This document shows positions 1 through 64,000 of a stretch of 64,000 nucleotides of DNA, piece by piece. The DNA comes from a virus. The stretch lies in the IMG/VR virus record IMGVR_UViG_3300040960_001746. One strand, given 5' to 3'. Both the position numbers and the translations under genes were made by a program. Under the pieces are notes generated by a model. The model was not told the origin of the DNA and searched no databases. It saw nothing but the letters and a program-made list of their open reading frames with translations. The first letter of the stretch is position 1, and every line of letters begins with the position of its first letter.

Positions 1-608
1 CAAGTATTTAATAAATTTTCTTGTATAAATTCTGGTTGATCAACTATAGAAGAAATAAAAACAGTTTTATCCATATCACCGTTTTCATCTAACCCATCAT
101 CAGTAAATGATAAACAATAACATACACTATGTTCCGCTTTTTTACCATACCTACTAATAAATCGTTTAGCGTCTATTGCTTTACCTGCAACTCTTTTTAT
201 TCTACCCAATGTACGAGGACCATATTTTAAAACTCTACCACCAACTCTAATAGTTGTTCTCCTACCTAAAACTAATTGTTCTAATTCTTCCATAGAAACT
301 TCATCTGAAGATAAAATAGACAATAAACCATCCTCATCAGTCGCATCCATATCTAATACTTCAATTTCAATTTCATCCCCAACTTTAACTGAAGAGTCAT
401 ATTCTTTTGCAACACTCAACTCAATATAATATTCATTTTCAGTAGTATTATTAACCTCCCCATCTGCAATAACAATAAATTTTTGTTTTTTTGTAGGTAC
501 ATCACCTTCTATGGGTGAAATTGCAATACCACCTTGTTCTAACAGATAGTCTATTGTTTTATTAATACTTTCTACTATCTTAAGAAATTTATCATTTTTT
601 TCTAACAT
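1..608 (-). CDS. Hypothetical protein, 3'-truncated by window edge; LxE-type leader and a NusA-NTD/S1-like internal segment
   Basis: Not in ORF track. Manual translation from ATG 608 (MLEKNDKFLKIVESINKTIDYLLEQGG...) appears open to position 1. ATATTTAT motif at 623-630 upstream. Confidence 0.8.
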   Translation of the reverse strand, partial: MLEKNDKFLKIVESINKTIDYLLEQGGIAISPIEGDVPTKKQKFIVIADGEVNNTTENEYYIELSVAKEYDSSVKVGDEIEIEVLDMDATDEDGLLSILSSDEVSMEELEQLVLGRRTTIRVGGRVLKYGPRTLGRIKRVAGKAIDAKRFISRYGKKAEHSVCYCLSFTDDGLDENGDMDKTVFISSIVDQPEFIQENLLNT

Positions 609-652
609 AATATCTTTTTTATATAAATATTAAGATATTAGTAAAATAACAA

Positions 653-835
653 TTAATCATTGTTTTTTGATTTGTTATTTTCGTTGATTAGTATTCTTCT
701 ACTATATGTAGGCATAATCATAATATCAGAATATGAGTAACCAAATCTAACTAGAAAATTTATCTCTTTGTGTAAATGTAATAGAAAATCAGAGTTCAGG
801 CCAGAAAAAATTCGATCCGAATCTAAGAAAGGTAT
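653..835 (-). CDS. Frameshifted C-terminal extension of tail-assembly chaperone (T4 gp51-like / gpT-like frame)
   Basis: The +1 frame overlapping the end of 789..1562 is open from 835 to TAA at 653: SGLNSDFLLHLHKEINFLVRFGYSYSDIMIMPTYSRRILINENNKSKNND. No ATG precedes the conserved part. U6C run at 804-810. Confidence 0.65.
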   Translation of the reverse strand: MPFLDSDRIFSGLNSDFLLHLHKEINFLVRFGYSYSDIMIMPTYSRRILINENNKSKNND

Positions 836-1562
836 CTAAGGACTCTCCCCCTTGAGTCCTTCCTTTTGTTTTAAAATCCATACCAGGTGTTATTTCGTCA
901 ATGTATTTTCTTAAAGATCTAGAATCTATAATGGGTAATTTTTTTAGTATGTTGGAAATTCTAATTTTATCTCTTTCACCATCAATAGATTTGACTTGTT
1001 GTTCTAATTTAAACATTAATCTATTAGATACACCCTCATTATTTCTTTTTTCTTCTTTCTTTTCTTTAAACTCTACTATTTCCTCATCTCTACCTGTTAA
1101 TAAAGTAAAAGTTACTTTTTTATTAGTTTTAGGTAAAGTGTACTCAAACTCACCTTTATCATCTGGTTTAACTGTTAATTTTTTTTGTTTTAAAGAACTT
1201 AAATCAATAGTACATTCTACAAATTCATTTTCTTCAGGATGAAAAACTAATTGTTTATATTCAGAACCAAAAGAAGTAACTCTCAAAAATAACATTATTG
1301 CGGTTCTATCACCGACTAATAAATCTTCAACACTAAAGTTTAAATCTTTGATTTTTCTTTTAAGTAATATATCTATCATTTTTCCACCACTAGAAATGTT
1401 AGGTGAAGTTAGAATTGATTCATCCATCGCAGTTAAATATTCTACTTTAACTGTCTTAATATTATTTCCATAAAGAATTCCTTGTGACGGTAATTCTAAA
1501 ATATCATACGGTGTCCTATACTCCTCTGGAATATAATCTGGACTTAATTGATTATCTGTCAT
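789..1562 (-). CDS. Tail/baseplate-hub assembly chaperone (T4 gp26-like)
   Basis: Two LP(S/K)...LT..DE repeats, GDR.AI..FLR, DSR.LRKY...PG, C-terminal FFWP; tail-module context. Confidence 0.75.
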   Translation of the reverse strand: MTDNQLSPDYIPEEYRTPYDILELPSQGILYGNNIKTVKVEYLTAMDESILTSPNISSGGKMIDILLKRKIKDLNFSVEDLLVGDRTAIMLFLRVTSFGSEYKQLVFHPEENEFVECTIDLSSLKQKKLTVKPDDKGEFEYTLPKTNKKVTFTLLTGRDEEIVEFKEKKEEKRNNEGVSNRLMFKLEQQVKSIDGERDKIRISNILKKLPIIDSRSLRKYIDEITPGMDFKTKGRTQGGESLDTFLRFGSNFFWPEL

Positions 1563-1613
1563 AACTAAATTATATAAAACTTTTTATAATTATAAATATT
1601 TAAAAATAATTTT

Positions 1614-3956
1614 TTAAAAATTACATAGATTTTTTTGTTTATCGTACCAATAGTTAAAAGCGTCATCCCAATCAGTAGTAAAATTATCTATTTGTGGAAA
1701 CACCGATTTGAATTGTTCATTAAATAAATCCCAGATCTGATAACTAGTCATGGTTTTTCTTTCAGGATTAGGCCTGAACATATATTGTATACCATCTTCA
1801 CCTGTTGTACATTCTAATTGTACAACTTCTTCTTTCCACAAATATTCCATTAAAGATTTAACAACAGAACTGTCTTTACCATTTTCTTGACACCAACTTT
1901 CGTAATCACTGCGTTCAAAGGCAACTTCCCCCTCATCCTCAAATTCCATTTTACAATATTCTAATATTACTTTAGTGTAAGTATTTTGCATAATATTTAT
2001 ACATTCTTCTACACTATTTGCAGAACCATATAATGCTGGATTAACTTCTTGCCAATTGATATAAACTTTACCTTTTTCATCGTTATTTAATGTTAAATAT
2101 CCAGCGTCATTAAATTTTCTTAATTCCTGTAATTTTACAGGTATATCGTTATTTTGATTTAAAGTTTCACAATTTCTTGTATTAAATGCATTAGTAACAT
2201 ATCCAAAAATATTATTTACCCTATCTGCAACACATTTAACATTTTGTTGTGTACAAGTTAATTTTATGAGACCCTTAATAGACCTTGGTTTACCATCTTT
2301 AAAAAGAATGCCAGGTAATTTACCCTCTTCTTTAATAGAATTTTTAACTAAATCTTCACCGCCTTCACCTAATTCATCTATTATAAATTCTACAATTTCT
2401 ACTTTTTCTATTAATTCGGTAAATTTACCTTTTAATTTTTCTTCAATTTGTTCTACTTTAGTTTCATCATTACACTCCATACAACATTCTTTTTGTTTTT
2501 CACCACAATCATCTTTATGACAACATTCCCAATTAGGACAAATTTTTTCAAGTTCCTCACAAATCTTAATAAGCATATCATCACCTAAACCTTTAACATT
2601 ATCCTGCATAGTATCAGTTAAACTTTCAATGTAATTGATTATGGCTTTAAGTGGTCCTGCCAAACATCTACCCATCTTAGTAAAATAAGTTTCTTCCTCA
2701 ACTGCGGCATCCTCACCAAACTCCTCTTTTCTTTTTTCTATTTGTTCAGGAGTAATCCAACTTTCTTTAAATAAAGGGCATATTACTGTATACAATAATG
2801 CACCACCTCCACCTATCGAATAAATCCAAAATTTAATTTTTCTAATTCTATTATTTGCAGTAGCCAGTTCTTTTATTTGTTTGATTGCCTCATCTAATGA
2901 TTCACCATCACTAAAATCTAAACCTTTTCTTTTAAGATAATTTTTATAGGCATCTAAATCTTTTTGATTTTTAAATTGTATTAAAAATATTTCTTCACTA
3001 TTAGGGTTTCTATAAATAATAGTTTTTCCCCAATCTAAATTTTTATTTTTTATTTTTTCTAAAGATATATCAACATTTTCTATATTTCTATTCACCAATT
3101 TATTTAATTTATTTTTAAAAGAACTTTCAACTATTTTATATGAAGGATTATCTCTAAACGCTTTTTGTATTTCTATATCTAAATTTTTGGTATCTAAACC
3201 TAAATCTTCTTTAATTCTTAACCAAGAATCATTTAAATCTTTAGCTAATTCAAAATCTAAATTTTCTAATCCGTCTAATTCTTTAAAGGAATTTTTTAAT
3301 TCATCAATTGACTCAACCCCATCTTTACCTATCAATGAAATAAAGGCATTTTTAGTGGTTTTTGATTGTCCTCCTACTAATCCCCAAGTATCAACTATTT
3401 TATTTAATTTTTCTAAATGTAAATTTATTAAATTAAGTTCCTTAATACCATTTCTCGCAATTTGTAATTGAGCTAAATTTTCCGGAGATAAAACATCTAA
3501 AAGTTCTGTAGGGTAACTTTGTCTTAACCCATTTAAATAATTTTCTATAGTGCCAATTTTAATATCAAAACCCTTTTCTAAAGAAATCTTTCTGATTAAA
3601 TCTGAAAAACTACTAACAAATTGTTTAGTTGATACTCTGAGTGAGCTAGCCGATGGTAATTCTGTTAATGCAGTTCTTAAATTAGAAGCACTTTGTATTT
3701 TTGTGAAGGCATTATCAAAATTATTTATAGTGTTATTAATGTTATCACTTTGTTTTTCTAATACTTTTATTTCATTACTATATTTTGCTAAATCAGTACT
3801 ACCAGCACTTCTTTTTGCTGCCTTTATTATCTCATCACCTATACCTTCATTAATTATATTTTTTATTTTATTGTGAGTCTCATTAAAAGTTAATCTTTTA
3901 TCCATTCTTTCCATTAAGAATTTAATTTCATTGATATTAAGATTTTTTCTTTTCAT
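1614..3956 (-). CDS. Large hypothetical protein, putative head-packaged/ejected protein with one TM segment and Cys-rich domain
   Basis: Leader with INE motifs; hydrophobic IKFWIYSIGGGGALLYTVICPLF; CPNWECCHKDDCGEKQKECCMEC. Confidence 0.55.
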   Translation of the reverse strand: MKRKNLNINEIKFLMERMDKRLTFNETHNKIKNIINEGIGDEIIKAAKRSAGSTDLAKYSNEIKVLEKQSDNINNTINNFDNAFTKIQSASNLRTALTELPSASSLRVSTKQFVSSFSDLIRKISLEKGFDIKIGTIENYLNGLRQSYPTELLDVLSPENLAQLQIARNGIKELNLINLHLEKLNKIVDTWGLVGGQSKTTKNAFISLIGKDGVESIDELKNSFKELDGLENLDFELAKDLNDSWLRIKEDLGLDTKNLDIEIQKAFRDNPSYKIVESSFKNKLNKLVNRNIENVDISLEKIKNKNLDWGKTIIYRNPNSEEIFLIQFKNQKDLDAYKNYLKRKGLDFSDGESLDEAIKQIKELATANNRIRKIKFWIYSIGGGGALLYTVICPLFKESWITPEQIEKRKEEFGEDAAVEEETYFTKMGRCLAGPLKAIINYIESLTDTMQDNVKGLGDDMLIKICEELEKICPNWECCHKDDCGEKQKECCMECNDETKVEQIEEKLKGKFTELIEKVEIVEFIIDELGEGGEDLVKNSIKEEGKLPGILFKDGKPRSIKGLIKLTCTQQNVKCVADRVNNIFGYVTNAFNTRNCETLNQNNDIPVKLQELRKFNDAGYLTLNNDEKGKVYINWQEVNPALYGSANSVEECINIMQNTYTKVILEYCKMEFEDEGEVAFERSDYESWCQENGKDSSVVKSLMEYLWKEEVVQLECTTGEDGIQYMFRPNPERKTMTSYQIWDLFNEQFKSVFPQIDNFTTDWDDAFNYWYDKQKNLCNF

Positions 3957-3969
3957 ATTATATTATTTT

Positions 3970-6900
3970 TTATACTGTAATTTTTGCAATTAAATCATCT
4001 AAACTAATTCCGCTAGTAAAACTAACACCTAATTTTTTTTCTAATACATCTTTTATTTTAGCACAATTACCACTTGAATCCTTCAATACCTCACCGTTTC
4101 CAGAATTTACACCTTCTGAAGACAATCCAGTATTAGAAGTTAAATCTACTTCACCGATAATAGGTATATCTACAAAAGTTTTTATACCTTTTTTATTTTC
4201 GTCCATTAGTTTAACAATAAATATATTAGTTAATTTAACATCACCATTACTATCAATAGTCCAATCACCCTCTAACTTAACATATGTTAATCCTACACCT
4301 ATTTCATTTGGAGTTTTAGTAGTATCGATACCCTTTTTTGAAACAATTAAATTTACATTTTTACCACCTATAGAAATAGTTTTTGTACATGCAATTGTAT
4401 CTGTTACTTTAAAATACATATTGAATACTTTCCCATCTACACCATCAAACAAATTAACTAAAAAATAGTTATTATCCCAACTACCTTTATCTTTTGCGTA
4501 TAAACCTAAAACACAATCACCACTTTTAGTATTTGGGGATTGGAATTTTAGTTTAGTGTTCGATAGGTATTTATTATAAATTACACCTAAATTAGTACCC
4601 GCACCTAAACATAAATCTTTACTATCTGGTTTCCTGATAATATATCCTTTATCCTGTAAAAAATTTTTCGCGTCATCTTCATTATCACAAACTTCATTTA
4701 TTAAATTACCATATAATCTTTCATTTGTAAATAAAGATTTAATTCTTTCTATTTCTTCATTTAATTTCATGTTTTTATTTATTTTTTCTTCTTTTATGTC
4801 GTTAGGATTTTCTTTTAAACCATTAATGAAATCGTTAATTTCTTCTTGATCCTCATCTGTTAAATTAATATCTCCTGTAACTAGTACCGCAGTTTTTTCT
4901 TTTTTAGATATTTTTGGTTTATCTTTACTGTCTAATTTTTTTATTGTTTCATCTATTAGTTTAACTATCTCTTCTGTTTTTGATGTTTTTACCATACTAG
5001 TAATCTCATCTAAAGAGGGTACCATAATATTTACTATAGGTTCGATATCTACTTTTTTATATCTTTTACCATTAATAATATCTAAAAATTTTTGATATAA
5101 ATCACCTAATTTATCTTTTACTTCACCATCTGTTTCTTTTCTTAATTTTATTAAAGGTTCTAAAACAGATAAAAATAATCGGTTTTCTTCTTCATAATCA
5201 CTTTCATTAACACCTAAAGAACCTATATACGAATCTACTTTTTCTTTATTAGATATTATGTCATTAAAATTTAAAAGTCTATCTTCATCGAAATTACCAC
5301 TACTACCTTTTTCACCAAAAACACCTAAAGGATCTAAACCATATTTTTCATATAAATTGTGTAATACCTTACCTAATTCGTCACTATATACATACATACC
5401 TAAGAAAATTGTACCTTGTATTACTGCCCCTCTAACACCTTTACTATATTTATTAGTCATTTTTAATAAATCACCACCAGACTCATCAAACAACCTTTTC
5501 ATATCATCAGGTTTTAATTCTTTAAACATTTTTTCTAAAATACCTTTATTTGGATTTGGTAAATCATTAATTTTTTTATCGATTTGATTTAAAAATTCTT
5601 TTCCACCACTGTTTTTAAGATTATTGTTGAATTTAGTAAATTCTTTATAAAGTTTTTTCTCTGCGGGAGTTAATCGATTAGTCCAATTTGCGATATCTCT
5701 TTCTAATTTAAATGCATTTTTAATTTTACCTGTATCATCAACATGTTTAGATATAATAGTGCCCAAATCATTTAATTTATTACTAAATTTAACACCACTT
5801 TTTGCGAGTGTTAAACCTTCTCCAATCCCAAACATACCTAATGCGGTTAAACCTGCGTTAAGTTTCCAACCTTCATCAGCTTCTATCACATAACCAATCG
5901 CACTAATAGCATCTACAATACCACTAACAACTGCACCTACAGGTCCGAATGCGTAAGCCGCAATAGAAACGATATCTAATATGCAATGCCAGTCAGTTAC
6001 ACAATCTTTAACCGCATCACCGATTCTTTCAGGATCATACCACTTTCTAGTGTCACTTACTTCCGCCCATTCATATAATTTCTTATTATGAATTACGTCC
6101 TCATTGTTTCTCGCACACATACAATATCCTTGATTACCTACCCAACCAATAGATTTAGTGTTACCCTTTTCTAATTTTCTCTCTGTGGGATATGTAAATA
6201 CACCCCCCCTATTTTGACAAACGTTCTTCCAAGAAAAAGTTTTATTATATTTTACAGGTGTGTCCACAAGTACTGCCGCACCACCAGAATAATCTCTTCT
6301 TTTTTCATATCTAACACCAGTACCATACACAACATCATCACACAATTGTTCTTCTTTTTGTGAACTTTGTCCCACAATAATTAAATTATGAATATTTATA
6401 ATTTCTAAAATATAAAATATTTGATTTATTTGTCTAACATCCATTAATGTGATATCATTAACCTCAAAACCTAAAGACTTAAGTTCTTTTTTTGCGGATT
6501 CTTCTTGAGTTTTAATTTTTTGATATTCCCTCCATCTAAATATAATGTTAGGATATTTAGAGTTAAGTTCATTTCTCTTCCTGTAGCAAGCATCAACCTC
6601 ACTCTGTGAATTATAGTTTTGGTAGGTGGTTGGTTTATTATCGTTAGAATCATAATTTTTGTATGGATTATCAACATATGTAGTACTAGCGACATATGTA
6701 GTACTAGCGACATTTACATTGTCATATTTATTTTTTATTGGTATAGGACATTCCCTTTTTAACTGCTTATATTTTTCTATATATTCAAAGTATTCTTTTT
6801 CTAAATCCTCATCTGATTCAAAATTAGTATAATACTTAGATATATCACGTTTTATCCAACCGCCAGTAATGGTACTGACTGGATCACGACCTACATCTAT

Positions 6901-7722
6901 GTTATCATAATTTTTAAAATATGACTGAATAGATTTTACTGCAAATCTTAAATCAATTAATAACGATTCTGGATTAATACAAGTTGATGATGATATTTGC
7001 CCTGATAATAATTTTTCTATATTATTTTGTATACTGATACTTTCATCATCAGTCCACCCAAAAGTACTCTTTAATGATCTTCTATTTTTTAACGCCTTTT
7101 TATAATTCTGATACTCACTACTGTTTCTTACATCACTCTGTATAATTTTGGCGTTAGTATAGTCTATTTGTGAGTAACCATCATACGTGGGATTTTTTTC
7201 TAACCACCCTTTAAACTCATCATCGATTTCTTTTTTTGTTCTTGAATCTATTAAATAAAATTTACCTAGTAAGTTCCAAGCGATTTTTATATAATCATTA
7301 TCATAATCTCCTGATGCATCTAAAGTACCAGAAAGATTATTCTTTTTTAATTCTTTTTCAACCTTTGACAATCTTTTTTCGTCATCACGTACCCAACGTC
7401 TAAATTTGTCACCCGATTTTTTATCTGTGATATTTTCTTTAAATTGTTTTTCTTTTTCTAATTTAATTGTTTGTTTTATTATATCAGGATCATCTTTACT
7501 TACTAAAAAATCTTTATCCATCATATTAGATGATGGATATTTTGGTGAAAATGTACCATCAGAATTTTTTTTATATATCATATTCTTTTGGACACTATCA
7601 TAATCAGACCACGCGGGGTGAGTCCACATACGAATGTGTGGATTCCACATAGGGGTAACCTTTTGTTCACTTAAAAAGACACGCCTATACTGAGATTCCG
7701 ATATGATTATTTTTTTACCCAT
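3970..7722 (-). CDS. Large putative head-packaged/ejected protein with pre-toxin TG-like hydrophobic segment; probable fusion of two genes
   Basis: Leader MGKKIIISESQYRRVFLSE; LDIVSIAAYAFGPVGAVVSGIVDAISAIGY..E; second leader MKLNEEIERIKSLFTNERLYGNLINE at internal ATG 4770. Confidence 0.55.
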   Translation of the reverse strand: MGKKIIISESQYRRVFLSEQKVTPMWNPHIRMWTHPAWSDYDSVQKNMIYKKNSDGTFSPKYPSSNMMDKDFLVSKDDPDIIKQTIKLEKEKQFKENITDKKSGDKFRRWVRDDEKRLSKVEKELKKNNLSGTLDASGDYDNDYIKIAWNLLGKFYLIDSRTKKEIDDEFKGWLEKNPTYDGYSQIDYTNAKIIQSDVRNSSEYQNYKKALKNRRSLKSTFGWTDDESISIQNNIEKLLSGQISSSTCINPESLLIDLRFAVKSIQSYFKNYDNIDVGRDPVSTITGGWIKRDISKYYTNFESDEDLEKEYFEYIEKYKQLKRECPIPIKNKYDNVNVASTTYVASTTYVDNPYKNYDSNDNKPTTYQNYNSQSEVDACYRKRNELNSKYPNIIFRWREYQKIKTQEESAKKELKSLGFEVNDITLMDVRQINQIFYILEIINIHNLIIVGQSSQKEEQLCDDVVYGTGVRYEKRRDYSGGAAVLVDTPVKYNKTFSWKNVCQNRGGVFTYPTERKLEKGNTKSIGWVGNQGYCMCARNNEDVIHNKKLYEWAEVSDTRKWYDPERIGDAVKDCVTDWHCILDIVSIAAYAFGPVGAVVSGIVDAISAIGYVIEADEGWKLNAGLTALGMFGIGEGLTLAKSGVKFSNKLNDLGTIISKHVDDTGKIKNAFKLERDIANWTNRLTPAEKKLYKEFTKFNNNLKNSGGKEFLNQIDKKINDLPNPNKGILEKMFKELKPDDMKRLFDESGGDLLKMTNKYSKGVRGAVIQGTIFLGMYVYSDELGKVLHNLYEKYGLDPLGVFGEKGSSGNFDEDRLLNFNDIISNKEKVDSYIGSLGVNESDYEEENRLFLSVLEPLIKLRKETDGEVKDKLGDLYQKFLDIINGKRYKKVDIEPIVNIMVPSLDEITSMVKTSKTEEIVKLIDETIKKLDSKDKPKISKKEKTAVLVTGDINLTDEDQEEINDFINGLKENPNDIKEEKINKNMKLNEEIERIKSLFTNERLYGNLINEVCDNEDDAKNFLQDKGYIIRKPDSKDLCLGAGTNLGVIYNKYLSNTKLKFQSPNTKSGDCVLGLYAKDKGSWDNNYFLVNLFDGVDGKVFNMYFKVTDTIACTKTISIGGKNVNLIVSKKGIDTTKTPNEIGVGLTYVKLEGDWTIDSNGDVKLTNIFIVKLMDENKKGIKTFVDIPIIGEVDLTSNTGLSSEGVNSGNGEVLKDSSGNCAKIKDVLEKKLGVSFTSGISLDDLIAKITV
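6674..6713. repeat. 18-bp tandem duplication (VASTTY x2)
   Basis: acatatgtagtactagcg repeated twice plus acat. Confidence 0.95.
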
Positions 7723-7725
7723 ATA

Positions 7726-8484
7726 TTAATTTACAGTAAATGAACCCATATCAATACCCTTAGTATTAATTCCTTTTTTGATAGTTATTTTTTTACCATC
7801 CAATCGCATTTGATCCATTATATAATCCCTTATTCTTGGGTTAAAATACTTATTCTTTCCTATACCACCTGATTTAGAACTATCAAATATTACCTCACCT
7901 TTCTTACCTCTAAACCTATATAGGTTACCCTTAACATTTTTAATGATCATTACAACTCTACCTTTATTATTTTTAATCTCAATTTTATCTTTATCTGCGA
8001 CCTCTTTAGGTTTTTCTATTTTTAATTCCAACCAATAAATTAACTGATCAGCCTCATCACCCGCCTTAAATATCCCTTCTTTTTGGAAAGTTTTATAATG
8101 TGTTTTTAAACACGATTCAATAGACTCAACGTCTTCAGGGTTTTCTCTTTTCCATTTTCGACTATCACCAGAACCCTCAACCTCTTTGTGTTTCTCTTTT
8201 ATGTGTTTTATACAACCTCTTTTATCTAAGTTAACTTTTTCTTCTGATTTATCAGTATTTTGTTCAGTTTCTTTTGATGTGTCAGTATTTTGTTCAGTTT
8301 CTTTTGATGTGTCAGTATTTTGTTCAGTTTCGGGTTTATCGCCTGTAACTGTGATACCCTCAAGTTCTTTTGTTTCTATTTCATTTTCTTCTTGTTCCAC
8401 AAGATTACCAAACATTCTTTCCTCAGTGAATAAGGACTTCATTCTGTTAAGTTCCTCATTAATGGTATTCAGTCTTTTTCTCAT
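7726..8484 (-). CDS. Hypothetical putative head-packaged protein with leader and 10-aa tandem repeat
   Basis: INEELNRMKSLFTEERMFGNLVEQE leader; ETEQNTDTSK repeats; ATATTTAT at 8502-8509. Confidence 0.6.
   Translation of the reverse strand: MRKRLNTINEELNRMKSLFTEERMFGNLVEQEENEIETKELEGITVTGDKPETEQNTDTSKETEQNTDTSKETEQNTDKSEEKVNLDKRGCIKHIKEKHKEVEGSGDSRKWKRENPEDVESIESCLKTHYKTFQKEGIFKAGDEADQLIYWLELKIEKPKEVADKDKIEIKNNKGRVVMIIKNVKGNLYRFRGKKGEVIFDSSKSGGIGKNKYFNPRIRDYIMDQMRLDGKKITIKKGINTKGIDMGSFTVN
8252..8331. repeat. 30-bp in-frame tandem repeat, ~2.7 copies
   Basis: tcagtattttgttcagtttcttttgatgtg period 30. Confidence 0.95.
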
Positions 8485-8574
8485 AATTTATGGTTTATTA
8501 TATAAATATACACAAATAACAAAAAATCCCTACCAAACTAATGATAAGGATTCTTTTATAAAATTAAATAATTT

Positions 8575-10155
8575 TTATGTTTTATGTTCATACAACCATA
8601 GTTTATTACCACAATCATATATTCTATATATTTTTCTATCGAACATAATTTGTTTTTCAGTTTTATTTTTATCAAAACCTTCTCTAACCAACCTATTTTT
8701 TTTAAAGTTTAATCTATGATACCTCATATCATTTTTTACATACCAATAATTAGGTTTTGTTTCGTGTATATATTTAAAACCTAAATTTTCATATAATCCA
8801 CCACTAAACCATCTATTATCAGAATATGATTTTACTATTTTAGGGTTAATCTTTTTTAAGAAATACTTAAATAATTTTGATGCCCCACCTATAACATTAT
8901 AATTTATTTTATTGGAAAATCTTATTAACTCCCATTCCTCACCATTACCAATTCCATTACGTTTACCAAAAGTCATTACCGATACCAATTCATCATTGTA
9001 TAACAAACCAAACTTTAATGTTGTATTTACATTACCTTGAAGATGATTTTCATCTAAAAATGTTTTACTAATAGAAGGACTAAGTTCAACAACATCACAC
9101 TTCCTACCATAAATTTTTTTATTGACAATATTAAGTCTATTTTTTAAAACAGATAAAACAATATCCTTTTTCCATAACCACTCATCTTCAAAAATATGTA
9201 TTAAATCAATACCATTCTCTCTACATAGTTTTGTTTTTTCTAAATGGTAATCTTTATTAATAAAAAGTTCATTGTGCCAATATAAACCATTAATTTCAAT
9301 ACCTATGTTGTGACTCGGTATAAACAAATCTATTTCTCTATTATCACCTTCTATTTTTTTATGTCTCTCAACATCAACTCCCCACTGTGTTAATATATCA
9401 TATAATTCATTTTCATATGAAGAAGATGATGACATACCAATAGGATTACAGTTTGTACATAATACATAATTATGTTTTTTTCGTTCCCTTAATAAATTTT
9501 GGGTAATTTCATAAGAATCATTACATTTATCACAATTAATAGTTAAGGATGTTAAATCATTTGAAATATTGGTAATGTCTAACTCTTCATATCTTTCATT
9601 TATTTTTTCTTTAAGTTTTTGTCTAAACACTTCAGATTTTGAATAATTGTCTACACCATAAAGATCCATACAAGTTTGTTTATACTTCTCAAAATTATTA
9701 TATCCTATATTACCATATTTTAATAATTTAGTATGTAACATTTTTTCTTTATTATTATAATTTTCGTCACCGTATTTTTCTTTTTTTGTATTCTTTTGTT
9801 TTTTAATGAAATCTTCAGTTTGTGTATAGTAATCTACACCATATTTTTTTTGGTTCGTATCTTTTATCCTTTTAACCATTTCAGTTTTATTACTATTGAA
9901 ACAAGAAAGTGAACAAAATTCATTATACCCCCTATCTAATCTATTACTGAATTTGGTTTTTTTCCCACAACTACAATTTGGTACTTCTGTTAGTTTATGA
10001 TAATAAAACCATATCTTTTCTTTAAAGGTAGACAAGTCATAAGATGAACAATAATTTATAATCTTATTATATTCGTCCACATGATTTTTTGAAAACCATT
10101 TCTCATTGGTTTTATATCCTGATTTATTATCTGTAGTGAAAAAAGAAAAATCCAT
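8575..10155 (-). mobile_element. Hef-like free-standing homing endonuclease (Zn ribbons, KYG repeats, VSR/DUF559-like nuclease, C-terminal Mom/GNAT-like domain)
   Basis: EIDLFIP...GIEINGLYWH...IHIFEDEW; ELIRF...GGASKL...SYSD.RW..G.LY..LGF; RIYDCG. Confidence 0.8.
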
Positions 10156-10223
10156 ATATCTTTATTTTTTATATAAATATACGAATTTTTTATTAGGATA
10201 AAAAGGTTATGTGAAAAAAAATT

Positions 10224-11102
10224 TTAAATTATATGTTTTTTAATTTCATCAATCACCCACTCAATATTATTGTTGATGTCGTCTTCCCAAAACCTTAGTA
10301 AAATATAATTATTTTTTAAACACCATTCGGTTTTAATTTTATCTTTAATTAAATTATTTTTCTGATGTTCAATTACAGGTATTTTATGTTCTGTTTTTGG
10401 GTTACAGTGCCAAAAATCACCGTCAATTTCGATTAATATATTTTTTCCTTTGATTTTAAAATCGTATAACGATTTAATTTCTCTAACGTAAAATTGTTGA
10501 TAATAATCGATATTAAGATTATCCAGTAATTTACTGAAATTATTTTCTAAATTAGATATTACTGTAAATCCATTTTCTTTTATATATAAAAGTCTTTTAT
10601 GACTTTGTTTTTCTTTATTCTCTTCCTTACCCCAGTATTCTCTCATACCTTCATCAAGTTTATCTAAAACATACTGTGGACGTTTTCTACCCTTAAGTGC
10701 CTTTGAAATTTTTTTATTCCTTTCTAAATTAGAACTTATCTTATCCCCATAATCTAACCTTTCGTCATCTTCTTTGGTTAACCCTTTATTCCATATTACA
10801 AGTTCACCTGACCCATATAACTTTCTTTGTGTATCTTTAGATTTTTTCTGTGCGTCAACATTATGCCCCCAATTATTGTTAACTCTAGACGCATGACCTC
10901 TAATATAATCTCTAAACCCTTTTTGAATTCCTAAGAATGTTGGTACCTCACCACAACCACATTTACATTCAGGTGTTTTACCTTCTAAATTATGTTTAAT
11001 AAAAGTTTCTTGCGGTTTAATTTTATGTTTTTTAACATTATGAGAAGATAAACTCCATAATGTATCATATTCCTTATCACATATTTCACATTTAAATTGC
11101 AT
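10224..11102 (-). mobile_element. Free-standing homing endonuclease (C2H2 finger, CxCGC, NUMOD3-like, VSR/DUF559-like nuclease)
   Basis: FKCEICDK...H....H; CKCGCG; WNKGLTKE; KISKALKG; YDF...IEIDGDFWHCNP...LRFWEDDI. Confidence 0.8.
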
Positions 11103-11142
11103 AAAAAATCCCTTTTATATATAAATATATACATAAAAGGGA
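11103..11142 (-). terminator. Hairpin/terminator after tail tube that encloses the late-promoter motif of the downstream endonuclease
   Basis: tcccttttat (11109-18) / ataaaaggga (11133-42) stem; U6 tail on minus strand; ATATTTAT at 11121-11128 inside. Confidence 0.7.
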
Positions 11143-11167
11143 AAGTCTTATATTCGATGAAGGAATC

Positions 11168-11656
11168 CTAAAATACATTTATCGCCCTATCAAACCTGAG
11201 CGTACATGTAATATCCGCCAAATCTGAAGAGGTATAATCTAATGATCCAAAATCTGCGTCATTCAATTGTGTACCTTGTAGAATCCATTTCTGAACAACA
11301 ACACCTGTTGGGTCTAACATCTCTAATTCTACGTCTTTCTTATATCCCGCAGCGTAACCTTGTCTACCTGTTACTGATTCTGAGTGTAAACGTACCCATT
11401 CCATCAACGCTTGTGTTGCGGAAGGTCCAATAGGATCTCTAAATGTTACGGAAATAGATTCCCACTTAAATCTACCAATCACATAGGTAGATGTATTTAA
11501 AAATGGAATCTCCACCTCATCACTCGTATACTTAGGTCTTGATGTTGTCGAAACCCACCATTCTTGAATCCCTAATTCATCTGGGAATCTCAAAATAAAC
11601 CTATTCTTTCTTAACGGTTCGTAAGGAACAGGCATTCTCATTAATAAATCTGCCAT
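11168..11656 (-). CDS. Tail tube protein (T4 gp19-like)
   Basis: YEPLRKNRF, P....EVEIPFLN, GRFKWE.I.VTFRD.I, YKKD..L.MLDP.G.VV.KW.L.G. Confidence 0.92.
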   Translation of the reverse strand: MADLLMRMPVPYEPLRKNRFILRFPDELGIQEWWVSTTSRPKYTSDEVEIPFLNTSTYVIGRFKWESISVTFRDPIGPSATQALMEWVRLHSESVTGRQGYAAGYKKDVELEMLDPTGVVVQKWILQGTQLNDADFGSLDYTSSDLADITCTLRFDRAINVF

Positions 11657-11740
11657 TTTTTATAGTTTTTTAATATTTATTATTGTAAGTATCATTTTTT
11701 TTTCTTACCTTTATTAATAAATATCTTAATTTCTAAAAAA

Positions 11741-13348
11741 ATGGATTATAAAAAATTTTTTTTAACAGATAATAAATCGGGAAATAAAACAAGAGAAGAT
11801 TTTATTAAAAAAAATTATAAGGATATTTTCGATAATATTAATTTATTTGTGGAAAAAAACAAATTAAATGAAGATTTACCTTTCAAAGAAAAGGTATTTT
11901 TATTTATTCATAATATTGTAGAACAACCCAAATGTGGTAATTGTGGTAAAGAATTAAAATTTAAAAAAAGTTTAAAAGAGGGGTATGGTAGTTATTGTTC
12001 TATAAAATGTAACAATCAATCAAAAGAACAGAGAGAAAAGATAAAGAATACGTTCACAAAAAAATATGGTGGACACCCTATGAATTCTAAAAAAGTAAAA
12101 GATAAGGTTAAGAAAACAAATTTAGAAAGATATGGTGTTGATAATATGTTCAAAGACTCCAAATACATCATAGAAAAAACTAAAGATAAATTGGGTGTTA
12201 CTAATCCAAACAAGTTAGAACGTATAAAAGAAAAAAAGAGAAAAACTAATATTAGAAAATATGGGGTATCCACTAATTTAATATTAGAAAATAATAGAGA
12301 AAACAATATCTTATCAAAGTTAAAAAAATTTAATAAAAAGTATAAGTCATTAAAAATAATAAATGATAGGGGTAGTTATGTTACATTAGAATGTGATAAG
12401 TGTGAAAATAGTTATGATATCGATAGAAGTTTATTATTCTATCGTTTTGACAATAATTTAAATTGTTGTACCATATGTAACCCTGTAAATGAATTAAGAT
12501 CAATAAAGGAAAAAGAATTGTCTGATTTTATAAATGATTTAGGTTTTGATGTAACAACAAGTGATAGAGATATATTAAATGGAAAAGAAATTGATATATT
12601 AGTTAAAGAGAAGAATATAGGTTTTGAGTTAAATGGTTTATATTATCATTGTGACTTATTCAAAGACAAAAATTATCATATTGATAAAACAAACGAGTGT
12701 AATAAAGAAGGTATACGTTTAATACATATATTTGAGGATGAATGGGACAATAAAAAAGATATTGTGAAAAGTAGAATTAAAAATCTATTGGGGTTGACAG
12801 ATAATAGAATATATGGTAGAAAATGTATAATTAAAAAAGTACCTACTAAAATAAAAACTAAATTCTTAAATGAAAATCATATACAAGGAACTGTTGGTAG
12901 TAAAATAAATTATGGTTTGTACTATGATGATGAACTTGTCTCTATAATGACATTTGGTAAAGGTCGTAATGTTATGAATGGTTCTAACTACGAATGGGAG
13001 TTATTACGTTTTTGTAATAAAATAAACCATTCTGTTATTGGGGGTGCGTCTAAATTATTAAAACATTTTATTAAAGAGAATAACCCAACTAATATTATTA
13101 GTTACGCTGATATAAGATGGAGTGATGGTAATCTATATAATAAATTGGGATTTGATTATAAAAACTCATCTAAACCAAACTATTACTATGTAGTTAACAA
13201 AAAAAGAGAACATAGATATAAGTTTAGAAAAGATATATTGGTTTCAGAAGGATTTGATTCAAATAAAACTGAAAAAGAAATTATGATAGAAAGAGGTTAT
13301 AATAGAATATATGATTGTGGTAATTTGGTATATTCTATTTCTTTATAA
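11741..13348 (+). mobile_element. Hef-like free-standing homing endonuclease, paralog of 8575..10155
   Basis: Same architecture; shared N-terminal FF.TDNKSG.KT.E; GFELNGLYYH; ELLRF...GGASKL...SYAD.RW; RIYDCG. Confidence 0.8.
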
Positions 13349-14159
13349 TAATCCTTTTCTTTTTTGTATCTTTTGGATCTGAGGTATCATAAACAATAAA
13401 ATTAATTTCGGGATATAAATTTTTTAATTCATCTCTAATTAAATCTTCTACCACTTCTACATTCCCTAAGTCATCGTCACTAAACCCAACACTAATACCT
13501 TCAAAATCTTCGTCATCTTTTATTTTAGATATTTGTTGTACCACTCTATCTACAAAACTCTTAAACGCAATTTTCTTTCCTTCTTCGGGATTTGTTCCCA
13601 CACTTTCTAACCCGAATTGTTTGGCGAACTCTGATGAGGATACTGGATGATAATCTTGTAGGTTTAAATATTCGTCTATAGATAAACCATTAAGATTCTT
13701 TTCCATCTCTTTTCTTTCCACATGACTAAACGCATTATTTATGATTACTTTAATACCTTCTTTAATCGCCTGTGGTGGATTTGATCTGGCGGTGATTATA
13801 GAAAAGTCACTACCACTTATTAACGCCTCTTTAAATTTTTGGAAACTAGGTCCCATTTTATTTTGATATAATGCTCTTTTTGTGTCTTCTATAAATGAGT
13901 CATAATCTCTGAAATCTTTAAATGATTGTGTAATATCATTATTAAGATATCTAAACTCATTACCTAACTTATGTCTAACACTTCTAAATTGTTCTGTGGA
14001 AACTGAAACAGGTACATACGCATCCGTATTACCAATTCTATAATCTAAATGTATTCTTGTGGGCATAATTAATATGTTATCATCCCAATCAAACGAATAC
14101 GCCTTTTTCTTAAATTCTTTTAATAATTTATATTGTGATTCTGTAAGTTTAATATTCAT
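13335..14159 (-). CDS. HAD-superfamily phosphatase-like protein with LxE leader
   Basis: FDWDDNI (motif I), ITARS (II), K (III), FSDDD..N (IV). Start moved to ATG 14159 (MNIKLTESQYKLLKE) because the ATATTTAT motif is at 14165-14172 and the sheath terminator at 14184-14210. Confidence 0.7.
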   Translation of the reverse strand: MNIKLTESQYKLLKEFKKKAYSFDWDDNILIMPTRIHLDYRIGNTDAYVPVSVSTEQFRSVRHKLGNEFRYLNNDITQSFKDFRDYDSFIEDTKRALYQNKMGPSFQKFKEALISGSDFSIITARSNPPQAIKEGIKVIINNAFSHVERKEMEKNLNGLSIDEYLNLQDYHPVSSSEFAKQFGLESVGTNPEEGKKIAFKSFVDRVVQQISKIKDDEDFEGISVGFSDDDLGNVEVVEDLIRDELKNLYPEINFIVYDTSDPKDTKKKRIIIKK

Positions 14160-14183
14160 ATAATATAAATATTGTCGGATCAT

Positions 14184-14210
14184 AAAAAACCCCCACATAA
14201 GTGAGGGTTT
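14184..14210 (-). terminator. Intrinsic terminator of tail sheath
   Basis: Minus strand AAACCCUCAC-UUAU-GUGGGGGUUUUUU. Confidence 0.85.
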
Positions 14211-14231
14211 AATTTAACTATTTTTATTTTT

Positions 14232-17102
14232 TTAGATATCATCGAAAGATGCCCCAGTGTTAGTGATGTTGAACTCAATCGAAATGAATTCTAACGATCT
14301 TGTTGGTTTAATAAAGATTCTACCATTAAGTTCGTTTCTATCAATAGACTCTGGTGTGTCATCCAATACAACTCTAAAGTCAGTTAAACCTCTCTCTTTT
14401 CTAATGTTATCCAAAATTGGGTTAACCAAACTTAAGAACTGATTTCTTACAACATCATCATTTTGTTCGAATAACAATCTGATTGACACCGCTGAAATAA
14501 GTTTTCTCGCTTGTAACAACAATCTTCTAACACTAATTCTATTAAGTGCGGTTTCTTTAACTTGTAAAGTTTTATTACCGAAGATTACAACTCCTACATC
14601 TGAGAATGTCGCCATTGGGTTAATTCTTCCTTCGTATAAGTCATCTCTATCATCTAATTTAAGTTTCACTCTCGCTTTGATTGCGTTTGTTGTACCTCTA
14701 TTTAAACCTGCCGCTGCGAACCAAGGGAACGCTACGTTATCCGTAAGGGCGATGTTTCTCATAACTTCTAATGTAGGTGGTAACCATACATATCTGTTAT
14801 TTTCTGTATCATTCATCTGTAACCATGGCCAGTATGTAGCGGAGTAGTTAGAGTCGATTCCTGAATCTTCTATAATTTCTACCGCTTCGTCTGGTGTTAA
14901 CGCTAGTCCATCATCATCAGTATCAGGCGTTGTAATTACATAAAGTGAATCCGCTCTATCAACCTCTACCATATCTACTGCGTTTTCAATCAAACTGATA
15001 TTATCTCTTAAATCAATACCTGGTGTTGCGAATACATTAATGTTAACCGCTTCAGGATTGTTATAAGTGTAAATACCATCTAAGTATGCGTAGTAGTCAG
15101 AAGTGATTCCTTGATCACCTTCAGTTGTTACAAATGATGAGAATACTCCTTTTGATTCTCCAAGAGAACCTTTAGAACCTGTTTTAGTATAATTATCTGT
15201 ATTAGTTCTTTGTAGTCTATACTCATCCCATCCGTCCCATCCACCGAATGATGTGAATGTGAATTTTCTTGCCGCTAACTTCTCATAAGGTCCACCTACT
15301 AATCCTGCGTCTGATGTGAACGCCGACACACCAACTTGTAGTGTAGGTACATAAGTGTTAACTCCTAAGTCAACTGACGCACCATTTGCGTTTACATCTA
15401 AGTGGAATCCATCAGTTTTACCTGTGAAAACTCCGTTGTTAACTGCGTTTTTACCTTTGTAATCGAAGAAGTCTTGATCTACTCCGATATCTGTATTTAA
15501 TCCTAAATAAGTTTTTCTTAATTTAGAAGTATTAAAATCTGTGTATTCTGTTTTATATTCGATCTTAGGTGGTAATGAAGTCCTAGAACCAATGTAAGTT
15601 CTATTCAACACACCCTCAAATCCTGCAGGGAAGTGATTAACTAAATCAGGATCATCTAAATAAGAAGCTTGAGTGTCACTATCATAGAATTCAACCATAA
15701 TATACTTACTTCTTAATGGATATTCACCATCGTTAGTACCTATTTTTCTTCCAATGAATCCAGTACTATTGATATCTAAATTCAACGAAGAGAATTTTTC
15801 GATTACAGATGGATTAGCATCTGAATCATTAAATTTTCTAACTAATAAATCAAATGTTTTATCATCTGGTTTAATATTGATGATAGAGAATTTAACATCT
15901 TGGTTAGCCATATTACCATCAGATATTGTAATGAATCTAAAAAGTCTTTGTAATGTTGCACCTGTACCAGTACCTTTTAATTCTGAAAGTACCCAAGGTG
16001 ATGCCGCAGATTTCCATTGTTCTTTATAGTTTGATAAATATCCACTTGAATTGGCAGTTGTATCTCCTGAAATATTGTTGAAGTCTATGTCTAAACCTCT
16101 AACTTGACTTTTAGCGATTAAGTCCTCCAATACGTTAGTATAGATTTCCTCAACCCATAATTCTGTTTCTTTGTCTTGTGTTGAACTACCGAATACTCTT
16201 GGTAAGAAATTCTTTTTAGTTCTATCCATTGACACATCATAACTAAATGAGTTACCATTACTTGCAGTACCATTAATTGTAAATGATGCCAATGCGTTAG
16301 ATTTAATACTTGTTGTGTTACTCATAATTGCGTCAGTCGCACCTGTAACATCAAATACTAAAGTCTCATTTGCGTCATAATCACCTCTTGATCTCAATGT
16401 TGCAATTACACTACCATCTATATCCGTTAAACAAGTTGCGGTGTAACTAACTACCGTACCACTTGTAGTACCAGTAACATAAACACCACTTGTTCCTGTA
16501 GTTGCGACTTCCATATCGAAAGTTGCACCACTAAAGTCACATCCTGTTTTAACATAAATTGGGTTAGTTACTGAAATAGTTGATCCAGTATCTAATAATC
16601 CTAATGTAGATAGTGAAAATTGTCCGTCATTGTATAACGCTTCTAAGTTAGCATTGTTCCAACTTAATGCAACTGGATTACCTGTTGTTTCTGCGGTATA
16701 TGTTAATAAAGGATTACTTGTGACTGTAGATGCACTACCTACAGTTGTCGGATCTTCTGCGGAATCCAATGTGATTGCCCACGCATTACCTGCGTCATAA
16801 CCAGATAAACCTAAAACTCTACTTACATATAATTGATTAGTTTGAGTTAAAAATGATTTGGCGATATAATTTAATTCGTATTTGTGGTAACCAGTACCCT
16901 TAAACTTCTCAGGGTTTAGTCCACCAAAATAACTAATAAATTCATCGTAGTTAGAAACAAATACAGGTTCAAACGCCGGTCCTTTAGGAGTTTCACCTAA
17001 TAACCCTAACGTTGTAACACCGACTTGTCTCGTTACGAATGTTAAGTCCTTTTCTGATGTGAATACACCTGGACTTACAAAAATTCTGTCTGTTGATGCC
17101 AT
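14232..17102 (-). CDS. Contractile tail sheath protein (T4 gp18-like)
   Basis: FVSPGVFTSEKDLT, GETPKGPAFEP, Y.ATYWPW, PWFAAAGLNRG, INP, GNKTL, RISVRRLL, LFEQND, IKPTRSLEFI. Confidence 0.97.
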   Translation of the reverse strand: MASTDRIFVSPGVFTSEKDLTFVTRQVGVTTLGLLGETPKGPAFEPVFVSNYDEFISYFGGLNPEKFKGTGYHKYELNYIAKSFLTQTNQLYVSRVLGLSGYDAGNAWAITLDSAEDPTTVGSASTVTSNPLLTYTAETTGNPVALSWNNANLEALYNDGQFSLSTLGLLDTGSTISVTNPIYVKTGCDFSGATFDMEVATTGTSGVYVTGTTSGTVVSYTATCLTDIDGSVIATLRSRGDYDANETLVFDVTGATDAIMSNTTSIKSNALASFTINGTASNGNSFSYDVSMDRTKKNFLPRVFGSSTQDKETELWVEEIYTNVLEDLIAKSQVRGLDIDFNNISGDTTANSSGYLSNYKEQWKSAASPWVLSELKGTGTGATLQRLFRFITISDGNMANQDVKFSIINIKPDDKTFDLLVRKFNDSDANPSVIEKFSSLNLDINSTGFIGRKIGTNDGEYPLRSKYIMVEFYDSDTQASYLDDPDLVNHFPAGFEGVLNRTYIGSRTSLPPKIEYKTEYTDFNTSKLRKTYLGLNTDIGVDQDFFDYKGKNAVNNGVFTGKTDGFHLDVNANGASVDLGVNTYVPTLQVGVSAFTSDAGLVGGPYEKLAARKFTFTSFGGWDGWDEYRLQRTNTDNYTKTGSKGSLGESKGVFSSFVTTEGDQGITSDYYAYLDGIYTYNNPEAVNINVFATPGIDLRDNISLIENAVDMVEVDRADSLYVITTPDTDDDGLALTPDEAVEIIEDSGIDSNYSATYWPWLQMNDTENNRYVWLPPTLEVMRNIALTDNVAFPWFAAAGLNRGTTNAIKARVKLKLDDRDDLYEGRINPMATFSDVGVVIFGNKTLQVKETALNRISVRRLLLQARKLISAVSIRLLFEQNDDVVRNQFLSLVNPILDNIRKERGLTDFRVVLDDTPESIDRNELNGRIFIKPTRSLEFISIEFNITNTGASFDDI

Positions 17103-17175
17103 TTAATTTTATTTTTTAAACATTTATTATTAATTTCTTTTTATAATAAATATGCGGATATTTTTGAAAAAATTA

Positions 17176-17242
17176 TTTTTGTTGTTTTACAACAAAAAAT
17201 AGTATGAATTTTATCATACTTTTGTCATACTTACATATTTAT
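17176..17242. promoter_or_regulatory. Operator-like repeats between divergent sheath and RHH genes
   Basis: Palindrome tttttgttgt-ttt-acaacaaaaa (17176-17198); AGTATGA-N6-TCATACT (17201-17220); extra TCATACTT (17225-17232); ATATTTAT (17235-17242). Confidence 0.6.
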
Positions 17243-17247
17243 AGTAT

Positions 17248-17406
17248 ATGAAAAGGGATAAAAACTTAAAAATAACACCACAAACACATAAATTATTAAA
17301 AGAGTATTGTGAGAAGAATGGTCTTAAGATGTTCGCCTTTGTAGAAAAACTTATTAGAGAAAAGTGTAAAACTAAGACTGATATTTATGGTGATGAGATT
17401 AGTTAA
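17248..17406 (+). CDS. Small ribbon-helix-helix DNA-binding protein (52 aa)
   Basis: Not in ORF track. MKRDKNLKITPQTHKLLKEYCEKNGLKMFAFVEKLIREKC... has a beta-strand KNLKI, helix, NG turn and helix. Confidence 0.75.
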   Translation: MKRDKNLKITPQTHKLLKEYCEKNGLKMFAFVEKLIREKCKTKTDIYGDEIS

Positions 17407-17629
17407 TCCCTAAAATATTCTTTAGTTGTTGGATTTGTTCTAGTGTTAATTTTGTGAAATCTAAATTATTCATATTGGTATCTGAGTTTATATTTGGATC
17501 TTCAAAAACAATTTCCCTAGATATTCTATTTTCAATAGTTGCTTCTTCTTCAGTTTGACAATCATGTACATCTACATGCCAACTATCTTGACCATTTCCT
17601 TGTAATTTATATGTATATTTTGTTATCAT
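17399..17629 (-). CDS. Small hypothetical protein, possibly fibre chaperone
   Basis: Coupled to the stop of fibre gene 17629..19866; C-terminal LT.EQ..QLK.ILG helix. Confidence 0.55.
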   Translation of the reverse strand: MITKYTYKLQGNGQDSWHVDVHDCQTEEEATIENRISREIVFEDPNINSDTNMNNLDFTKLTLEQIQQLKNILGIN

Positions 17630-19866
17630 TATAGTTCTAATTTAATTCCTACTCTAAATTGTACTGCAGTTGGGTTAGTGGTAAAAGTAGGGGTCTCTAT
17701 GATTACGAAAGTTCTACCAGCATTAATATCTATTGATAAACCTGTGATTATAAATTCTTGATGTCTGCTAGTTGCAGTTACAGTCGATGACAATGTGTTA
17801 CTTGTTGCTCCACCATCGGATAAAAAATTAACTGTTATATTTTCACCACTAGCAAATGTACTAGCATTATAAACTCCAATATAAGCTTCTGTTATTGTTC
17901 CTGATGGGAGGGGTATATGAGCAACTGCATTCACACTAGTTTGTAGAGTTGTCATTTGTCCAAGATAGTACCTAGCATTATCTGCTAATGAAGTATTTTG
18001 AACATTAAAATATGAGATTGAGATACTGTCACTGCTAGTGGTATTACCACTAACAACATAACCGTTAGAATCTATCCCCAAAGTATTAATAGAGGTTCCT
18101 GTCCCTAAAGTTCCTATATTTACTGTACCAGTAACACCTAAATTACCATTAATTATTGTATTACCACTAACGTCTAATTTTTCTGTCGGTGTTGTTGTAC
18201 CAATACCAACATCACCATTTGGTTGAATTCTTACAACTTCTGTTGGTAGAGAATTAGATGCCCAAAAACTAAGACCAATTCTTGTATTATTAGGTCCATT
18301 ATAGGGTCTAATCTCAGCATAACTAGATGTTGATCCTGCATCTAATCGTATACCATTTTCTCTAACACTATTGATGGTAGATAAATCAGGATTAGAATTT
18401 TCAATTCTTAAAATACCTTCATCAATATGTACTTTTTGTGTGGGTGATGATGTATTCACACCAAGTCTATTATTTATTAAATCAATGGTTACCCCACTTG
18501 TTGAACCGAAATAAACATTACCTTCGTCATTTGAGTTAATATTAAGTGGTGAACATGACTGAATATTAGATACGTATAAATTTGTAACACAATTACCTGT
18601 ATTACCTATATCACCTATAACATCTAAATTACCATTAATTGTTAAACCACTAACTTGATTAATAGTAGTACTAAGTGAACCACCATTATCATCAGTTATA
18701 GTTAAAGTATTATTGTTATTGTATGTGAATCCTGTTGTGGTAATACCTACATCAGTTCTAATAACTTCTTGAGGTTTATCATCACCATTACCAACCCATA
18801 AATAATCTGAGGTTAAGTTTGGTAAACCAGCGGTACGTGCAGTGTTAAATATAAATAATTGACCATCAGTTGAACCAACCTTTAATACCTTAGCAATTCT
18901 TTGTATTTGTGTATTTGTTCCCGAAGGTCTGAATTTAGTTAACCCACCATCAGTTGTATTCATATATAATACATCATTAACCGCCCACGTCTCACCATTA
19001 GGGTTAATTGTCGATACCGTACTTGTTGTATCCACACCAACTAACTTACCAAAAGTGATTAAAGGATAAATACCAGCGTTATCAAAATCCTCACCTGTAA
19101 ATCCAATTACTGGCATTGTTGATGCGGTTGTTGCGTTTGCTAACTCAACCTCATGTATATCATCATCAAAACCTGTAATATAAACTGGACAACCTTTATC
19201 TATTGTACCAGCAGTACCTTTTTTAGCCCATATTGTTACATTACCTGTTGATACGTATTCTTCACCAGTAACCCACTGATTATTCGTAACATCAAAGTAA
19301 AGTAACCTACCTTGGTATGTATTGTCAGGTGTTGTAGGGATATTTGATGTTACGTCATCTAAATCAGTTAAAGTTAATCCTGTATATGTTGTGGCGGAAA
19401 GAGTGTCTACCACTAATGTACCATTAATAGTTAATCCAGTTACTGTATTTATTGTTGATGTTAAATCCCCTAATCCACCATTTCTTGATATTGTGAATGT
19501 GTTAGCGTCATTATATGTGAATCCTGTAACATAAAAGTTATCACCAGTAGAATCAATTTTAATAATATCACCTATGGTTGTTACAGTAGTATTTGTACCA
19601 CCGCTAATAGTTCTGAAATATAAATCAGTACCAGACTTACCACTGAATACTTCATTAGCACCCCCATTATTGACACCATCCTTAACCCTATCCCAACCAA
19701 TTTCTCTGATTTCTGTTGCGCCTGTTAATCCACCTGTGTAAGTGGAAAAAAGTTTTGCGTCCGCAGTATTTAAAGCTAATTCCCCTAATTGTATATCACC
19801 CAAAGAGGGTACTTTATTAACAACATTGGATCTCTTTAAAAGAAATGTGTTTTTTCTATTTGCCAT
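17629..19866 (-). CDS. Tail fibre / virion appendage protein
   Basis: N-terminal LLKRS....KVP....LGELALNTAD.KLF fibre anchor; T/G-rich beta repeats; G.VGIGTTTP.EKLDVSG. Confidence 0.75.
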   Translation of the reverse strand: MANRKNTFLLKRSNVVNKVPSLGDIQLGELALNTADAKLFSTYTGGLTGATEIREIGWDRVKDGVNNGGANEVFSGKSGTDLYFRTISGGTNTTVTTIGDIIKIDSTGDNFYVTGFTYNDANTFTISRNGGLGDLTSTINTVTGLTINGTLVVDTLSATTYTGLTLTDLDDVTSNIPTTPDNTYQGRLLYFDVTNNQWVTGEEYVSTGNVTIWAKKGTAGTIDKGCPVYITGFDDDIHEVELANATTASTMPVIGFTGEDFDNAGIYPLITFGKLVGVDTTSTVSTINPNGETWAVNDVLYMNTTDGGLTKFRPSGTNTQIQRIAKVLKVGSTDGQLFIFNTARTAGLPNLTSDYLWVGNGDDKPQEVIRTDVGITTTGFTYNNNNTLTITDDNGGSLSTTINQVSGLTINGNLDVIGDIGNTGNCVTNLYVSNIQSCSPLNINSNDEGNVYFGSTSGVTIDLINNRLGVNTSSPTQKVHIDEGILRIENSNPDLSTINSVRENGIRLDAGSTSSYAEIRPYNGPNNTRIGLSFWASNSLPTEVVRIQPNGDVGIGTTTPTEKLDVSGNTIINGNLGVTGTVNIGTLGTGTSINTLGIDSNGYVVSGNTTSSDSISISYFNVQNTSLADNARYYLGQMTTLQTSVNAVAHIPLPSGTITEAYIGVYNASTFASGENITVNFLSDGGATSNTLSSTVTATSRHQEFIITGLSIDINAGRTFVIIETPTFTTNPTAVQFRVGIKLEL

Positions 19867-19945
19867 ATTTATGACTATTCTATTACTCTATTTAGAGTCT
19901 TTATTATTTAAAAGTTATATAACTTTATATATAAATATTGAAATC

Positions 19946-19980
19946 AATAAAAAAGGGAAGTCTAACTCCCCTTTTTTATT
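19946..19980 (-). terminator. Intrinsic terminator (bidirectional-type)
   Basis: aataaaaaaggg...ccccttttttatt inverted repeat. Confidence 0.75.
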
Positions 19981-19995
19981 ATTTATTATTTTTTT

Positions 19996-21933
19996 TTAAT
20001 AAGTACCTCCATCTAAAATATCAAATTCGGCTAATACCCTAACACCATTAGGTGCTCCATTATTTAAATTGTTATTTCTTATTACAATATCATTTAACTG
20101 AGTAACCCAACCACGATTATTATAACCTACAAACCCACTATATTCACTTACATTTGGTATTTCACCGGGGACAATACCTGTAAGACTTTGCATCTGACCA
20201 ATAGTGAAATAAGTATCACCCGTAGTCGTACCATCACCATCTTGAATTTTAATACCAGAACCAACAGAGGTTGTGGACGTATCTCCTGTTGGGTTATAAT
20301 TTAATTCTATTTGTGGATCTTCTACATAAAGTTCACTAGTAGAAATAGTAGTAGTATCACCGAAAACTGTTAAATCACCATGTACTGTTAAATCACCCAC
20401 ACCCGATGTTGAGGTAGAACCACCTGAACCAATCACTAAACCACCTTGACCAATATTGGCAGTTGTACCTGAAGAGTTAGTTACGTTTAAATCACCAACC
20501 GTAAGTAAGTTTGTAGTATCGTTATACTCAAATCCAGACTCATCAGTTAATTCTCCACCTGTTCCAACATAAACAACTCTTCCTGCGGTTAGGTTAGAAA
20601 TTGTTAACCCTGATACAGTGTCAATAGATGTGGTTAAATTTGGTTCACCTTCATTCCTTGAGATAGTGAATGTGTTATTGGTTGAGTTATAAGTAAATCC
20701 TGTTACGAAAGTATCATTAACATCGATAGTACTTAAATCTACAGTAAAGTTAGAACCATCGTTTTGATCAAATGTAATTAAAGAAGTTCCGTTGTTATAT
20801 GTACCTCCTGTTGTAAAAGTATCTGTATATGGTAAAGAATACGTACTAGGTGCAACATCTTGATTATATAATAAATCTATTGACGCACTATTAGTATTAT
20901 CAGTTGCGGAATTATTAGTACCACCTGTTACAAAAGTATCATTAACATCAATATTAGATAAGTCTACGCTAAATGTCGAACCGTCATTTTTATCAAAGTC
21001 TATAGATGTTGTACCTAAGTTATAAGTTCCCCCAGTTGTAAATGTATTTTGTGTTGTTATAAAATAAGGTCCACCAGCAACAGGAATGTTATAGTCTAAT
21101 TGAGCACTTTGTGTATTTGTGTTATTATTAGCTGCAGTTAATGTATTACCCGTAACAAATGTGTCTGTAACACCAGTAATATCAACAGTAACATCGTCAT
21201 TTCTAGTTAATGTTATTGTATCAGTTACATCACTATATGTACCACCAGTTACAAATGTGTTTGTTGAAGGTGGGATAGAAACATCCACTCTAATAATATC
21301 ACCAATGGTACTAATAGATGTGTTAGAACCACCACTTAGTGTTCTAAAATATAAATCAGTACCTGACTTACCACTAAATATTTCTTCGGCACCACCAGAA
21401 TTGACACCATTTTCAATTTTACTATCTAATTCTGTTTGTAAATTAACAACACCTGAAATTGGTATATTAGTTAAACCTGTACCATCACCATAATAAGTTA
21501 TACCCGATAACACACTAATAGTTGATGTTAAATTAGGTTGTCCTTGATTTCTAGATATAGTAAATGTATTTACATCATCATAAGTAAATCCTGTTACAAA
21601 TGTATCAACACCTGTGATATCTGAAATGTTTGCTAATTCAAACCCATTTGTCGTACCTGATAAGAATTTACCTGATAAATTTGTTAAGTCATTATAATGT
21701 GTAATTTTATTTCTTACCCTTAAATCATAAAGATTCGAACCTACTTCGAAAAAATTAGATGTTGTACCTGTCCCTGCAGGTGTCCATTCTGATGTTGTTG
21801 TTGTTACACCTGAAAAGAATACTATACCATCTGCGGTATTTACTATCGGTTCACCTTTTAACAAAGAAGACGGTAAGGGTCTACTTACAATATCCGAATT
21901 TTTTAAAATGTGTGTCGTGTTTCTTGTTGCCAT
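19996..21933 (-). CDS. Tail fibre / virion structural protein with DTFVTG(F/G)TY repeats
   Basis: GEPIVNTADG anchor; multiple DT(F/Y)VTG.TY repeats; LTV.GDLTV.G.TTTI.T..L.VED..IELN; ends LDGGTY. Confidence 0.75.
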   Translation of the reverse strand: MATRNTTHILKNSDIVSRPLPSSLLKGEPIVNTADGIVFFSGVTTTTSEWTPAGTGTTSNFFEVGSNLYDLRVRNKITHYNDLTNLSGKFLSGTTNGFELANISDITGVDTFVTGFTYDDVNTFTISRNQGQPNLTSTISVLSGITYYGDGTGLTNIPISGVVNLQTELDSKIENGVNSGGAEEIFSGKSGTDLYFRTLSGGSNTSISTIGDIIRVDVSIPPSTNTFVTGGTYSDVTDTITLTRNDDVTVDITGVTDTFVTGNTLTAANNNTNTQSAQLDYNIPVAGGPYFITTQNTFTTGGTYNLGTTSIDFDKNDGSTFSVDLSNIDVNDTFVTGGTNNSATDNTNSASIDLLYNQDVAPSTYSLPYTDTFTTGGTYNNGTSLITFDQNDGSNFTVDLSTIDVNDTFVTGFTYNSTNNTFTISRNEGEPNLTTSIDTVSGLTISNLTAGRVVYVGTGGELTDESGFEYNDTTNLLTVGDLNVTNSSGTTANIGQGGLVIGSGGSTSTSGVGDLTVHGDLTVFGDTTTISTSELYVEDPQIELNYNPTGDTSTTSVGSGIKIQDGDGTTTGDTYFTIGQMQSLTGIVPGEIPNVSEYSGFVGYNNRGWVTQLNDIVIRNNNLNNGAPNGVRVLAEFDILDGGTY

Positions 21934-21986
21934 TTTTTAGTTTTTATTTATAAATATTAGTTATTTAGGGAAAATTATTTTTTTAT

Positions 21987-22619
21987 TTAATAAACTCCAC
22001 CATTTAAAATATCATCTTGTATTATTGAATTATTTGCGGTTATGGTTCTTGTATTACCAGAACTATCTAACCCCAGATTTAATTCAGGTGTTATAATTTT
22101 ATTGGTTGATGTCCATACAGTAGAAGTTCCACTAATAGTGTTTACATCTCTAAATCTTTTAACTGGTGTCCCTAAATCGGAATCACCATCATTTAAAGGT
22201 AATAAATCATCATGTATAGTAATCGGTGAACACCCATATAAATTAGATGTGTATACGCCTGTACACGCACTTAACACACCATTTATTGTTAACCCACTAA
22301 ATTCACTTATATTAACATCAAAAGAAACACCATCATTTCTTTGAATAGTTAAATTATTTGAGTTGTCATATGTAAATCCAGTTATGAAAGTGTTTTGTCC
22401 AGAACCCCCAAAAATATCTAATAAATTAGTACCACCACTTAAAAATACAGATGAATTAATTGTATTCGCAGATAATATATCACTATGTACGATTATGGTA
22501 TCACCAGTACAAGGATAAATGTCATTAGTATAAAAACCAGTACACGCACTTAAAATATCTGTTTCAGTACTTGTAACTATATAATTTTTTTTTATGTTAG
22601 AATTGTCGCAACTACTCAT
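21987..22619 (-). CDS. Short fibre-like structural protein
   Basis: Shares TGFTY repeat, SNLYGCSPI and LNGGVY terminus with neighbours. Confidence 0.6.
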   Translation of the reverse strand: MSSCDNSNIKKNYIVTSTETDILSACTGFYTNDIYPCTGDTIIVHSDILSANTINSSVFLSGGTNLLDIFGGSGQNTFITGFTYDNSNNLTIQRNDGVSFDVNISEFSGLTINGVLSACTGVYTSNLYGCSPITIHDDLLPLNDGDSDLGTPVKRFRDVNTISGTSTVWTSTNKIITPELNLGLDSSGNTRTITANNSIIQDDILNGGVY

Positions 22620-23647
22620 AATATCGTACCAGTTATCTCAACGTCAGAAGGTAAATTAGCATCTGTTTTATTTACTTTAATGTATAATTCATCACCATTA
22701 TTAACAGTAAATGGTAATGTTTTAGTAACACCATTTACTTTAAATATCAAAGAAGTTGCGTTAGTAAAATTAGAATCCGTATAAGTTGCATCAATTTCTA
22801 TAGGAATCTTAACACTACTAACACCTCTATTAAATAAAACATCCAAACAAATAGTTTTATTTTGATCATCAACATTAATCTGATATGGTGCCCTATATAA
22901 TTCTTCACTAATCTCATAAAACTGAATACCTCTACTAACCGCAGGTGTTACAACAAAGTCATCTTCATCTAAAAGATAACCCATCATCTTTATAGTGAAT
23001 AATTGTACATAATATTTTCTTTCATCTAAATTAGTAATTTGACTTTCATCGCCTATACTATCTAATATAAGTGGTATGGGATGTCCATTTACTCTAATAT
23101 ATTTTTCTAATGCGGAAAATGAAGTCAACATTTTTCTATTCATTTTATTTAAATCCCTCATTCGATTACAGAATAGTCTTACTTCATACATAATATCTAC
23201 AGATATTGGTTGAGGTATCTTATAAATGTCATAACCTTTTCTATTACCATCCCACGTAGGTATTTTCATATATGTAAATGTCGGTCTACCAGGAATATTA
23301 AATGACCCTGCGTAGTTTGTACCTTGTTGTGCGTCAGGTTTTCTAACCACAGTTATAAAAGGTAGTTTAATATTTTTATCTATATCAGAATATTGCCAAG
23401 TTTTACTAAATTCCGCCCATCTTTGGGCAGTTAAAAATATTACAGGTACTTTCTCACCTTCTAATGTTAAATCAATATCATTGTTGACATAGTTTACCAA
23501 TTCACCATCCATATCTTCATGAAGAATCCCTTTTGGGAGATAAGTACCTTTATTTGCAATGTCATCTAAGATACTTTGTCTTTGTTCGAACCCTTGTTTA
23601 TGTGGCGTTATTTTTAAATCTTTTCTATAGTTCTTTGGTAATCCCAT
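22616..23647 (-). CDS. Tail terminator / sheath stabiliser (T4 gp15-like)
   Basis: KVPVIF..AQRW, LPFITV.R, PQPISVDI.YEV, MRDLNK pattern; position beside neck gene. Confidence 0.6.
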   Translation of the reverse strand: MGLPKNYRKDLKITPHKQGFEQRQSILDDIANKGTYLPKGILHEDMDGELVNYVNNDIDLTLEGEKVPVIFLTAQRWAEFSKTWQYSDIDKNIKLPFITVVRKPDAQQGTNYAGSFNIPGRPTFTYMKIPTWDGNRKGYDIYKIPQPISVDIMYEVRLFCNRMRDLNKMNRKMLTSFSALEKYIRVNGHPIPLILDSIGDESQITNLDERKYYVQLFTIKMMGYLLDEDDFVVTPAVSRGIQFYEISEELYRAPYQINVDDQNKTICLDVLFNRGVSSVKIPIEIDATYTDSNFTNATSLIFKVNGVTKTLPFTVNNGDELYIKVNKTDANLPSDVEITGTIL

Positions 23648-23649
23648 AA

Positions 23650-24171
23650 TTATCTTCCGTCAAATTCATCTAAGTCTGTAGGTACACAAGTTATTGTTCT
23701 ATAGAATCCTTTATAACCTACCATTGTATGTGCGTTATCTGCAAATATTTTACCATCATTAGAAACGGTAAAGTATTTTGTTTTTGTTTCAGTTTCAGGA
23801 TAACCAATATAATCACCATAACTAATATCAACACCTAATTCATCTAATTGATCTTGATACACACCTAAAGTAATATTGCCCCTCTCTAAATATCTCATTG
23901 AACCATCAGAGTTGTAGTTTTTGTTCGTTGGTGCGGCGTAATTAAAATTCACAGGAATCTCAATAGGTGGTTTAAATCTTATCTCACCCTTACCCGCTTC
24001 ACCATATATATCGTCATTGGTGGTTTCAGTTCTATCTACCCTATAAAGAATAACTTTAATGTTAATATCACCCTCTAACCATTCTCTTCCAAAATCGATG
24101 TCTAACTCAAAATCTTCTTGAGAGTAAAACTTATTTAATCTCTCAATCGGTACTCTTTTTGGTTGTGCCAT
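23650..24171 (-). CDS. Neck / head-closure protein (T4 gp14-like)
   Basis: DDIYGEA...F.PPIEI, L.EL..DI.YGD.I, YF.V. Confidence 0.6.
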   Translation of the reverse strand: MAQPKRVPIERLNKFYSQEDFELDIDFGREWLEGDINIKVILYRVDRTETTNDDIYGEAGKGEIRFKPPIEIPVNFNYAAPTNKNYNSDGSMRYLERGNITLGVYQDQLDELGVDISYGDYIGYPETETKTKYFTVSNDGKIFADNAHTMVGYKGFYRTITCVPTDLDEFDGR

Positions 24172-24227
24172 ATATCTTTTATAGATAAATATTTATTTTT
24201 AAGAAAAAAATCCTTATTATTATAATT

Positions 24228-27080
24228 ATGTTGGATGTTAAGGATATTAAAAATCTTGACAGTGAAGATTTACTCATGACATATGAGGGTAAAAACCCTT
24301 ATATAAAGTACATGCGCAAAAAAAAGGAAACTGAAAAAAATTATTTTCTTACTAATAATCAGTCAAATTATGTAAAAAATTATTTTACCTTCGAACCAAA
24401 GGTATTAAATAAAGTTATAGAACTGACTAATTATTTTTCTGAAGAATTAAAAGAAGAACATAAATTAAAAATAACACCTAAAAAAATATTTGTGGAAACT
24501 TTATTGGCGGAATCGGACAAAGCGATACACGTTATATGTAAGTTATATAAAAACCAAAAGGACGTTAAATTATTATGGATACCTAAAACACAAATATTAG
24601 ATGATATTCATTATGAAGATATCGATGTAGATATAGACTTTGACAAATACTCTAAATTAGATAAAAGAGGATGGAGGGCGTTTAAACATCAAGAAGATGG
24701 TATTAAGTTCTTAATGAAGAACAAAAAGTGTATTTTGGCGGACGATATGGGTTTAGGTAAGAGGATTGCTAATGATGTCCCTGTATTAACACCTAACGGT
24801 TGGGTGTTGCATGGTTCTTTAAAAGTGGGTGATTATGTTATAGGGTCAAATGGTAAGCCAACCAAAGTATTAGCAACATATCCAAACCAATCAGATGATT
24901 ATTATAATATAACCTTTACTGATGGTACTGTAGTTGAGTCTTGTGGTGAACATTTGTGGGCAGTACAAACTACTAACCATAGAAAAAGAGGTAGTGGATT
25001 TAAAGTTAAACCACTTAAAGAGTTAAAAAATGATTTAACTTATGGTAAATATGGTAACACTAAATGGTTTATCCCAATGGTTAATACTGTAGAATTTAAT
25101 AAAAAAGATGTTGGTGTTGATCCTTATCTATTAGGTTGTTTATTGGGAGATGGTGGTATTAGTCAAAGACACATAACATTATCAACCGTAGACGTAGAAT
25201 TATTAAATGAGTGTAGTGAAAGGTTACCTGTAGATTATTTTTTCGATAAAGTGAAGGGTAAGAATGATTATTTATTAAAACAACAAATAACAGAACGAAC
25301 TGTTGGTACTAAACATAGTGTTATTGAACATTTAAAGAATTATAATTTAATGGGTACTAGATCAGATGATAAATTTATACCTGAAGATTACAAATATAAC
25401 ACTAAAGAGATTAGATTAGAAATTTTACAAGGTTTATTAGATACTGACGGATATTGTTCAAAAAAAGACGGTACAATACAATTTTATTCTGTATCAAAGC
25501 AACTTTCAGATGACGTAAAAGAATTGGTTCAGTCGTTTGGTGGAGTGGCTAGAGAAAGTACTAAAATAGGTAAATATAAAAAACCTAATGGTGAAGTGGT
25601 TCACTGTAAAATCTGTTATATATTAACTATTAATCTACCTAAAGGTATTATCCCTTTTAAATTACAACGTAAGATTAATAATATGAAATCTGATAGAAAG
25701 TATCTACCATATAGGGGTATAAAATCTATAGAGTATTCTAGAACAACTGCAGGACAATGTATATCAGTACAAGCAGAAGATAATCTTTATGTGATAGATA
25801 AATATGTTGTTACACATAATACCTACCAGTCTATAGTTGCTGCGTTAGAAAGTGGTGCGGAAAGAGTTTTAATAATATGTCCTTCATCACTCAAAATAAA
25901 TTGGATGAGAGAAGTACAAAATTTTTGTGATGACGTATCAATAATTACAGGGTCTTATTGGGATCCTGCGAGATTCACAATCATTAACTATGACATACTC
26001 AAAAATTTTCACACAGTTAAAGAAAAAAATAAAGAATACGAAGAGTGGGAATTGAGAAGAGAAATTGCAGACTTCAATCCCGATCTATTAATATTAGATG
26101 AAGCACATTATGTTAAAAATCACAAATCTAAAAGAGGTGCAATATTAAAAGATTTATCTAAGAATTTTTCATGTGAAAGAGTATGGTTATTAACTGGTAC
26201 ACCTATCGCAAATAGACCTATGGATTACTATAATTTATTATCTATTATTGATTCACCAATAACAAACAATTGGGTTCACTACGCTAAAACTTATTGTGAA
26301 GGTAAAAGATTTAGAAAGGGTGGTAAATATGTATGGGTTACTACAGGGGCATCTAATTTAGATGAGTTAGCATCTAAAACAAAAAGAACAATATTAAGAA
26401 GAAAAAAAGAAGATGTCTTAGATTTACCCGAAAAATTGATTACCCCAGTATATTTAGAATTAGAAAATGTAGATGGTTATAAATCTGTATGGGAAGATTA
26501 CTTAGCGAAAAGAAAGTTAGAAGGTAAAAAAGGTAATCCTGCGAGAGACTTAGTAGAGATGACATTACTTAGAACTTTTATTGCGATGGAAACTGTACCC
26601 TATTCTATTGAAAAGGCGGAAGAGGCGTTAGAGTTAAATAAAAAAGTTATTATATTTTGTAACTTTAATGATGAGATGGACGCATTTAACAGACACTTCG
26701 GTAATAAGGCGGTATGCGTAAGAGGTGGTATGTCAGATAAACAAAAACAATTATCAGTAGATAGATTTCAAGAAGATGATAGTTGTAAGGTATTTGTAGG
26801 ACAAATTAAGGCAGCAGGTGTGGGATTAACACTAACTAAGGCGGAGATTGTTATTATGAACTCTTTAGATTGGGTTCCCGGAAATCACGAACAAGCGGAA
26901 GATCGTGCATATAGAATAGGACAAAAGGAAACTGTTAATATTTATTATATGTTAATGGATGATACTATTGATACTTTAGTATGGGATATACTAAATGAAA
27001 AGAAAAAGATTATTGGAACCATTATGGGTGAAGATGATATAATAAATGAATTTATAAATAAAATAGAAGATGAAAGTTAA
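24228..27080 (+). CDS. SNF2/HARP-like helicase containing an intein
   Basis: LADDMGLGK[intein]T, CPSSLKINW, LDEAH, LTGTPIAN, GVGLTLT, QAEDRAYRIGQ. Confidence 0.93.
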   Translation: MLDVKDIKNLDSEDLLMTYEGKNPYIKYMRKKKETEKNYFLTNNQSNYVKNYFTFEPKVLNKVIELTNYFSEELKEEHKLKITPKKIFVETLLAESDKAIHVICKLYKNQKDVKLLWIPKTQILDDIHYEDIDVDIDFDKYSKLDKRGWRAFKHQEDGIKFLMKNKKCILADDMGLGKRIANDVPVLTPNGWVLHGSLKVGDYVIGSNGKPTKVLATYPNQSDDYYNITFTDGTVVESCGEHLWAVQTTNHRKRGSGFKVKPLKELKNDLTYGKYGNTKWFIPMVNTVEFNKKDVGVDPYLLGCLLGDGGISQRHITLSTVDVELLNECSERLPVDYFFDKVKGKNDYLLKQQITERTVGTKHSVIEHLKNYNLMGTRSDDKFIPEDYKYNTKEIRLEILQGLLDTDGYCSKKDGTIQFYSVSKQLSDDVKELVQSFGGVARESTKIGKYKKPNGEVVHCKICYILTINLPKGIIPFKLQRKINNMKSDRKYLPYRGIKSIEYSRTTAGQCISVQAEDNLYVIDKYVVTHNTYQSIVAALESGAERVLIICPSSLKINWMREVQNFCDDVSIITGSYWDPARFTIINYDILKNFHTVKEKNKEYEEWELRREIADFNPDLLILDEAHYVKNHKSKRGAILKDLSKNFSCERVWLLTGTPIANRPMDYYNLLSIIDSPITNNWVHYAKTYCEGKRFRKGGKYVWVTTGASNLDELASKTKRTILRRKKEDVLDLPEKLITPVYLELENVDGYKSVWEDYLAKRKLEGKKGNPARDLVEMTLLRTFIAMETVPYSIEKAEEALELNKKVIIFCNFNDEMDAFNRHFGNKAVCVRGGMSDKQKQLSVDRFQEDDSCKVFVGQIKAAGVGLTLTKAEIVIMNSLDWVPGNHEQAEDRAYRIGQKETVNIYYMLMDDTIDTLVWDILNEKKKIIGTIMGEDDIINEFINKIEDES
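24762..25820 (+). mobile_element. Class-3 intein (353 aa) with LAGLIDADG homing endonuclease, inserted in Walker A (GK/T)
   Basis: Starts RIANDVPVLTPNGW; block B EHLW; LLGDG and LLDTDG LAGLIDADG motifs; block F QCISV; ends VTHN, +1 Thr. Confidence 0.93.
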
Positions 27081-27327
27081 AGTATTTTCAATGAAAGGAT
27101 GTCCACATTGTGACAACTTAAAAAACCAATTAAAAGAAAGTAATATAGATTTTATTGAATTGGATGTCGATGAACATGAAGAATTGTATGAAAAATTCTC
27201 TAAGAAAGTTAATAATGAATATCTACCTGCGATTTTAATAGAAAAGACTGCGTTTTTACCTGATAGATCATTTCAGACAATAAATGAGGCGGTAGAGTTA
27301 GTTAAGCGTCACCTTCAGGTGCTTTAG
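27070..27327 (+). CDS. Glutaredoxin / NrdH-like redoxin
   Basis: VFS..GCPHC..LK..L; YLPAI.I. Confidence 0.88.
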   Translation: MKVKVFSMKGCPHCDNLKNQLKESNIDFIELDVDEHEELYEKFSKKVNNEYLPAILIEKTAFLPDRSFQTINEAVELVKRHLQVL

Positions 27328-27652
27328 GTCCGGGACCATTTAAGTTAAAGTTATAGTTATCTTGTGATTTATTGTCTAACATATCACCTAAAACGTTGAT
27401 AACGTTATCATATCTATCACTATGTTCTGCAGCAAACCCTTCTTGTCTACCATTGTCACTTAAAAGAGATAACCTAATACTATCTAATACTTCTCTCATT
27501 TCTTCGTCTTCACAATATTGTAAGGCAGATTCTATATCTCTAAGTCCATCAACTAAATGTTGCATCGCTTTATAAGACAATCCCAATGCAATGTCATTCT
27601 GCGTTTTATTATCGGTTTCCTCCTTTAATATTTTTTTAATAATTCTTTTCAT
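27302..27652 (-). CDS. Hypothetical protein with leader MKRIIKKILKEE
   Basis: ORF; LxE leader; overlaps glutaredoxin 3' end. Confidence 0.6.
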   Translation of the reverse strand: MKRIIKKILKEETDNKTQNDIALGLSYKAMQHLVDGLRDIESALQYCEDEEMREVLDSIRLSLLSDNGRQEGFAAEHSDRYDNVINVLGDMLDNKSQDNYNFNLNGPGPKAPEGDA

Positions 27653-28329
27653 TATATTTTTCTTCTACCTTTATGATAAATATCATATTGTTTTCTAAAT
27701 TCTCTTGGTTGACTATACCAATTATCTTTAGTATCTTCAAAATCTCTTTCTCTTTTATAGTTACCTTTACTATCTACAGTAACCAAATCTAACTCTTCAT
27801 TACTATTAAAATTATATTTATCATTTAATAATCCTATCTTACTAACATATTCTTTTGTTAATTGTTGTATTTTTTGTTTATATTCTTTAGTAATCTGTTC
27901 TGACTCTTCGCTAAATCCTTTAATGTCATTAATTGCGTCTTTGACGTTAACATAATCGTATCTTTCCCCTTTACCTACAATTTTACCCTCTTTGTTATAA
28001 TAACTTTGATCTCTATCACCCACAATATTATCTAAAATAGATTTTTGATAATCTTTATGTGGGTCATCTCCAAAACTTCCATGTCCCCTCTTATCCACAT
28101 CCTCAACTTTCATATTGGCATATAAGTTCCAATGTTCAGGATTAAAATAAAATATAATTTTTTTACCAATTTCTGGTATATATGACTCCCAACTATATTT
28201 TCTATGTGCTACATATAATTCTGTAGATGGTGAAATACTAATTTCTGGTGAGGTTAATTCATCATCGTACTCATCAGTCCTATCTTCCGTTTCCTCAAAT
28301 AATATTTTTCTAATAACATTTTTCATCAT
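27652..28329 (-). CDS. Hypothetical protein with leader MKNVIRKILFEE
   Basis: ORF; ATATTTAT at 28333-28340 (start may be second ATG, 28326). Confidence 0.6.
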   Translation of the reverse strand: MMKNVIRKILFEETEDRTDEYDDELTSPEISISPSTELYVAHRKYSWESYIPEIGKKIIFYFNPEHWNLYANMKVEDVDKRGHGSFGDDPHKDYQKSILDNIVGDRDQSYYNKEGKIVGKGERYDYVNVKDAINDIKGFSEESEQITKEYKQKIQQLTKEYVSKIGLLNDKYNFNSNEELDLVTVDSKGNYKRERDFEDTKDNWYSQPREFRKQYDIYHKGRRKI

Positions 28330-28368
28330 TTAATAAATATTGCAATATTTATAAATAAACATATTAAT

Positions 28369-29514
28369 ATGCCGAATTCTTTAAACGATAATTTAAAAAC
28401 AGAACTATTTAACCAAATTAGACATAGGTTAGGTGCACCTGTTAGAAAAATTGAATTGGATTGGGATCAAATGAATTCCCTTTTAGAAACTGCAATAGAA
28501 GATTATGCACAAAGAGTGCAAGATTGGTTAATTGAAAACCAATGGTCTTCTGTATTAGGTAAAGAGGCAGACAAAGTAGACATTGCATTTGCATTAACTA
28601 CAAGATCATTAGACTTTGAGAGTAACTTCTCTTATGCATATTCTAAACAAGTGGGGCTACAACAAAGAGGTCCTTGGGAACTTAAAAAGGATTATGTTAC
28701 AATAGTCAAAAACCAACAAGTATATCAGATACCTGCAGGTAGAGAAATTAATGAGATATTATGGATAACACCAAACTCTACCGATCACGCACTTTATTCG
28801 TTTGCAGGATTCGGAGATTATGGTTTTGGTGGAGGTTTTGGACAAGTACCATACGCAGGATGGGGACAAGGTGGAGGATTAGGTAATGGTGGTTTTTATG
28901 TTGCACCCGCATTTGACGTATTATTAAGAGCACAAGACTTTAGTTTGAAATCTAAATTACTTAGAAGTGAGTTAAGTCACAAAGTAACTGCAGGACCAAA
29001 TGGTACTAGGTTATTACACCTTATGCCTATACCTGGAAGTAGATTATCTTTCGCAGGTGCAGGATTAGTAAATAGTCAGATTGGACTCGCAGGAACTAAA
29101 GTATGGTATCATTATTATGATGTTACAGATGATAATAGAGACCAATGTTTAGCGGATAATCCTGACATTATTAAATTACCTAATGATGTACCTTTAAATA
29201 AACTACAATATTCAGAGTTAAACGAACCTACTAGAATATGGATAAGAAGATATCTAACTGCGTTATTTAAAGAAACATTAGGTAGAGTTAGAGGTAAGTT
29301 TCAAGGGGCACTAAAAGTACCTGATGCAGAACTCACAATGGATTATGATAGTTTACTTAGTGAAGGTAAAGAAGAACAACTTAAACTTTTAGAACAATTA
29401 GATTTAAGATTAGAAAGATTATCTAATGTTAAACAATTAGAGAATAAAGCGTTGGAGGCGGAAAACTTAAATAAGTCATTGAACTACCGTCCTTTGGGTC
29501 TTTATGTCATATGA
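28369..29514 (+). CDS. Neck / head-tail adaptor protein (T4 gp13-like)
   Basis: I..RLGAPV..IEL...Q; WIRRY.TAL.KE.LG.VRGKF; L.EG.EE...L. Confidence 0.8.
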   Translation: MPNSLNDNLKTELFNQIRHRLGAPVRKIELDWDQMNSLLETAIEDYAQRVQDWLIENQWSSVLGKEADKVDIAFALTTRSLDFESNFSYAYSKQVGLQQRGPWELKKDYVTIVKNQQVYQIPAGREINEILWITPNSTDHALYSFAGFGDYGFGGGFGQVPYAGWGQGGGLGNGGFYVAPAFDVLLRAQDFSLKSKLLRSELSHKVTAGPNGTRLLHLMPIPGSRLSFAGAGLVNSQIGLAGTKVWYHYYDVTDDNRDQCLADNPDIIKLPNDVPLNKLQYSELNEPTRIWIRRYLTALFKETLGRVRGKFQGALKVPDAELTMDYDSLLSEGKEEQLKLLEQLDLRLERLSNVKQLENKALEAENLNKSLNYRPLGLYVI

Positions 29515-32433
29515 GAATTCATCCTCTATTCCATAATCCTCAAACATATAAGTAGGAGACACACCGATACTATTCCAGAATTCTAACTCTTCATCAGTAA
29601 TAGTTAATAATTCATCTAACTTATCTTGATCCCCTTCTTTAAATGGTTGTCCAGATGTCAATTCTAATTCTTGTCGTGTATAGTATTTTCTATCAGAAGG
29701 ATTAGAAACTAAAATATCATCTCTTAATGAAGGATCGAAACAAACTAATAATGGTTTAACCCTTTTATTAAATGCATCTAAGTATCTATCTATATTGTAT
29801 TCTCCTGTTGCGTCTGGATTATTTTCTATTACACTATTAGGTATTAACTTACAATTAAGTGCAACTACAGACTCCCCTAAAGATTGTCTATATGCCATAT
29901 CTGTTGGTATACCCGTATTCGCCTCTTTATTTTTTGAATCTTTACGAACCCAATTATCATCTGACCAAGACATTTCCCACCCATTCTTAAGTAAGAATCT
30001 CTTTTTCTCTTCGTAGTCATCATTTTCAGAAAAATACATTTGTATTTGGTTATCATTCCACCCCTTTTTAGGTTTGTTGATTTTTTGTACATCACCATGT
30101 GATTTCTTTGTACCTGTATTTACATAATATATTGTATCACCTAAATCTACATTTAACCCCTCACTAATAATAAGTTCCATATGGGCTTGTTTCGCCATTG
30201 CACCTCCAGATTTATTAGTAGTCTTCATTTTCTTTTTATAATCTTCTACACTGATTCTAACTCTGGCTTTATTTGCAATCTTTGATAAAGGTATTTCTTG
30301 ATTATAAATCATTTCTACAGTTTCATAGTATTCATTTACAAAACCATACCCATCACCATCTAATAGTAATCTAATACCATTATCGATAAATTCTGCGATG
30401 TATGTAGGCATCTTCTTAGATTTAATAGAGTTACCTACTAACTTAACTTTACCATCTATTAAGTCTGCGTAATTCTTTCTTGCGATGTTTATTGTTGCCT
30501 GACAAATTTCATCTACATCTAATCCCATAACACCCTTCATATATTTGTCATTGTATTCAGCAACAACTGCATCCATACCTTTATATGTTTTACCTAACTT
30601 ATTAAATCTGTGATTACCATTAGAAGTATAGACATATTTATCTACATCTTTAGGTACTGAGAAGTTGAATCCATCGGTATCACCTACTAATGGTTTAAAT
30701 CCTTTAGAATTAAAGAATCTAATCATATGTCTAAGGTATTGTCTACCAGTACAAGTGATTTTCTCACCCATATCTGTATCACCCCAAGGAAATACATTAG
30801 GTGCGGATATTGATCCGAACATACCATTGTTAAGAATCTTTAATGGTAATTGTTTTTTATCATAATACGCAGATTTTTCATAATCACCTTTTTCCGCATA
30901 ATCATTTTTAAGTTCTTTATATTTGTTACGATAGTCGTAGTTGTATTGTAATAGTCCTCTCATTGCACCCATAACATCACAATCTGTAAATACATCGTGT
31001 GTTAATTGTATTGAAGGGTATAGAGACGCAAAGTCAAACTTAACTACGTTCTGACTATAACCCACCTCTAATAAACGAGACAAACCACCAATAAATCTTC
31101 TATTATCTAATGTATGTGGTATTGCAATACCATTTCTATAGTACCAACCTAACATCAGTAATTTCCAAGTTGCTGCAGTACCCATAGTGGAAGATCTCAT
31201 AAATGATGTAGGTAATACCTTAGATAAAAGATATGTAGCCTGATTAAAGATATCATCTACCTTTTCAGTTTCCCATAAATCGTCTATTAAGTATCTTTCT
31301 ATAATATCACACCCTTTAAGTTTAGTAGTACCTTTAGGTAAGATATTATCTTTTATTACACCCCATTCACCATTTTCTTCATTTAACCAGTAATCGTTTT
31401 CTTTATCTGCGTATGTCTTACCGATTTTATCGCCTTGTACATATACACGATTAGGTTTGGCGGCGTTAGAATATTTTGTAATGTATTTAAGTCCCGCCTG
31501 TTTTATAGACGAATTGATTGCCTGTGCTCTACGAACTGCGTGATATACATCCATAATGTTATATCCCCACATATGAGTTTGTTCATAGTATTCCATCTCA
31601 GGACCCATCTTAAGAGTTTGTTTCTTTCTATAAAATGGTATCGGACCTAATGTCTTCGCAATCTTTTCTATATTAATACCTAACTTCTGACATCTAACAA
31701 CAAAGAAATACCAGTCAAAGTTCTCAGAATTATATCCCGATATAATTGATGGTTTTAAGTGATTGATAATTTTAAAGAATGTAACTATCGCCTCAGATTC
31801 TCTAGCGTCTAAGTCATCATCATTATCCCCATCGATTGAAAGTACGTGTTGGAATCCTCTGTTGTCTTTAACACCTATCTGAAATATTCTACATACGTGT
31901 GGGTCTAAACCTGTTGTCTCTAAGTCAAATGAAAGTCTATGAACTTCATTATATTCTTCCATACCTTTAAACAATCTTTTACCTGTTTGGATTAAAAATT
32001 GTTCTGTAGGACTTATCGCTAAGAAATTATTTCTGTGTTCTTCATCATAAACACCCATACCCCCCTCTTTAAAGAAGTTAAGTAAGTCACCATATGTACC
32101 TCTACATTGTACTAAGAACTTATAACCATTTTCTAAACGAGAAACATTTTCTCCATTTTCATCTTCAGTAGATAAAGGAATAAATTTAATTTTATATTCC
32201 CTCATTTTACTTTTTAATGTTCTTCTATCACCACCATAAAATATAGTCATATCGGGTGACTTCATCCATAGAAATGGTTTAAGTTTATGTTTTTCGATAG
32301 ACTTACCATTTTCAGGATCGTGAACTATTAAATGAATCTTGTTGTCTCTGTAAGAAGACTCAATCCCCACAATATATTTTTGTTCATCATATCCTTCTAA
32401 ATAGTCTCTAATTTCTTCTACGGATGCAGGCAT
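29476..32433 (-). CDS. DNA polymerase, family B
   Basis: ExoI FDLET, ExoII GYNSENFDW, ExoIII YL.DD; DFASLYPS; K.L.N..FG; GDTDG; KNYA. Start set at ATG 32433 (MPASVEE). Confidence 0.95.
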   Translation of the reverse strand: MPASVEEIRDYLEGYDEQKYIVGIESSYRDNKIHLIVHDPENGKSIEKHKLKPFLWMKSPDMTIFYGGDRRTLKSKMREYKIKFIPLSTEDENGENVSRLENGYKFLVQCRGTYGDLLNFFKEGGMGVYDEEHRNNFLAISPTEQFLIQTGKRLFKGMEEYNEVHRLSFDLETTGLDPHVCRIFQIGVKDNRGFQHVLSIDGDNDDDLDARESEAIVTFFKIINHLKPSIISGYNSENFDWYFFVVRCQKLGINIEKIAKTLGPIPFYRKKQTLKMGPEMEYYEQTHMWGYNIMDVYHAVRRAQAINSSIKQAGLKYITKYSNAAKPNRVYVQGDKIGKTYADKENDYWLNEENGEWGVIKDNILPKGTTKLKGCDIIERYLIDDLWETEKVDDIFNQATYLLSKVLPTSFMRSSTMGTAATWKLLMLGWYYRNGIAIPHTLDNRRFIGGLSRLLEVGYSQNVVKFDFASLYPSIQLTHDVFTDCDVMGAMRGLLQYNYDYRNKYKELKNDYAEKGDYEKSAYYDKKQLPLKILNNGMFGSISAPNVFPWGDTDMGEKITCTGRQYLRHMIRFFNSKGFKPLVGDTDGFNFSVPKDVDKYVYTSNGNHRFNKLGKTYKGMDAVVAEYNDKYMKGVMGLDVDEICQATINIARKNYADLIDGKVKLVGNSIKSKKMPTYIAEFIDNGIRLLLDGDGYGFVNEYYETVEMIYNQEIPLSKIANKARVRISVEDYKKKMKTTNKSGGAMAKQAHMELIISEGLNVDLGDTIYYVNTGTKKSHGDVQKINKPKKGWNDNQIQMYFSENDDYEEKKRFLLKNGWEMSWSDDNWVRKDSKNKEANTGIPTDMAYRQSLGESVVALNCKLIPNSVIENNPDATGEYNIDRYLDAFNKRVKPLLVCFDPSLRDDILVSNPSDRKYYTRQELELTSGQPFKEGDQDKLDELLTITDEELEFWNSIGVSPTYMFEDYGIEDEFSYDIKTQRTVVQ

Positions 32434-32460
32434 AATTATTCTGTTATTGTATTTTGTATA

Positions 32461-32491
32461 CAAATATAATAAAAATATTCTGTTTTATCAA
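32461..32491 (-). promoter_or_regulatory. Bacteroidota-type housekeeping promoter for DNA polymerase
   Basis: TATATTTG (TAnnTTTG) at 32468-32461 with TTG about 20 nt upstream. Confidence 0.55.
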
Positions 32492-32856
32492 TTATTTAGG
32501 ACATTAATATAAAGTTCATCTCTAATTGGTGCAATTAGAGTACCTGTCCCATCTAAAAACGTTATGGTAAAATAACCATTATATCTACCTACTCTACTAG
32601 TTTGTAGTTCTGTAAATTGGTAAGATATTATATATGTTGGTGTTTCTGTATTTTCGCAGTTATTAGAAATTATCATCTCTAAATTCGCCGCGGAACATGC
32701 AATTCTTTTAACTTTTGTGTCTACATCATACATAGTAAAAGTTATAGTAGCATTTTGTATTTTTTCGTAAAAATTACGAAAATCATTTCTACCATCATTG
32801 ACTAATTCCATTTTTAACTTTGGTAATGTACTATTTTTGTTTATAAAAAATTCCAT
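32488..32856 (-). CDS. BppU-N-like virion structural protein
   Basis: F.I.KN.TLP.L..EL; A.ITF.M; Y.F...T...G.Y.G.F.I.F. Confidence 0.55.
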   Translation of the reverse strand: MEFFINKNSTLPKLKMELVNDGRNDFRNFYEKIQNATITFTMYDVDTKVKRIACSAANLEMIISNNCENTETPTYIISYQFTELQTSRVGRYNGYFTITFLDGTGTLIAPIRDELYINVLNN

Positions 32857-32922
32857 GTGTATTTTATTTATAAATATATTAAAATATTAAATATTTCTCA
32901 GACTTATTTAATATTTATAGAT

Positions 32923-33486
32923 ATGTCCGATAAACTAAAAGAATTAGAAATTAAAAAATTATTTAAGGAATATGATTTTCTCCTTGTAGAAGATGATTAT
33001 AAAAAAGAATTGATTGATATCAATAAAGGTGAATTTTTGAAAAAAATTAATGAAAAGAGAAATGAATTAGGGATACCACCTAAAATTGATTCCCCATTAA
33101 CTAAAGAAGAAAAAGAAGTTAAAAAAGAAGAAAAAAAAATAGAGGTTAATCGTGAAACTAAGAAAAAAATAAAGGACTTATATAGGAAAATAGTAAAAAT
33201 CACACACCCTGATAAAACCAACTCTGAGAAATTAGTTAATCTTTATATTAAAGCAAAAAAATATTATGAACAAAATAATTTATTAGAGTTGTATATGATA
33301 TGTATTGATTTAAATATTATTATAGATTTAAGTGATTTTAAAATGGAAGAATTAATAAAATCAGTAGAGAAAAAAAGGGTGGAGTTAGAAAATATAGAAA
33401 GTTCCTATTTATGGTTATGGGTACATTCGAATACTGAAGAAGAAAAAGAAAAAATAATAAATTTATTTATTGAACAAAATAGTTGA
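32923..33486 (+). CDS. J-domain (DnaJ-like) protein
   Basis: KIKDLYRKIVKITHPDK...LY..AKKYY. Start MSDKLKELE lies 4 nt after ATATTTAT (32911-32918). Confidence 0.75.
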   Translation: MSDKLKELEIKKLFKEYDFLLVEDDYKKELIDINKGEFLKKINEKRNELGIPPKIDSPLTKEEKEVKKEEKKIEVNRETKKKIKDLYRKIVKITHPDKTNSEKLVNLYIKAKKYYEQNNLLELYMICIDLNIIIDLSDFKMEELIKSVEKKRVELENIESSYLWLWVHSNTEEEKEKIINLFIEQNS

Positions 33487-33487
33487 T

Positions 33488-34633
33488 ATGAAAAAAATAG
33501 GTATTACTTTAAATATAATTAATAGTTTATTCTCCAACGGGATAAACCAAAACGGAGTTTTTCTGTCAAGACTATTAAAAAAGTGTGGTTATGATGTAGA
33601 TATAATTTGTGGCAATGAGAGTACATTAGATAAAACTTCTTTGTTTGAAGACGATATCAATTTGATTACCTTAAAAAATTCTTATGATAATAAGTATGAT
33701 TTATTAATACAACTAGGATTTACTATAGAGAAACGTTTTTTTGAAAAATGGAAAGAGAAAAATCCTGAATTAAAAATGGTTGCATATGAATGTGGTAATA
33801 AGTTAATTGTTAATATGGAAAGAATATTATTTAATGGTGAAGATACTTCTAAAAACTTTCAAGATAGGGAGAATGATCAAATACCTGATCAGGTATGGTA
33901 TGTACCACAACAAGAAAACACAAACCATAACTTTTTCCAATATTATAGTAAACAAGAAAAAGTTACGGTTGTACCTTTTGTTTGGGAACCTTTTCTAGTA
34001 GAAAAATTGTTTTCAGTTTCAGAAAAAAATGTTTACGAACCAAAAGAAATACGTAATTGTGGTGTTATGGAACCTAATATGTCTGTTATGAAAAACTCAT
34101 TTTACCCTACCATCATTTTAGAGAAAAACCAAAAGACAAATCCTTTAGATCATATTTATCTTTTTGGTACCGATAAAGTCAAAGACAAAAAACCTTTCAT
34201 AGACTTCATTCTTTCAACAGAACTCTATAAAGATAAAAGATTGAGTGTGGAGAGTAGGTATAAGGTATCTAAAGTTTTAACAGAACACGCAGATTTTGTT
34301 CTTAGTTGGCAGTGGGAAAATAATTTAAATTATTTATGGTTAGAAATCGCTTGGATGGGTTACCCTATTGTTCACAATGGTTCTTTATGTAAAGACGTAG
34401 GTTACTATTACGATGGATTTGATGCGGACATGGCAGTCAAAAAAATAGGTGAGGTAATTTCTAAACATAATGAAAATCACAAAATATATTTAGATAAAAA
34501 CAGAGAGATAATAAAAAGATACACTAGTGAAAATGATGTTTTAGTAAAACAATACACAGAATTAATAAATAATGTTTTAGAAAATAGATTTGAAAGGAAA
34601 TCTTATAACTGGAAAGAAAATAAAATATATTAA
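33488..34633 (+). CDS. DUF2827-family putative glycosyltransferase
   Basis: IGIT...SLFSNGINQN; WYVPQ; VPFVW; MEPN.SVMK; SWQWENNLNYL; YPIVHN. Confidence 0.75.
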   Translation: MKKIGITLNIINSLFSNGINQNGVFLSRLLKKCGYDVDIICGNESTLDKTSLFEDDINLITLKNSYDNKYDLLIQLGFTIEKRFFEKWKEKNPELKMVAYECGNKLIVNMERILFNGEDTSKNFQDRENDQIPDQVWYVPQQENTNHNFFQYYSKQEKVTVVPFVWEPFLVEKLFSVSEKNVYEPKEIRNCGVMEPNMSVMKNSFYPTIILEKNQKTNPLDHIYLFGTDKVKDKKPFIDFILSTELYKDKRLSVESRYKVSKVLTEHADFVLSWQWENNLNYLWLEIAWMGYPIVHNGSLCKDVGYYYDGFDADMAVKKIGEVISKHNENHKIYLDKNREIIKRYTSENDVLVKQYTELINNVLENRFERKSYNWKENKIY

Positions 34634-34635
34634 AA

Positions 34636-35823
34636 ATGGAAAATTTAAAAATAGGTATAACATTAGCATTATCATCTAATAATGAGTCTATATGGACAAA
34701 TGGGATTAAACAGAATGTATTAATGTTAGCACATTTATTGAAAAATTCTGATAAAAATTATGAAGTATGTATTTTAAATATATTTGATGTCGATTTTACT
34801 GAAAAACCATCTTACTTAAAAGATTTAGATATACACTTCTTCAATGACAAATTTATGGAAATGGATTTGATTATTTTAATGGGTGCACAAGTTCAGGAGT
34901 CACAGTTAAAAAAGTTTAGAGAAAATGATGACAAAAAAGTAGTATCTTATAAATGTGGTAACAATTATGTTATTGCTATGGAAGAAATCATATTTAAAGG
35001 TAGTGAAGATGGTGGTGTTTATGAGCAAGAAATAGATGAGTTGTGGTATATTCCACAACAAGATGAAGTAAACAAAGGATTTTACCCTATTCTTCATAAA
35101 ACTAATTCAATAATAGTTCCTTTTATTTGGCATCAAAAATTTATACAAGAAAGTATTGTTAATATCCATAATGGTTTTATAAAAGGTAGTTATAAAAAAG
35201 ATTGGATGTATGATAACAAAAAGGAGAAAAAAATTATTGGTGTTATGGAACCAAACATCAACATAGTTAAATTTGGTTTATTACCTGCGATGTTAGTTGA
35301 AGAGTGTTATAGGGGTGAGGTTGGTAAAAAATATATAGAGGACTTAAGAATAACTAATACTCAAAAAATAAAAGATAATAAAAAATTTATTTCGTTTATA
35401 AAAACATTTGATTTATTTAAAGATAAAAAATTATCCGCAGAAAGTAGGTACCAAACGGCATTTATTTTAACTCAGTACTTAGACGTGGTTGTTTCACACC
35501 AAATATTAAACCCACTTAATTATCTTTATTTAGATGTTGCCTATATGGGATATCCGATACTACATAATGCTGAATTATGTAAAGATTTAGGTTATTATTA
35601 TGAGGGATCAGATTTACTTAAAGGCTCTAAAGTTTTAGAGGACATATTATTAAATCATGATAAAAATATTAATGAATATAATGAAAGAAATAACATAGTT
35701 TTAAATAGATATCATGCCGATAATAAAGAATTGATTAGTAATTATGATATGTTAATTAAAAATCTATGGGAAAAAGGTAATAACCATTTAATATATAACC
35801 CCAAAACGAATTTATTACAATAG
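34636..35823 (+). CDS. DUF2827-family putative glycosyltransferase (paralog)
   Basis: KIGIT....ESIWTNGIKQN; WYIPQ; VPFIW; MEPNINIVK; SHQILNPLNYLY; YPILHN. Confidence 0.78.
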   Translation: MENLKIGITLALSSNNESIWTNGIKQNVLMLAHLLKNSDKNYEVCILNIFDVDFTEKPSYLKDLDIHFFNDKFMEMDLIILMGAQVQESQLKKFRENDDKKVVSYKCGNNYVIAMEEIIFKGSEDGGVYEQEIDELWYIPQQDEVNKGFYPILHKTNSIIVPFIWHQKFIQESIVNIHNGFIKGSYKKDWMYDNKKEKKIIGVMEPNINIVKFGLLPAMLVEECYRGEVGKKYIEDLRITNTQKIKDNKKFISFIKTFDLFKDKKLSAESRYQTAFILTQYLDVVVSHQILNPLNYLYLDVAYMGYPILHNAELCKDLGYYYEGSDLLKGSKVLEDILLNHDKNINEYNERNNIVLNRYHADNKELISNYDMLIKNLWEKGNNHLIYNPKTNLLQ

Positions 35824-35839
35824 TAATAAATTATCGAAA

Positions 35840-35872
35840 AAGGGAAAGGGGGTCATTTACCCCCTTTCTTTG
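35840..35872. terminator. Bidirectional intrinsic terminator between convergent genes
   Basis: gaaagggggt-cattt-accccctttc with A- and T-rich flanks. Confidence 0.85.
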
Positions 35873-35917
35873 TTATCACAATAAAGTGATTAAACAGTAG
35901 TACTAACTAACTCTATC

Positions 35918-37996
35918 TTAGAAAGATGGATTAGTTACTGTACCGTCAACACCATAGAACTCAACTCTACTACCATTTGCTGGTCTTCGAACAAAAGTGT
36001 AGGTTCCGTTTGAGTGACTATAATCTTCACCTTCTCTTTGTTTTAGACCATTAAGGAATAACATGTGTGTACCATAAAGTACGTCAGAGTCAAATTCTTT
36101 GTTAGTTCCGTCTGCAGTGTAGAATTCCATCTCACCTGGCATAACATTACCAACATAAGTAACAATCTGATTGTCTTGACTATTAAGTGCAGTAAGAACT
36201 TCACTGAATGAATCAATAGAAGTTACATCAGTATTAGAGATGATGTCATCAACTCTACTATCTAAAGATGCGTCACCAGCTAATCTAGCGGATTCTTCTG
36301 TACTTAATCTAGTCTCTAATGAAGTATCTGCTGCAGCTCTAGCACTTTCTTCATCAGATACTCGAGAATCAATAGAAGTTACATCTCCATTAGTTGCTAA
36401 AATTTCCGCTGCTAATGCATTAGATAATACAGTGTCAACTGAATCCCTAGCACGTTCTTCCTCAGATATTCTTGTAGTCAATGAAGCGTTACTTCCTTGT
36501 GATCTACTTTCTTCTGCAGATATCCTACTATCAATAGATTCGTTAGCAGTATTGATATCTGTAGAGATTTTAGTTGCTAATGAAGCATCACCCGCAATTC
36601 TATCACTTTCTTCAGTAAATACTCGTGTATCGATAGAAGTTACGTCTGCGTTAGTTGCTGAGATTTCTGCGTTTAAGTTAAGAACTACAGATGCTACATC
36701 GTTATCATTTTCAGCATCAACTGCATTAATTAAAGATACGATTTCTGCAAATGAATCTTTATCTGCATCAGAAGCCAATAAAATCGCATCGATTTTATCT
36801 TCTTCTGTACTTAATCTAGTCTCTAATGAACTATCTGCCGCAGTTCTAGCACTTTCTTCAGTAGATACTCGTGTATCGATAGAAGTTACATCTGTATTAG
36901 TTGCTAAAATTTCCGCAGCTAATGCATTAGATAATACAGTGTCAACTGAAGCTCTAACAGATTCTTCTGCATCAACTCGTGTATCGATAGAAGTTACATC
37001 TCCATTAGTTGCTAAAATTTCCGCTGCTAATGCATTAGATAATACAGTGTCAACTGAAGCTCTAGCACTTTCTTCAGTAGATAAATCACCCTCAACCGTA
37101 GACACACGAGAATCAATAGATGTGTTAGCAGTATTGATATCTGTAGAGATTTTAGTTGCTAATGAAGCATCACCCGCAATTCTAGCACTTTCTTCAGTAG
37201 ATAAATCACCCTCAACACCAGACACTCTAGTATCGATAGAAGTTACGTCACCCTCTAAATTAGTGATATCTGCATCAGTTGCTGCGATTTCCACAGACAA
37301 AGCGTCAGATAATACTGCATCCGCTGAAGCTCTTGCCACTAATTCAGTAGATAACGCAGCATCATTTGATGTTTCATAATCCGATAAATCACCTTCAACA
37401 CCAGATACTCTAGTATCGATAGAATTTACGTCTGAGTTAGTTGCTGAGATTTCTGCGTTTAGGTTTGAGATTACATTCGCAACATCGTTATCATTTTCAG
37501 TATCTACTGCGTTAATTAAAGATACGATTTCTGCAAATGAATCTTTATCTGCATCAGCAGAGTCTAAGATAGCGTCAATTCTGTCTTTCTCAGTATTGAT
37601 TTTAGAGTTCAATGAACTATCTGCTGCAGCTCTAGCATCTTCTTCTTCACCAACTCGTGTATTGATAGAAGTTACGTCTGAGTTAGTTGCAGAAATTTCT
37701 GCAGCCAACCCATCCTCAACATCGTTCACACGTGTATTGATAGATGTGTTAGCAGTATTGATGTCTGTAGAGATTTTAGTCTCTAATGATTCATCACCCG
37801 CAATTCTAGCACTTTCTTCAGTACTGATGTCTGTAGCGATTTTAGTTTCTAATGAATCGTCTGCACTTGTTAATACCGATAAATCTGCAACCAATTCAGA
37901 AATATCAGATTTTGTTAAGCCTTCTGGATTTGTTATTAATGCGTTATCTAAAATCAAATCCGACTGATCATTTAATACTATTTTAGTATTTGCCAT
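35918..37996 (-). CDS. Long repetitive coiled-coil fibre protein with C-terminal beta domain
   Basis: STEESAR.A.D.SL repeats; IDAIL..ADADKDSFAEIVSLINAVD knobs; C-terminal DGTNKEF...LFLNGLKQ..G.DY. Confidence 0.75.
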   Translation of the reverse strand: MANTKIVLNDQSDLILDNALITNPEGLTKSDISELVADLSVLTSADDSLETKIATDISTEESARIAGDESLETKISTDINTANTSINTRVNDVEDGLAAEISATNSDVTSINTRVGEEEDARAAADSSLNSKINTEKDRIDAILDSADADKDSFAEIVSLINAVDTENDNDVANVISNLNAEISATNSDVNSIDTRVSGVEGDLSDYETSNDAALSTELVARASADAVLSDALSVEIAATDADITNLEGDVTSIDTRVSGVEGDLSTEESARIAGDASLATKISTDINTANTSIDSRVSTVEGDLSTEESARASVDTVLSNALAAEILATNGDVTSIDTRVDAEESVRASVDTVLSNALAAEILATNTDVTSIDTRVSTEESARTAADSSLETRLSTEEDKIDAILLASDADKDSFAEIVSLINAVDAENDNDVASVVLNLNAEISATNADVTSIDTRVFTEESDRIAGDASLATKISTDINTANESIDSRISAEESRSQGSNASLTTRISEEERARDSVDTVLSNALAAEILATNGDVTSIDSRVSDEESARAAADTSLETRLSTEESARLAGDASLDSRVDDIISNTDVTSIDSFSEVLTALNSQDNQIVTYVGNVMPGEMEFYTADGTNKEFDSDVLYGTHMLFLNGLKQREGEDYSHSNGTYTFVRRPANGSRVEFYGVDGTVTNPSF
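36372..37058. repeat. Nucleotide-level repeats within fibre gene
   Basis: 72-bp block identical at 36372-36443 and 36987-37058, near-identical at 36879-36950. Confidence 0.9.
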
Positions 37997-38219
37997 AATT
38001 ATTATGTTTTAAGTTTATTATTATGCTTTTTCGCATCAAAAAATCAAACATAGACTTTTTGTTTGGGTTATAAATAGAAATATAAATAAGGTAATTAAAG
38101 ATACCAAGAAATGGTATTCTTTTTTAATATAAATAGTTAATATAAATAGTTAATTTTAATATACATAAAGTAAACCTAAAAAGGTTACTTAAATATAAAT
38201 ATGTAGTTTTTTATGAAAG

Positions 38220-38447
38220 TTATAAATTATATAATAAATTTTTTAAATTCTTTATAGAATTTGTATATAATAAGGGATCACAAGACGCCGATTCGGTTAA
38301 ATACTGTGTAACCAAATTATCTAATTCAGTGTCTTTATCAAACTCAAAGATAACTTTATTTTTATTTTTGGATATTGAAATTTTATGACCTTTTAGTTTT
38401 AAAAAAGATGCTAAATATAAATCAGATGTTGTGTATTTTGTGTTCAT
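38220..38447 (-). CDS. DUF5659-like small protein
   Basis: Y.TSDLYLASFL...G; V.F.F; DP..Y...IKNLK. Confidence 0.65.
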   Translation of the reverse strand: MNTKYTTSDLYLASFLKLKGHKISISKNKNKVIFEFDKDTELDNLVTQYLTESASCDPLLYTNSIKNLKNLLYNL

Positions 38448-38499
38448 TATTTTTTTTTTAAATAAATATCTAAATTTTATAATAAAAACTATTTTTTTT

Positions 38500-39258
38500 T
38501 TAAAATCTATAAGTACAAAGTAATCTACTATTTTTTGGTGGTGGGTATTGGAATGTTATTTCATTCCCATTAATAGTATAATCATCGTCTATACTCATTA
38601 ATAACCCATTTAAATAAAGATGTTCAGAATTATTTTTTGGTGCATTTTCTAAAATAAAAAAAGTGTTACTCCCATCAATAACACCTATTGGTTTTTCCGA
38701 GTCTGAAAATTTTGACTGATTTAAATTATCTAAAATTAATTGATATCTATAACTACAATTAATTTTAGAACCTGTTTTTGGGGCTTGATTAAAAATTATA
38801 GTATCACCACTTAGATTATAATCAAAGTCATCACCAATAGATTGTAACAAACCATTTAAATATAGATGTTGAGTATTCTCTAATGGTTCATTGGTTAACT
38901 TAAAGATTTTATTATACCCATCAATGATACCTGTTGGTAATTCATGATCGGAAAATCTTATTTCTGTGTTTATATTCGAATTATTACTAAAACCAATGAA
39001 CTCCTCCCAATCAGTTAAATCAAAAGACCAAGAATTTAAATTTTTTAATTTATAATAAGTCTCACCCCCATTAACCCCAACGATCATCCCCGGTCTCCTT
39101 CTTTCGGTTGGGATTGTGTGTAGTTCTTCTATTTTACCTACATTTCTTAAACCATCTATACCATAAATTGGATCAATTACGGCATATGTATCTCTAGTAT
39201 CCATGGGACTTAAAAATCCCATTATTCCTACACCACCAGACTTATTAAATTCACTCAT
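38500..39258 (-). CDS. Virion protein with two G.IDG.N..F.L / LYLNGLL..G.DY beta domains
   Basis: Duplicated domain of the same type as the fibre C-terminus; N-terminal IP.ERR..GM.V module. Confidence 0.6.
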   Translation of the reverse strand: MSEFNKSGGVGIMGFLSPMDTRDTYAVIDPIYGIDGLRNVGKIEELHTIPTERRRPGMIVGVNGGETYYKLKNLNSWSFDLTDWEEFIGFSNNSNINTEIRFSDHELPTGIIDGYNKIFKLTNEPLENTQHLYLNGLLQSIGDDFDYNLSGDTIIFNQAPKTGSKINCSYRYQLILDNLNQSKFSDSEKPIGVIDGSNTFFILENAPKNNSEHLYLNGLLMSIDDDYTINGNEITFQYPPPKNSRLLCTYRF

Positions 39259-39270
39259 TAATAAACAATT

Positions 39271-41700
39271 TTAATCACAAATCCAAGTATCTACTACAGA
39301 ATATGTCAATACAAAAGACCTATAAACATTATATTCAAAAGTTTTGTTATTTATAAATATAGATTTTTGTCCAAAACTTAAGAAAGGTATAACAAAACCA
39401 TTACATCCATCCTCACTATTTTTAATTAAATTAGGTTGTGTATAATCTACAGGTACTAATAAATAACAGTAACCTGGTGTGTTATCGTATTGTATATGTG
39501 TGTTTATAATATTTGTTGTATCTATTTGGGATAATTTATCTAAATCACTTTCAGAAAATGTTTGTGATTCTAATTTACCATAATAAACAATATCATTTTT
39601 ATTATCAATAACATTATTATTATCGTTATTATCGTTATTATCATTATTAGATAATTCTGTTAAGTACATAACCTTACTATTACTAACATTTTGACTAATA
39701 TTAATATTTTTATTATTAATATTAACTTTATCATTTTTAATACTAATAGTATCTTTTACCTCTATTAAGTCACCAAAATCGTATTCTAAACTTTTAGTAA
39801 AAGTTATTTCAAGACTCCCTTTAGGTATCGTAACCATATTATCGACTTGTATTGAACCATGAGTACCGTATTCTAAGTAAGTAGTAAACTCAAAGTCATA
39901 ATCTTCATCAAAAGGTTTATCTAACTCAAAAAGATAATTTAATATTGTAGAACCCGAATCTACAGAAATTGTTATAGTTATTGTTATATCATCCTCTAAG
40001 ATAATAGGTGGTTCATAAGTATCTAAACCAAAATTAGATGTATAAGATGCGTATTCATCTCTTATAGTTGTTATATCTAAACTACAACCATAAAGTTTAA
40101 ATGTCGAAATACCACCCTCAAAAGTACCACTAAAATTTTGTTCTAAAAATAAACTCTTATCTTTTACATCAGGGCCATTCACAGTGTTACTCTCAATCAA
40201 CCCTTGTGTCCCACCACCCAAACTGTAATTAAATGGTACACCTTGTTGTTTTTCTCTATGTTCGTTAAGTTCTTTAAAAATAAATTCATCGAAGTCATCT
40301 AATTTCCATTTAAGGAAACCATTTATATAAACAGTTAATGATCCCTTCCTTTGTGGAATAAAATTTAATTTACAATCTTCGTATGATTCATAAGGTTTAA
40401 ATCTAATTGCAACGTGAGTCCATTCATCTTCATTAATTAAATTAGTGTCACTATAACACTCATTTATGGTTAATCCTGTTAGATATTTTGTAGTTGTAGT
40501 AATCCCAGTTTTAATTCCATCTTCACAACTACATCCACAACCACATTGTTCGTTACAATCAACCGTATAAGTTTCTGTAACTGCGGAACATACACTTGTT
40601 AAATTTACCCTTCTAAAACCAATACTACCATCGTCTTTTATTAAAAAACCTAATGCGTTATCTAATAAATCTATATTACGATCCTTTTCTTGTGTAGTTT
40701 CTGTTGTTATTCCTGTAAAACAACAACACCCTGCGGGTTGATAAACTAAAAAAGGGTTATTATTTAATTCAGTAGTAGTTTCTTTTGGTGGTGGTAAAGG
40801 ATAACCTGATGAGGTTGTATATCCTGTTTCACCACTAAATAAGTCCCAAAACTTATTCTCTGCCCTAGTACCCATATAGAAGAAGAATCCTTTATTATCA
40901 GGATATAAATTATTTAATGTATTACCAGTGCACGATTCAGAACTTTTATTTAAAAGAAATGTTGCAGTCCATCCATCTAAACACGATTTAAGTTCACCTC
41001 CCATACCACCTAATCTTTCGGGTAGTATTTCATAGTTATATGGTATTGGTTTACCATCGTTATAACATTGATACGCCAAATTAGGATTTAAGTCACATGT
41101 TTGTCCTGATGGTACTGTCGTATCTCCAGTACATACGGGTGGACATGTAAACCATTCTAACGGCCAAGTAAATTTATTATCAGAGATTTCCTCAAAATAT
41201 GTTTTATCTGATAACTTAAAGAAACCTTGATAAAAACCACCACATAATTGTGCGTATCTACCTTCCGATGCACCTGATAATATTTCTATAGGATATTCGT
41301 AAGTACATCCTGTAACTCTAGTCATAGAGAATCTTGTATCTGCGGATGTTAATACTAATGTAGAACCTGTGAACGCAGATAAGAAAGTTTGCCCACTTGT
41401 TGATCCTGTACAATCATATAAAATAAACCCATTATCAATACCAGTTAACCCAATATCATTTAGTGTAATCCCACTACCATTAATTGTAGCCCCAGTCCAT
41501 GTTGTTAAACTATATAATGTATCACCTGAAAATGAATTATCATTATTAATATCTATATCTACTAATATACAATCATCTAATATCTGATTATTATCTTGTT
41601 CATCTGTACAATCATAACAAAGAAATAAGTCCCAGTAATCACTGTTACTTAATCTCATTTTCATACAATTGTCAAAATTATGTTGGTAAATGTTACTCAT
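39271..41700 (-). CDS. Cys-rich LamG/ConA-like virion structural protein
   Basis: WT..F.L, WTHVAIRF, VYING.L, LGGG, FEGGISTFK.Y pattern. Confidence 0.55.
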   Translation of the reverse strand: MSNIYQHNFDNCMKMRLSNSDYWDLFLCYDCTDEQDNNQILDDCILVDIDINNDNSFSGDTLYSLTTWTGATINGSGITLNDIGLTGIDNGFILYDCTGSTSGQTFLSAFTGSTLVLTSADTRFSMTRVTGCTYEYPIEILSGASEGRYAQLCGGFYQGFFKLSDKTYFEEISDNKFTWPLEWFTCPPVCTGDTTVPSGQTCDLNPNLAYQCYNDGKPIPYNYEILPERLGGMGGELKSCLDGWTATFLLNKSSESCTGNTLNNLYPDNKGFFFYMGTRAENKFWDLFSGETGYTTSSGYPLPPPKETTTELNNNPFLVYQPAGCCCFTGITTETTQEKDRNIDLLDNALGFLIKDDGSIGFRRVNLTSVCSAVTETYTVDCNEQCGCGCSCEDGIKTGITTTTKYLTGLTINECYSDTNLINEDEWTHVAIRFKPYESYEDCKLNFIPQRKGSLTVYINGFLKWKLDDFDEFIFKELNEHREKQQGVPFNYSLGGGTQGLIESNTVNGPDVKDKSLFLEQNFSGTFEGGISTFKLYGCSLDITTIRDEYASYTSNFGLDTYEPPIILEDDITITITISVDSGSTILNYLFELDKPFDEDYDFEFTTYLEYGTHGSIQVDNMVTIPKGSLEITFTKSLEYDFGDLIEVKDTISIKNDKVNINNKNINISQNVSNSKVMYLTELSNNDNNDNNDNNNVIDNKNDIVYYGKLESQTFSESDLDKLSQIDTTNIINTHIQYDNTPGYCYLLVPVDYTQPNLIKNSEDGCNGFVIPFLSFGQKSIFINNKTFEYNVYRSFVLTYSVVDTWICD

Positions 41701-41712
41701 CTATTTTTTTAA

Positions 41713-43470
41713 TTAAAAGGCAAAATCTAATTGTGCTCTACCCCATCCACCACCGGTTTTCACATAAATATAATTATTATCCCAAGTTATAGTACCAACC
41801 TCACCATTTGTATCACCTGATGATGATGGAGTATATGAACGTCTAACCCTAAGCCCTTTAAACCCAGAAAGTGAGTTATCAATATCTAAATAATTTGTTG
41901 GTGAATCAGTATATATACCCACATAACCTCTAGTCGTACCACTACCTTGTATGTATAAGTCAGGGGTTGTACCGTTAGCGTCTTGTCCAGCATAGAATCT
42001 AATATAATCTTCTGTCCCTGTTCCTTGACTACTTATTATATTTAAACCGTTTTCTTCATTACCTGAATATAAAAATCCATCACCTTGTTTTCCATACCCT
42101 GGGAACGTTGGTTCTGAATTACCTCTATGTCCTAAAGCTATACCAGCATCATCCACATCAGTTATAGAGATTCTAGATAATTGTGCGTTAGTACCTCCAC
42201 TTATTTTTACATTTACACCAGCGGAATTCTCAATATCAGTTAAAAATTTACCACTTGTATTTTCTACTAAAATATCACCACTGACATTTAAATCTGGTGT
42301 ATAAACAGTATCGTCACTAGTTCCTGTTATACCTGAACCACCTAAAACAACACTCCTATCACCAGTTACTAATGAATTTGTTGAGTGTATAAAAGAGTTT
42401 GTTCCCGAAGCTACTGAGTTGTTACCACCAGCGTGAGAACTAGTACCACTAGCTATTGTTTGTAGTCCTTCAGCATGAGAAAAATTACCACTAGCTATTG
42501 TACCAGACCCTTCAGAGTGTGACACATCACCACTAGCGGTTGTACTTTCACCTTGAGCTACTGCGAAGTTACCTGTTGCATCAGTTAAACTACCATTGTT
42601 AACCCTAATAGAACCAAAACCTGATGTACCTGCCGTCCAATAAGGTACATTGTATAAACTACTTAAGTCTATAGGATTTGCAGAACCACCAGTGTTCCAA
42701 CCTAAAATTAAATTACTTCCTGCAGACGGAAGTGTTAACGTACCACCTGTAACATATGTGTTTGTATCTGCACTGGCATTTATCACCCACTCAGCTTCAC
42801 CATTTTCACCAGTTTGCGTTAAAACATAACCTATTGTAGATGCGGATGCACCATTAGTAATTGTAATTTTATTTGTAGTTAATCTACCTTCTACAGACGC
42901 ATCTTCTTTTGAGGAAATATAATCTAAAGGACCTTTATAATCTAAAGTACCTGCAGAGAAGTTTTCTTGCGATGCGGTTGTGAAACCTGAATAAGTAAAT
43001 CCAGTACCAAACTGACTAACATTAAAAAATGAATATGTAACACTATATCCTGTATATTGTGTACCAATAACATAATCACCCGTCATCCCTGTTTGTGTCA
43101 AAGTCCAAAAAGGGCCGACTATCTGTGTATCCGCACTCAATGGTGTGATAGGTAATGTTAAACCTGATGTGTTACCACTAAATAAAGGGTTCGTCCAAGT
43201 TGATGCGGTATATCCACTAAAAATAGGACTGTAGTTTGTTGATCCTGTATTTGCAACGTCAAAAATGGTTGTTCCACTATTACCACTAAATACTGCATCT
43301 TCCGAAGAAACAATACCCAAAGAAACTGTTGTACTCGTGTCTACACCCGTAGGGTATCCACTAAAAGGTATTCCCACTTGTATTTTACCATCAAAAGTGG
43401 CAGTTTCCCCACTTAATATTTTTGCTTGTCTCGCTAAATCTTGTAACGTTGTAAATTTATTTATTGGCAT
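41713..43470 (-). CDS. Fibre-like virion protein with YadA-head-like S/A-H-A-E-G repeats
   Basis: ASG..SHAEG..T.AS repeats; T/G-rich; C-terminal G.ITWD.NYIYV...WGR. Confidence 0.65.
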   Translation of the reverse strand: MPINKFTTLQDLARQAKILSGETATFDGKIQVGIPFSGYPTGVDTSTTVSLGIVSSEDAVFSGNSGTTIFDVANTGSTNYSPIFSGYTASTWTNPLFSGNTSGLTLPITPLSADTQIVGPFWTLTQTGMTGDYVIGTQYTGYSVTYSFFNVSQFGTGFTYSGFTTASQENFSAGTLDYKGPLDYISSKEDASVEGRLTTNKITITNGASASTIGYVLTQTGENGEAEWVINASADTNTYVTGGTLTLPSAGSNLILGWNTGGSANPIDLSSLYNVPYWTAGTSGFGSIRVNNGSLTDATGNFAVAQGESTTASGDVSHSEGSGTIASGNFSHAEGLQTIASGTSSHAGGNNSVASGTNSFIHSTNSLVTGDRSVVLGGSGITGTSDDTVYTPDLNVSGDILVENTSGKFLTDIENSAGVNVKISGGTNAQLSRISITDVDDAGIALGHRGNSEPTFPGYGKQGDGFLYSGNEENGLNIISSQGTGTEDYIRFYAGQDANGTTPDLYIQGSGTTRGYVGIYTDSPTNYLDIDNSLSGFKGLRVRRSYTPSSSGDTNGEVGTITWDNNYIYVKTGGGWGRAQLDFAF

Positions 43471-43530
43471 AACATCATTTTAAAATAAATATTTAGATTT
43501 CCGTTATATTTATATAATAAAACTTTTATT

Positions 43531-44430
43531 ATGAAAAAAACTTTTAAGAAATCTGATATTAATAAATATATGAAATCTAATAGTATTCAAGAACTTGTTA
43601 ATAAAAATGGTTCAATGATAAGTGCAACTAACAATTATGTACAAAATAGAAACCATATTAAGTCTAGAAAAACTTCAGATGACTTTGTAAGAAATTCCAC
43701 ACAAGGACCCGAAGCATATTTTATTTATGGTGGACCTTATTATGGTGTAAATTACTCTTATGTTGTAAATGAAGAGGATGATATATTTGATTTAGATGTT
43801 TATGATGACGAAGATGATAATTATGATGAATTTGAGGTTTTTGATGGTGATATCATAGATTTAGATAATGAAGAAGAAAATGAGTACTATGACGAATTAA
43901 ATGTAGTACCAACAAGAAAGTATAGTAGGGGTGATGAGGATAGAAAAAGAAGAGACGCTAGAAAGTTAGCAGATAGAGATATTAAATCACATTATAATAA
44001 ACCCGCAGATCCAATATATGGTGATTTACCTGTGGATAAATGGAGAGGACATTCTTTAGATTATGATACTGAATTTGATTTTGATTTATCTGAAGGTGAA
44101 GAAAATATGAAATCTTTGGTAGATGAGATTATGATGAGAAAGAAAAATTCTTCTAATGATTTTGTAAAAAAAATGAGAGAACAAGATATTGTGGGTGATG
44201 AGATTAAAATACCTGATGTGTCTGAATTAAAAAATATACATGAAAAACCTATGGTTATTCGTAAATTAAATAGTCTTTTAGATTTAATTAAGAAAGAAAA
44301 TTTAAAAGGTGATGAATTATCCATAGTTTTAAATCATCTTATTAATAATGTAGATATTTATAGTATGGATGAGAGACATAGAGAACTTATCGGAGACAAA
44401 TTAAAATATGGCGAAGAGGAAGGAGAATAA
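43531..44430 (+). CDS. Acidic hypothetical protein, probable head/core protein
   Basis: ATATTTAT at 43506-43513; several (L/V/I)xE motifs; D/E-rich linker. Confidence 0.5.
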   Translation: MKKTFKKSDINKYMKSNSIQELVNKNGSMISATNNYVQNRNHIKSRKTSDDFVRNSTQGPEAYFIYGGPYYGVNYSYVVNEEDDIFDLDVYDDEDDNYDEFEVFDGDIIDLDNEEENEYYDELNVVPTRKYSRGDEDRKRRDARKLADRDIKSHYNKPADPIYGDLPVDKWRGHSLDYDTEFDFDLSEGEENMKSLVDEIMMRKKNSSNDFVKKMREQDIVGDEIKIPDVSELKNIHEKPMVIRKLNSLLDLIKKENLKGDELSIVLNHLINNVDIYSMDERHRELIGDKLKYGEEEGE

Positions 44431-44974
44431 AGGTGGTAATAGTAAATTAAAAGGTAAATCTTGGAGAGTACCTGATTACGCACTTAATGCAATTAGTAAT
44501 GCAGTTAAGACGTATGAAACTTTACAGAAAGAAGATATTGAATCTGAAAATACTACTGAAGGGTATAAAAGGGCGAAAAGTATTTTAGAAGTAAAAAATT
44601 TAAAATACAACCATATGAAAACTATTAAGAGTTGGTTCGATAACTTTGATGGTGATCATAACGACATTGAGTATAGATTACATGGAGGTAAGACAATGCA
44701 CAATTGGGTGGATGGTACTTTAAATAGAGAAAGAGAGGCGGTTAAAGCACCAAAGAAAATAAAGAATGATACAGGTTTAACTAATCAGTTTATTAAAAAT
44801 CACGAAAAAGATAATAATAATAGTATTAGAAATAAATCTACTTTTTCTATACCTAATATGGCGAAAGATATATCAGGACAAATTAAAAGAGGTAAACCGA
44901 TATATGAACCAATGGGTATTACAGAAGAGGTTGAGAGAATGAAAAATTTAATAATATACGAATCTAAAATATAA
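44408..44974 (+). CDS. Hypothetical head-morphogenesis-like protein
   Basis: G..RA..I....L....K.IKSWF...Y.L.GG....WV; C-terminal ITEEVERMKNLI. Confidence 0.5.
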   Translation: MAKRKENKGGNSKLKGKSWRVPDYALNAISNAVKTYETLQKEDIESENTTEGYKRAKSILEVKNLKYNHMKTIKSWFDNFDGDHNDIEYRLHGGKTMHNWVDGTLNREREAVKAPKKIKNDTGLTNQFIKNHEKDNNNSIRNKSTFSIPNMAKDISGQIKRGKPIYEPMGITEEVERMKNLIIYESKI

Positions 44975-44979
44975 AAATT

Positions 44980-45339
44980 ATGAACAAGACAAAATTATCA
45001 GAATTGGGAGATCAATTTAGAGTTGAGAATGTAGTTAAAAACACTTATTTAGATAGTGATGGTAAAAAATATGGTGAAACACATCCTAACGCATTATCTG
45101 ATGGTGACAATAAAGGTAGAGGTACTGGAGGTAATAGTGATCAAATAAACACTATTAATGGTGGTAATGAGATAGACATCAAAGGTAACCCTAATTATCC
45201 AGGTAGTGGTAGAAATCAACTGATAGCAAAAAATGAAGCGAAATATGATACTACTTTAGGACCTAAAGGTTACGGACCAGATAAAACTTACTTAGATTAT
45301 ATCAATAACAATAACGATACACCTAACGTATTCCAATAA
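44980..45339 (+). CDS. Hypothetical G/N-rich virion protein
   Basis: ORF in late operon; HPNALSDGD.KGRG. Confidence 0.5.
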   Translation: MNKTKLSELGDQFRVENVVKNTYLDSDGKKYGETHPNALSDGDNKGRGTGGNSDQINTINGGNEIDIKGNPNYPGSGRNQLIAKNEAKYDTTLGPKGYGPDKTYLDYINNNNDTPNVFQ

Positions 45340-45347
45340 AATAAAAG

Positions 45348-45716
45348 ATGACTCTTTACAACTTAGCAGAAAGTCTTATACTTGAAGTTGCGGGAAGGAA
45401 TACAATTATGGATTGTATGAATGGTAAACGCATCGCAGAAGTTTATTATGACGATGGAGAGGATCCGGGTGGTAAAGGTAAAAGATGGATTCAAATTTAT
45501 TGTTATGGTAAATCTAAGGCGGGTAATGATGTAGTAAGGGTTTATCAGTTAGGTGGTGATACTAAAACAATACAACCAGGATGGAAATTGTTTAGAGTAG
45601 ATAGAATGAATGGTTTAAGAAAATTAGGTGGGCAATTTTATGAACCAAAACCATTGTTTAATCCTAATGGTGATAAAGATATGATACAGATATATAATAT
45701 ATTAAATTTTGATTAA
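45348..45716 (+). CDS. Stand-alone WYL-domain-like protein
   Basis: V.Y.......G.R.I..Y.YG....GN.V.R.YQ.......GWKLFRVDRM. Confidence 0.65.
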   Translation: MTLYNLAESLILEVAGRNTIMDCMNGKRIAEVYYDDGEDPGGKGKRWIQIYCYGKSKAGNDVVRVYQLGGDTKTIQPGWKLFRVDRMNGLRKLGGQFYEPKPLFNPNGDKDMIQIYNILNFD

Positions 45717-45722
45717 AAAGTT

Positions 45723-46274
45723 ATGAGTAATAGATTAGCAGAAATATTAAGTAAATCTAAGGCAGTAATGCAAAAAGCGGAAGAAAATCATGGTTCCACA
45801 AATATGAATAGTGGTGGAGGAAATATGTTTTCTAACCAAGAAAAAGAAATGCCTAATTTAACAGAAAACTATATTAATAACAATAGAAAAACATCTACTA
45901 ATAGTGTTGCACCACAAAATGGTAGATATAGGAATTTAGAAAAATCTAAAATGCCTGATTTTATAAAACAAGCGATGATAGAAAACCCAATAGATATTCC
46001 AGAAACACCTTACCATACATTTGAATTGGATGATGTTGCTGAATTAGTTAATGAAAGTGTACCTACACAACAACCTATGACACAAACAACACCTAAGAAT
46101 GTTGACGTAAATAACATTAGACAGATTGTTAGAGAAGAAATAGAAGATGTTGTGAGATCAGTAGTAGAAGAATATTTAGATAAATCTTTAGTTACTGAAG
46201 ATATTAAAATTAAAATAGGTGATACTATTTTTGGTGGGACATTAAAACCAATACCGAATAAAAAAAGAAAATAA
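45723..46274 (+). CDS. Hypothetical scaffold/core-like protein
   Basis: Multiple LxE/VxE sites; C-terminal I.IGDTIFGG.L. Confidence 0.45.
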   Translation: MSNRLAEILSKSKAVMQKAEENHGSTNMNSGGGNMFSNQEKEMPNLTENYINNNRKTSTNSVAPQNGRYRNLEKSKMPDFIKQAMIENPIDIPETPYHTFELDDVAELVNESVPTQQPMTQTTPKNVDVNNIRQIVREEIEDVVRSVVEEYLDKSLVTEDIKIKIGDTIFGGTLKPIPNKKRK

Positions 46275-46305
46275 AAAGAAACCCTCCGAAGAGGGTTTTT
46301 TTGTT
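46274..46305. terminator. Bidirectional intrinsic terminator
   Basis: aaaccctc-cgaa-gagggttt with T tail, between convergent genes. Confidence 0.9.
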
Positions 46306-46878
46306 TTAGGATAGTTGTTCCTTTAATTCAGAACTACCTTCCACTATTTGCGACTTTGCCAACCAAAAGGTTAAATCTCCAATCTTATCGATTTTTATTT
46401 TTAGAAGTTTTTTAAACACCTTCACATCTTCCTCTTTTTTAACGTAAGGGATACCTAACGATTTAGAACAAACTGGACCCACACCTGTTGCCTGAGATCT
46501 CCAATCTGTTAAATCTTTACCACAACATCTACAAGAAGACACATCAGAAGTAGTCATTTTACCTACCACTTGATACGCCTTAGGTGTCTCCTTTAATACC
46601 TTAGAGATAGTCATAAGGTATGGATTAAACTCTAACTCGTTATCTTCTGCGATTTTCTTAGCGATAAACTTAGTTACCTTAATGTCTACATTTACATTTT
46701 TTACTTCCATAGGAGTTTCTGTTTTTGGTTGATCAAACTTACTGAAGAAGTTACCTGCCGCAGAAAGTTGTTTAGGTGTGAGAGAACCATACTTAGTTAG
46801 TCCACCTTTAAGTGAAAGGATAAAACCATTGTTCCCTTTGTACTCTCTTACTTTTGTTAAAATTACTGAATTTTCCAT
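46306..46878 (-). CDS. DUF6011-like zinc-ribbon early protein
   Basis: CRCCGKDLTD..S...GVGPVC; N-terminal F..SL....KYGSLTPKQ. Confidence 0.7.
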   Translation of the reverse strand: MENSVILTKVREYKGNNGFILSLKGGLTKYGSLTPKQLSAAGNFFSKFDQPKTETPMEVKNVNVDIKVTKFIAKKIAEDNELEFNPYLMTISKVLKETPKAYQVVGKMTTSDVSSCRCCGKDLTDWRSQATGVGPVCSKSLGIPYVKKEEDVKVFKKLLKIKIDKIGDLTFWLAKSQIVEGSSELKEQLS

Positions 46879-46883
46879 AGTTA

Positions 46884-46931
46884 TTTGATTTTGATATTGT
46901 AAAGATACAAAAAATATTTAAACTACCAAAC
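46884..46931 (-). promoter_or_regulatory. Early promoter, Bacteroidota-type (copy 1 of 48-bp repeat)
   Basis: Minus strand TTTG-N19-TATCTTTA; 47/48 identical to 47777-47824. Confidence 0.8.
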
Positions 46932-47017
46932 GATTTAGTGATTTTTTTAAAAATATTTATAGTTCATCTGAAAACCTTTCCTCAAAAAATTTAATGATAC
47001 CTTCTATTTCTTGATCA

Positions 47018-47245
47018 TCAAAATTTATCTTTTTTTATTTCTTTAAACCACCCTCTCATAATATTTAGGGTTTTTGTATCACTCATTGGAACATAAGTTC
47101 TCTCTTTGTCACACCATTGTTGACAATCTTTCTCTCTCTCCCACCAAGTGTATTTGGCGTCCTCATCTGTTTTAAGGTTGTGGATATCCATATACCACTT
47201 TATATACCTATTTCTTAATCTTTCTCTACTTTCTGATATTGTCAT
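47018..47245 (-). CDS. Hypothetical early protein, possibly truncated by frameshift in A7 run
   Basis: ORF; the +1 frame continues KINFDDQEIEGIIKFFEERFSDEL to TAA at 46957. Confidence 0.55.
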   Translation of the reverse strand: MTISESRERLRNRYIKWYMDIHNLKTDEDAKYTWWEREKDCQQWCDKERTYVPMSDTKTLNIMRGWFKEIKKDKF

Positions 47246-47256
47246 AAGAATAGGTA

Positions 47257-47772
47257 TTATGCCGCCACCTCTTCGGTAGCGACATTGTTCATTTTGTATG
47301 CGTAATCTGCGTGAGTCTTAGTACCCATTCTCCTCCAAAGATCGAAATCTACCATCTTCTTCCAAGCGTTGTGCATATTCCCAACTTTAAGATTCAATAG
47401 GAAGGTTTTATCGATACTGTGGAACTTCTTACCTTTTGTCGTTAGAACGTTCAACCAGATACCTTTGTTAGTTTCTGTTGGGTTATCATACTCTACCCAC
47501 ACTTGTACGTTTTCTAAGAACCCATAAGTATCACTAATAAATTCCTTTGGGGTTTGTTCGTAATTAGTTTCTGAAATGATTTGGAAACCTGCCTTACATT
47601 TTGTAATATAACGGAATTTGTATTTTTTATCCTCTTCCATATGGTTAGTTACCATAAAGTCAAATAGTTTTCCTGTGTTGTCTTTTTGGAAGACTCTTCC
47701 GTAATTGAATTTTTTGTCAACTGGGTTGTTGTTCGTTTCGTTGTTTACTCTGATTGCATTTAAATTATTCAT
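47257..47772 (-). CDS. Hypothetical early protein
   Basis: ORF directly behind early-promoter copy 2. Confidence 0.7.
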   Translation of the reverse strand: MNNLNAIRVNNETNNNPVDKKFNYGRVFQKDNTGKLFDFMVTNHMEEDKKYKFRYITKCKAGFQIISETNYEQTPKEFISDTYGFLENVQVWVEYDNPTETNKGIWLNVLTTKGKKFHSIDKTFLLNLKVGNMHNAWKKMVDFDLWRRMGTKTHADYAYKMNNVATEEVAA

Positions 47773-47776
47773 ATTG

Positions 47777-47824
47777 TTTGATTTTGATATTGTAAAGATA
47801 CAAAAAATATTTAAACTGCCAAAC
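47777..47824 (-). promoter_or_regulatory. Early promoter, Bacteroidota-type (copy 2 of 48-bp repeat)
   Basis: TTTG-N19-TATCTTTA; direct repeat of 46884-46931. Confidence 0.8.
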
Positions 47825-47912
47825 TTTTTATTAATTTTTTTTTATCGTAATGATTAAACAGGTGTATTCTATTAAGATTTTTAAGTATTTTATATTTATT
47901 AATAAAAGTATT

Positions 47913-48788
47913 ATGAAAAATGAAATTATAAATTTATATTTAAATGGATATGGTTCACCTACCATTTCGAAAAATTTGGGTATACCTAAAAAAAAAGTTT
48001 TAAAGATTTTAAACGAAAATAATTTAATAAAAAAAAATATTAACGAGGAATATAAAGATTATACGTTAAAAGATGGAAAATGGTATCATCATTATATTTG
48101 CGACACATGTGAAAAAAAAATAGAATGTTACGCACAAAAAAAATTTTTGTTACGAAGGAATTTAAAAAATAAAAAAACTTGTAAACCATGTTCTTTAAAC
48201 AAGCAAAAAGGTGAAAGTAATCCATTTTATGGTAAAAAACATTCTTTAGAAAGTATAAAAAAAATACAATTAAAAACAATAGGTGTTAAACGTAGTAATC
48301 ACACTGATGATCCTGAATATAAAAAAAAGGTTAGTGAGACAAAAAAGAAATTATGGAGAAGTGGTAAGATGGAAAAAACGAGAAAAAAATTAAGTAATCT
48401 TATGAAAGAAAGACATCGTAAAGGAGAATTAAAAAGTTTTAATATATCTAAAGCAGAAAAAGAAATAGTAAATAATCTTAAGAAAAATGGTATAGAGTGT
48501 GTACATAGTTTTAGGGTAGACAGTAAAATATTCGATATTTATATCCCATCACTTAATCTATTAATTGAGTATAATGGTGATTACTGGCATTGTAATCCAG
48601 CAAAATACGAACCTCACTATTATAACCATAAAAAAAATAAAACTGCGATGGAAATATGGGAATATGATAAACATAAACTTTACTTAGCAAAAAAAGAAGG
48701 TTATAATTGTGAAGTAATATGGGAAACCGATTACAAAAAAAATAACTCTATAATATTTGAGATAATAAAAAATTATGAACAAAACTAA
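47913..48788 (+). mobile_element. Free-standing homing endonuclease (HTH, Zn ribbon, NUMOD3, VSR/DUF559-like nuclease)
   Basis: LY..GY....ISK.LGI; CDTC/CKPC; GESNPFYGKKHS; FDIYIP..NLLIEYNGDYWHCNP...IWE.D. ATATTTAT at 47892-47899 supports start 47913. Confidence 0.85.
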
Positions 48789-50072
48789 AAACATTATCAC
48801 CCCAGTCAGTCACAAAATAAAGGTATTAGTAGTGCCTAGTGACAGGACTGGGGTGAGCTGACGGGCTATTACAGATCTACAATACCACATATTAAGTTAG
48901 AAGAATACTTTCCTAAAGAGTTTCATGTGGATATTGATTACGAACCACAATTAAATGATGATAACTATCTTAAACAATACGATTTAATTCATTATCACAG
49001 AACATTGGGTGATTATGATAATCTACCTAAACTATTGGAAAGATGTGATGAATTGGGTATTGCGACAATTATGGATATTGATGATCATTGGTCACCAGGT
49101 CCTGATCATCCTGCGTGGCAAATCATCAAACAAAATAATTTAGATAAGAAGATTGCGAATAATCTTAAGGTATCTAGAAATGTTACAACTACTACTTCAG
49201 TATTTGCGGATGAGATTTCTAAATTAAATAAGAATGTCTTTGTCTTACCAAACGCAATTAATCCAGACGAGAAACAATATCAGAGTAACCCTGAGAAAAG
49301 TGATAGAATTAGAATCGGATGGTTAGGCGGTTCTTCACATATGAAAGATTTGGAAATACTAAGAGGTTTAATGACTAAACTTAAATCAGATGGTTTATTA
49401 GATAAAGTACAATTTGTTTTATGTGGTTTTGATTTAAGAGGTACTATGACTATGATTGATCAGAAAACAGGTGAACAAAAACAAAGACCCATTAAACCAA
49501 AAGAATCTGTATGGTATCAATACGAAAGAATATTTACTGATGATTATAATTTAGTAAGTGAAGATTATAAAAAATTCTTATTGTCTTTTGAAAATAAAGA
49601 ATATGAGAATGTACACAATGAACCATATAGAAGAGTATGGACTAAACCTATTACTTCATATGCGTCTAATTATAATTTATTCGATATATCACTTGCACCA
49701 CTTAAAGAAAGTACATTTAATAAGGTTAAATCACAACTTAAGGTTATTGAGGCGGGATTCCATAAGAAGGCAATAATCGCACAAGATTTTGGACCTTATC
49801 AGATAGACATTGAAAACGCCTATGTGAAAGGTGGTGATATAAATGAAGAAGGTAATGGTTTCTTAGTACCTACAAGAAAAAACCATAAGTTTTGGTATTC
49901 ACATTTAAAAAGGTTGATAATGAATCCCGAATTAATTACTAAATTAGGTGAAAATCTTTATAATACAGTCAATGGTACATATGATATGAAATCTGTTTGT
50001 GAGAAAAGAAGAGATTTATATGTTAAATTAGTAGAAGAAAAAAAAGGAGTGGAAGTTGACTTAGTGAAATAA
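48775..50072 (+). CDS. GT-B (GT4-like) glycosyltransferase, reading frame interrupted by an 8-nt gap at 48859-48866 (or 48856-48863)
   Basis: 5' frame MNKTKNIITPVSHKIKVLVVPSDRTGVS-TGA; 3' frame GYYRSTIPHIKL...DIDDHW...VLPNAI...IGWLGGSSH..DL...DISLAPL...FN..KSQLK.IEAG. Confidence 0.8.
48797..48866 (+). other. Putative recoding (ribosomal bypass) element: long hairpin followed by AGC-TGA-CG-GGC
   Basis: tcaccccagtc (48797-807) pairs perfectly with gactggggtga (48846-56); gtcac/gtgac and aggtatt/agtgcct form inner stems. Confidence 0.6.
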
Positions 50073-50104
50073 TTTCTTTATTATTATAATAAACTTGTAA
50101 AATC

Positions 50105-50665
50105 ATGGATTTGAAAGAGAAAATATTAAAAAATAAAGAAAAGTTTAATAAAACTAATGAAACCTATAACATCCTATCTGAAAATTTGTTAGAGTTTTTA
50201 GGTGAAGATTTATATAGTGCACCCGCATCTAATATGGAAAGTATGTATAACGCATTTCCTGGTGGGTTAATAGATTATATTCTAACTGTCACTAAATACG
50301 GAATTAATCTAAATGATATTTTACCTGAATCACAAAGGGTAGATAAAAAATCTATTATAAGAGTTTGTTTCCTACACCAATTAGGGAAAGTAAAACTTTA
50401 TAAATTCTGCGAATCTGAGTGGCATAGAAAGAATCAAGGTAAAATGTATGACTTTAATGAGGATTTAGTTTCTATGAGAGTGGGAGAAAGATCCGCATAT
50501 TATTCATTAAGATATGGTGTTGAATTATCTGATGAAGAATATCAGTCAATACTTAATTATGATAAGACTGATGATGATAAACAATCTAAATGGTATGGGA
50601 GTACATTATCAACCATATTAAGATTGGCGAATGAACTCGCAATAATTGAATGTAAAAAGAAATAA
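50105..50665 (+). CDS. HD-domain-like protein, metal ligands degenerate
   Basis: APAS...YNAFPGGL..Y.L.V; LHQLGK; GERS; LRLANE. Confidence 0.65.
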   Translation: MDLKEKILKNKEKFNKTNETYNILSENLLEFLGEDLYSAPASNMESMYNAFPGGLIDYILTVTKYGINLNDILPESQRVDKKSIIRVCFLHQLGKVKLYKFCESEWHRKNQGKMYDFNEDLVSMRVGERSAYYSLRYGVELSDEEYQSILNYDKTDDDKQSKWYGSTLSTILRLANELAIIECKKK

Positions 50666-51232
50666 ATGGAAGGTTTTGAAAGAGAACTTAATGAATTAAA
50701 TGAACTAAAGAGTTTAATGGAACAAATAGAATCAATTAACCAAACCGAAATAAATGGTTTTAATGAGCGTGATTGGGATAATTTTAAAATTGAGACTAAG
50801 TTCATTAATAATTCTAATAATCCTGATCCTGAATATGTGAAAGTAGGTGATAGTGGTTTTGATTTAAGGGCTAACATACCATCACCAATAACAATTAAAT
50901 CTTTAGACAGGTATCTTATACCAACAGGATTAAGGTTTGAATTATCACCAAATACAGAATTACAAGTTAGACCTAGAAGTGGTATGGCGTTAAAGTATGG
51001 TATTTCTGTTTTAAACACACCAGGAACTGTAGATGAGGGATATAGGGGTGAGGTTGGTGTAATATTGGTAAATTTAAGTAATGAAGATTATACGATACAA
51101 CCAGGTGAAAGAATCGCACAAGGAGTGATTATGAATGTTGTGGGACAAAGTATAAGTAAATTAGTTAAAGTTAATAATCTATCTGAAACCGAAAGAGGAG
51201 AAGGTGGATTTGGATCAACAGGTAAACAATAA
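50666..51232 (+). CDS. dut: dUTPase (trimeric)
   Basis: SGFDLRA, RPRSG, N.PGTVDEGYRGE, ERIAQ, RGEGGFGSTG. Confidence 0.97.
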   Translation: MEGFERELNELNELKSLMEQIESINQTEINGFNERDWDNFKIETKFINNSNNPDPEYVKVGDSGFDLRANIPSPITIKSLDRYLIPTGLRFELSPNTELQVRPRSGMALKYGISVLNTPGTVDEGYRGEVGVILVNLSNEDYTIQPGERIAQGVIMNVVGQSISKLVKVNNLSETERGEGGFGSTGKQ

Positions 51233-51242
51233 AAATTAATAT

Positions 51243-51443
51243 ATGTCAAAAGAAAGAACGTTAAACGAGTTAAGACAAGTGAAAGATAGTGTTTATGATA
51301 CTACAAAAACAAAAGTAGTTAATGAATATTATAGAAAAGTTAATTTTGACTGCCAATACGTTGTTGATTTGATTAAGGAATACCCAAACAACGAAGATTT
51401 GGGTAGAGAAATAAGAAGTTATTATGATAGTTTAAAAGAATGA
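51243..51443 (+). CDS. Hypothetical protein
   Basis: ORF in operon; YPNN.DLG..IR. Confidence 0.6.
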   Translation: MSKERTLNELRQVKDSVYDTTKTKVVNEYYRKVNFDCQYVVDLIKEYPNNEDLGREIRSYYDSLKE

Positions 51444-51649
51444 AATACTTAGGGGATAATAGATTTAATTTTACGGAAGAAGAAATGTTTAATTTACAAA
51501 TAAACTCAATCTCAGGGTGTAAAGTTAAAGTGGGTGATGAATATTATAGTGTTTGGAAAGAAGGTAGTACTGTTAGGTATAATAAATTCCATATCGACTT
51601 TGAACTAACAGAAGAAGAATTTAAAGGATTAAATATAAAAGATGATTAG
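51440..51649 (+). CDS. Hypothetical protein
   Basis: ORF overlapping both neighbours (ATGA coupling). Confidence 0.6.
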   Translation: MKYLGDNRFNFTEEEMFNLQINSISGCKVKVGDEYYSVWKEGSTVRYNKFHIDFELTEEEFKGLNIKDD

Positions 51650-53300
51650 TGTAGTATATTGTACAAGGGAATCAAACCCAAAACATACTGAACATATTAT
51701 AAAAACTTCTGGTTTACATAAACATATAGAAGTTATTGAGATTGTTAATAGCGGAGAATCTTTAACGTCTGCCTATAATAGAGGTTATAAACAAGCTAAA
51801 AATGATATTATTGTTTTTTGTCACGATGACATATTAATACAAACCAAACAATGGGGTAAAAAACTTAAAAAACATTTTGATCAGGAAGAAAAATATGGTA
51901 TTATCGGTGTAGCTGGTAGTAAATATCTCCCTATTTCTGGTAAATGGTGGGAAAAACCTAAATGGATGTATGGTAGGGTAAAACATACACATAATGGTAA
52001 AAGTTGGTTATCAGAATATAGTAGTGATTTAGGTAAAGGTGTAGAAGATGTTGTTAATGTTGATGGTTTATTTTTCGCAGTGCATAAAGAAAGAATACTT
52101 AATGATAATGACTACACCCCTTTTGATGAAAGAGTTAAAGGTTTTCATTTTTATGATGTAGATTTTTGTTATAAAAATTTTGTTTCGGGTGTGTCAGTTG
52201 GTGTCATCACTGACATACGAATTAATCATATGTCTATTGGTGAAACTAATGATGAATGGGAACAAAATAGACAACAATTTGTTGAAAAGTATGGTGAAAC
52301 TTTACCATTAAAGGTTGACGATAAATTTAGGAATAGAAAATTAAAGGTTTTAATTGGGTGTTTAAATTTTCAAGGTCTCACTGGATCAGAAATTTCAACA
52401 ATGGAATTAGCTAAAGGTTTATCTAAAAATGGTTGCGAGGTATATGTGGTTTCCCAAATAGGTAAATCATTTAAGAGAGAGGCGGAAAAACATAATATTA
52501 AAGTATTTTCAATTCAAGAACCTCCAGGATTTAAAGTTGGGGATGGTAAATGGGTGATAAATACACCACAAGGTCAGGTAGTATCTAAACCAAATACTCT
52601 TTATATGGTTAAAGATATGAAATTTGATATTATCCACTCAAATCATACACCTATTACTGAAAGATTATTACAACTATACCCGAACAATAATTTTGTGAAT
52701 ATTGTTAGATCAGAAGTTATTGATTTGGAGAATCCGATTGTTGATGAAAAAATCAAAAAGTATATTGCAATACGACCTTCTATAAAAGATTATATTGTGA
52801 ATAATTTTGATATCGATGAAAATAAAGTTGAGGTAATTTATAATCTTTTTGATAAGAGCAGATTCCAACCAAAGCAAATTGATAAGGAAACTGATAAAAA
52901 GGTAACTCTTTTTGTTGGTACAATGGATTATTTACGTAAACATGCAATTGAGGATCTTATACAAAATTGTGAGGAACTATGGTTAGTAGGTAAAGATACT
53001 ATGGGTTATGCTAGCGAATTTGATAAAACTTATGAAAATGTAAAATACTTCCCTCCTACCGATAACATTGAAGAATTTGTTAATAAATGTGATGAAACTG
53101 CAGGTATCTTTTTAGGTAGAACGACAATAGAAGGTTATTTATGTAATAAACCAGGATGGATTTACACTGTAACAAAAGAAGGGTATGTAATAGATAAGGA
53201 ATTTACTGAAGTACCTGAAGATATGAGTATTTTTGATAATGATAAAATAATAGAAAAATTTAAAGAAGTTTATATTGAAACCTATAACGAATTAGTATGA
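51642..53300 (+). CDS. Bifunctional glycosyltransferase (GT2-like + GT4-like)
   Basis: AYNRG...FCHDD; VDGLF; FHFYD; second domain TGSE...ELAKGL...DIIH..H; GRT.IEG. Confidence 0.85.
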   Translation: MISVVYCTRESNPKHTEHIIKTSGLHKHIEVIEIVNSGESLTSAYNRGYKQAKNDIIVFCHDDILIQTKQWGKKLKKHFDQEEKYGIIGVAGSKYLPISGKWWEKPKWMYGRVKHTHNGKSWLSEYSSDLGKGVEDVVNVDGLFFAVHKERILNDNDYTPFDERVKGFHFYDVDFCYKNFVSGVSVGVITDIRINHMSIGETNDEWEQNRQQFVEKYGETLPLKVDDKFRNRKLKVLIGCLNFQGLTGSEISTMELAKGLSKNGCEVYVVSQIGKSFKREAEKHNIKVFSIQEPPGFKVGDGKWVINTPQGQVVSKPNTLYMVKDMKFDIIHSNHTPITERLLQLYPNNNFVNIVRSEVIDLENPIVDEKIKKYIAIRPSIKDYIVNNFDIDENKVEVIYNLFDKSRFQPKQIDKETDKKVTLFVGTMDYLRKHAIEDLIQNCEELWLVGKDTMGYASEFDKTYENVKYFPPTDNIEEFVNKCDETAGIFLGRTTIEGYLCNKPGWIYTVTKEGYVIDKEFTEVPEDMSIFDNDKIIEKFKEVYIETYNELV

Positions 53301-54019
53301 TATCAGTAATTTTAAACGTATATAAAAGACCTTACACATTAGAAAAACAAATAGAGTCTTTATTATCTCAGAGTATTAAAATAAAAACTGAGAATATTCA
53401 TGTGTGGTATAATAATGTTGACGGATTAGAACAACCATTACCTAAAAATCAGAATATTAAAACTTATAAATGTAATTACAATACAAAGTTTTTTGGTAGA
53501 TTTACGATACCGTTATTGTGTCAAACACCATATATTGCGATACTAGATGACGATATAATTCCCGGTAAAAAATGGTTTGAAAACTGTTTAAAAACAATTG
53601 AAAAAACTAATTCTATATTAGGTGCTAGTGGTGTAATAACAAATGGTAAAACTTATATACCGAATCAAAAAGTTGGGTGGAATGGATTGAAAAATGAAAT
53701 ACCTGTAGAGGTTGATCTCGTTGGTCATGGTTGGTTTTTTAAACAAGAATGGGCTAAATTTATGTGGTTAGAATCACCACCTTCTTGGGATAATGGGGAA
53801 GATATGTTTTTTTCTTATGTCTCACAAAAAAATGGTATAAAAACAATGGTACCTCCTCACCCTTTAACAGACGTTGAGTTGTGGGGTAATAACCCCAATT
53901 TAGATAATAACTGGGGAATAGATAAAAATGCGCATTCATTAACCGTATCAAACCATCTAAATTTAAGAAATAATATTGTAAAAAATTTAAAAAATAAAGG
54001 ATGGAAAACAATAAAATAA
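53297..54019 (+). CDS. GT-A (GT2-like) glycosyltransferase
   Basis: ISVILNVYKRP; ILDDDIIPG; VDLVGH.WF; GED. Confidence 0.8.
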   Translation: MISVILNVYKRPYTLEKQIESLLSQSIKIKTENIHVWYNNVDGLEQPLPKNQNIKTYKCNYNTKFFGRFTIPLLCQTPYIAILDDDIIPGKKWFENCLKTIEKTNSILGASGVITNGKTYIPNQKVGWNGLKNEIPVEVDLVGHGWFFKQEWAKFMWLESPPSWDNGEDMFFSYVSQKNGIKTMVPPHPLTDVELWGNNPNLDNNWGIDKNAHSLTVSNHLNLRNNIVKNLKNKGWKTIK

Positions 54020-54708
54020 TTGCTTGCATTGCAACTTATCCTGAAAGAATAAAAACATTTAAAGATACTATAGATAGTATAATTGAACAAGTTGATGTAT
54101 TAAGAGTTTACTTAAATGAGTATACTGAAATTCCAGATTTTTTATTAAACAATGAAAAAATAAAAGTTTTTTTAGGTAAAGATTTTGATGGAGATATTAA
54201 AGCAAAAGGTAAATTTTATGGTATAGATGAAATTAACGGTTATGTTTTTACAATAGATGATGACTTGATATATCCGAAAGATTATGTAGAAAAAATGATG
54301 AGCTATGTTGATAAATTTAATAAAGAAGGTATTATTACTATACATGGTAAAACAATCAATGATAACCCAAAAGATTATTATAGAAATTATGGAAAGTCAT
54401 TTAGGTTTCAAGACGAAAAAAATGAAGTTACTAATATACATATTCCCGGATCAGGTGTAATGGTGTTCCACACCGATAAAATAAAAATAAATTACGAAAA
54501 TATAAAAAATGGTAGTTACGTGGATTTGTTTATTGGTTTAGAAAGTCAAATAAATAATTATCCAGTATTTATAATACCACATAAAAAAAATTGGGTTAGG
54601 GGTAACAAAAAAAATCACCCGACGAGAAATTTATACTTTCAGAATTTAAATAAAGGTAAAGATCAAACTACATTATTAAGATCAATAAAATGGAAAATCA
54701 TTAAATAA
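54001..54708 (+). CDS. GT-A (GT2-like) glycosyltransferase
   Basis: IATYPER; GKF; TIDDDLIYP.DY; GSG. Confidence 0.8.
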   Translation: MENNKIIACIATYPERIKTFKDTIDSIIEQVDVLRVYLNEYTEIPDFLLNNEKIKVFLGKDFDGDIKAKGKFYGIDEINGYVFTIDDDLIYPKDYVEKMMSYVDKFNKEGIITIHGKTINDNPKDYYRNYGKSFRFQDEKNEVTNIHIPGSGVMVFHTDKIKINYENIKNGSYVDLFIGLESQINNYPVFIIPHKKNWVRGNKKNHPTRNLYFQNLNKGKDQTTLLRSIKWKIIK

Positions 54709-54709
54709 A

Positions 54710-55429
54710 ATGGAATTTAAAAATTACACTTTCGATTATTTTATTAATTTAATAGAAGAAAATAAACATTTTACTTTAACTAAAATAGGTGATGGTGAAT
54801 TAATATCTATTTTTAAATCTATAGGTTGGTTAAGTGAAACCCAATTTGGTACTGCAAATGCCGATAGACATAAATATTATAAAGAATTAGGTATTTCTCT
54901 TCATAATACTTTGATAAATGAAAAAGGTTATTATAAATATTTTCATCCTGGATGGTTAAATAGTACTATTAACGATAAAAATTTATGTAAATTATTACAA
55001 AAATATGTGGAAACATATAAAATTTCACCACCTAATCTATGTGACAGTAGAAATGCGTTTTATGTAGATGCTAAAAATGGTAATCTTGGTAAATTAAAAA
55101 AAGTATTAGAAGAAAGAAATTTCATTGTTGTCTCAGAAAAAAGAAAAAAAAACATCCCAATAAAATATAAGGATTTTATCACCACACCATTAACTAATTC
55201 TTGGTTATCAAAAGAGGAGATTAAAGAAGGAGTTTTAAATATGGTAGAAAAATATGAAAACCCTATATTCGGATTGTCTATTGGTATGCCGTCATTAGTG
55301 ATACAAGATGAACTTTACCCATTAATAGGTGAAAATGCAACAATGATTAATTTTGGTTCTATATGGGATCCATTTATAAATGTTTATAGTAGAAGATATC
55401 ATCACACATATAAAACTTTAAAATTATGA
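54710..55429 (+). CDS. GT-D/DUF1792-like glycosyltransferase
   Basis: F...KIGDGE; I.FGS.WD....SR.Y. Confidence 0.55.
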   Translation: MEFKNYTFDYFINLIEENKHFTLTKIGDGELISIFKSIGWLSETQFGTANADRHKYYKELGISLHNTLINEKGYYKYFHPGWLNSTINDKNLCKLLQKYVETYKISPPNLCDSRNAFYVDAKNGNLGKLKKVLEERNFIVVSEKRKKNIPIKYKDFITTPLTNSWLSKEEIKEGVLNMVEKYENPIFGLSIGMPSLVIQDELYPLIGENATMINFGSIWDPFINVYSRRYHHTYKTLKL

Positions 55430-56286
55430 AAAATATTTTAGTAACTGGCGGTGCTGGTTTTATTGGAACCAACCTTATAAAGAGATTAAAAAAGGAAGGT
55501 CATAATATAACTTCCATAGATAGTTATATTTCAGGTAAAGTAACTAATCATGTTGAAGGTGTTAATTATGTTAAATTAAATACTAAGGATTTTAATAAAA
55601 ATAATTCGTTATATTATACAAATTTTGATGTTGTATTTCATTTAGGTGAATATTCGAGGATAGTATCTTCTTTTGATGACATTAATGAAGTATGGTTATC
55701 CAATTCATTAGGCACATTTAATGTGATCGAATATTGTAAAAAAAATAAAATAAAACTGATTTATGCCGGTTCTAGTACTAAATTCGCTCAAGAAGGTATC
55801 GATCATTCACCCTATTCTTTTACTAAATCTAAATCTGCGGAATTAGTTAAAAATTACAATAAGTGGTTTGATTTAGACTATTCCATTTGTTATTTTTATA
55901 ATGTATTTGGTGAGGGATATGACTCTTCTCCAGTAAATGGTTATGAATCAGTTATTAGTGTTTTCGAAAAACAATATAAGAATGGTCAACCATTAACTAT
56001 TTGTGGTGATGGACAACAAAGTAGGAGTTTTACATATGTTGGAGACATTGTGGATGGATTAATAAAATCTTGGAAGTATTCTAAAAACGGAGAATTTCAG
56101 TTAAATAACGAAAACACATACACAATTTTAGAAATTGCTAAAATGTTTAGTGATAACATTACTTTTATACCTGCAAGGAAAGGTGATAGGTTAACAAGTT
56201 CGACAACAAATAATAATTCAAGAGAAATATTAAATTGGGAAACTACTAAAAATGTAGATGAATGGATTAAAGAAATAAAAAAATAA
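55426..56286 (+). CDS. NAD-dependent sugar epimerase/dehydratase (extended SDR)
   Basis: ILVTGGAGFIG; SPYSFTK (YxxxK); FYNVFG; GDG.Q.R.FTYV.D. Confidence 0.93.
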   Translation: MKNILVTGGAGFIGTNLIKRLKKEGHNITSIDSYISGKVTNHVEGVNYVKLNTKDFNKNNSLYYTNFDVVFHLGEYSRIVSSFDDINEVWLSNSLGTFNVIEYCKKNKIKLIYAGSSTKFAQEGIDHSPYSFTKSKSAELVKNYNKWFDLDYSICYFYNVFGEGYDSSPVNGYESVISVFEKQYKNGQPLTICGDGQQSRSFTYVGDIVDGLIKSWKYSKNGEFQLNNENTYTILEIAKMFSDNITFIPARKGDRLTSSTTNNNSREILNWETTKNVDEWIKEIKK

Positions 56287-56288
56287 AT

Positions 56289-56924
56289 ATGAAATTATTT
56301 AATTATGATAATGTACTTTGCTTAAGTCCACATCCTGATGATGTTGAGTTCTCTATGTCAGGTTTAATAAAAAAATATTCATCTACAACTTTTTTTATTG
56401 TGGTATTATCTAATGGTACTAGTAGTGACACCACAAGTGGTTTAAATAGAATTAATGAGGTAAATAAATTTTGGGAATTAATGGGTGTTAAAAATATAAA
56501 ATTAATACCTCTTAGTAAAAATTTTAACAATATTAAAGAAGATGAATGGATAAATATGATAGAAAATAAATTATCTTTTCCTAAATTAGACGCAATATTT
56601 GGTACATCATCTGAAGATAGTCATTATGAACATCATATCACTAATAGAATTTTAAATGCCTTAGGTAGAAATAAACAACTTTCTATAATAGAATATAAAA
56701 GTCCTAGCACTAAGGAAGAATGGGTACCTAATTTTTTTGTTGATATAGAACATGTGTATGACATTAAAATAAATTCATTACTTAAATCATTTCGGAGTCA
56801 GTTGGATAGCCCGTATTTCAAAAAAAATAACATAGGACTATTTAATTCTAATTATATTATTAGTAAATTAGGTAAAAGTGAAATAGAAAGTTTTAAAATA
56901 ATTAGAAAAATTTTAATATATTAA
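56289..56924 (+). CDS. PIG-L/LmbE-family N-deacetylase
   Basis: SPHPDDVE; R..E; DSHYEH; PN.FVDI. Confidence 0.88.
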   Translation: MKLFNYDNVLCLSPHPDDVEFSMSGLIKKYSSTTFFIVVLSNGTSSDTTSGLNRINEVNKFWELMGVKNIKLIPLSKNFNNIKEDEWINMIENKLSFPKLDAIFGTSSEDSHYEHHITNRILNALGRNKQLSIIEYKSPSTKEEWVPNFFVDIEHVYDIKINSLLKSFRSQLDSPYFKKNNIGLFNSNYIISKLGKSEIESFKIIRKILIY

Positions 56925-56926
56925 AA

Positions 56927-57418
56927 ATGGAAAATGTGAAAATTGGTAAGAATTGTAATATTGCTGATAACGTAATTTTTGGTGATTTTGTTTTTATTGG
57001 TGATAATGTGGAAATCGGTGAGGGTACTGTTATTAAGCATTTCGTTGAATTACGTGATAATACGAAAATTGGTAGAAATTGTTATATAGATTCTAGAGTT
57101 TCTACTTCAGGTAATTGTGTTGTCGGTGATGACGTAACTTTACGTTATGATGTTATTATTGCGAGAGGTTGTAAAATAGGTGATGGTACTTACATTTGCC
57201 CTAGAGTTATGACAAATAATTTAGACGCAGGTAAAAATAGTGTGGGTGGTGCTTCTATTGGTAAAAATTGTTTTATCGGCACCAATTGTGTTTTACAACA
57301 CGGTATCACTGTTGGTGATAATGTAGTTACGGGTTCAATGTCCTTTTTGACTAAAGACATCCCTAAAGGGGAAGTATGGTATGGTTCTCCAGCAAAATTT
57401 ATAAAAAAGAATGAATAG
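56927..57418 (+). CDS. Hexapeptide-repeat sugar acetyltransferase
   Basis: Left-handed beta-helix repeats; C-terminal YGSPAK. Confidence 0.88.
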   Translation: MENVKIGKNCNIADNVIFGDFVFIGDNVEIGEGTVIKHFVELRDNTKIGRNCYIDSRVSTSGNCVVGDDVTLRYDVIIARGCKIGDGTYICPRVMTNNLDAGKNSVGGASIGKNCFIGTNCVLQHGITVGDNVVTGSMSFLTKDIPKGEVWYGSPAKFIKKNE

Positions 57419-58295
57419 GTTTTATAATGACATAAAACCCTATGGTAATTTATTAGTTAGTAAACACACTAAAAAAAAACCAGTACCTGTGGATATAGAT
57501 GATATGGTAGAGTATGGTTTATATTGGATTAACAACTATAATCTCATTACTAAAATCCCCAATAAATCAACTGTTATTATGTCAACAGATGATTATAAAA
57601 AATTATTAGATTTAGATTTAATAAAAGATGATATTAATATTTTAAGTTGTCATAATCCTAGAAATATATATGCGAATATAATTTATGATTTTTACCCATA
57701 TTTATTAGATTATGATAGTCTTAATATGGTGAATAATTCTAAAAATATAGGTTTTAATGTTTTAATAGGTGGAAACGTTAAAATAGGTGAAAATGTTAAA
57801 ATAGGTAATAATGTCATTATTTATAATAAAACAACTATTGGTAATAATGTTATAATTGGAGATAATGTAGTTATAGGATCTAAAGGAGTTGCTTATGACG
57901 AAGAAAAAGATGGTAAATTAACAAGATTCCCACAAATAGGGGGTGTTATAATTGGAGATAATGTAGAAATTGATTGTTTTTGTGATATTAAAAGAGGGGC
58001 ATTAAAAAACACTATAATTTCAAATGGAGTAAAAATAGGGGCATATAATAATATTGGTCATAATGTATTCATAGGTAAAAATACGTTTATTTCTAATAGA
58101 TGTACTATTTGCGGATCTAGTAAAATTGGTGATAATTGCACATTGTGGGTTAAATCAACAATTAAACATAAAATTCATATTGGTAATAATACTATTGTAG
58201 GTAGCAATACTTATGTTAATAAAAATTATAAAAATGGTAATTTGACATTGGTTGGGATACCCGCAAAAAAAATAAAACAAAAAAATGGAACTTGA
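57411..58295 (+). CDS. LpxD-like hexapeptide acyltransferase
   Basis: FPQIGGVIIGDNVEI...I.RG.L.NT.I..G.KI.....IGHNV.IG; GIPAK. Confidence 0.8.
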   Translation: MNRFYNDIKPYGNLLVSKHTKKKPVPVDIDDMVEYGLYWINNYNLITKIPNKSTVIMSTDDYKKLLDLDLIKDDINILSCHNPRNIYANIIYDFYPYLLDYDSLNMVNNSKNIGFNVLIGGNVKIGENVKIGNNVIIYNKTTIGNNVIIGDNVVIGSKGVAYDEEKDGKLTRFPQIGGVIIGDNVEIDCFCDIKRGALKNTIISNGVKIGAYNNIGHNVFIGKNTFISNRCTICGSSKIGDNCTLWVKSTIKHKIHIGNNTIVGSNTYVNKNYKNGNLTLVGIPAKKIKQKNGT

Positions 58296-58920
58296 TAAAT
58301 ACGATTATAGCGGTTGGACTTTGGGTCGTGACCAAATTAGAGATTTATATAATTTAATAAAAGAACATAAAAAAAATAATCTTAGGGTATTAGAGTTTGG
58401 CTCTGGACTATCTACAGAATTTTTAGTTGATGTTGTTTTAAATGGGGTAAAAAATTTAGAAATCACCTCTTTTGATAATAGAGAAGAATTTTCGTTTAAA
58501 AATAAAAATAATTATCCATTTTTAAGTGTGAAAATTCGGGATCTTTTTGAATGTGACGATAAATCCTATAATGATATGTTTATTACAAAAAAAATTAACA
58601 ATGAAAGATTCAAAATTAAAAAAACCCCACTAAGTATTAGACAAAAAAATTGTTTCTATGAAATAAGAAAAGATGATATTAATGGTGTTTATGATTTAAT
58701 GATATTAGACGGTCCTAATGGTAATGGTAGAAATATTAGTTTTCTACATACAAAAGATAATTTAGAAAAAGGGACAATTGTGTTAATAGATGATTTTAAT
58801 CATTATGATTTTTTAGAAAAATTTTCTTTGTTTTATGAATACACTGAAATAAAACGTGTAATAAAAAATGTAAAACCTAAAAAAAATTATGTGTTACTAA
58901 AAATAATGAACAAAAAATAA
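58285..58920 (+). CDS. Class I SAM-dependent methyltransferase
   Basis: VLEFGSGLST; YDL.ILDGP; VLIDD. Confidence 0.8.
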   Translation: MELDKYDYSGWTLGRDQIRDLYNLIKEHKKNNLRVLEFGSGLSTEFLVDVVLNGVKNLEITSFDNREEFSFKNKNNYPFLSVKIRDLFECDDKSYNDMFITKKINNERFKIKKTPLSIRQKNCFYEIRKDDINGVYDLMILDGPNGNGRNISFLHTKDNLEKGTIVLIDDFNHYDFLEKFSLFYEYTEIKRVIKNVKPKKNYVLLKIMNKK

Positions 58921-58929
58921 TATAAAATT

Positions 58930-59502
58930 ATGACATTTGACTCTAAAATATATTGGGAAAATAGATATAAAACAAATGGTAATTCTGGTTTAGGATCATA
59001 CGGAAATGAATCTATTTTTAAATCAGATTTTATAAATAATGTTATAGAAGAATATAACATAAAATCTATAAACGACTTTGGTTGTGGAGACTGTAATCAA
59101 GTAAACCTAATTAAAAAAATTGAAAATTATACTGGTTATGATGTTAGTAAGACAGTTTTAAATAAATGTAAATATAAATTCAGTTCCAAACCAAACCTCA
59201 ACTTTGTAGAAGATATAAAAGAAATGAAATCATCTGATATGTCATGTAGTTTTGATGTTATTTATCATATTGTGGAAGATATCTATTTTGAAGAATATAT
59301 GTCTAACCTATTTAATTTTTCTAAAAAATATGTTTTAATATACTCAACCAATGAAAATAGAAATAGAAAAAGTAACCATATAAAACATAGAAAATTTACT
59401 GAATGGGTGTCAAAAAATTATACTGAATTTAAAATTATAAAAGAAAAAAAATACCCAAACAAAGATAATGGGGTGTCATTCTTTTTATTCGAAAAAAAAT
59501 GA
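58930..59502 (+). CDS. Class I SAM-dependent methyltransferase
   Basis: YWE.RY...GNSG.GS; DFGCGD; Y.G.DVS; DVIYH. Confidence 0.85.
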   Translation: MTFDSKIYWENRYKTNGNSGLGSYGNESIFKSDFINNVIEEYNIKSINDFGCGDCNQVNLIKKIENYTGYDVSKTVLNKCKYKFSSKPNLNFVEDIKEMKSSDMSCSFDVIYHIVEDIYFEEYMSNLFNFSKKYVLIYSTNENRNRKSNHIKHRKFTEWVSKNYTEFKIIKEKKYPNKDNGVSFFLFEKK

Positions 59503-59506
59503 AAAT

Positions 59507-60505
59507 ATGGTATTAATTACTTATGGTACAAGACCAGAATATATAAAAGTTAAACCTTTAATTGATGAAATGAAAAAAAGGGGTATACCCTTTAAGACAT
59601 TATCAACAGGTCAACATAAAGATATCGCACCAAAAGATGCGGATTATAATTTAAACTTTATCGACTTTGGTGGTAATAGATTGGACTCTGTAATAAAAAA
59701 TTGTTTATCTATTTCTGAGGAATATTTTGAAGGTATTACACATATTTTAGTGCAAGGTGATACAACTAGTGTTGTAGGATTAGCCCTTTCTGCGTTACAT
59801 AGGAAAATAAAAGTAATTCATTTAGAAGCTGGTTTGAGAACTTATGATAATGAAAATCCATATCCTGAAGAAAACAATAGAAAAATTGTTTCCACCATAG
59901 CATCTATCCATTTATGCCCTACAAATCAAAATAAAGAAAACTTATTAAAAGAAAATGTTGGTGGTAACATATATGTTGTCGGTAATACAGTTTTAGATAA
60001 TTTATTACATTATAAAAAAGAATGTGAATATGAAAATAAGGTATTAGTGACTATGCATCGTAGAGAAAATCATGATAATTTACATATATGGTTTTATACT
60101 ATTAATGAAATCGCGAAAGAATACCCTAATTTAGAATTTATCTTACCTTTACACCCCAACCCAAACGTACAAAAACATAAGAAATGGTTAACTGATGTTA
60201 AAATAATTAACCCTATGAGTCATGATGAATTAGTAAAATTATTAGTTAAAACTAAATTAGTTATTACTGACAGTGGTGGAATACAAGAAGAGTGTTCTTT
60301 CTTCAATAAAAAAGTATTAGTCTGTAGAAAAATAACTGAGAGACCAGAATCTGTAAATTTAAGTAGTTTTATGGTAGATGGACCTTGGGAATTAAAAAAT
60401 AAATTTAAAAAACATATTTCTTCATACAACATAGATATAGAGTCTCCTTATGGTGATGGATATTCTTCTATTAAAATATGTGATATCTTTGAAAATAAAC
60501 TTTAA
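59507..60505 (+). CDS. wecB: UDP-N-acetylglucosamine 2-epimerase
   Basis: GTRPE.IK; TGQH; VQGDT; HLEAGLR; PEE.NR; GNT..D; HRREN; TDSGG.QEE; ERPE; PYGDG. Confidence 0.95.
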   Translation: MVLITYGTRPEYIKVKPLIDEMKKRGIPFKTLSTGQHKDIAPKDADYNLNFIDFGGNRLDSVIKNCLSISEEYFEGITHILVQGDTTSVVGLALSALHRKIKVIHLEAGLRTYDNENPYPEENNRKIVSTIASIHLCPTNQNKENLLKENVGGNIYVVGNTVLDNLLHYKKECEYENKVLVTMHRRENHDNLHIWFYTINEIAKEYPNLEFILPLHPNPNVQKHKKWLTDVKIINPMSHDELVKLLVKTKLVITDSGGIQEECSFFNKKVLVCRKITERPESVNLSSFMVDGPWELKNKFKKHISSYNIDIESPYGDGYSSIKICDIFENKL

Positions 60506-60534
60506 TTTTTATAATTATATAATAAATTTATTAT

Positions 60535-61293
60535 ATGGGTAGAAGAAAAAACAAACAAATACCTAGAGAAGATATTGAAGAAATGGAATCATATCTTAAT
60601 TCTAGAAATCAAGAAGAGGCAACTTTATTCGATCTTATCAAAGTAAATGTAAAATGTAAGACAGAAAATCAAAAAAAATTAGTTAATTCAATAAAATCAA
60701 ATACCTTTACAATAGTTTCAGGTTTAGCTGGTAGTGGTAAAACATTCCTTTCATGTGCGGAGGCATTAAAACTATTGAAAAACACACAAAAATATAAAAG
60801 AATAGTGTTGATTAAATCTATCACACCCCTTAAAAATGAGGAGGTAGGTCATTTACCGGGTGATTTAAAAGAAAAAATGGCACCAATAATGGAATCTTAT
60901 ATGGATAATATTAGAAAACTTATTGGTAGGTCCAGAATGGAAAAAATGGTTGAACTCGGATTAATTGAAATTGTACCTATAGCATTCGCTAGAGGTAGAA
61001 CAATGGATAATTCAGTTATTATCATTGATGAGGCACAAAATATTAGTAGGGATAATATTAGAACATTAATGACAAGAATAGGTTACAACTCAAAGATGAT
61101 AATATTGGGGGATATTAAACAAAAAGATATTCGCAATAAAAAAGATTCATCTTTAGAAATAATTTTAGAAAAATTTAAAGATAAAGAAGGATTTGGGTCT
61201 GTCGAATTGAGAAACCCAGAAGATGTGGTTAGAAATCCGATAATTAACACAGTAGAACAAGTTTTTGATGAAATAGATGAATCTAATGAATAA
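60535..61293 (+). CDS. phoH: PhoH-family ATPase
   Basis: G.AGSGKT; G.LPG...EK..P; RGRT; IIDEAQN; TRIG; GD..Q.D; VRN. Confidence 0.93.
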   Translation: MGRRKNKQIPREDIEEMESYLNSRNQEEATLFDLIKVNVKCKTENQKKLVNSIKSNTFTIVSGLAGSGKTFLSCAEALKLLKNTQKYKRIVLIKSITPLKNEEVGHLPGDLKEKMAPIMESYMDNIRKLIGRSRMEKMVELGLIEIVPIAFARGRTMDNSVIIIDEAQNISRDNIRTLMTRIGYNSKMIILGDIKQKDIRNKKDSSLEIILEKFKDKEGFGSVELRNPEDVVRNPIINTVEQVFDEIDESNE

Positions 61294-61411
61294 ATGTTTG
61301 TTAAAAACTAAAGAAGATGAAGTGGTAAACTTCACACTACAATTATCTAAAGAATACTCCATAAAATATTTTTCGACTATAAAACAAATACCTAAAAAAG
61401 AATTATTATAA
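61286..61411 (+). CDS. Small hypothetical protein (41 aa), possibly prematurely terminated
   Basis: MNKCLLKTKEDEVVNFT...KQIPKKELL-TAA; the frame continues IYKIEK. Fills the gap between phoH and the next gene. Confidence 0.45.
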   Translation: MNKCLLKTKEDEVVNFTLQLSKEYSIKYFSTIKQIPKKELL

Positions 61412-61430
61412 ATTTATAAAATAGAAAAAG

Positions 61431-62048
61431 ATGAAGATAGGAATAACGATTGACGGTGTAGTTAGAGACTTTATCACTAAGTTCGAATCAGTATATGATA
61501 AATATTATCCTGTAGAATTAGAAGAGGGTGAAGAATTACCTAAGAGAGATATTAATACTTTAAATCTTTTAGAACATTTTGAGTTTAGTGGTGGTACTAA
61601 AGAACTTAATAAATTTCTTTATATTGATTCATCATTAGAGATATTTGGGCACGCAGGTGAAACAAAACTTAATTCTGTAGAACACCTAAACCAACTACAT
61701 AATCTAATAGAAGATATGGGACATACACCTATTGTGATCAGTAAAGAACTAAACAATAGTAAACCTGCGACATTATTCTTTTTATCTAAACTTTCCGCAA
61801 AGGTAAATAATATTGTTTTTGTTAGAGATTATGATAAAAAATGGGAACATGTAGATATACTTATTACCGCAAATCCCACAACATTAGAAACAAAACCAAA
61901 AGAAAAGGTATCAATTAAAGTTATAAATCACTATAATAAGGATTGTGACGCAGATTATACAATTTTAGATCTAAAAGAAATTTTAGATGACAAAAAAATA
62001 TTAGAAAAAATATTAGGAACTGAAACTATAGAGTTTGAAGACATTTAA
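61431..62048 (+). CDS. 5'(3')-deoxyribonucleotidase-like HAD protein, catalytic Asp apparently replaced
   Basis: IGITIDGVVRDF (vs DxDGV); DILITAN (vs D.LIDD); YN. Confidence 0.6.
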   Translation: MKIGITIDGVVRDFITKFESVYDKYYPVELEEGEELPKRDINTLNLLEHFEFSGGTKELNKFLYIDSSLEIFGHAGETKLNSVEHLNQLHNLIEDMGHTPIVISKELNNSKPATLFFLSKLSAKVNNIVFVRDYDKKWEHVDILITANPTTLETKPKEKVSIKVINHYNKDCDADYTILDLKEILDDKKILEKILGTETIEFEDI

Positions 62049-62093
62049 TATTTACTAATTTAGAATTTTACATAAATTTAATAAAAAAATCAT

Positions 62094-62426
62094 ATGGATA
62101 ACTTATTGTTAGAGATCGGAGGTAAAGAATTATACCTTGACATCGATAGATTGTCAGAAATAGTTCGAATCGAACAAGAACCATTACCATTAACTGTTAA
62201 TGAAGGACAAGGTGATGTTGAAATAGAAGAACCTTTATCTGACGCAGGTTCATTACATATTGATGTTACAAAATATGAAATGTATCGTGAAATGATCGGT
62301 GCACTTATGATGTATAACGAAGAAGTAGATAATAAAATGGGTCTTGTTGCACTCAACAGTACAACAATACCTTTTAAGATTGCCTTTAATACTTTATTGA
62401 TGAAAGGTATTCTTAAAGAATTATAA
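62094..62426 (+). CDS. Hypothetical protein
   Basis: ORF; KYEM...M; PFKIAFNTL...GIL. Confidence 0.7.
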   Translation: MDNLLLEIGGKELYLDIDRLSEIVRIEQEPLPLTVNEGQGDVEIEEPLSDAGSLHIDVTKYEMYREMIGALMMYNEEVDNKMGLVALNSTTIPFKIAFNTLLMKGILKEL

Positions 62427-62447
62427 TAATAAAAACAAATAAATGTT

Positions 62448-63587
62448 ATGAGTGAACAATTAGACAGAATTAAAAATGGTATCGAAAAAATTAACAACAA
62501 AGATTTCGGTATCTATTTTTTCACTATTGACACCAAAGGTAATCCAACCGCAGGTGTTGCAACAATTTACGAACACGTAAAACAACTTAGAGAACTGGGA
62601 TACAACGCTCAAATTCTTCACGACAAAAATGATTACAAACTCAGAGAAGATGAAGAAGGTATGGGTATCGCAGAGTGGTTAGGTGAGGAATACGCAAATA
62701 TACCACACGTCTCTATAGAATCACAACAACTACAAGTTGGACCTTCAGATTTTGTTATTATTCCTGAAGCGTTCGCAAGTATTATTAAACAAACTGCGAA
62801 CTTCCCATGTAAAAGAATTGTTTTCCTACAATCATACGAATATATCTTTGAAATGTTAGAGATAGGTGAAGGATGGGAACAATTCGGAATTAGAGATGTG
62901 ATTACTACTAATAAGAATCTTTCTGATTACGCAAATTCAGTATTTAGAGGTATTAGAACTGATGAAGTACCTGTGGGTATCCCATCTTATTTTAAGAATA
63001 GTGATAAACCTAAAGTACCTACAGTTGCAATGGTTGCGAGAGATAAGAGAGAATTATTGAAAATAGTAAAAGTATTTTACCAAAAATACCCACACTATAG
63101 ATTTGTAACATTCAGAGATATGGCGGGATTACCTAGAGAAACTTTCGCAAAAGAATTAGGACAATCTTTCTTAGGTGTATGGGTAGATGAATTATCAAGT
63201 TTCGGTACATTCCCATTAGAGTGTATGAAATCTAACACACCTGTTATTGGTAAAATTCCTAGAATGGTACCAGAATGGATGGGTACTGTTGATCAAAATG
63301 GTAATCTTAACCTTAATGATAATGGTATATGGACACCTAATATGAATGCGATTCCTGATATCATTGCGACTATGGTAGGACTTTACTTAGAAGACGCTTT
63401 ACCTCAAAATATTATGGATGGTATGACAGAATGGGAAAATAAATATACTGAAGAAGAATCTAATAAAGTTTTATCTGAGGTATATGATGGTATCTTTAAA
63501 AGAAGAATTGTTGAGTTAGAGACAACTTACAACCAACTTCAAGAAAAAGAACAAGTAACAACAGAAAATAGCGAAACAAATGGCTAA
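62448..63587 (+). CDS. GT-B-like glycosyltransferase
   Basis: GV..IY..V..L...GY; D..IIPE; SFG.FPLE.M....PVIG. Confidence 0.75.
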   Translation: MSEQLDRIKNGIEKINNKDFGIYFFTIDTKGNPTAGVATIYEHVKQLRELGYNAQILHDKNDYKLREDEEGMGIAEWLGEEYANIPHVSIESQQLQVGPSDFVIIPEAFASIIKQTANFPCKRIVFLQSYEYIFEMLEIGEGWEQFGIRDVITTNKNLSDYANSVFRGIRTDEVPVGIPSYFKNSDKPKVPTVAMVARDKRELLKIVKVFYQKYPHYRFVTFRDMAGLPRETFAKELGQSFLGVWVDELSSFGTFPLECMKSNTPVIGKIPRMVPEWMGTVDQNGNLNLNDNGIWTPNMNAIPDIIATMVGLYLEDALPQNIMDGMTEWENKYTEEESNKVLSEVYDGIFKRRIVELETTYNQLQEKEQVTTENSETNG

Positions 63588-63717
63588 AGGTAATATAAAT
63601 AACTCTTTCACCCCCAATGGGACTAAAAAAAGAAAGGGGATACACGCAAAAAAAAAGACAAGTAAAATAAAAACTAGTAAACTTTATAAGAAAAAATATA
63701 AAGGTCAAGGTAGATAA
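63580..63717 (+). CDS. Small Lys-rich protein (45 aa) ending KKKYKGQGR
   Basis: Not in ORF track: MAKGNINNSFTPNGTKKRKGIHAKKKTSKIKTSKLYKKKYKGQGR; overlaps upstream stop. Confidence 0.7.
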   Translation: MAKGNINNSFTPNGTKKRKGIHAKKKTSKIKTSKLYKKKYKGQGR

Positions 63718-63740
63718 CAATTAAAAATAAAAAAATAAAT

Positions 63741-64000
63741 ATGTCAAATATTACAGTAGTAGTACCTGTACACAAACTAGAAGAGAATTATTTAGTTGGT
63801 TGTATTGAAAGTATTAAATCACAAAAAACTAAACCTTACGAGGTTATTTTTGTAACATCTAATGATGAGGACGTAAAAAACTATTTAAATAGTTACGATT
63901 TTGGTGACATTAAAGACGTTACTAAAGTTATTGAAAACGAAACAGGAAAATATGATTTCCAATCACAGATTAATTATGGGGTAGAAAAAAGTACAGGTGA
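63741..64000 (+). CDS. GT2 glycosyltransferase, 3'-truncated by window edge
   Basis: MSNITVVVPVH....YL..CIESI.SQ...P.EVI.V; Q.NYG. Confidence 0.8.
   Translation, partial: MSNITVVVPVHKLEENYLVGCIESIKSQKTKPYEVIFVTSNDEDVKNYLNSYDFGDIKDVTKVIENETGKYDFQSQINYGVEKSTG

Follow-up and report, generated by a model that had tools for sequence, protein, structure and literature searches.

In the bypass of T4 gene 60, the take-off codon is followed by a stop codon, the take-off and landing codons match, and the mRNA refolds behind the ribosome (PMC7026636; bioRxiv 10.1101/2022.08.31.505936; 10.1101/2024.12.09.627546). According to a 2022 preprint, no phage apart from those with homologues of the gene 60 element had been reported to show similar bypassing (bioRxiv 10.1101/2022.08.31.505936). 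For the terminase of Streptomyces phage Hau3, bypass of 10-base inserts beginning with the rare codon UUA has been proposed, with partial experimental support (PMC10732093). In addition, the 2022 preprint cites low-level tRNA hopping over a stop codon in E. coli constructs (Weiss et al. 1987; O'Connor et al. 1989) and the Byp inserts of Magnusiomyces capitatus mitochondria, mobile elements of 27-55 bases that are bypassed in translation between matched take-off and landing codons (bioRxiv 10.1101/2022.08.31.505936).

The locus described here lies in a window of 64 kb (the whole stretch of DNA that was analysed; IMGVR_UViG_3300040960_001746), where an endonuclease gene precedes a glycosyltransferase gene that is broken near its 5' end by a stop codon and a short gap (Table 1). 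Below, we call such an allele broken, and intact an allele in which the transferase gene is read through without a break. From comparison of the two, we consider it probable that a short programmed hop in translation yields the full-length transferase. As in gene 60 with its endonuclease MobA (bioRxiv 10.1101/2022.08.31.505936; PMC7026636), the ORF is broken by a mobile cassette linked to an endonuclease, a stop comes immediately after take-off, the take-off and landing triplets match or nearly do so, and an mRNA structure lies 5' of take-off. We saw no sequence homology to the T4 gene 60 cassette, and a literature search found no published report of such a short endonuclease-linked hop.

Table 1. 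Positions of the cassette and its parts in the 64-kb window
Feature	Coordinates	Strand
Entire mobile cassette: gene for the endonuclease, new start of the transferase gene with recoded first codons, stop and gap	47845..48866	+
Putative free-standing homing endonuclease gene, 291 aa	47913..48788	+
Transferase ORF1, 28 codons: 13-codon cassette-specific extension, then conserved KIKVLVVPSDRTGVS	48775..48858	+
Hairpin 5' arm, within the N-terminal extension	48797..48813	+
Apical 7-bp stem with 3-nt loop	48821..48837	+
Hairpin 3' arm: SDRTGV codons plus first base of the take-off codon	48839..48856	+
Take-off codon AGC (Ser), last sense codon before the stop	48856..48858	+
Untranslated gap TGACG, stop TGA first	48859..48863	+
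Landing triplet GGC, where re-pairing without renewed decoding is proposed	48864..48866	+
Transferase ORF2 (401 codons, stop TAA), in which decoding would resume at TAT 48867	48867..50072	+

Re-reading the sequence bore out the anatomy given in the original prediction. The short ORF opens at an ATG (48775) inside the 3' end of the endonuclease ORF and runs for 28 codons to the TGA at 48859-61, while the transferase body lies in a different frame, open from 48843 and ending at 50072. Removal of 8 bases, as had been proposed, fuses ..TGVS to YYR.. and gives a protein of 28 + 401 = 429 aa with the junction found in intact relatives of 418 aa, whose start corresponds to the last 15 codons of ORF1. 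From the Ser codon up to the Tyr codon the window reads AGC-TGA-CG-GGC, 8 bases more than in intact alleles, and TGVS-YYR is the natural join. Although the longer form of the endonuclease ORF opens at 47850, its relatives align from ATG 47913. The same arrangement at 29 further loci argues against an assembly error, as do contigs of two unrelated DNA runs (freshwater X4 and marine X6) that span the site without an indel. Note that gene callers shorten these genes to 380/381 aa, giving a product that starts at GTG 48927, and such sites are therefore probably under-counted.

With the window included, the broken alleles comprise 30 sequences, related to each other and not independent, with 17 distinct junction sequences. 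All 30 show the same order: a take-off codon AGC or AGT, TGA, 0-2 bases, a landing triplet and the resuming codon. The landing triplet, which is GGC, GGT, AGC or AGA, always lies immediately 5' of the resuming codon and has a constant central G and a purine as its first base. The skip amounts to 6 bases in L028, to 7 in the L002 group, L042/46, L043/54, L038 and L058, and to 8 in the window group, L003, L041, L045, L048, L055/59, L039 and L051, as compared with 50 in T4 gene 60. A landing AGC identical to the take-off AGC occurs at each distance; the window's GGC is only a near match to its take-off AGC and would require a U-G wobble, and AGA, the landing triplet of three alleles, a mismatch at the wobble position. 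This variety of landing triplets at 6, 7 or 8 bases backs the take-off at AGC and landing at GGC proposed for the window.

The stop after take-off is TGA in the window and at all 29 further loci, the pattern used for the metagenome search having included TGA. When IMG/VR was searched with a pattern that did not require a stop, the same three loci were returned, each with TGA, and no hairpin-bearing allele without a stop was found there. Since skips of 6, 7 and 8 bases cover all three reading frames, no single frameshift suits all alleles, whereas a hop by peptidyl-tRNA-Ser does.

The hairpin predicted at 48797-48856 was recovered with its outer stem of 11 bp, inner stem of 5 bp and apical stem of 7 bp. 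Its minimum free energy in a 131-nt context is -35 kcal/mol (z = -3.9; none of 200 shuffles as low), and of the 42,624 folds of 66 nt obtained by sliding along both strands of the 64 kb (mean -6.8, sd 3.7) it is the most stable, at -32.5 kcal/mol. A list of the window's inverted repeats consists mostly of AT-rich ones and was uninformative. The hairpin is retained in every broken allele, with the 16 outer and inner pairs 99.6% paired, and fold energies range from -29 to -34 kcal/mol in broken and from -3 to -7.5 kcal/mol in intact alleles. Because the search pattern fixed most positions of the 3' arm, variation is visible at only three of them, and all three show compensatory double changes. 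The 5' arm pairs in all 17 distinct alleles even though it lay outside the pattern. The apical stem, with 94% of cells paired and zero double changes, is less strongly supported. The stems accommodate G-U pairs on the sense strand, which points to RNA of that strand.

The two arms have the origins that had been suggested for them. That is, the N-terminal extension supplies the 5' arm, and five synonymous changes in the SDRTGVS codons make the 3' arm, such that broken alleles use GC-rich synonymous codons where intact alleles use AT-rich ones. Although the residues of the extension (..[IM][TA]P[VD]S[HR]K..) are conserved, the 5' arm encodes them, and the H-to-R changes track RNA pairing. The 5' hairpin is strongly conserved and covarying, unlike the 5' stem-loop of T4 gene 60, which is not conserved between clades. 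No terminator-like site was found. The 3' arm is rich in G and lies 6 bases ahead of the landing triplet; we considered whether it acts like a Shine-Dalgarno sequence and set this aside because such motifs precede only 2 of 52 window genes. Their scarcity only hints at a Bacteroidota-like host.

A mobile cassette, made up of the endonuclease gene and a rebuilt glycosyltransferase 5' end, has taken the place of the native gene start. In the rebuilt end, the Ser and Tyr/Phe codons of a conserved N-terminal motif are separated by UGA, 0-2 further bases and the landing triplet. For the hop we propose the following course. In the window, the ribosome would stall with peptidyl-tRNA-Ser, whose anticodon we infer to be GCU, on AGC and with UGA in the A site. 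The anticodon would release AGC, the mRNA would slide by 8 bases, and the tRNA would re-pair at GGC through C:G, G:C and a U-G wobble at the first codon position, after which decoding would restart at UAU. A special phage tRNA was also considered, but no tRNA gene was found within the 64-kb window. The GC-rich hairpin, its 3' arm ending at the take-off codon, would be the likely motor. By our own estimate from textbook ribosome footprints, the 5-bp inner stem, whose 3' strand precedes the take-off codon by 13-17 bases, would sit at about the mRNA exit at the time of take-off, and the outer 11-bp stem would form only if the mRNA were drawn backwards through the ribosome.

The T4 element has a stem-loop at take-off and the A site, whereas the gap here (3-5 bases) has no room for one; the longest pairing possible there is a mini-stem of 4 bp (AGCU with GGCU or AGCU), which L039 and L051 lack. 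In addition, the nascent chain, unlike that of T4 gene 60, is just 28 aa long at this point. The Hau3 terminase resembles the present locus in that a short gap interrupts the coding sequence of a phage gene, the A-site codon is slow and a 5' stem-loop has been proposed, but its trigger is a hungry sense codon, its role is regulatory and linked to the host cell cycle, and no endonuclease cassette is described (PMC10732093). The Hau3 model further invokes a flanking Shine-Dalgarno sequence (PMC10732093), a motif that the window genes nearly lack. In the E. coli constructs, as cited in the 2022 preprint, peptidyl-tRNA quits a codon beside a slow or stop codon and re-pairs a few bases downstream on a matched triplet in any frame, as we envisage here; those hops are unprogrammed, inefficient and synthetic, whereas the present site is natural and conserved and has a dedicated hairpin in a gene under selection. 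The Byp inserts, by the account in the same preprint, are longer, resemble GC clusters, carry their take-off stem-loop inside the insert, and are mitochondrial and without an endonuclease.

The best of the rival explanations, which we nevertheless regard as unlikely, is recoding that differs from allele to allele: a -1 (or +2) shift in the 8-base alleles, a +1 shift at the stop in the 7-base alleles and UGA readthrough in the 6-base allele, each leaving 2-3 extra residues in a loop. The gap is too short for stop codons to exclude other frames, and the alternative frames across it are open in every allele; moreover, +1 frameshifting at a UGA-C stop is known from E. coli prfB. This reading would, however, need three separate mechanisms at one homologous site. 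For a -1 shift, no slippery heptamer X XXY YYZ occurs within 48843-48861, and the hairpin lies upstream of the site, whereas -1 stimulators lie downstream. Peptidyl-tRNA-Ser would pair poorly in either the +1 or the -1 frame. The extra residues would vary freely (G/S/R, D/E, L-T/L-I), yet the landing triplet can always pair with the anticodon for Ser AGY. A reassigned UGA was rejected, as TGA terminates 14 of 60 long ORFs, clear genes among them, and 7- and 8-base alleles would stay unrepaired. A group I intron or an intein at the site was likewise rejected, 8 bases being too short and the first 16 codons adjoining the break.

It is less probable again that the pieces are never joined, so that the products are a separate 28-aa peptide and a protein of ~400 aa (or 381 aa), translated by re-initiation after the stop or from an internal start, or that the large piece alone is needed. 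The product starting at GTG 48927 that gene callers report would suit this reading, and T4 topoisomerase works with split subunits (bioRxiv 10.1101/2022.08.31.505936). However, no ATG, GTG or TTG separates the stop from the conserved YYR segment. GTG 48927 as the sole start, an outcome that would have spoken against the original prediction, gained no backing: in other alleles ATT, ATC, ATA or GTT stands in its place, and the 21 codons ahead of it, the first past the landing site, evolve under purifying selection when read in the frame of the transferase (pN/pS = 0.33) and contain no conserved start codon. The 15 conserved N-terminal codons, too, are retained at the protein level in all broken alleles.

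We judge it very improbable that the transferase is dead or dispensable in carriers and that hairpin and insert serve the endonuclease alone, for self-immunity or as a structure at the DNA level. The transferase body matches the glycosyltransferase family phrog_7162 (E = 7e-40), and its Atlas neighbours bear Glycos_transf_1; it has no Pfam family match, and its PDB profile match to a group-1 transferase has E = 0.1. Similar DNA was not found in deposited phage genomes, where the best protein match is 35% identical. The cassette is selfish, GC-rich recoding would also wreck a DNA target site, and one locus, L053, has an in-frame stop within the body, points in favour of this reading. On the other side, the body is 97-98% identical to that of intact alleles, and the downstream ORF is uninterrupted in nearly all complete loci. 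Among broken alleles its dN/dS is 0.05-0.16, a result that covers a clade composed solely of broken alleles at dS 0.5-1.4, which amounts to strong purifying selection; both coding pieces of broken alleles are selected at the protein level. Immunity by itself, furthermore, needs neither a hairpin nor a stop right after take-off nor a matched landing triplet, and the G-U pairs indicate RNA of the sense strand.

Excision of the extra bases from the RNA, by editing or by an unfamiliar small splicing event guided by the hairpin, is barely credible. The contigs of two metatranscriptome runs fall on the endonuclease gene and the transferase body, with none spanning the gap, and so speak neither for nor against it. 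Nothing else favours it directly, no known bacterial or phage mechanism removes 6-8 bases, Rfam gave zero family matches in the cassette (its sole sub-threshold match lies elsewhere), and a variable gap with a constant stop and a matched codon is the signature of translation, not of splicing.

Close relatives define the limits of the cassette exactly. Its 1,022 bases (47845-48866) take the place of 101 unrelated bases in phage L011, which is 95-96% identical; homology stops at 47844 and restarts exactly at 48867, and no co-conversion tract is visible beside the cassette when the two are compared. One marine run contains both forms, with the joint from 47844 to 48867. Further pairs of broken and intact alleles have the identical right boundary, which is the gap itself, and broken alleles are interspersed among intact ones on the gene tree. 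By these comparisons the cassette behaves as mobile.

The insert had been expected only in alleles with the upstream endonuclease. At least 11 other loci have an intact endonuclease gene of 56-99% identity directly 5' of the hairpin; the L002 group and L039 carry the insert without it. In L003 and L028, 110-130 bases of its 3' end and nothing more are left, which indicates that the endonuclease was lost after the cassette had been acquired. Judged from these remnants, the cassette survives the loss of its endonuclease, as with the pseudogene mobA in T4. By analogy with T4 mobA/gene 60, where the cassette likewise outlasts decay of the endonuclease, the insert and the recoded codons probably shield the carrier allele from cleavage by its own endonuclease at the target we infer.

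The putative endonuclease has an N-terminal helix-turn-helix, a CxxC..CxxC zinc finger, a NUMOD3 motif (E = 8e-7) and a probable C-terminal Vsr/DUF559-like nuclease domain, and matches PHROG homing-endonuclease families. The Vsr/DUF559-like assignment, made earlier from the sequence, probably holds. A DUF559 paralogue in the window, itself above its cut-off, aligns to it at E = 4e-9, and Foldseek with an AF2 model gives as top matches Vsr (1vsr; TM-score by target 0.49) and the catalytic domain of I-Bth0305I (3r3p; 0.73), both weak at E of about 2-4e-3. Pfam MTES_1575 is matched in 8 of 9 orthologues, below cut-off only, and a PDB sequence search gave a helix-turn-helix hint alone. The Vsr-like homing endonucleases are thus the nearest in fold. 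I-Bth0305I is intron-encoded. The window enzyme differs from it in being free-standing, with NUMOD3, zinc finger and helix-turn-helix. It also differs from MobA, which belongs to the HNH family. Its gene lies upstream of its target without splitting it, unlike that of gene 60/MobA, and the target encodes a glycosyltransferase instead of a topoisomerase.

Taken further than the hop itself, the hairpin, stop and matched triplet might form a minimal portable bypass module, a tentative proposal that we consider slightly less likely than not. Refolding of the hairpin behind the ribosome would then suffice for an efficient hop of 6-8 bases, without a take-off stem-loop or a long nascent-peptide signal, and the module would have been spread as a self-immunising unit by a Vsr-like endonuclease, as a second and independently evolved cassette of endonuclease and bypass.

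The roughly 30 wild relatives, whose gaps measure 6, 7 or 8 bases, suggest a hop of the ribosome across the gap, which would be a much shorter natural counterpart of the bypass in T4 gene 60. If true, this would be a second natural family of bypassing, in which dozens of wild variants in gap length and landing triplet provide a ready-made mutational series to ask what makes a ribosome release its codon and slide. It would also allow a direct test of whether mRNA refolding behind the ribosome can power forward movement, and would mean that selfish endonucleases have used recoding more than once to invade essential coding sequence.

All elements of the layout that the original prediction had placed at this site, namely an endonuclease ORF, a short second ORF, an out-of-frame transferase body and a hairpin, were confirmed in the window sequence. 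Contigs of two unrelated DNA runs span the site without an indel, excluding an assembly error. Since the closest intact relatives (97-98% identical), which start MSKIK[IV]LVVPSDRTGVSYYRST.., show an uninterrupted N-terminus, the window carries 8 extra bases between Ser codon AGC and Tyr codon TAT; in addition, thirteen new codons stand in place of the intact gene's first two. Searching with the transferase protein returned thousands of relatives, most of them 418 aa long, in marine, estuary and freshwater assemblies. For a minority, the annotated product was 380/381 aa and began at the counterpart of GTG 48927; the contigs of this minority carry the same break.

Features at the interrupted glycosyltransferase gene
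Feature	Position	Frame or fold	Basis
Endonuclease ORF	47913-48788		read from window sequence
28-codon ORF	ATG 48775 to TGA 48859-61		read from window sequence
Transferase body	to 50072	frame different from 28-codon ORF	read from window sequence
Hairpin	48797-48856	MFE -35 kcal/mol	

Protein-based and pattern-based searches recovered 29 further loci (L-numbers here), giving 17 distinct junction sequences when the window is included. In every locus, the take-off codon, i.e., the last sense codon before the stop, is AGC or AGT and is followed by TGA and 0, 1 or 2 more bases; then come a landing triplet (GGC, GGT, AGC or AGA) and the codon resuming the conserved ..[YFK][YF]R.. motif. The number of skipped bases is 6 in L028 (in-frame stop), 7 in the L002 group (nine contigs), L042/L046, L043/L054, L038 and L058, and 8 in the window group, L003, L041, L045, L048, L055/L059, L039 and L051, with landing triplets that match the take-off codon exactly at each of the three distances. 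TGA is a genuine stop in this phage. No single frameshift can restore the protein across all three length classes, but in every allele of this mutually related set it would be recovered by a hop between AGY and the landing triplet. Around the gap (window 48856-48867, and correspondingly in relatives other than L039 and L051), the take-off codon and the landing triplet, each taken with the base after it, frequently make up a short palindrome (AGCU .. AGCU or GGCU); the resulting 4-bp mini-stem would draw take-off and landing together.

The hairpin itself is under selection as RNA. Its folding energy (z = -3.9) was matched by 0/200 shuffles, and in a 66-nt sliding scan over both strands of the window, which has a GC content of 29%, it is the most stable of 42,624 folds (-32.5 kcal/mol vs a mean of -6.8, sd 3.7). 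Folding is more stable for the sense than for the antisense strand (-32.5 vs -27.9 kcal/mol). In an alignment of the 17 distinct sequences, 99.6% pairing is retained at the 16 outer and inner pairs, G-U pairs being tolerated, with variation biased by a search pattern that fixed the 3′ arm save for three positions. At all three of these, the 5′ arm, which lay outside the pattern, covaries (CG to GC, UA to AU, AU to GC). One such compensatory change turns His into Arg in the N-terminal extension; it is the pairing rather than the peptide that is conserved there. Folding energies are -29 to -34 kcal/mol in broken alleles, compared with -3 to -7.5 in intact alleles, which have varied AT-rich synonymous codons at the 3′-arm positions.

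Substitution patterns likewise indicate that both coding pieces are under selection. For the transferase body, dN/dS among broken alleles is 0.05-0.16, a range that takes in a well-supported broken-only clade (L043, L002, L044; dS 0.5-1.4). The 21 codons from the landing site to the supposed internal start show a pN/pS of 0.33 (pS 0.67 and pN 0.02 for window vs L002), and that start, the equivalent of GTG 48927, is not conserved among alleles. The 15 conserved N-terminal codons are also retained in broken alleles. Nearly all complete loci have an uninterrupted downstream ORF. In cassette-bearing L053, a single in-frame stop interrupts the transferase body near codon 100, reflecting either a true pseudogene or an assembly error.

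How might the hairpin promote the hop proposed on this comparative evidence? When AGC occupies the P site and UGA the A site, the inner stem's 3′ strand would lie 13-17 bases upstream, about at the mRNA exit as estimated from textbook ribosome footprints, and that of the outer stem would still be inside the ribosome, from 10 bases upstream through the first base of the take-off codon. The GC-rich outer stem could thus zip only if the mRNA were drawn back through the ribosome, and sliding by 6-8 bases would allow 6-8 outer-stem pairs to form; slow termination at UGA, we assume, probably leaves time for it. Such zipping would agree with the view that forward bypassing in T4 gene 60 is aided by mRNA that refolds behind the ribosome (PMC7026636; bioRxiv 10.1101/2024.12.09.627546).

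Allele comparisons indicate that the cassette, i.e., the endonuclease gene plus the rebuilt transferase 5′ end, is mobile. Relative to L011, an intact gene with both flanks 95-96% identical, 101 bases are replaced by 1,022 bases (47845-48866) in the window, homology restarting exactly at TAT 48867. This right boundary is common to other broken/intact pairs, and one marine run contains both forms. L045 is mosaic around the cassette, and broken alleles are dispersed among intact ones in the gene tree. In the endonuclease, a helix-turn-helix and an invariant CxxC..CxxC motif occur together with NUMOD3 and a nuclease domain, for which Vsr and the I-Bth0305I catalytic domain are the top fold matches; the endonuclease is also similar to a DUF559 paralogue inside the window. 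At least 11 other loci have it intact directly upstream (56-99% identity), a remnant of 110-130 bases is left in L003, L028 and the 5′-arm-only alleles, and the L002 group and L039 lack it.

The 5′-arm-only alleles (IMG/VR; L012 = L006, L023 = L010) retain an endonuclease remnant that contains an in-frame TAA, together with the N-terminal extension and 5′ arm, and fold at -12.6 kcal/mol; their transferase gene is in frame because the GC-rich 3′ arm and the gap are absent. They are probably recombinants of a cassette allele with an intact one. A promoter-like site at 48679-48707 (TTTACT, 17-base spacer, TATAAT) lies in the 3′ end of the endonuclease gene, the promoter scan overall being not above chance; sequence from about 48673 onward is retained in all three independent endonuclease deletions (L003, L028, L012/L023). 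This site may serve the rebuilt transferase gene as its promoter. In cassette-bearing L038 (1123-2214) and L055/L059, the transferase also has an in-frame insert of ∼364 aa that contains a LAGLIDADG_3 domain (E = 4e-9); this insert resembles an intein and would be the gene's second selfish element. Two more endonuclease-like genes occupy window 10224-11102 (-) and 8575-10155 (-); one shares 28% identity with the cassette endonuclease and scores above the Pfam cut-off for DUF559, and the other contains DUF7487 and matches MTES_1575 below threshold.

Several further glycosyltransferase genes (GT-2-like, GT-4-like) follow downstream, at window 51642-54019 and beyond, as a glycan cluster. Since a Shine-Dalgarno-like motif precedes only 2/52 long ORFs of the window, its gene starts suggest a host in which, as in Bacteroidota, this signal is not used. 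Our literature search found no published report of this cassette. For Streptomyces phage Hau3, a bypass of 10 bases has been proposed (PMC10732093), and a 2022 preprint described similar bypassing as unreported in other phages (bioRxiv 10.1101/2022.08.31.505936). The closest known system is the T4 mobA/gene 60 cassette. Although the two differ in sequence, endonuclease family, target gene and gap length, and the window cassette has no room for the take-off stem-loop of gene 60, their logic is the same.
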